DNA of 63,414 nt, filler included, from Octopus bimaculoides (taxonomy: Eukaryota), in the NCBI RefSeq assembly GCF_001194135.2. It is 5 parts of 4 records of this genome, joined end to end, with 100 filler letters (N's around TTAATTAATTAA, not from the genome) between each part and the next. Parts side by side here need not be neighbours in the genome. Positions count along the whole stretch, not along the records: positions 42,114 to 49,864 come from NC_068984.1; 4 more parts are not named here. One strand, 5' to 3'. The translations under genes and the position numbers were made by a program. Shown here in pieces: positions 1 through 63,414 of the stretch; within the stretch, counting starts at the first letter, position 1, and each line of letters begins with the position of its first letter. The notes below the pieces were generated by a model. The model had not been told where the DNA came from, ran no database searches, and saw only the letters and a list, made by a program, of their open reading frames with translations.

Positions 1-437
1 CTGTGCATGTGTGTGTGTGTGTGTGTGTGTTGTGTACATGTATGTATGTGTACAAGCGGTTCTGCTGATATTGCCGAACCAAATTTTGTTTTCTACACAA
101 ATCAATGATCTCCTTTCCGGCCTAAAGGATTCGATAGGATGACTAGTTCATACCTTTGTAGAAGACATTCGCTGTCCACAATCTAAAATATTTGCCAATT
201 CGAGAAATAAAGGAGGGAAGAGGGGGCAATTTCCTCTGAACTATAGATGTTTTCTTATATACTTTAGACAACTTGAAGCGCAGTGAACACGTACATAAGC
301 ACACGTTTTACACACATGCAAACATGCCGTCACATCTCTTTAACACACAATAGCATGGTCACTTCTACATACAAAATACACGTATATGATATGATTCATA
401 TTTGGGCAGTTTTGTTTTGTCTTCAATATGTAATATA

Positions 438-441
<4 letters not shown>

Positions 442-492
<51 letters not shown>
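442..492. repeat. (TA)n microsatellite
   Basis: Direct: near-pure TA run. Similar TA runs flank most N gaps. Confidence 0.95.
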
Positions 493-498
<6 letters not shown>

Positions 499-3400
499 GT
501 GTATTTATATAGGTTTTCGATTTATTTTGAAAACAGAGAGTTTCCTGTCAAATTAGGCAAATCCGTTCTTTACATTCACAGATTGAGGGTCTTATAATTC
601 TTTTCCTTTTATATTCTCCGGTCTTGTTTCGACTTGATAAGCCAGTGGTATTCTTTCTTCTTTGGGAAACGGTTCCGGTTGTTGTGTTTGCAGACCTGTG
701 GCAACGATATTCTTTGACAATCATTCGGCCAATAATTATGATATTAGATTCGTTTGTTCATAGTAATCTGTAATGTTGCTGATGTTGTTTTTGCCGTTGA
801 TTTATTTTATTATTACTATTGTTATTATTGTTATTGTTGTTTCTGCTGCTGTTGTTGTCTTTGTTGTTGTTGCCTTTTGTTGTTGTTACTACTATTTGTA
901 ATTTATTGATTGATTTACATTTTTGCATTTTTTTATATCTAATATTTTATTCTGTGATTCGTTCTTAAAGGGAAAATAAGTACAACGGTTGACCAACTTA
1001 ATCTATGAAGAACTTAAAGAACAGAGATATATGTAGAAGAGATTTTTATTGCGGTATTTAAAGAATTTTTTGTCAGGATATATGCTTTTTAAATTACAAA
1101 TTATTTTAAACACTTTCCAATCTTCCAAGTTTTTCGTCTTTGCCACATTTGTATGTCGTTTCATATATTGTCCAGAAGAAATATTTTTGCTTCGCTTCAC
1201 TTGTTTGCGGGTTAACGCATTGAAATAAATCTCACACATAAACACATTCATAAACGCACACATGCGCGTTCAGATATAGGCACACACGACAAGCCTGTAG
1301 CACTCAAAAGTTTATGTAAAAGTTTCACTATCACGCTTGAAAATTATCGTCACTTTTCACTTTTGTGACATATTTAAGTGTTTCTCTGCATCGTTATATA
1401 CTAGTAAAGAACTAAAGAAATACAGGCATGTTTTCCATTACTGTCTCCATCCTCTTTGCTTTTCGCCCTCTGCCCTCACTAACTTTCCTTTTCCAAAACT
1501 TCTTCATTTGGGAAATGTTAACATATTAACAATATTAAATGTATGTTAACTAATTCATCACAATCTTGAAATTTTTTTGAGGAAAACTATAATTAAAAGT
1601 ATCCCAGATATGCTTACTTCGTCGTTTTAGGGATATACTGGACTGGACTGCATAATTTTATACGCCCTTGTATTAGATGGTGAAATGTGGTTAAAGAGAT
1701 ATATGGCTGTTATGTTTACTAGGCGGTACAATGACTTAAATACTTTGTTTTTAACTTGGTCTTGAACAAGACAAGAGATAGGAAGTGATGTTAAATTTTA
1801 CGATGTTAAATCAGTTCAATTTTCCATTATCAAAACAGAGTGTTTTTTGGTGTTTTGCAAGAAAAAGTTAGGTGGAGGAATTTGCTTAAGCCATATCAAA
1901 GGATAAAGTGGAAACGTAAAATATGCAGGAGAAAAATTTGAATTCAATAATCTATATTTCCGTAACCAGGTCTTCATTCTATAGTATACGATTAAAGAAA
2001 TAGTGAAAATTTCAAGCAAATGAATAACTAAATAAATTAATATGAAAGACAGTGTTTCGTTGTATCTGGTAATGGAATTCTCGAAGTGCAGCGGTAGATG
2101 GTAAAATTGGTAAAAACTCGGAAAAGGTTCTTAGTCTTTTAGATTTATATACAGTTTTGAATTAAAACATCTTCACTGTAAATTTTGCCTACAAATTTCC
2201 TCTGGGTTCCACAGCAATAATTACTGGGTACAATGCGTTTGGTTCGGCTACACCCTTCTGCCACAAAATGAATGGCATTTTACACGGGAAAGAAATCAGA
2301 TACCAGTACTAGAATGTTATTTCTCTTATTATAATTCATACACAATGTATGTTACATTACAGACAGAGGTCAGATTCAACAACGGAATATGCATTTCGCA
2401 TTATTGCCGTTTAACGTGATAAAAGTCCCGATACGAGAAACTTGCAGTCAAGTTATTCCAGCTATGGCGATTCAAACACTCATTCTCGTACGTTGGGCGA
2501 CCGCGTACAGTTTCTGTCATTGGCTTAATGCATTTCATCTTTACAAAATAGGAAGATATGAATGCCTTTGTCAACTGGATCTTTTTCTCACTTACTTTCG
2601 GGAACGTTATACATATCTTTATAGATTATTCATAGAAATCTTGCAATTACTAGATTTTTTCAGTAAAAGTTAATACTTACAAGTGATGTTTTCTGTTAAA
2701 GCTGTGAATACATGTCATAAATGTCAGCATATTTTCTTATAACTACCTCTACAGAGCTTTTGGTGTCGGACATACCGGTGCATTGAAAAACAGAATTCAG
2801 CGCTAGAATTGAAAATACAAGGAAGAAAATTAAAATGACGTTGTACATTAGTTAAATTGCCATATGACATATCACAATATGCAATGATACTCATATTCAT
2901 GCCGTTTTACTGTGAAATTGAACCACATGAGGTCCTTCTATAAATGCTAGTCATTACAAGTAATAACATAATTATACGGCTACACTGAAATCCGTTGTCC
3001 AGATTACAACGGATCCAAGAAATTTTGAAAATAGAAAATAAAATCCCACAACAAAATATTGTCTAGCATAATGAAAAATTTCCGACATTGAGGAAGGGAT
3101 TTAGTAGGTAACATTAATGTTTGCTTGTTATTCAGTTTTATCGACATCAGAAGATTGAAAGCAAACGTGACCTCACGAGATTTGAACTCAGTACGTGGAT
3201 AGAATGCTGGAATAAATATCACTATTATTTGTCTAGCAATCATGCTAAAAATTTGCACTGTAGTAAGCACAATAATTGTAGTGGGTAATATTTCTGAGTG
3301 CAGGATTGCGAAAGATATAAAAGGAAGGAAAGGGTTGAGAAGAGCGGAACAGAGAGCAAGAGAATGCAAGACAAATGAGGTTAAGTTAGAGGTTCTCAAT

Positions 3401-4874
3401 AAACACAAAAATAACGAAATAGCAATTGAATGAAAGTACAATGTAAACGTAGAGTCTTTAAATTTAAAATCGAAGAAATTGCTTCATTTTACGTAGTTTG
3501 GAAAGTCATAAATATTAATGAATTGAACAAAAAAACAAAACAAATATTAATCCGTGCATAATAAATTTGATTTAAACCATTCCGCAAATATATACGTCTA
3601 TATTTTGACATTGATATGAAAAACTAGTCAAGCGAAGGAATAATCAGCTTTGATAGGTTGACGTATACAGATATACCCGAGCGCATTCAGGTTGATGTGT
3701 GTGTGTGTGCGTATATGTATGCGTCTGTGTGAGTGTGAGCGCGCGTGTCTATGTGTGTGCTTTTAATGGACGAGCGTATGTGTGTGTTTGTGTGTAAATA
3801 CATGTGTATATATATTCATGTATACACTCAGACACACACACAACACACACACTCACGCACACATATATGCATATGTGTTTGTATGTATGATGTGAATGTG
3901 CGTGTTTGTGTGTATTTATGAGTGCCCACATACATGAGAGAAAATATAGCAAACGATATGGCAGGATTGGGACCTTACACAAGATGAGGAAGATGATAAA
4001 CAACAGATAAACAACAACATTATATGTGTATGTGGGTGCGAGTCTATGTATATATGTGTGCATATTTGTGCTGTTTATGTAATATGAACACATTTACTTG
4101 ATATTGCTAAAATGTATTATAGCCGTTAATTCTATATATTTTTAGAATTGTAAACTGTATCCTTACCACCTCCTTAAACTAATTCTACCTATACTGAATG
4201 GGTATGAAACTCAGAAGGGAATCACAGTTAAAACAATATTGTTCTGTTTTTACTTCGGTTGCAAATTCAGACTTGGATGTACTAATGGTCATTCGGATAG
4301 GCGTGTGAACTTTACATATCAGTAAATAATATATTCCTTCACGCACTTCAAAATGTGGAACTTTGAAAACTTCAATGTTATTGGTCATTAGTCCGGTCTA
4401 ACAAGCTACAATAGGAAATCAGAAATATTTGGGTGAGTTTCGAACCTCAGAACATGAAGACGAAACTAAATATCGTAAATATTTTACTTGCATGCATTAT
4501 TGTTGCAACTACTGCCATCACGCCCATTTTCAGCATTAATATTAATAATATCATTGTTCATGCATATTCATAGGCATATTCTATATATCTGACTATAATT
4601 CTATCATATATTCACTTTAGGCCACTTGTGTCAAATGGAAATTTCTATATACTTACAAATTTTGTATTCTATTTGATTTGATTTTTGCAGTTTCTTTTAG
4701 TTTGTCGATACTCAGAACTATGTCCCCATTTTCAATGTCTTATTTTTATTTTTATTTCATTTTAATTTGCAAATGTATCAACAGAAATGTAGTGTCTCAC
4801 ACACACGCACACAGAGAAGGACATACACACATACACATTCTTGAATATAAACGTATGCAGGAACGTATGTATGC

Positions 4875-4948
<74 letters not shown>
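4875..4948. repeat. (TATC)n microsatellite abutting a gap
   Basis: Direct: tandem ATCT units. Confidence 0.95.
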
Positions 4949-5512
4949 ATATACATATATNNNNNNNNNNNNNNNNNNNNNNNNNNNNNNNNNNNNNNNN
5001 NNNNNNNNNNNNNNNNNNNNNNNNNNNNNNNNNNNNNNNNNNNNNNNNNNNNNNNNNNNNNNNNNNNNNNNNNNNNNNNNNNNNNNNNNNNNNNNNNNNN
5101 NNNNNNNNNNNNNNNNNNNNNNNNNNNNNNNNNNNNNNNNNNNNNNNNNNNNNNNNNNNNNNNNNNNNNNNNNNNNNNNNNNNNNNNNNNNNNNNNNNNN
5201 NNNNNNNNNNNNNNNNNNNNNNNNNNNNNNNNNNNNNNNNNNNNNNNNNNNNNNNNNNNNNNNNNNNNNNNNNNNNNNNNNNNNNNNNNNNNNNNNNNNN
5301 NNNNNNNNNNNNNNNNNNNNNGGACTAATAAGTATATGTCGATTAGTGTGTTAACGTGTTGAGTAAAGCACTGGCACAGTTTGGGCTACCTAGTGTCATC
5401 CACAGTCGGAGTATATTTCCGTTGGATCTAATTCAGGAACACTGTAGTGTTAGTTGAGATAATGATAATTGATTAAGTAACCAGAAGATGGATTTGGTAT
5501 TAATCTTTATTT

Positions 5513-5618
5513 TGTACAATGGTTATTTCGATCCATCCTGCTACTGTCCCGTATGGGTGGAACTCTGTTTAACATGTTGTGTTGCATCTATTCTGCAGTC
5601 TGAGTCTCATCAGGTACA
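5513..5618 (-). ncRNA. Type I hammerhead ribozyme-like motif (left arm copy)
   Basis: Minus strand: TGTAC-CTGATGA-GACTCA...TGGATC-GAAA-T-AACC-A-TT-GTACA. Conserved CUGAUGA and GAAA boxes, stem I TGTAC/GTACA, stem II with one mismatch, minimal stem III. Confidence 0.5.
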
Positions 5619-5801
5619 TCCATACATAAAGGTCTGTCCTGCTGAAGATCCTGAGTTCTGGCTGTCATGTTAGGGAATGAAACATTGGTTAGGGAATGAA
5701 ACATTGCTACAATTTTCAATTATTGCCTAACCAGACTGGCATATTGCAACATGGCAGCCTAAAGCTCAGGATATTTAGCGAGACACAACTTTATATATGG
5801 A

Positions 5802-5902
5802 TGTACCTGATGAAACTCAGACTGAAAATTAGATGCAACGCATGTTGAATGGAGTCCCACCCGTAAGGGGCAGTAGCAGAATGGGTCGAAACGACCTGTA
5901 CA
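5802..5902 (+). ncRNA. Type I hammerhead ribozyme-like motif (right arm copy)
   Basis: TGTAC-CTGATGA(5807-5813)-AACTCA...TGGGTC-GAAA(5888-5891)-CGACCT-GTACA. Stems I and II pair, but the cleavage triplet is degenerate. Confidence 0.45.
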
Positions 5903-6366
5903 AGATAAAGATTAATACTAAATCAATTTTCTGGTTACTTGATCAATTATCATTTTATACACACACACAAACACACACACATACATACACGCGCGAACGC
6001 ACACGCGCGCACGCACACGCGCACACACGCACACACGCACACACGCACAAACATTAATGTGCATTTATGAAACATGTTGTGTATCCCTGAAAACTGCTGA
6101 AATATTGTCAGGGATCGTTTATGGGTGTAAACCCCGGTACCTGAGCATATTTCGGCTCGTCTGCTAATATTCTTTCTATAAAAGCAATTTTTAGAACAGC
6201 AGTCAAAAAAAGATAGTTTGCGATATAGCCCCACATCCCTTATAACGTACATTTTCGTAAATCAACGAATATGAAACCAGTTAAGTATACAATCACGCGC
6301 ACAGATACAAACACGAAGAGACATACATACGCACACACGCGCGCGCACACGCACAAACATACATAG

Positions 6367-6406
<40 letters not shown>

Positions 6407-6791
6407 GTGTTTGTGTGTGTGTACGTGTATCATGAAGTATTGTCTCATATTTATAAATGTTTTTTGATTGTATATTAATAAAATCCAAACAAATCCAAGT
6501 TATGAAAATAATGCTAGTTAAGAGTATTACCAGATACTTCACTATTACGGAGTCAGGACCCCTTCTGGAAATATATCAAGCAATCAGTGGATACCAGCTT
6601 TTGTCCACAAGTTTGTTTTTTTTTGACAGTGGGCCTAAACCAGATATAAGGAAATATCTGATAATAACATCAACCAGTTTTATATGCATAACGTGCCGGC
6701 ATTGCTTTGGCTTTTAAAGCAAAAGAATCAAAAATAGTCACAGGTGCATATACATATATATCCTTGTGTGTGTATATATATATATATACAT

Positions 6792-6824
<33 letters not shown>

Positions 6825-9082
6825 NNNNNNNNNNNNNNNNNNNNNNNNNNNNNNNNNNNNNNNNNNNNNNNNNNNNNNNNNNNNNNNNNNNNNNNNNNNN
6901 NNNNNNNNNNNNNNNNNNNNNNNNNNNNNNNNNNNNNNNNNNNNNNNNNNNNNNNNNNNNNNNNNNNNNNNNNNNNNNNNNNNNNNNNNNNNNNNNNNNN
7001 NNNNNNNNNNNNNNNNNNNNNNNNNNNNNNNNNNNNNNNNNNNNNNNNNNNNNNNNNNNNNNNNNNNNNNNNNNNNNNNNNNNNNNNNNNNNNNNNNNNN
7101 NNNNNNNNNNNNNNNNNNNNNNNNNNNNNNNNNNNNNNNNNNNNNNNNNNNNNNNNNNNNNNNNNNNNNNNNNNNNNNNNNNNNNNNNNNNNNNNNNNNN
7201 NNNNNNNNNNNNNNNNNNNNNNNNNNNNNNNNNNNNNNNNNNNNNNNNNNNNNNNNNNNNNNNNNNNNNNNNNNNNNNNNNNNNNNNNNNNNNNNNNNNN
7301 NNNNNNNNNNNNNNNNNNNNNNNNNNNNNNNNNNNNNNNNNNNNNNNNNNNNNNNNNNNNNNNNNNNNNNNNNNNNNNNNNNNNNNNNNNNNNNNNNNNN
7401 NNNNNNNNNNNNNNNNNNNNNNNNNNNNNNNNNNNNNNNNNNNNNNNNNNNNNNNNNNNNNNNNNNNNNNNNNNNNNNNNNNNNNNNNNNNNNNNNNNNN
7501 NNNNNNNNNNNNNNNNNNNNNNNNNNNNNNNNNNNNNNNNNNNNNNNNNNNNNNNNNNNNNNNNNNNNNNNNNNNNNNNNNNNNNNNNNNNNNNNNNNNN
7601 TATATAAATATATGCATATATCCCTACATATATGTACATACCTACATATATATGTATACATACATGCAAATATGGGTACAGGATATCACAAAAACGTTAA
7701 ACACAATGAGAAACGAAAACAGAAAACGAACTTTTTTTTGAACAACGAAAAAAAAAACATCAAGAATATTTCCCTTCATCAGTTGTCCCTTCTTCACATG
7801 CACACAGCGCTTTTCTGAATAAATGCCTAAGTAATCATCTAGATAAGTTAAGGTTTTCAGATAAGGAAATCAACCACCGAAATCGTACATTTCAAATACA
7901 ATCGGTAAATTGAACAGGAATAATATGCAAGACTTTTCTCAAATTTAAAATGTGATGTTCTTTTTGTTATCTACATTTCAATGACCGAAGTTTGTTTCTC
8001 TGTTAGAGACCAGATCCATTCTCAGAAGAACAATTGAAATAATTGAAACCGGAAGAGAATATAAATGCTTCTCTCCATCGATACGTACATAGGGATTGAT
8101 ATAGATGTATAATGCGTGATATATATATATATATATATATACGGTTAAACCTTGGGAGAGGCACTATGCCGGTAATAAACGCACGCACTGGTTCAGTCCG
8201 TTATCAATTTATAAACAGTATTTACATTCAAAATAAATGGAAGTGGAGAGACAAGTTACTGAAGAGATTNNNNNNNNNNACACACGAAATAATTTAGTTT
8301 ATCGTTTTTCGTTTTTTTTTGTTTTTTTTGTTAAATCATTTCATTGCACTCTTGCAATCTCTTCAATAACTTGTCTCTCCACTTCCATTTGTTTTATTTT
8401 GATGTATGATTTAGTGTTGTTTTGAAATTGTCCGGTATGAGCATGTGAGTGTGTGCACGTTCGTATGTGTGGACGCTCGTATGTGTGCACTCACGTATGT
8501 GTTCGTTCTTATATGTAAGTATGTGCGTTCATATGTGTGTTTGTTAGATTTCATTCATATCAGATAGGTTAGAGACTTTGGACTTGGTTTTGGTTTCCTT
8601 TCTGTTATTTTCTGTTTTCTTCGTAAATGCATCTTTTTTTTTTATTTATGCTCACGTTCTGTATTTTATATGTGAACAACGTCTGCATCCATGGGTAATT
8701 GTAAGGATTTTATCTACGTGTACTTGTTATTCAAAATTGGTCGTGTTTCCGTTACGAGGACTGACTCTTGTATTTGCTGTAACGATGCGTCATTAGGGTG
8801 TCTAGACAGGATTTCTATGCTAATCAGGTCCGGTACACCACCATGTTGTTCTTTTGCATCTTGTTATGTTTTGACGGTGCAACGTACAAATTGGTGTTTA
8901 CTTTGTAAAAACAGATACCCCTTGAATATTACGTACGACTATCATCCACTTTTCCTCTTTTTACCCTCTTTTCCTTCCTTCTCGTTCCCTCTCTGTCTCT
9001 CCTTTTCTTCCTTTCTATCTCTGTCTCTCTAACTCTCTCGTGCTCGCATTTCTTCCTTAATCCTTCCTCCTCTGTCTCTCCA

Positions 9083-9420
9083 TACCTATGGAGTAAAGTA
9101 CAGAAATTCTCCCTCAATACTAACGTGCGAGCTTCATTATATGGGGGTCAATGTGCGAAAAAGTTTTCAACCTGTCTCCTCCAATTAGGAAATGGGAAAG
9201 TACCATTTGACGGGAATTGTGATATCTGTTTGGCTCATATTTCTATCATGGGGAATTCCCCAGCTGAAGTGAAGAACAGGGTCTTTCTTGATGCTCCTGG
9301 TGACACAGGTAAAACATTTAGAACATTGCTTCTCTACAAAGTAAGGGAAAAAAAAAAATTGCAGTTGCTGTACCATTGTCTGGCTTCACTGTCACCATTC
9401 TCCCAGGATGACGAACAGCT
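9083..9420 (+). mobile_element. Helitron Rep/Hel (PIF1-family helicase) pseudogene fragment, rearranged
   Basis: Translates to YLWSKVQKFSLNTNVRA...FSTCLLQLGNGKVP... (Helitron LW..V..L.TNMR / LL.IGNG block), then VFLDAPGDTGKTF (Walker A). After a frameshift in an A run it reads IAVAVPLSGFTVTILPG*RTA (cf. IALAVASSGIAATLLPGGRTAH). Confidence 0.85.
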
Positions 9421-9609
9421 GTCACAATTGAATTCAGAACTGATTTCCCAACAAAAGAATAAAGTGTATCCCAATTGAAGAATACATTGATTTTAGAATA
9501 ATAAATTTCTATACAACATATTTTGCTTTTTTCTCCTAACATGTAAGGAAAAATTTAATTCTGAGGCAACACCGGTTGCCTCTGCTAGTATATATATAAA
9601 TATATATAT

Positions 9610-10204
9610 AAGCAATAATAAATCCATGAACGAGGTATAAACAGTAGCTGCACGACATCGTGAAGTATATTTGCCACTTAAATGTAGCTAACCCTTAAGG
9701 GTGGATGCTACTGTAGTTTGTATCCCCAGGAGGACACCTCCTCCAGCTGCCTATTGACACACTTTCTGTGACCTATCAGTATTTGCAAAGGGAAGTCATC
9801 CTTCCCATCTTCAACCTGACGTGATACACACGGATTCGAGTTTCTGGCTATTAACCCGTCATCAGCGAGTGACAATCACCGGTTGTCGATGTGAAGTGGT
9901 TCCCAATGCAAATATATATATCCTTTTTCCTGTGACGAAAAGTCACTCATCTCGAAAAAGTGTAAACAAGCAATAATAAATCTCTGAACGAGGTATAGAC
10001 AGTAGCTGCACGACATCGTGAAGTATATTTGCCACTTAAATGTGGCTAACCCTTAAGGGTGGATGCTACTGTAGCTTGTATCCCTAGGAGGACAACTCTT
10101 TCAGCTGGGTTTTGACACACTTTCTGTGCCCTATCAGTATTTGCAAAGGGAAGCCATCCTTCTCATTTTCAACCTGACGTGATACACACAGACCCGAGTT
10201 TCTG
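9610..10204 (-). mobile_element. 237-bp direct repeat pair (9610-9846, 9968-10204; period 358 bp), Penelope-like pLTR or retrozyme-like
   Basis: The two copies align without gaps, about 20 substitutions by hand count. A hammerhead core spans the junction of copy 1 and the spacer on the minus strand. Confidence 0.7.
9827..9871 (-). ncRNA. Minimal type I hammerhead ribozyme-like motif
   Basis: Minus strand: CACTCG-CTGATGA-CGGGTTAATAGCCA-GAAA-C-TCGA-ATC-CGTGTG. Stem I pairs 5/6. The second copy reads GAAAC-TCGG-GTC, so the consensus is GAAAC-TCGA-GTC (palindromic loop III, GUC site). Confidence 0.6.
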
Positions 10205-10819
10205 TACACAGAGTTCATGAAGTCAGATAAGGTGAGACTGATTCGTTCAAGCAGCAACATGTCACTAACATCCCGTGTATATTTTACTAACACCACAATG
10301 TAGGTATAATTATCTTAATGCAAACGACGTTCTACAACAATAATATACTTAGCGATTTATGTGCACACGCGCGCACACACACACATACACACACACATTA
10401 GGTCAAAGTATAGGTGTGGGGTTATGTGGGTATATGTGAGTATGTGTTTCTATGCAAAACATTAATTCTGCACTGGCGTCCCGCTCTGTTTCAGGATAAG
10501 AAGTCTGTAGCATTGTGCGTGTTGTTTGTCCATTTCGTAGTTGTTTCTATTTACTAAATGCTTGTATATATCTTTGTTTTCTATCTGTCTATGAATTACT
10601 ACGCACGCACATACACATGCATTCACATTACACGCACATAGAAATACATATAAGCACATATACTTACATATAAAAAGTATTTCTCAGTAAAGTGTAACAC
10701 GTCATATATACTGGAGGCAGTTACATTGCTAAAATGAAGATATGCAAAAGCTCTCAGATACTCGCAGCTTCATTCACACGTACACATGCTTACACTATGT
10801 ATTGATATATGAACCTTAA

Positions 10820-10850
<31 letters not shown>

Positions 10851-11157
10851 NNNNNNNNNNNNNNNNNNNNNNNNNNNNNNNNNNNNNNNNNNNNNNNNNN
10901 NNNNNNNNNNNNNNNNNNNNNNNNNNNNNNNNNNNNNNNNNNNNNNNNNNNNNNNNNNNNNNNNNNNNNNNNNNNNNNNNNNNNNNNNNNNNNNNNNNNN
11001 NNNNNNNNNNNNNNNNNNNNNNNNNNNNNNNNNNNNNNNNNNNNNNNNNNNNNNNNNNNNNNNNNNNNNNNNNNNNNNNNNNNNNNNNNNNNNNNNNNNN
11101 NNNNNNNNNNNNNNNNNNNNNNNNNNNNNNNNNNNNNNNNNNNNNNNNNNNNNNNNN

Positions 11158-11196
<39 letters not shown>

Positions 11197-11754
11197 CTCA
11201 CATATAAGTGCTGATATATGTTTAATATATACTTATGTATGTCATATAAAAACGAACGAAAGTATAAACACGTGTTCAAGTATTTGTACATGTATATATA
11301 TATATATGAATATATACATAAATACATACATATGCACATACAAATATATGTGTTTGTGTGTGTGCGTGAGTGTGTGTGTCTGTGTTCGTGTCTGTGTTTG
11401 TGTGTGTATGTGTGTATGTATGTGTTCTCATACAGTTTTACTTACGAGTGTGTGGATATGCGTAAGTATGTATGAATATATAAGTGCACACACTTCTATG
11501 GATTCAAATCTGCTCAAAGCTTCCAAAATTTGTTTGTTACTAAACAATACACAACATAGTTGCACTACCCTACGTGTTTTTTCTCTTATTCTCTCCACTT
11601 GTTTCTCCTGTTTTCTCTTGCTTCTTATTAACCTCTATCCTACTGGCTTCTTTTCGTTACCATATTAGCTATTATGACCCATGGCAATGCCACTTCATTC
11701 TTTACTGTATAGCACAGTAATGTTGATAGGCTTGGCAGTTCCGGTCCATATACT

Positions 11755-11850
11755 TGTTGTTGTTATTGTAGTAATTGCCGCTGCTGTTGTTGTTGTTGTT
11801 GTTGTTATTGCTGTTGTTGTTGTTATGGTCGTGGTGGTAGTGGCGGTTTG
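11755..11850. repeat. (GTT)n/(GGT)n trinucleotide array
   Basis: Direct; the source of a poly-Val pseudo-ORF. Confidence 0.9.
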
Positions 11851-12149
11851 TTATGTTGTTCTTGTCATCCCCGACAACACTCTTATCAGTTTAGTATTCC
11901 AGAAAAGCTCTTCCTCTCTTTTTTCCATCGCTCTCTCTCTAGTTTTCTTTCGCTTACACGCTAACACACTTATGTAAATTTATGCATATACATACACATA
12001 TATAAGCTAGCGCAACTCACACTTATATATGCCTCACAGTGTCACTCACGCTATATATGTATATATATATATGTATACCAACACGCATACGCACAAATAT
12101 ATGTAATATATATACATATACATATATATATGTGTGCATATATATATAT

Positions 12150-12200
<51 letters not shown>

Positions 12201-12736
12201 NNNNNNNNNNNNNNNNNNNNNNNNNNNNNNNNNNNNNNNNNNNNNNNNNNNNNNNNNNNNNNNNNNNNNNNNNNNNNNNNNNNNNNNNNNNNNNNNNNNN
12301 NNNNNNNNNNNNNNNNNNNNNNNNNNNNNNNNNNNNNNNNNNNNNNNNNNNNNNNNNNNNNNNNNNNNNNNNNNNNNNNNNNNNNNNNNNNNNNNNNNNN
12401 NNNNNNNNNNNNNNNNNNNNNNNNNNNNNNNNNNNNNNNNNNNNNNNNNNNNNNNNNNNNNNNNNNNNNACAAACGCGAATGCAATATGCCGTTAGGAAG
12501 ATGTAGACACTAATGTTTGATTAATAATGCTCTAAGATATGATTCTGGAAATATATGAAATAATTCAATGATGTATGTTCAGGCGACAAGAAAAAAATAA
12601 TTTGTCGAAAGTTGCAGGGATAAAAGTACAAAAATATAATTGAGATATTCATGTGAGTAAATGATTTGACTTCGAAAATAGCCTAAAATTCTAACTTAAT
12701 AACAGTCATACAAAGGAGTAATGTAGTAAAACGCAC

Positions 12737-12737
12737 A

Positions 12738-12776
<39 letters not shown>

Positions 12777-12975
12777 ACACACATACACACACACATATAT
12801 ATGTGTGTGTGTGTATATATAAAACTACTTCCTATAAATAAAGTTATGATAGAGAAAGAAGAAAAGAAATCAGTGTGTTCAAATCAATTCGTATACGTAT
12901 ACGAATATGTATATGTGTGTGTGTGTGTGAGTGTGTGTGTGTGTGTGTGAGTGTGTGTGTGTGTGTGCTTGTGTG

Positions 12976-13022
<47 letters not shown>

Positions 13023-13030
13023 CTGTGTGT
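12737..13030. repeat. (CA)n array followed by (TG)n array
   Basis: Direct. Confidence 0.9.
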
Positions 13031-42146: not shown

Positions 42147-42215
42147 CAGGACCGGATTAAGCTAGTGCGAGGGGCCTGAAATATATTTCACAAAGAGGGT
42201 CCTTAATATTTTTTT
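42147..42215 (+). mobile_element. Possible hAT-like terminal remnant
   Basis: CAGGACCGGATTAAG resembles CAGGGCCGGATTAA-type hAT ends and is followed by ggggcct/gggtcct blocks; no partner end found. Confidence 0.3.
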
Positions 42216-42411
42216 CATTTTTTAACGCACTCTAAATTTGATAAATAAATAAATAAATGCATAAAAAGCTATTTATCGAAGTATTATTCTTGTTATTGTT
42301 CCAACTACACATTCAATGACCAATGTATATAGGGGTTTCCTATAAGGTTGTTATCTACCCCTGATTGGAACTCTCCTGTATGACATGTACGCATGCTCAG
42401 TGACTTGCTTT

Positions 42412-42423
42412 AACTTCCGCAGA
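42412..42423 (+). promoter_or_regulatory. AACTTCCGCAGA motif (ETS-like core) upstream of the THAP ATG
   Basis: Exact 12-mer mirrored at 43553-43564 on the minus strand; 33 nt before the ATG at 42457. Confidence 0.45.
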
Positions 42424-42456
42424 GTAACGACTCACATGCTGTACTGACCGTTTAAT

Positions 42457-42723
42457 ATGTTTCCAAAGAAATCACGTAAATACTGCTGTATATGCAGCCA
42501 CTATAGAAGGAAGAATGTAGACGGCAAAGTTATTTCACTACATAGATATCCTGCAAACGTAGCTATTCGTCGTATTTGGCTTCAGAGATCGAGACTTGTG
42601 AGGAAAGACTTTGTTTACACTGCAAATAGCCAAATGTGTTCCCAGCATTTCGTCAATTTTAATGGACCATCGAAAGATCACCCCTTGCCATCCGTTTTTC
42701 CCAAAAAAGTATTTAAAATATCA
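42457..42723 (+). CDS. THAP-type (C2CH) zinc-finger DNA-binding domain, first coding exon
   Basis: MFPKKSRKYCCICSHY...SLHRYP...RRIWL...MCSQHF...LPSVF has the THAP hallmarks (N-terminal Cys pair, S-x-H-R-F/Y-P, W, CSxHF, PS/TxF). Consensus donor TCA|GTAAGT at 42724; unspliced, the frame stops at 42735. Confidence 0.88.
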
Positions 42724-43285
42724 GTAAGTGCATGATCATATACGCAGTTAGTAGATGAGTGAAATGTCTCTTTGATTTATCTCCTCATTAAAAGATTAGA
42801 ACATGTTAAAATTCAAGTGGTGTACGTTGTGCTAAACACGAATGTTTAATCTAATAATTGTTGTGTTGATGTACAGGTATTTTTAATAAAGAATTTTGCA
42901 TTCAAATAATAAATACATTGAAATTGTTGTTAATGTTCTGAATGAATGTGGGAATTTCCAGTAAGCCTAGCTATGATATGTTTCTTTATATATATATATA
43001 TATTAATAAGGGTAGAAATTGATATTAATCAATTAGAACCAGTGGTCTAGCATATTAAAAAAATCCGAAGATTAAAATTATATTACATACAAAAATAAGA
43101 GGAATGACCAGCAAAAGTGGACTCCTATATGCTAGAAATAGATGCCGATTCGGCATTTATTTCTAGCATATAGGAGTCCACTTTTGCTGGTCANNNNNNN
43201 NNNGAATCTAATATTCCTCTAATTATTAGACTTTATAGTGTGACTGTCCCTACCTCTTCTACACCTCATCATGCTCATGGCCAAA

Positions 43286-43517
43286 TCAGTGAATGGTTGC
43301 TGAAAGCAGATTGAGATCAGGCAATACTTCACCGGGAGGAGATATAAGCTTCTGCTTATTCCTGTCTGAAGTATCGTCCGATACTTCAGACTTATCGCCC
43401 GATGAATTTACTTTGTTGACATTCTTCATCGACAGAAATTTTATACCATTCAACCTTTCAGTCAAGTCCGCCTTTAAGTACTTCGATAGCTGAATCATCG
43501 AGCTGCTTTATATCCAT
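43286..43517 (-). pseudogene. Decayed second ORF of the TIR element, convergent with THAP
   Basis: ATG at 43517 gives MDIKQLDDSAIEVLKGGLD*KVEWYKISVDEECQQSK...; another frame continues KQKLISPPGEVLPDLNLL. Its start lies 35 nt after the mirrored motif. Product identity not established. Confidence 0.45.
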
Positions 43518-43552
43518 GATAAGACGTAAAACAATAACAATAGCGTGGATAG

Positions 43553-43564
43553 TCTGCGGAAGTT
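43553..43564 (-). promoter_or_regulatory. AACTTCCGCAGA motif upstream of the minus-strand ORF
   Basis: Plus strand tctgcggaagtt is the reverse complement of 42412-42423. Confidence 0.45.
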
Positions 43565-43689
43565 TAATTGTCTACATGGAGCGCCGCCTAGCCAAGGGAG
43601 ATAACCTAGTTATAGGAAAGCCCTATAGATCAGCTATCACAGTAGGCGTTGAGTTACAGAAATTAATACAAAGTTTCTACTGTTTATCA

Positions 43690-43726
43690 TCATGTTCGTC
43701 ATTATCACCATCGACATCGTCATCAC

Positions 43727-43792
<66 letters not shown>

Positions 43793-43797
43793 TATTT
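43690..43797. repeat. (CAT)n/(TAT)n array
   Basis: Direct. Confidence 0.9.
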
Positions 43798-45464
43798 TAT
43801 CTAAAGCTTGACATTTATCTGCTACCCAATACGTTTGAGACATTTAAGAGGTTAACCCGGAGAGATGACGACTAAGACGAATTTGAAATGGGTGTGACGG
43901 ACTTTTCCTCTGCAGATTCTCATTTCGCTTTAAGCCAACCTAAAAATACAGTTTAAATGTTATAGTAGCATCGATGCACAGCTTAAATATTCTCTCTCTT
44001 ATGACATAGCCCTAGCATAATGCTTATGTTTGTAGGTGTGAGTGTGCGCACGCGTTTGTGTGTATGTGTACGCGCGCGCGTCTTTGCGCTCGTGTGGTCT
44101 AAGATTGAATATGTCATTACGTCAATTTAAACCTGTTATTTATGCTATAGTTTTGCTTAACGGTATTAGGTTGAAATATTAGAAATAGCTCACAATAAAA
44201 TGCTTCTTACCTGTTTACAAATTATTATTTGATTTAATGGGAATAGTTGACATTACTGTGTCTACAATATATTAGAAATAATTTGATTCGTTCAAACGAT
44301 CTCATTTATGAGAAAAATACGATAATTAGATTTAATTATTGTAGGGTAGGGTTTTAATGCATCAAAATTGTGCTTTTGATCTCGGCGCTATTCCGAGCAT
44401 TGGATCAACTTTAAACAACCAGTTATAGATCTAAAATCTGGATGTAATTTACTATTATAACAGTAGAGTAAGTTCAAAGTCATCGAATCGAAACTAATAG
44501 CACATGATTAATTTCATGTAAAGTGTATCGGATTTAGGAAGCATTTTGAGTTTTGGAGCTATCCTAGACGCCAAGTCATTCATAAAAGTTGAAGGTTGTA
44601 TGTAATATGATATAGCATTCAGCTCGGAGCATTGAAAACGCGGGGCCAGTAGCGTATGGCTAATCTTGCTGCTAGATTAATATGTACTGATTCCAACGTA
44701 GACTTGGTCTTAGATTTGGTGGATCGCATTATTTACAATAACGTCTGTTAATCTCTACTCAGTTTTTTTTTTGTTTTTTTTTTTGCTATATTCCTGGTCT
44801 CCTCTAAGTCGTTTACTGTTTCATGCAATGCATGCCGTTAATGTTTACTGAAACGTTTACTGCCGTTAATGTTTACTGAAAGACAGGTATGTAACAGGTA
44901 TGTGACTGGCTGATGCCTCAAAATAGTCTGTCTAGGTAGTGTTAGTAGAAGCTCTACTATTCATCCTAAGCTTCTCTTTCTGTTGTCGCATTACTAAATG
45001 CGTTTTNNNNNNNNNNNNNNNNNNNNNNNNNNNNNNNNNNNNNNNNNNNNNNNNNNNNNNNNNNNNNNNNNNNNNNNNNNNNNNNNNNNNNNNNNNNNNN
45101 NNNNNNNNNNNNNNNNNNNNNNNNNNNNNNNNNNNNNNNNNNNNNNNNNNNNNNNNNNNNNNNNNNNNNNNNNNNNNNNNNNNNNNNNNNNNNNNNNNNN
45201 NNNNNNNNNNNNNNNNNNNNNNNNNNNNNNNNNNNNNNNNNNNNNNNNNNNNNNNNNNNNNNNNNNNNNNNNNNNNNNNNNNNNNNNNNNNNNNNNNNNN
45301 NNNNNNNNNNNNNNNNNNNNNNNNNNNNNNNNNNNNNNNNNNNNNNNNNNNNNNNNNNNNNNNNNNNNNNNNNNNNNNNNNNNNNNNNNNNNNNNNNNNN
45401 NNNNNNNNNNNNNNNNNNNNNNNNNNNNNNNNNNNNNNNNNNNNNNNNNNNNNNNNNNNNNNNN

Positions 45465-45498
<34 letters not shown>

Positions 45499-46329
45499 GG
45501 TATTGCACATATCACGCCTCTCGGATATTTCTATCCAGCTTCAGACTCTCTTCTGCTCTTCTGAAATGGACCAGTGAAAGTAAATCGTACCCATTGACGT
45601 TAATGCTGTTTCTGCCATTGCTACGACAGCCGATGTATTTGCCGCTGTCGCTATTGTTATTATTGTTGCTATTGTTACTTTTGCTGCATTGTTGTTGCTG
45701 CTGCCACCCAATATTCGGGGTTGGTCGAGCAAATGCATGAAATGTAGGCCGTTGATAGAATGATTAGTGGTAATTCATGCATCAATTGTTTTTGACATAC
45801 CGTAACTTTCCTTAGAGGAGAACCAAACTATATACGCCAACATACAGTGGTTAATCGAATGGGGTAGAGTGGTAGAGTGGTAGAGTGTGAGAGACTAAAC
45901 ATTTCATAATCTATCCCCTTTATTCAATGTGTTTCTGGTGGCAGCAAAAACGGAGACCTAAGATGGAGTCGGTCAAAGTGCGATAATTACTATGAGTGGT
46001 GCATATCCTAGTACAGTGAGGACAATGAAGTTACTGATGTCACTGTTACTTTTGATTATAGATGTTTGTGCTGTGGGGAGATGGTCAGGTGTCTATCTGG
46101 ACTCAGTGGAAGCGATAGTATTTAAAGGATGCCGTTATAGGCGTGTCTCGGTGTTTGGAGGTAATTTATCATGTAGAGGCAGGTACTGTAAAGATTACAG
46201 CTTTCGGTACCCCACCTGTTAAAAAATAACCCACTGATACAATTTGTATCCATTGTTATATAGTCGACTTCTCCATTCGCTATGTGCCAGTAATTTGAGG
46301 AGAAATATCCAAGAAATTTTACATCAGAA

Positions 46330-46508
46330 TGTCACATGAAACTAATTAGGGAACTTCGATGTAATTGCTTGATCTGCTAGAAATAATAGGTAAATCTTCC
46401 TAAATTATACACCCACCATCTTAAAAAGAGAAGACCGCATTAGATAATGTCATCCTAGATACTCATTTCCGGATCAGGGCTAGCTGACCTGGGGCTTAGT
46501 AACAACAT
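46330..46508 (+). mobile_element. Dispersed repeat ending gctgacctggggct plus (AAC)-like tail
   Basis: Related blocks at ~41595-41790 (minus strand; atgacctggggttaaagcaataccaacaaca) and ~48270-48420 (gctaacctgaagct). Confidence 0.45.
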
Positions 46509-47772
46509 AGATATCGCTGACCAATCCTTCACCGAAATTCGAGGTGTAGTAAGAGAGTTTTCAAGAAGATATTTAGTTGTCCAAACATAAACTGTCACCA
46601 TCTTTGAAGAAACACTTTGGTAGTTATTCACATTCAGTGTGGCCATTTAGACCTTCTAGTTTTGAAGAAAACAACCCTCGCCTAAGGTGACCAAACAAAG
46701 CAAAATGTTTCTAGTTTTCAGAAGTGCCATTGCTACAGAACTTGGTTCGTGTCCGATGACTGTTAAGCAAGAATCAATGAGACAATTTTTTTGTCTTTTT
46801 GTTTTTGTTTTTTGGGCTGTTTTTTCTTTTCTTTTTTTTTTTCAGAATGTGCCGCTACTACAAAGAATTGATCCGCACTCACATATATTCACTGAATGAC
46901 TGAGAGGCATTACCTAGGGGCACCATTCGCATGAAACCTAGAAGTTTAGTGACTGCTGACATAACTAATGTAGTGAGAGAAACAAATTTCAATTAAATTA
47001 ACTTTTGCAGTGAAGAGAGAGAATCGGAGATTCAGTAACTAATAATAATGAAATCTGGTTCAGGCAATGAGGCAACAACCGATATATTAATTAGTTAATT
47101 AGCAAATATCGGATTAAATTAATATTAGTCCTCGAATTAAAGTTTTCGTTTTCTCGCAGCATGCGTATTTCTAATTTTAATTAATTAAGCTTTCGAGGTT
47201 GTCGCCCTTTTTTCTTTAACACGATTTCATTAATATCAGTCACTGAGTCTATGTTAATTTTAATTATTCGAAATCTATTTGTTCGCTACAGTAAACTATA
47301 CTTGTCCACATTCATCTCTGTTCACTCGGCCAACATTCAGACACGTCGTTAAATAAAGAAAAATAAAGAAAACAAAAACTTCTTTGAGCAAAATTTCCTC
47401 TGGTCTCTTAAGCAACCGAGAATCACTTTTTTATTAAACTCTTTCATCCAAACCAATGAAAGAGTCTCAATATCATCGCTCCATCTGCTTGATATGGTAG
47501 CCAAGTCTCCCTCAAAATCACACAGCAGACTTAATCCCTCGCCCAGTTTAACATCACCACTCGGTAGTGTTAAACTGGGCGAAGTACCTTTAGCGAAATC
47601 CACGCTACTTCAAGAATTTGGCTTAGGCTCCTGATTTGAAGATGTCTTCCTACCATCAGTCTTAGATACCTTGTATAGAGTCATGGACACTGCCTCTCCT
47701 TGACTAAGTGATAAAAAAAACCCATCGTTTTCAATTAAGAACAATTCATTAGACTGGTAATATACAAAATGA

Positions 47773-48149
47773 ATGGCTAGAATACTTTTGATCATAGGTT
47801 TGCTAGATCATAGGTTTGATTATAGGTCATAAGTTTGATCATAGGTCATGGCTAAAATAAAATACCTTTGATCATAGGTTTGCTAGATCATGGGTTTGAT
47901 CATAGGTCATAGGTTTGATCATAGGTCATAGGTTTGATCATAGGTCATAGGTTTGATCATAGGTCATAGGTTTGATCATAGGTCATAGGTTTGATCATAG
48001 GTCATAGGTTTGATCATAGGTCATGGCTAAAATACCTTTGATCATAGGTTTGCTAGATCATAGGTTTGATCATAGGTCATAGGTTTGATCATAGGTCATA
48101 GGTTTGATCATAAGTCATGGCTAGAATACCTTTGATCATAGGTTTGCTC
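47773..48149. repeat. Hierarchical minisatellite built from TCATAGG
   Basis: The 7-mer TCATAGG and 12-mer TCATAGGTTTGA form a 19-bp unit. A header atggcta(g/a)aatac(c/t)tttgatcataggtttgct recurs four times. Confidence 0.95.
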
Positions 48150-48680
48150 AACTGGAGCTAACTTGAGACAAAGCAACAACAGCACAACAACTCTCACAAT
48201 TTGCGAGGGAAGTCTTACAAGACAGCAGGACTTCCTACATGTAGCTTACAAAACTCAATCAAACCACAACAATCACGACCTATCGTCTTTAAAAGGGACG
48301 CATTGGGAAATGTAATCCTTGATATATCATAATGAGGAAAATGCGATAATCACAGTAAGAATGCCTTTTCCCATAAATATCCTTGGCCAGGGCTAACCTG
48401 AAGCTAGCTCAAAGGGGTCAGTGTTAAGAATTTCAATAACACAGGTAAGGACGATGTATGAAACGCCGTACCAAATAAAATATTTTAACAAATTGTTTTT
48501 GTTCAGTGAACAACAGTTACTAATTATTATCGCCAGGTTTTTGTTTTCTTTCTCTGTCTGAAAGGGAAGGTTCAATAAACTTAAGAATTCTCTACACGCC
48601 TAACTGTCGGTTTTGGATCCAATTCCATGTCGCAATCTTCTGAGTTATTTTCTCTTAACTCCTTTTCAGAAGGTGCAGCC

Positions 48681-49018
48681 TTGTACCACTCCTTGATCTG
48701 AGTTTTGCCCATGGCATAATCGCCAAAGGCTTGCTGAATCTTCTAAATGGGTTGAGCTTGAGTATCACCAAGCTTTTGGCAAAACCTGATGCAATATCTC
48801 TGCTCGATGCGTTCGATGGAAAGGAAGATTCGACGAGCGCGCACTTGACGTTTCTACCCTAGGCGTAATATACGGGAACTGAGCTGACCTACCGGTGCAA
48901 AAATTTTCTCGAATGCGCAGGAAGGGCGGCACCACCTTCTACCAAAAGAGTTTTGTCCACGAGGCATTAGTTTTGATGAGAAAAAATAAAGTCGGATACT
49001 TATTAAATGCCCCACGTA
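48681..49018 (-). mobile_element. Mariner transposon 5' remnant (terminus plus transposase N-terminus)
   Basis: Minus strand ERIEQRYCIRFCQKLGDTQAQPI*KIQQAFGDYAMGKTQIKEWYK matches the mariner N-terminal HTH. Upstream, TA|CGTGGGGCATTTAATAAGTATCCGACTTTATTTTTT is a mariner-like terminus with TA. Confidence 0.85.
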
Positions 49019-49621
49019 CGTTTTCGAGATGTATTTGGTTTTAATTAATTTCTTCGATAAATATGTATTTGATTCCAAATTTGTCTTTAGATTTTCGTCC
49101 ACCACCTTTTCTTTTTAGATATGATAATTTTAGTTTTCAAGCATACCCCTAAACACACACACACGCACACACAATATGATACACACACAAACACACACAC
49201 ACACACATACGCACGCACAATACACCCACACAAACATTTACAATTACACAACCAAATTACGGAATTAATCATTAAAAATTCTCCATGCTAAATACAGTAA
49301 ATTCCTTTTCTAGATCTCCCAATGTTTCAGTAGACTGATTCCAAACCGAGATGAAACGAATAATCACTGTGAGGCATTAAATTGCTCAACTGCATCAATA
49401 AAATGTGTACTCAACAATTAATTTGTATAGAGTTCTCTGTATCTTAGAAGAAGTAGTATCAAGTACAGCTTACCCGTTTTGTGTGTGTGCGTGTTGAAAG
49501 GCTAATACCTGAATCCAACTATTTCTTATCATTCCCTCTGCGTTAGCTATCTTCAACTTGTCTATTTGTCCGTTATGTTGTATTTTAGTTAAGAGACCTT
49601 AATTGCCGCACATTTATTTAT

Positions 49622-49710
<89 letters not shown>

Positions 49711-49721
49711 TAGATAGATAA

Positions 49722-49765
<44 letters not shown>

Positions 49766-49864
49766 GTTTCTTTATTAGCCACACAGGGCTCAACACAGAG
49801 GGGACAAAATACAAATGTAGAGTTTTTCTTTTCGAGGGGGTCGAAAACAAAGCAGAAAAAAAAA
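49622..49864 (-). mobile_element. Retroelement 3' end with (CTAT)n/(CTGT)n tail, same family as 15177-15410
   Basis: Reverse complement identical by eye over ~100 bp of unique sequence. Confidence 0.65.
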
Positions 49865-49908
49865 NNNNNNNNNNNNNNNNNNNNNNNNNNNNNNNNNNNN
49901 NNNNNNNN

Positions 49909-49920
49909 TTAATTAATTAA
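49909..49920. other. Artificial scaffolding linker in a 100-bp spacer
   Basis: 44N-TTAATTAATTAA-44N. Confidence 0.9.
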
Positions 49921-49999
49921 NNNNNNNNNNNNNNNNNNNNNNNNNNNNNNNNNNNNNNNNNNNNGTGTTTGTGCTTATAAATATCAGGCGTCACACTAA

Positions 50000-50480
50000 C
50001 CGAGTCCGCCTTCACTGGGGAAAATGCCATCACAGGGTTGGCATTTCTCTTCCGGCCTGAGACCTAATTGTTATCTACAATACTGGAATTGGACGCATAA
50101 TGGGTTACTATTTTCTAGTCTGTACCACCGCTGAGGGTAGCCATAATTATATCCAAGACTGGTTCTGGTCACCCACATGATATTAGTAAGGCTTTTCGCC
50201 GATAGAATTCAGACTACCACACATACGTATTGTCTCCTAGTTCTGCATTTGTGTGCCGTTGCAATTGCTGCCTATAAGAAAGTTTTGGTCCTGTGCCACT
50301 TCGATTCAAACCATTCTGAATAATTCCTCTCTTACCCCCTGTCTCTTTCTCTCCCCCTCACTCCTCTCTTTTTCTTTCTTCATTTGTCATATGTCCAATC
50401 TCCAGTACTCCGACAGACTACTTCGCCCAGTTAATCTGGTCGCTGACCATTATTGTCCTGCATTTGTTAAATTGCAACAA
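50000..50480 (+). mobile_element. Highly decayed CR1/L2-like LINE RT C-terminal fragment
   Basis: Broken frames give AITGLAFLFRP and IYNTGIGRIMGYY (cf. KL.FLFR / IYK.QIRP.MEY); many stops. Confidence 0.35.
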
Positions 50481-51479
50481 TTGAACTAGAACATCAATAA
50501 CGTGCAACTCATTAGTTTTTGAGCAGTTCGAAGTCCAGTGCCATCGTGGACCCTTGCTCAAGTTTCAACGAAGATAAGACCTCCACGAAAAGGCCCGCAC
50601 CTTCTCATGTACTGAAAATACTCTGCTTTTTGTTATGGTTCTTTTAGCGTAACATTCTCAACAAAAGTTTTATCCTTCTAGTATTTCTCGCTGATGTATA
50701 TCTTCATTTTCATCTCAGATATCAACTACCTCAATATCTATGTCATATCTGCTGGATTCCTATAAAATAAAACGCAGGACATTTTTTTTTTTTTTGCAGA
50801 CAACTTTCGTAACTAATTCTATTATTAATTCCACTTTGTTCTTTACTCAATATTTTAGTAACCCTACACTCTATAATAATTATGTATTAGTAATAGAAGA
50901 CACCTACTTCTACTACATTCGTAGTAAATGTAAATGTAATATTTCTCTGTTCGTCTTTTAGATATAAGTATTCTAAATACAGGCATCATTTTTCCTTGTG
51001 TCTCTTATCTAGTCAGCTAATTCACTTAACTTCCAGTGGAGAATATTCTAACTCTAGTTTATTACTTCAACCGCCAGGGTATTGTTACCGATCACCTGAT
51101 TCTTGACATTTAGCTGAATTTAAATTATTAATCCAATACATCTACAATATTACTTCCTGACTGTTCCTTTTATTTCCCTATGTTATACACTCATCTAATT
51201 TCGCCTACGTATTTGTAAGTCTGTCTTATTTTGTTTTATATATATAATTCTCATATCTGTATTTCTACGTTTCACATATTACTAGTTTATTTTCTTATTA
51301 ATATTTCTTTAAGAAAAAAAAAGCAAAACACATTGTATGCACTTCTTTATATAAGAACTTTATGCCAGTTTCCCTACTGAATCCATGTAACAAAGTTACA
51401 AGGTTTCTAGAAGACTGCCATCTGATAAAAAAAAAAGAAACATATTAGGTAACACAGAAACGCGGGACATATCTAGGTG

Positions 51480-51537
51480 TTATCATCATCATCATCGTCG
51501 TCGTCGTCATCGTCATCGCCATCATTCTGTTCTTCTT

Positions 51538-51620
<83 letters not shown>

Positions 51621-51623
51621 TAT

Positions 51624-51660
<37 letters not shown>
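51480..51660. repeat. Compound (CAT/CGT)-(TTC)-(TTA)-(TTG) array
   Basis: Direct; may be the tail of the adjacent minus-strand LINE. Confidence 0.9.
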
Positions 51661-51917
51661 ATTTCCTTTGCACAGACATAAAGTGTTGGGGTTTGCATAT
51701 AATGGAATGATAAAATAAAATAAGAAGTGTACACGGTATACATTAGAAGAAGGGAAGAATCCATAGTATATGACACTAGGAAAAGAGGGGGAAAACGTGA
51801 TCGTGATGGAGGCGCTCTGATTCAGGAGGACCTCTAGGTATAATCAAGGAACCCAAACCATCCAAGATAATCCTAAGTACCAAGGACGAGAGCCCACGCC
51901 AACTTTTATCTTCCGAC

Positions 51918-53421
51918 TCACAGGTCTACACTAGAAGAGGTACTATCCACTCTTGCCATTTTCGTAACTTTCACCCACTTTTTCTTAAGTTCACTCGAGG
52001 ACAGCATCTCCCTTTTCACCCTCACTTTCTTCTTCAAGTGAAACTTGAAAAAGTCGATGGGGTTTTTACCAAAGAGGAAAGTTTCTGTCCTCATTCCTTT
52101 CAGCCTCGACCACCAGACACCTTCTTTCGCCAAAGCCACCAGACAAAGGAAAGCTGTCTTGGCAGCCCGATTAAAGGAGGGCTGTAAGTCAATCATCATC
52201 ATGGACACGGACGACACACGGATCTGTCCAACATGCGACAGCAGCTGTTCCAAATAACTCCACAATTCAGCAATGTCTGGACACTGAACGAGTGCGTTCA
52301 GAATGGTTTCGTCGCTCTGAGAGCACCTCGGATAAGCCCGTCTGACAGCAGAACCGTACCTGAAGAGTTTAACTCGAACTGATAGCATCCCCCCTCATCG
52401 GTAGCACTGCCAGGCCAAAGACATTTGAAAACTATCCATAACAGTCCCCGGATGGAAATAGACTTACCAGTTCGCCTTCATCGAAACCTAAGGTCTTCCC
52501 CAGGACGTCATCGTACTTCCCCGCTACTAATCCGTTGTAAATCTCTAAAGTGGACCATCCACCGATCCTATTGTCCGACTTGTAGAGTCCTTGACGACAT
52601 TCTAAGTGCCAGACGCCCAGTCTCAGCCTATTCTTTACCCAGGACTGCAGCTCTGTCAAGGAGACGACCTGCGGAAAGGCGTGTCTCACAAACGGAGCCC
52701 ACACACGTTCAACTTCTAAAAATCGCTGTAGGTGGAACAACATGAATGCATCTCTGCGCTTTAAAATCCACGGCATGCCCAAGCCGCCTCGCAAAGGAAG
52801 TTAGTAGCAAAGAAAATAAACAGGAGGCAAGGCACAACGTTCAGACGATAAATAATGACCGAGGCGATGTAGGGATTCTCCACCTCTACCCGACGTTTCA
52901 GGGACAACTTTCTCTTTGCCCATTTCTGCGTAAGAGAGGTCACCTTGTTCGTCACCTCGTCTCACTTCTTATCCACTTGGTGGTCGGGACCAGACCAAAC
53001 CGCGATCAGTTTAACTGGTTCGTCAGTTCAGCGTGCCACGACGCCCTCCGACGCCATCGATCTGCCTCTCCAGGTGCCCAATCGCAATCCCACCGACTTG
53101 TCGACATTGATTTTAGCCACTGAAACCGATTCATATTCATTTACAATGGAACCGACCGTCTCCACTTCGGAGGCGCCTGACACCATGACAGTGACATCGT
53201 CCGCATATGCCCTCCCGAGTCCAATTTCGAAAGAGACGCCTTTTAAGTGTTCCAACTTCCACAGCAGTGGCTCGAGAGCCAGCTCGTACAGAAGTGGTGA
53301 CAGCGGTCAGACCTGACTGACCGAACGTGCGATACTAAATGGTTCCGATAGGTGGCCATTTACTTTGGCCACCAGTCAGGTGTCGCTGTGCATTGCATCA
53401 ATCCAGCCTCTGAAAACTGGT
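51918..53421 (-). mobile_element. Tx1/L1-clade non-LTR retrotransposon, 5'-truncated RT plus C-terminal region (pseudogene)
   Basis: Minus strand: KVNGHLSEPFSIARSVSQV*PLSPLLYELALEPLL (QGCPLSP motif, decayed), RAYADDVTV (catalytic YADD), KINVDKS, GGLGMP, and a decayed CCHC knuckle YPRCSQSDETILNALVQCP. Frameshifts and stops present. Confidence 0.9.
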
Positions 53422-54014
53422 CATCTTTGATCTCATCTTTAACATTTCCTGTAAAGAATACGCTCAGTTGCGTCAAATGTTAGGAGCAGGCGCCTTTCTC
53501 TGTTCAATAGTCCCATGTTAATGGGATGAATACGCAAATATGTATAATTATAAGCAAATTCAGAGTACGATAATACAGAGATCAGCAACAGTCATTTTGG
53601 GTTGCTGACCATTGTAAGTGTTCGTTGGGGCGCCTTTATTTATTTTTTTTTTTCAACCGAATCTTCAACCAATATCCGAACCGTGCTATCTTACAACAAT
53701 GGGGAATAAGTGTAAAAGTTTTCACAATTGGAAGTGTCGTGTTATCCTGCATCAGTGGTGAATGAATCAGTGATAAACGAAGCTAAATTTTCTAGATAAT
53801 CGGGATAATTTACAAAAAAAAAATACTGTGAATACAACAGAATAATACTAAAGAAAGACGAAGTTCTGCACGGACCCATGGAACACTAGGCTGCGCTCAA
53901 ATTCGTAATGAGAGTTTCTAATAATAATATATCTGAAATAAAATGACAATTATTTTCACGATAATTATAGAGGTGACGGCAATAGTGTAATCAATATTGT
54001 AGTAGTCCATTGAT

Positions 54015-54190
<176 letters not shown>

Positions 54191-55153
54191 CAAAAACAAT
54201 GGCAATGCCAGAATCGTTGTTGATTTTTATCATTATTCATTTTCTGCTATGCGAAACGGCTTCATCCAGCTCTAATTAATAAAACTATGGCTTCATCGTT
54301 CTGTGCCAGCATCAGTATTATCAGCACCATCAACGCCAATATCTCCGGTAAGAACCTTTTATCGTCGTAGTCGTTGTCATCATCATCATCAGCAGCACCA
54401 ACAGCAGCAGCAGCAGCAGCGGCGTCATCACCATCTGTAGCCGCTGCATAAACAGCAACCTCTTCAGGACCATTAACATCCTTGTTGCTGTTATACTTAT
54501 TATTATTATTATTACCATTACTATCAACATTATCGTTCTTATTAAGATTATATATTTATATTTATCATTTTATCATTGCAATTGTTGTTATTGATATTTT
54601 TATTATTCTCGTGGTTGTAATTGAATTAAATGGGCTTAATTTAATAATTTTCGTGAACTCCTATTTAATTTTCGAGTCTTACAATTAGCTATTTCCATAA
54701 AATATTAATATTTAGTTTTCTTAATTTTTCTCATATTCCTTCTTTCCGAAACCTACAAAATTATATGCCTATTATTGATTTCTTTGATAAATACAACTTT
54801 TCACATAGATAGATAGAGAAGAATTGAGAATCTAACGTGCATGGTTTTAGCGTTTATTTCAGCGTTAAAAGTGAATTAAAAATATACATACACACACACA
54901 GACATATATGTATGTATGCATGTATGTATGCATGCATGTTTTGCATAATTGGATAGGAAGAGTAATAATTTCTTGGCCTGGCTATACTGGTTCGAGTTCA
55001 TTCCGATACGGCAAAATCTGTTTATTAATTACCCATGTGTGTATGTTTATGACCTTCACTAAATGTCCTCATATTTCGGGTTTCGATTTCACTTCCTTAT
55101 GCTATATTATTTTAGACTTATATATATATATATTTAAATGCTATTTATGTATG

Positions 55154-55220
<67 letters not shown>

Positions 55221-55255
55221 TTATCAATGTATTTACCAATCTATCTGTCTGTCTT

Positions 55256-55508
55256 GGCTGTGCGGTAAGTAGCTTGCTCCCCAACCACATGGTTCTGGGT
55301 TCATTCCCACTGCGTCTTCTACTATAGCCTCGGGTCGACCAAAGCCTTGTGAGTGGAATTGGTAGTCAGAAACTTAAAGAAGCCCGGCGTATATATGTAT
55401 ATGAATGTGTGTGTATATGTTTGTGTGTCTGTGTTTGTCTCCCCAGCATCGCTTGACCACCGATGGTGGTGTGTTTACGTCCCCGTAATTTGGCGGCTCG
55501 GCAAAAGA
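55256..55508 (+). mobile_element. SINE family A with an internal deletion, 3'-truncated
   Basis: ggctgtgcggtaagtagcttgctccccaaccacatggttctgggttcattcccactgcg|tcttctactatagcc...gtttacgtccccgtaatttggcggctcggcaaaaga. Confidence 0.85.
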
Positions 55509-55755
55509 ACATGTACTTATATATATGGTTGTAAATCGAGATATTTATGCACATACACACGTATGCATTCAGAGCATCGTGCTTGTGTATATATGAGCGT
55601 TTAATCGCGATCCTTTAATATGTTATGCATGCGTATGAAAATTTATATTTTCGCATGACAACAAATTATCTCATACCAACGCTGATTTATATGAGATTTA
55701 TTTATTCATAATTATACAGTATCTCCAAGTCGAATAAGTCATGTGTATATACATA

Positions 55756-55792
<37 letters not shown>

Positions 55793-56314
55793 ATATATAT
55801 ATATATGCATACATACTATCATATACCTGCGGGTGTGTGTGTGTGTGTGTGTGTGCGTGAACAGAAATAGGAGATTACGTGCAACATCAAAATATGCAAC
55901 AATATAGAGACGAAAAATAAGTTAGCGGTAAACTCAGCAGAGCCGAGTCTTCCAGACTTTCAGTAATAAATGTCATTGTCCCCTCGTAAGTGACAGATAT
56001 GATTTATATCTATTTGTCAATGGGTTTGTCATATGATACGACTTCTGTTTAGAAAACGACCTACGACATCACTCAGGTAATTGCTCTGTTTCATCGCAGA
56101 CAAGTCACTATAGCAACATCTGAGAATTATTTTCTGAAAATCTCACATTGATGACAAATGCATCAGGTTGCGGTATAAATCACCAAGCTTCATACGTCAG
56201 TAGTCTAATCAGTTTTATGCATATATTCCTGCATATATACACACATACATACGTATATATATATATATGGGAGAATATACAAAAAATAACAACAGACGAG
56301 GACAGGTGGTGTAA

Positions 56315-56352
<38 letters not shown>

Positions 56353-57589
56353 ACATGAGTACGCACTCCTACATGAATACGTATTCATATACATGCATAC
56401 ATAGATATATATATACATAGACATATATCTGCATATACACGTGTATCCAGAATGTCTGAAACGAATAATATATACACATTATATATATATTACACAGACA
56501 CACACACTCATATATATATGTATAACAACTGCTTGTGCTTTACGACTGAGTATATGTATATGTATACGTGTATGCGCATTTATGCTTGTGTCAGCGTTTT
56601 TGAAACAACCGATGGTTATTAGTACCCATGCGAGCAAAATAGTATTTAAATGGGATCCAAAGGTAAAAAAAAAGAAAAACAGTTTGAGAACCATTGGTTT
56701 AAAGCACCCACATGGGTCTATCATTACTGTGCTGTTTTTCTAGTATGAAGTTGTCTAACAGCTGATATTTCGGGTTTAGTCGCAGACGACTCAGCTATGC
56801 AACAGATTTTGGCGGACGTAAAGGACATGGACTGCACCACCCTTTCAGGGCCCCCCCCCAACAAAAACCCACCTTTTCAGCTGAGGAGATTCTGAATCTG
56901 CAAAAAACAAATCGGCTTTTCAAAATCTTAATTCTTCCCACTCTGAATTTGTTATTTTTTTAGATTTTTTATTTCTTTTGTGGTGGGGGCGAAATACGTT
57001 GTAAAATACGGAGATCATGATTTTGNNNNNNNNNNNNNNNNNNNNNNNNNNNNNNNNNNNNNNNNNNNNNNNNNNNNNNNNNNNNNNNNNNNNNNNNNNN
57101 NNNNNNNNNNNNNNNNNNNNNNNNNNNNNNNNNNNNNNNNNNNNNNNNNNNNNNNNNNNNNNNNNNNNNNNNNNNNNNNNNNNNNNNNNNNNNNNNNNNN
57201 NNNNNNNNNNNNNNNNNNNNNNNNNNNNNNNNNNNNNNNNNNNNNNNNNNNNNNNNNNNNNNNNNNNNNNNNNNNNNNNNNNNNNNNNNNNNNNNNNNNN
57301 NNNNNNNNNNNNNNNNNNNNNNNNNNNNNNNNNNNNNNNNNNNNNNNNNNNNNNNNNNNNNNNNNNNNNNNNNNNNNNNNNNNNNNNNNNNNNNNNNNNN
57401 NNNNNNNNNNNNNNNNNNNNNNNNNNNNNNNNNNNNNNNNNNNNNNNNNNNNNNNNNNGGCTAAGAAAAAAATGGGGTGGGTGAAATTAACATTTTGAAA
57501 ACGTGATTCGTCGTTTAGCTGCTGTTTCTAGCATGTCGAATTTTCTGCTTAGATACTTTTTATATGTGCTATTTTAGTAGGAGAGGATA

Positions 57590-57591
57590 GG

Positions 57592-57657
<66 letters not shown>

Positions 57658-57900
57658 TACTCGACCACTTCAGTGCCTGCATCCTATGGATAATATAGCT
57701 TTTTTTTTTGTTTTTCAAGGAGGATTTCTCGAAGTAAAACCGTACGATGCCAAATATAATGCCGCAAACGTGCAAACATTTCATAATAATATAAAACAAT
57801 GGAACTGAGTTCCCCACAAAAAGAAAAAAACAAACAAAAACGAGAGGAGTATGAATCGAAGATATTTTTGCCAGCTTCCTCACACGAGGGTCTCTTTAAT
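57590..57900 (-). mobile_element. Possible LINE 3' UTR ending in a (TCTA)n tail
   Basis: T-rich unique segment running directly into (TCTA)n on the minus strand, the same layout as 15177 and 49864; no coding motif seen. Confidence 0.3.
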
Positions 57901-58425
57901 ACTATTATCTGCTGTTCACCAAACACACGTACCTACATACTAACGTGTATTAGAAAACTCCATATAGGTTTGTTATGAAAATAACATTCGAGGGAAATAG
58001 AGAGAAAGAAAATATTCTCAACGTGTGGAACATTACATGTAAATCGGACACGGTTTGTTTAAGACATTTGCAATAGCGTTCCTCTTAAATAGAAACACTG
58101 TTTGTTTATAAATATATATGGCAGATAAGACAGATATATGATTCCAAATTGAGAACTACGTAAGGGAATTACAAAGCGTCCACTCGCGCACGCGCGCACA
58201 GGCATACACATAATCACGCACATATACACATGCTCACGCATACATGTATGCTTCTATGTGTATTTCTGTATAAGTATGATCCCTAAGCATGCATACATGC
58301 AAAAGTATGAGCGTTTTTTTCATCATAACATTCGAGTGCGTGATTGTGCATTCGGGAATATTTCAATGTGATTTTGGTTACCGTATGCTTGATTTGTATA
58401 TCTTTTTCTTGGGATTTTTATTATC

Positions 58426-58470
<45 letters not shown>

Positions 58471-59650
58471 GTTATTATTATTATGTCGACTATAAATATT
58501 CGATAATTTGATTGTGGGTATGTGTGTATATGCCTTGCCATGGGTGTGGGTGCGTGTGTTTCTCTGCTCGTGCCTGCTTGTATCTCAATGCGTTTGCAAA
58601 TGTTGCTTGTGTATGTATGTGCATATTTTAACTTATCATTTACAAATATTTGCCTTTTTTCCGTTCTACACTCGTGGTGAACTCACATGTATTCCTTTAT
58701 GATTTTGTACATATACATATATACACTATCAGACATCATATTGACACACAGGTTCGAAAATGGCACACGATGATTCTTTTATATTTGCACATATATGCAT
58801 ANNNNNNNNNNACATGTATAGATACATATATACACATATACATAGACACAGATGTATACGTATGTAAATGTGATGGTACACTTACACCCCCGTGCATGTT
58901 ATGTATTTACTGAGATCATCAATAATCTATAATAGATTAACAGCTATAAATAGATCGTGGTTGAGGCAAGAGTAGAAGAAGTGTGGTTTAAGTAAACAAA
59001 AACATCATTTTACATCACCCACAGCATAAAAAATAAAAATAAGAAGAATAATCATAAATAGTAGAAAACATCACATACGAAATAGCAAACATCACTTTAC
59101 TGAACAACAATACAGAAATTCAACAGCACGTCCCTTATAGAGCGCAAATCAGGATCAGATCAAACATAATTATAGCAAAACCGTCATAAGAAGAAATATA
59201 GATTTTAAGTCCCAACACCTAAACGATAACAAGACATGCAAACAAAAGCATCCCATTAAATGGAACTAATCTATAATAATCTAAAAAGAAATATACTCTG
59301 AGATGGAAAATAATCTGAACAATCATAAGAATAACATAAGTAGCGAGATTCCAAATGAATTATTTTAAATTCAATGTCTATTTATAGAACTTTAACCAAT
59401 GATATTAATAAAATATATATTTTTGTAAAATATAATTATTTCTCCTTTATTTCGTCTTTATAATCACTTTCCTTTTACCTTCTGTCTACATATGTACCCT
59501 TATTTTCATCTCTCTCTCATATCCCTCTCATAACGTCTCTTTTTTCAATATATAGCAAACACACATACACATACACACGAATATATAAACGAGTGCACGT
59601 ACACATACAAATAATATATATATATGAGCATATAGATACACAAATACACA

Positions 59651-59712
<62 letters not shown>

Positions 59713-59756
59713 NNNNNNNNNNNNNNNNNNNNNNNNNNNNNNNNNNNNNNNNNNNN

Positions 59757-59768
59757 TTAATTAATTAA
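59757..59768. other. Artificial scaffolding linker in a 100-bp spacer
   Basis: 44N-TTAATTAATTAA-44N. Confidence 0.9.
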
Positions 59769-59834
59769 NNNNNNNNNNNNNNNNNNNNNNNNNNNNNNNN
59801 NNNNNNNNNNNNGTGTGTGTGTGTTTTTGTGTCT

Positions 59835-60048
59835 GTGTTTGTACTCCCACTATCGCTTGGTGACCGGTGTCGGTTTGTTTATGTCCCTGTAACTTAGCTG
59901 TTTGGCAAAAAGAGACCCAAAGAATAATTACCAGGTTTAAAAAAAAAAAATTTTTTTTAAAGTACTGGGGTCAATTCATTTTGCTTAAAAGCTCTTTGAG
60001 GTGGTGTTCCAGCATGGCTGCAGTCTACTGACTGAAGCAAGTAAAACA
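59835..60048 (+). mobile_element. SINE family A, 3' half
   Basis: gtccctgtaacttagctgtttggcaaaaagagacc...ggtggtgttccagcatggctgcagtctactgactgaagcaagtaaaa. Confidence 0.8.
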
Positions 60049-60067
60049 TAGGTAATAAATGAACTCT

Positions 60068-60135
60068 GTCCAACCCATGCCAGCATGGAAAAGTGGATGT
60101 TAAGTGGCGGTGGCGGTGGTGATGATGGTGGTGGT
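60068..60135 (+). mobile_element. RTE-like retroelement 3' tail fragment
   Basis: ccaacccatgccagcatggaaaagtggatgttaa plus (GAT/GGT)n; same block as the reverse complement of 63258-63300. The RTE label is from recollection. Confidence 0.5.
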
Positions 60136-60308
60136 GATGATGGTGATATGTATATAAATATATGATAATTATCTGTGAGTGTGGCCAAGAAAGAGGAAAA
60201 AAATAACATATGATCTAAATTTAGAATTCTCGGCTGGCTACGTAAGAGCTTATTACTACACTCACACACACACACATGTGTGTGTGTGTGTTTGGTAAGA
60301 GGCTATAT

Positions 60309-60468
60309 GCACAGGTGTGGCTGTGTGGTAAGAAGCTTGCTTCCCAACCATATGGTCCCAGGTTCAGTCCCACTGTGTGGTACCTTGGGCAAGTGTCTTC
60401 TGCTATAGCCTCGGGCCGACCAAAGCTTTGTGAGTGGGTTTGGTAGACAGAGACTGAAAGAAGCCTGT
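60309..60468 (+). mobile_element. SINE family A, 5' half
   Basis: gtggctgtgtggtaagaagcttgcttcccaacc...ggttcagtcccactgtgtggtaccttgggcaagtgtcttc. Confidence 0.9.
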
Positions 60469-60750
60469 CATATATATATATATAGGCNNNNNNNNNNNNN
60501 NNNNNNNNNNNNNNNNNNNNNNNNNNNNNNNNNNNNNNNNNNNNNNNNNNNNNNNNNNNNNNNNNNNNNNNNNNNNNNNNNNNNNNNNNNNNNNNNNNNN
60601 NNNNNNNNNNNNNNNNNNNNNNNNNNNNNNNNNNNNNNNNNNNNNNNNNNNNNNNNNNNNNNNNNNNNNNNNNNNNNNNNNNNNNNNNNNNNNNNNNNNN
60701 NNNNNNNNNNNNNNNNNNNNNNNNNNNNNNNNNNNATATATATATATATA

Positions 60751-60920
60751 GGCACAGGTGTGGCTGTGTGGTAAGGAGATTGTTTCTCAACCACATGGTT
60801 CTGGGTTCAGCCCCACTGCATGGCACCTTGGGCAGGTGATCTTCTATTATAGCTTCGGGCTGAGCAAAGCCTTGTGAGTGGATTTGGTAGACGGAAACTG
60901 AAAGAAGCCCATCATATACA

Positions 60921-60955
<35 letters not shown>

Positions 60956-61153
60956 CTGTTAGTCTCCCCACTACTGCCTGACAACTGGTGTTGGTGCATT
61001 TACATCCCTGTAACTTAGCAGTTTGGCAAAAGAAACCAATATAATAATTACTAGGCTGAAAAAAAAACTCCTGAGGTCAATTTGTCTGAGTAAAATCCTT
61101 GAAGGCTGTACCCTAGCATGGCTGCAGTTAAAATAAATGAAACAGGTAAAAGA
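60751..61153 (+). mobile_element. SINE family A, full length
   Basis: Head, internal (TG)n and tail gaaacaggtaaaagata. Confidence 0.9.
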
Positions 61154-62180
61154 TAAAATGTATATATGTATGTATATATGTACACATATAATATATAGGT
61201 TTGGTAGAGTATATACACTTTTGTATTATTTTCAATTGGCTGAAACGTACAGAGTGTGACTCAAGAGCTAACAGTTTGGTAGATGAATCATACCAAAGTA
61301 GTTTGATATGCGATATCCTTGTGACTGTCGGACGATAAACAAATAATAAAAAATTTCAGATATCTATACTTATCTGTATATCTATCCATCTATCTATGTA
61401 TCTATCTGTCTACTTGTCTATATTTCTATCTATCTATGTTCCTATCTATCTGTGTATCTTTATATCTGTTTGTGTATCTATCTATCTATCTATCTATCTA
61501 TCTGTGTATCTTTCTATCCATCCGTCCATGTATGCATTTATCTATCTTAATATATTACTCACACACACACACACACACAAAAGGTGGTGCCCCAGCATGG
61601 CCACAGTCACCTGACTGAAACAAGTAAAAGAATATACATACATACATACATACATACATATGTATATATATATATATATATATTCATGTATACATTCGAA
61701 CGTATATCTGGCTGTATAGTTTCCTTTCTCATTATACATACATTATTATGCATCAACACACACACACACACTCCCACGCACATACATTATACATTCATTA
61801 CAATTCCTTTCTTCATCATATTGATTTACACATATGTGTATATGTCACCCAACCATATACCGTACTTCTCTCTACCATTTTTCCTTTCTCTCTACACACA
61901 TACACAAACATATATATACACATATACAAGCATATATTCATACATATAGCTATATAGTTGTCTCTCTCTTTTTTGCCTGTGTTTTCTACTCTCTCTCTAC
62001 ACATACATAGAACTAACCTGTCCACATCTATGCAACATTAGTCACTGTCCCCTTGTGTTTTCTGGAAATCCATATATACATGTCACTGCATGTATACAGG
62101 TATATGATTGTGTGTGCGCATATATATAAATATATACTTATATACATATGTGTGTGTGTGTGTGTGTGTTGTAATAATGG

Positions 62181-62416
62181 AGAGGCGTGGCTGTATGGTA
62201 AGAAACTTGCTTCCTAATCACATGGTTCTGGGTTCAGTCCTACTGTGTGGCACCTTGGGCAAGTGGATTCGGTAGACAGAAAACTGAAAGAAACCTACTA
62301 TATACACACAGACACACATATACGTGTGTGTGTCCTTGTGTTTGTCCCCCCATTAATGCTTGACAACCAGTGTTGGTTTCTTTACATCCCTGTAACTTAG
62401 TAGTTCGGCAAAAGGG
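62181..62416 (+). mobile_element. SINE family A with an internal deletion, runs into a gap
   Basis: gcgtggctgtatggtaagaaacttgc...gggttcagtcctactgtgtggcaccttgggcaagt|ggattcggtagacagaaaactgaaagaa. Confidence 0.85.
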
Positions 62417-63164
62417 TCTGATGAACAAGAAGTTAACTTTNNNNNNNNNNNNNNNNNNNNNNNNNNNNNNNNNNNNNNNNNNNNNNNNNNNNNNNNNNNN
62501 NNNNNNNNNNNNNNNNNNNNNNNNNNNNNNNNNNNNNNNNNNNNNNNNNNNNNNNNNNNNNNNNNNNNNNNNNNNNNNNNNNNNNNNNNNNNNNNNNNNN
62601 NNNNNNNNNNNNNNNNNNNNNNNNNNNNNNNNNNNNNNNNNNNNNNNNNNNNNNNNNNNNNNNNNNNNNNNNNNNNNNNNNNNNNNNNNNNNNNNNNNNN
62701 NNNNNNNNNNNNNNNNNNNNNNNNNNNNNNNNNNNNNNNNNNNNNNNNNNNNNNNNNNNNNNNNNNNNNNNNNNNNNNNNNNNNNNNNNNNNNNNNNNNN
62801 NNNNNNNNNNNNNNNNNNNNNNNNNNNNNNNNNNNNNNNNNNNNNNNNNNNNNNNNNNNNNNNNNNNNNNNNNNNNNNNNNNNNNNNNNNNNNNNNNNNN
62901 NNNNNNNNNNNNNNNNNNNNNNNNNNNNNNNNNNNNNNNNNNNNNNNNNNNNNNNNNNNNNNNNNNNNNNNNNNNNNNNNNNNNNNNNNNNNNNNNNNNN
63001 NNNNNNNNNNNNNNNNNNNNNNNNNNNNNNNNNNNNNNNNNNNNNNNNNNNNNNNNNNNNNNNNNNNNNNNNNNNNNNNNNNNNNNNNNNNNNNNNNNNN
63101 NNNNNNNNNTCCTAACACCAAGCACTCTGCAGAATGGATTTGGGGCTTTTCATGTGGCACTAAC

Positions 63165-63372
63165 ACAGAGGGGGAGTTACTTTTGGCATGATTTTTACAG
63201 CTGGATGCCCTTCCAAATGCCAACCACTTTAGAGTGTGGACTGGATGTTTTTAACATTATCATCGTTTAACATCCGCTTTCCATGCTAGCATGGGTTGGA
63301 CGATTTGACTGAGGACTGGTGAACCAGATGGCTACACCAGGCTCCAATCTGATTGGAGCCTGGTGTAGCCAT
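63165..63372 (-). mobile_element. RTE-like retroelement 3' fragments ending in a fold-back
   Basis: tttacagctggatgcccttccaaatgccaacc and tcatcgtttaacatccgctttccatgctagcatgggttggacg blocks; perfect palindrome at 63328-63372. Confidence 0.5.
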
Positions 63373-63414
63373 AACGTGCCTATAAATTGATTTCTAATTT
63401 TGGTACAGGGCCAG

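What the first reader, a model, noticed from the sequence alone, without database searches (positions are those of the whole stretch)
42331..43624. Compact TIR transposon carrying an intact THAP zinc finger and a convergent second gene
Seen: 15-bp termini matching 14/15 (AGGGGTTTCCTATAA / AGGGCTTTCCTATAA), AT/TA flanks, an uninterrupted 89-codon THAP exon with a GTAAGT donor, and an opposite-facing decayed ORF. Known: ISL2EU elements (PIF/Harbinger relatives) encode a THAP+DDE transposase plus a YqaJ-like exonuclease and make 2-bp AT duplications. P elements (CA..TG ends, 8-bp TSD) and Kolobok (TTAA TSD) fit these ends poorly. Inference: an internally deleted ISL2EU-like element whose DNA-binding module survives, possibly an undescribed cephalopod family or a domestication intermediate.
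Basis: partly seen in the sequence, partly recalled or inferred. Interest (0 to 1): 0.72.

Follow-up and report, generated by a model that had tools for sequence, protein, structure and literature searches.

The report
Deleted ISL2EU transposon copy in octopus
This is an ordinary dead-end copy of a known kind of jumping gene (ISL2EU) in an octopus genome: it keeps both ends and the first, DNA-binding piece of each of its two genes but has lost the enzymes, so it cannot move by itself.

Summary
Window 42331-43624 is bounded by imperfect inverted ends (15-mers match 14/15; 29-32 nt at about 80%) with AT on both flanks. It carries an intact 89-codon THAP exon with a GTAAGT donor and a broken ORF on the opposite strand.

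Full-length relatives in bivalves have homologous ends. They encode a THAP+HTH+DDE_Tnp_4 transposase and a convergent SAP+SWIM+YqaJ protein, which is the ISL2EU layout. The octopus copy keeps about 400 bp of the left end and about 320 bp of the right end. The right part is the first roughly 85 codons of ORF2, a SAP motif that is itself deleted and frameshifted here. Nothing remains of the DDE or YqaJ regions.

The N gap lies in the non-coding interior and no reading frame crosses it. Its true length, and so the element's length, is unknown.

At least five THAP-only and three SAP-only gene models in Octopus bimaculoides are sister copies. They show neutral decay, including loss of zinc ligands, so domestication is not supported.

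A 2-bp AT or TA duplication fits. TTAA and 3-, 4- and 8-bp duplications do not.

Verdict: a new member of a known kind, of low interest.

The parts
42329..42330 (.). Left flanking AT, one copy of the putative 2-bp target-site duplication. The alternative register is TA at 42330-42331 with the inverted repeat starting at GGG.
   Evidence: All five elements examined (octopus, L001, L002, L004, L005) fit AT+AGGG or TA+GGG. Duplications of 3, 4 or 8 bp and TTAA do not fit.
42331..42359 (+). Left terminal inverted repeat (AGGGGTTTCCTATAA GGTTGTTATCTACC)
   Evidence: (pair I2) and the alignment with the termini of bivalve elements.
42360..42456 (+). Left subterminal region and 5' leader of the transposase gene. 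It carries conserved blocks GGAACTCT (42367-42374) and AACTTCCGCAG (42412-42422), the latter about 35 bp upstream of the ATG. It is probably a promoter or transposase-binding region (inferred).
   Evidence: I3; 66% identity to Sinanodonta, against 40% at third codon positions. Searches show that another octopus copy (P0129) contains this region.
42457..42723 (+). Exon 1 of the ISL2EU transposase gene: an intact 89-codon THAP zinc finger
   Evidence: It is 71-72% identical to the N-terminus of Sinanodonta transposases.
42724..42729 (+). GTAAGT splice donor of intron 1, at the same codon as in the bivalve elements
   Evidence: Exon 1 ends at codon 88-98 in L002-L005 and is followed by an intron of 470-3,700 bp.
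42730..43306 (.). Non-coding interior (29% GC left of the gap). It is intron-1 remnant and/or filler that replaces about 3.3 kb of a full-length element. It contains the palindrome 43105-43193 and the assembly gap 43194-43203.
   Evidence: no DDE, HTH, SWIM or YqaJ homology anywhere in the piece.
43307..43517 (-). Remnant of exon 1 of the second ISL2EU gene, the N-terminal SAP-motif region. The ancestral ATG is at 43517. Codons 1-14 are read in one frame (43517-43476) and codons about 34-87 in another (to 43307). The SAP core (residues about 15-33) is deleted with a frameshift. Homology ends at ...GEVLPDL.
   Evidence: searches (P0005-7, 63-70% identity; P0005 against intact Sinanodonta ORF2, 42.5% over 80 aa, E 2e-17), (SAP PF02037).
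43518..43595 (-). Right subterminal region and 5' leader of the second gene, with the conserved block AACTTCCGCAG (reverse complement of 43554-43564) about 36 bp upstream of the ancestral ATG
   Evidence: (I3).
43596..43624 (-). Right terminal inverted repeat (reverse complement AGGGCTTTCCTATAA CTAGGTTATCTCCC)
43625..43626 (.). Right flanking AT, the second copy of the putative 2-bp duplication

Best explanation
Window 42331-43624 is one copy of a non-autonomous, internally deleted ISL2EU transposon. ISL2EU belongs to the PIF/Harbinger-ISL2EU-Spy ('PHIS') group of cut-and-paste DNA transposons. The copy sits in an octopus genome.

The parent element, as seen intact in bivalves, is about 4.3-4.6 kb in Sinanodonta. 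Each end carries an inverted repeat plus a conserved region of about 100 bp. From each of these regions one gene is transcribed inwards. From the left comes a transposase: THAP zinc finger as exon 1, then a helix-turn-helix and an IS5/Harbinger-type DDE nuclease. From the right comes a second protein with a SAP motif, a SWIM-like finger and a YqaJ (lambda-exonuclease-like) nuclease.

In this copy a deletion removed everything between intron 1 of the transposase gene and about codon 85 of the second gene. What remains is the two ends, the THAP exon (still open) and the SAP exon (further broken by a deletion and frameshift).

Shown: the homology of both ends and both exons to full-length elements, the loss of all catalytic parts from the assembled sequence, and the existence of several sister copies in Octopus bimaculoides.

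Inferred: the copy was spread in trans by a full-length element's transposase, which binds the conserved termini and cuts and pastes with a 2-bp AT-type duplication. The conserved AACTTCCGCGG block about 35 bp upstream of each ATG is a promoter element. The open THAP frame reflects the copy's youth (3 differences in 89 residues from the family consensus), not selection.
For: Ends and subterminal inverted repeats.

THAP.

Full-length relatives. L002 (Sinanodonta, 5883-10446, 4,564 bp) encodes a 507-aa THAP+HTH_Tnp_4+DDE_Tnp_4 protein and a convergent 565-aa SAP+YqaJ protein. L001 is a degenerate copy with the same parts: DDE_Tnp_4 E 1.8e-29, HTH_Tnp_4 E 8.9e-11, YqaJ E 2.1e-13 and a sub-threshold SWIM match at E 0.007. 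The same two-gene layout is present in Saccostrea, Argopecten and Pecten.

DNA homology of the octopus ends to L001: 403 bp at 68% (E 6e-34) and 49 bp at 75.5% (E 1e-4). An eight-terminus alignment shows shared blocks.

The intron after the THAP exon lies at the same codon in all the bivalve elements.

The minus-strand ORF is the N-terminus of ORF2.

No trace of DDE, HTH, SWIM or YqaJ in the whole 7.7-kb piece.

Multi-copy in O. bimaculoides: P0001, P0002, P0004, P0128 and P0129 (THAP-only, 82-96% identity) and P0005-7 (SAP-only). P0129 includes the translated left subterminal region at 22/25 identity. P0001, P0004 and P0128 run into the same intron-encoded ...ISVSA/ISVTA tail.

Literature: ISL2EU is defined by an AT duplication, a THAP+HTH+DDE transposase, a YqaJ second ORF and an autonomous length of about 4.8 kb. 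Non-autonomous families of 0.7-1.5 kb are listed, and four families are known in the oyster Crassostrea gigas (PMC4482050 text and Table S2; PMC4122938; PMC9179366).
Against: The interior is interrupted by an assembly gap of unknown true length, so the size of the deletion, and strictly its existence on the left side, is not proven for this copy.

No full-length octopus element was found. No named octopus protein appears among the best 120 DDE hits, and no long protein more than 70% identical to the THAP exon appears among 1.84 billion representatives. The source of transposase in octopus is therefore unknown and may be extinct.

The duplication cannot be fixed without an empty site. The flanks read T-AT|AGGG, not the A-AT|GG pattern reported as typical for ISL2EU.

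Placement of the transposase lineage within curated ISL2EU (Repbase) was not testable.
Confidence: 0.88

Rival explanations
1. The copy is not internally deleted. The 10-N gap hides the missing 3 kb (transposase exon 2 and most of the second gene), so this is a full-length or near full-length ISL2EU element that the assembler collapsed.
For: The gap length is only an estimate (program note). The 470 bp between the THAP donor and the gap is about as long as intron 1 in Sinanodonta, Saccostrea and Argopecten (470-514 bp), so nothing on the left side proves a breakpoint. A palindrome at the contig end signals assembly trouble.
Against: On the right side, homology to the second gene stops at codon 85 or so (43307). 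The next 104 bp up to the gap are closed in all frames. In intact Sinanodonta ORF2 the same exon runs on for about 100 more codons without an intron. Three O. bimaculoides gene models end at the same point...LPDLK plus a short unrelated tail. All octopus THAP and SAP models are short single-exon proteins of 86-112 aa.
Confidence: 0.07
2. The THAP exon is kept for a host or element function. It could be a domesticated THAP gene, or a truncated DNA-binding peptide that titrates transposase sites, as the KP repressor of the Drosophila P element does.
For: The 89-codon frame and all zinc ligands are intact in this copy. The conserved upstream block that may serve as a promoter is retained. The deletion derivative keeps exactly the DNA-binding first exons of both genes. 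The KP precedent is from general knowledge and was not tested here.
Against: Sister copies have lost ligands or the N-terminus: C61Y and a duplication in P0002, CxxC lost in P0004, an N-terminal deletion in P0001 and P0129. This copy itself has three private replacements, S2F, G18R and N83K, at positions where the octopus copies that cover them agree; G18 and N83 are also shared with the Sinanodonta, Saccostrea and Argopecten transposases in that alignment. The partner SAP exon is destroyed. The inverted ends are still present, so the locus looks like a plain insertion. With only about 3% amino-acid divergence, an open 89-codon frame is expected by chance.
Confidence: 0.04
3. It belongs to another THAP-bearing transposon superfamily (P element or Kolobok), or the inverted 15-mers flank an ordinary host THAP gene by chance.
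For: THAP domains also occur in P and Kolobok transposases and in many host genes (general knowledge; Kolobok in molluscs, PMC9587614, listed).
Against: The closest full-length relatives of this THAP exon all carry HTH_Tnp_4+DDE_Tnp_4 and sit next to a YqaJ gene. The flanks are neither TTAA nor an 8-bp repeat. Both termini are homologous to the termini of those elements. The exon is multi-copy.
Confidence: 0.01

Closest known systems
ISL2EU transposons (PHIS / Harbinger-like superfamily), for example the Crassostrea gigas families ISL2EU-8, -10, -11 and -15_CGi listed by Han et al. 2015 (PMC4482050, Table S2)
   Same: The relatives that share this element's termini have the defining two-gene layout: a THAP+HTH_Tnp_4+DDE_Tnp_4 transposase of about 510 aa and a convergent YqaJ protein of about 570 aa, in an element of 4.3-4.6 kb in Sinanodonta. 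They occur only in animals, insert in AT-rich targets, and their flanks fit a 2-bp AT duplication. Short non-autonomous derivatives of 0.7-1.5 kb are known in the group.
   Different: This copy has no DDE and no YqaJ. Its flanks read T-AT|AGGG rather than the reported typical A-AT|GG. The N-terminal SAP motif and SWIM-like finger of the second protein are not mentioned in the three papers read. No cephalopod ISL2EU was found in the searchable literature.
Full-length elements in the freshwater mussel Sinanodonta woodiana (L002 intact, L001 degenerate; assembly GCA_046254885.1)
   Same: The THAP exon is 71-72% identical, the intron lies at the same codon, and the left 126-bp non-coding end is 66% identical. 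They share the blocks AGGGCWTTCCWATAA, GGTTRTCT.CCC, GGAACTCT and AACTTCCGCGG, and the N-terminus of the second gene is homologous.
   Different: The host is in a different mollusc class. Synonymous sites are saturated (pS 0.87-0.90), so this is an old relationship and not a recent transfer. The mussel elements are full length.
KP and other internally deleted P elements of Drosophila (general knowledge)
   Same: An internal deletion derivative of a THAP-bearing cut-and-paste transposon that retains both ends and an open reading frame for the THAP DNA-binding domain.
   Different: It belongs to a different superfamily (P transposase, 8-bp duplication). KP also keeps a dimerisation region and has demonstrated repressor activity. 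Nothing of the kind is shown here, and the sister copies decay.
PIF/Harbinger proper and Spy (the other PHIS groups)
   Same: A related IS5-type DDE_Tnp_4 catalytic domain in the full-length relatives, and AT-rich targets.
   Different: Harbinger has a 3-bp TWA duplication and a Myb/SANT second protein. Spy has no duplication, an AAATTT target, a single ORF and no THAP (PMC4122938). None of these fits.

Membership tests
ISL2EU (as a non-autonomous member) | Termini homologous to those of an autonomous two-gene ISL2EU element | tested here: met
   blastn to L001: left 403 bp at 68%, E 6e-34; right 49 bp at 75.5%, E 1e-4. Alignment of eight termini from octopus, Sinanodonta (two elements) and Saccostrea. 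The homology is cross-species only; no autonomous octopus element was available.
ISL2EU | Transposase with an N-terminal THAP, an HTH and an IS5/Harbinger-type DDE (DDE_Tnp_4) | tested here: inconclusive
   In this copy only the THAP exon survives. The DDE and HTH are absent from the assembled sequence, as expected for a deletion derivative. They are present in every full-length relative of the THAP exon.
ISL2EU | Second, convergent ORF encoding a YqaJ-type exonuclease | tested here: inconclusive
   This copy retains only the N-terminal SAP exon of that ORF, homologous to intact Sinanodonta ORF2 (E 2e-17 through paralog P0005). The YqaJ part is absent here and present in the relatives.
ISL2EU | 2-bp target-site duplication, typically AT | tested here: inconclusive
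   AT lies directly outside AGGG...CCCT at both ends in the octopus and in L001, L002, L004 and L005. The register TA+GGG fits equally well because the flanks are palindromic. No empty site could be obtained.
ISL2EU | Inverted repeats usually start with GG (Han et al. 2015) | tested here: inconclusive
   The ends read AGGGG / AGGGC. GG comes first only under the TA register.
ISL2EU | Transposase falls in the ISL2EU clade in a DDE phylogeny with curated references | not testable with these tools
   No Repbase or Dfam sequences are available, and this copy has no DDE.
P element | 8-bp duplication, CATGATG... 31-bp ends, P-type transposase after the THAP | tested here: not met
   The 8-bp flanks ATGTATAT and ATAGATCA differ. 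The relatives carry DDE_Tnp_4, not a P transposase.
Kolobok | TTAA target duplication | tested here: not met
   The flanks are ...ATAT and ATAG....
PIF/Harbinger proper | 3-bp TWA duplication and a Myb/SANT second ORF | tested here: not met
   The 3-bp flanks TAT and ATA (or ATA and TAT) are not direct repeats. The second ORF of the relatives is SAP+YqaJ.
Spy | No duplication, insertion in AAA|TTT, single ORF without THAP | tested here: not met
   The flanks are TATAT and ATAGA. The relatives have two ORFs and a THAP. Absence of a duplication itself could not be tested.
THAP zinc finger (Pfam PF05485) | C-x2-4-C-x35-53-C-x2-H ligands with conserved P, W, F and P, and a score above the Pfam cut-off | tested here: met
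   31.9 bits against a 23.9-bit cut-off. C10/C13/C61/H64, P32, W41, F65 and P78 are present. Model pLDDT is 87, with THAP2 and THAP1 as the top, weak, fold matches.

The most novel reading that the evidence does not exclude
The amplified deletion derivatives, which keep exactly the two DNA-binding first exons (THAP and SAP) behind their conserved leader regions, are not just debris. They would produce short DNA-binding peptides that occupy the element's termini and damp ISL2EU transposition in octopus, a KP-like self-repression system. This copy, with its intact THAP frame, would be one of the active producers.
Probability: 0.05. Interest if true: 0.5.

Novelty: new member of a known kind. Interest (0 to 1): 0.22.

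Why it matters
It matters mainly for annotation. At least eight Octopus bimaculoides gene models named 'THAP-type domain-containing protein' or 'SAP domain-containing protein' (86-112 aa) are first exons of decayed ISL2EU copies, not host genes. They inflate counts of THAP and SAP genes in cephalopods.

Two modest biological points follow. First, the lineage spans bivalves, gastropods and cephalopods. About 100 bp of non-coding sequence at each end is held more tightly than synonymous sites (66% against 40% identity). This marks the cis-acting region to test for THAP binding and promoter activity. Second, the ISL2EU second protein carries an N-terminal SAP motif and a SWIM-like finger in front of YqaJ. 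That gives a handle on a protein whose role in transposition is still unknown (PMC4482050).

None of this changes what is known about the kind of element.

Tried and rejected
(1) Recent horizontal transfer between octopus and mussel, suggested by 71% protein and 68% DNA identity. Rejected: synonymous sites are saturated (pS 0.87-0.90, third-position identity 39-40%, dN 0.19). Many bivalve and gastropod transposases are similarly related.

(2) Fetching other octopus copies. P0001, P0004, P0005 and the window's own 92-aa ORF are 'not on record' for contigs. A metagenome scan with the THAP exon found no relative (one search was a machine error).

(3) Looking for an octopus autonomous partner. No named octopus protein is among the best 120 of 426 DDE hits. 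No long protein more than 70% identical to the THAP exon is among 172 representative hits. This is absence of evidence only, because transposon genes are often masked before annotation.

(4) Fixing the duplication from more elements (L002, L004, L005). This excluded 3-bp and 4-bp duplications and the outer TA register, but it cannot separate AT+AGGG from TA+GGG.

(5) Remains of DDE, HTH, SWIM or YqaJ in the octopus piece, searched by tblastn with all Sinanodonta frames. None found.

(6) A shuffle test for inverted 15-mer pairs. It was uninformative because microsatellites inflate the count. The argument against chance rests on cross-species homology instead.

(7) Other ORFs in the piece have no Pfam family. 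No second copy or solo end of the element is present in the piece.

(8) Sequence and fold searches of solved structures gave only weak THAP1/2/11 matches. These are consistent with THAP but add little to Pfam.
Full report
**What is there**

The piece was read directly.

- **Termini.** AGGGGTTTCCTATAA lies at 42331-42345. The reverse complement of 43610-43624 is AGGGCTTTCCTATAA, a 14/15 match. The repeat finder extends this pair to 32 nt at 81% (42328-42359 / 43596-43627). It also reports a second inverted pair further in, 42409-42431 / 43545-43567.
- **Flanks.** They read TGTATAT|AGGGG and GCCCT|ATAGATC.
- **THAP ORF.** The only long plus-strand ORF inside is 42457-42735. Its first 89 codons are followed by GTAAGT. 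They score above the Pfam cut-off for THAP (E 2.3e-7). All four zinc ligands and the conserved P, W, F and P are present.
- **Structure.** A model built on 30 relatives has pLDDT 87. Its best matches among solved structures are the THAP domains of THAP2 and THAP1, though weakly.

**The assembly gap**

The ten Ns at 43194-43203 lie in an AT-rich (29% GC) stretch that is closed in all three frames on both sides. The THAP exon ends 471 bp before the gap. The minus-strand ORF stops 83 bp after it. No ORF crosses it, so being in frame is not at issue.

Continuity and real length could not be tested, because no other octopus DNA could be reached. A palindrome with 44-nt arms (43/44 complementary, 43105-43193) ends exactly at the gap. 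It is either a true fold-back that stopped the assembler or a contig-end artefact. The element's length of 1,294 bp is nominal.

**What it is related to**

A search with the THAP exon returned four proteins. Three are short 'THAP-type domain-containing proteins' of Octopus bimaculoides, 82-88% identical. The fourth is a protein of the freshwater mussel Sinanodonta woodiana, 71% identical.

The mussel locus (L001) holds a 4.3-kb element.

- Its ends are (T/A)GGGCATTCCAATA..., visibly the same as the octopus ends.
- Its plus strand carries the THAP exon, then pieces that match HTH_Tnp_4 (E 8.9e-11) and DDE_Tnp_4 (E 1.8e-29).
- Its minus strand carries a SWIM-like finger (below the Pfam cut-off) and a YqaJ nuclease domain (E 2.1e-13).

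A second mussel copy (L002, 5883-10446, 4,564 bp) is intact. It encodes a 507-aa THAP+HTH+DDE protein and a convergent 565-aa protein with SAP and YqaJ. The same pair of genes is found in Saccostrea, Argopecten and Pecten. A search with the mussel transposase found 426 relatives at E <= 1e-10; those of the listed best 120 that carry a species name are all bivalves or gastropods.

This is the published architecture of ISL2EU elements: an AT duplication, a THAP+HTH+DDE transposase, a YqaJ second ORF, an autonomous length of about 4.8 kb, and occurrence in animals only. Four families are already listed for the oyster Crassostrea gigas, and non-autonomous families of 746-1,483 bp are listed elsewhere (PMC4482050 text and Table S2; PMC4122938; PMC9179366).

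**How the octopus copy maps onto a full-length element**

By blastn, 42328-42730 aligns to the left 394 bp of L001 at 68% (E 6e-34). 43580-43628 aligns to its right end at 75.5% (E 1e-4). Translated searches with every frame of the mussel element find the THAP exon and nothing else in the whole 7.7-kb piece.

The splice donor sits at the same codon as in all four bivalve genes. In those genes exon 1 is the THAP domain and is followed by an intron of 470-3,700 bp.

The minus-strand ORF (43498-43286) matches three O. bimaculoides 'SAP domain-containing proteins' at 63-70% identity. One of them, P0005, aligns to the N-terminus of the intact mussel second protein at 42.5% over 80 residues (E 2e-17). 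That N-terminus passes the Pfam SAP cut-off. The 'second gene' is therefore the first exon of the ISL2EU second protein.

In the window copy this exon is broken.

- Residues 1-14 are read from the ancestral ATG at 43517 in one frame.
- Residues about 34-87 are read in another frame.
- The SAP core between them is missing.
- Homology ends at ...GEVLPDL (43307). In the mussel the same exon continues for about 100 more codons.

The copy thus keeps about 400 bp on the left and about 320 bp on the right of a parent of about 4.5 kb.

**Is it one of a family, and is the THAP exon under selection?**

Cluster look-ups add two more octopus THAP models (P0128, P0129). P0001, P0004 and P0128 all run from the exon into the same intron-encoded tail (ISVSA/ISVTA), as the window ORF does. 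P0129 starts inside the translated left subterminal region and matches it at 22/25. The repeated unit therefore reaches to within 18 bp of the left end. The three SAP models share the same end point.

The family is multi-copy and the copies share the truncated structure. They also decay.

- P0002 has an internal duplication and C61Y.
- P0004 has lost the CxxC.
- P0001 and P0129 have an N-terminal deletion.

The window copy differs from the octopus consensus at three residues: S2F, G18R and N83K. An open 89-codon frame at that divergence needs no selection. Domestication is therefore not supported.

**Old lineage, constrained ends**

Between octopus and mussel the THAP exon has dN 0.19, but its synonymous sites are saturated (pS 0.87-0.90; third positions 39-40% identical). 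This rules out a recent transfer.

Yet the 126-bp non-coding left end is 66% identical. An alignment of eight termini from three species shows shared blocks:

- the terminal AGGGCWTTCCWATAA;
- GGTTRTCT.CCC;
- GGAACTCT;
- AACTTCCGCGG.

The last block lies 34-36 bp upstream of the start codon of each inward-facing gene, at different distances from the two termini. That points to a promoter or leader element. The core ACTTCCG resembles an ETS-type site; this is my inference from general knowledge and is untested. The terminal blocks are the likely transposase-binding sites, which is also inferred.

**Target-site duplication**

In the octopus and in L001, L002, L004 and L005 the sequence outside AGGG...CCCT is AT at both ends. 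Because the flanks are palindromic (TAT|A...T|ATA), TA+GGG fits equally well.

The Argopecten element has asymmetric flanks (CTATAT|AG... and, on the other strand, GACAAT|AG...). It excludes 3-bp and 4-bp duplications and an outer TA register. TTAA and 8-bp duplications are excluded in the octopus itself. A 2-bp A/T duplication is what ISL2EU makes. The exact register needs an empty site.

**Mechanism**

- **Shown:** homology of both ends and both first exons to two-gene ISL2EU elements, loss of all catalytic parts from the assembled copy, and several sister copies.
- **Inferred:** the parent's transposase binds the conserved ends through its THAP (and HTH) and cuts and pastes with a 2-bp duplication. 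This deletion derivative was moved in trans. It is now inert unless a source of transposase survives in the genome.

No such source was seen, but transposon genes are often masked before annotation.

**Rivals**

- The main rival (about 7%) is that the gap hides the missing interior. The right-hand breakpoint inside ORF2 exon 1 and the uniformly short octopus gene models argue against it.
- A KP-like repressor or domesticated THAP gene (about 4-5%) is contradicted by the decay of the sister copies.
- P element, Kolobok, Harbinger proper, Spy and a chance inverted repeat are excluded by the tests in the membership table.

**Verdict**

This is a non-autonomous ISL2EU copy, a new member of a known kind. 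Its practical value is mainly for cleaning up cephalopod gene annotation, with minor leads on ISL2EU cis-elements and on the domain make-up of the second protein.

Noticed in passing
window 43105-43193: An almost perfect palindrome (44-nt arms, 43/44 complementary, 1-nt centre) ends exactly at the 10-N gap. A weaker inverted match (43091-43105 / 43213-227, 13/15) continues on the far side of the gap. It is either a real fold-back or a contig-end artefact.
   Followed up: partly
window 43364-43391: A perfect 13-nt-arm palindrome (GTCTGAAGTATCG / CGATACTTCAGAC) sits inside the SAP-exon remnant and encodes ...SEVSDDTSD.... It keeps both strands open, which explains the mirror ORF 43293-43493 (+). 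Paralog P0007 lacks part of this stretch.
   Followed up: partly
window 43728-43800: An (ATT)25 microsatellite lies about 100 bp to the right of the element. The poly-Leu and poly-Ile ORFs listed there (43516-43875 +, 43637-43843 -) are artefacts of it.
   Followed up: no
window 47792-48148: A minisatellite with a 19-bp unit (TCATAGGTTTGATCATAGG, about 13 copies) and higher-order periods of 94 and 170 bp.
   Followed up: no
window 45007-45497, 49153-49236, 49622-49765: A second assembly gap of 458 N is bordered by (TG)16. There are also (AC)n and (ATAG)36 microsatellites. None of the ORFs in 45.9-49.1 kb has a Pfam match.
   Followed up: partly
L006 (Logan SRR14492784 contig, 4,271 bp): A relative of the Saccostrea-type element carries both genes and a recognisable left end, but its transposase gene is intron-less (147-1718 translates straight to the 523-aa P0012). 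In every genomic bivalve copy examined an intron follows the THAP exon.
   Followed up: no
P0111 (ENA, 530 aa; no locus fetched): A transposase relative in which a SAP motif sits on the transposase itself, N-terminal to THAP+HTH+DDE, instead of on the second protein. The two DNA-binding modules appear to be shuffled within the group.
   Followed up: no
L001 9884-14216 versus L002 5883-10446: Two Sinanodonta copies of the same family. L002 is intact. L001 has in-frame stops in both genes. THAP-exon dS between them is 0.053 and dN 0.015, which suggests fairly recent activity in the mussel.
   Followed up: partly
L001/L002 termini (TATAGGGCATTCC): The terminal GGGCA of the mussel inverted repeat equals the core of the human THAP1 recognition motif as I recall it (TxxGGGCA). 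The octopus ends read GGGGT / GGGCT. This is recalled from memory and was not tested.
   Followed up: no
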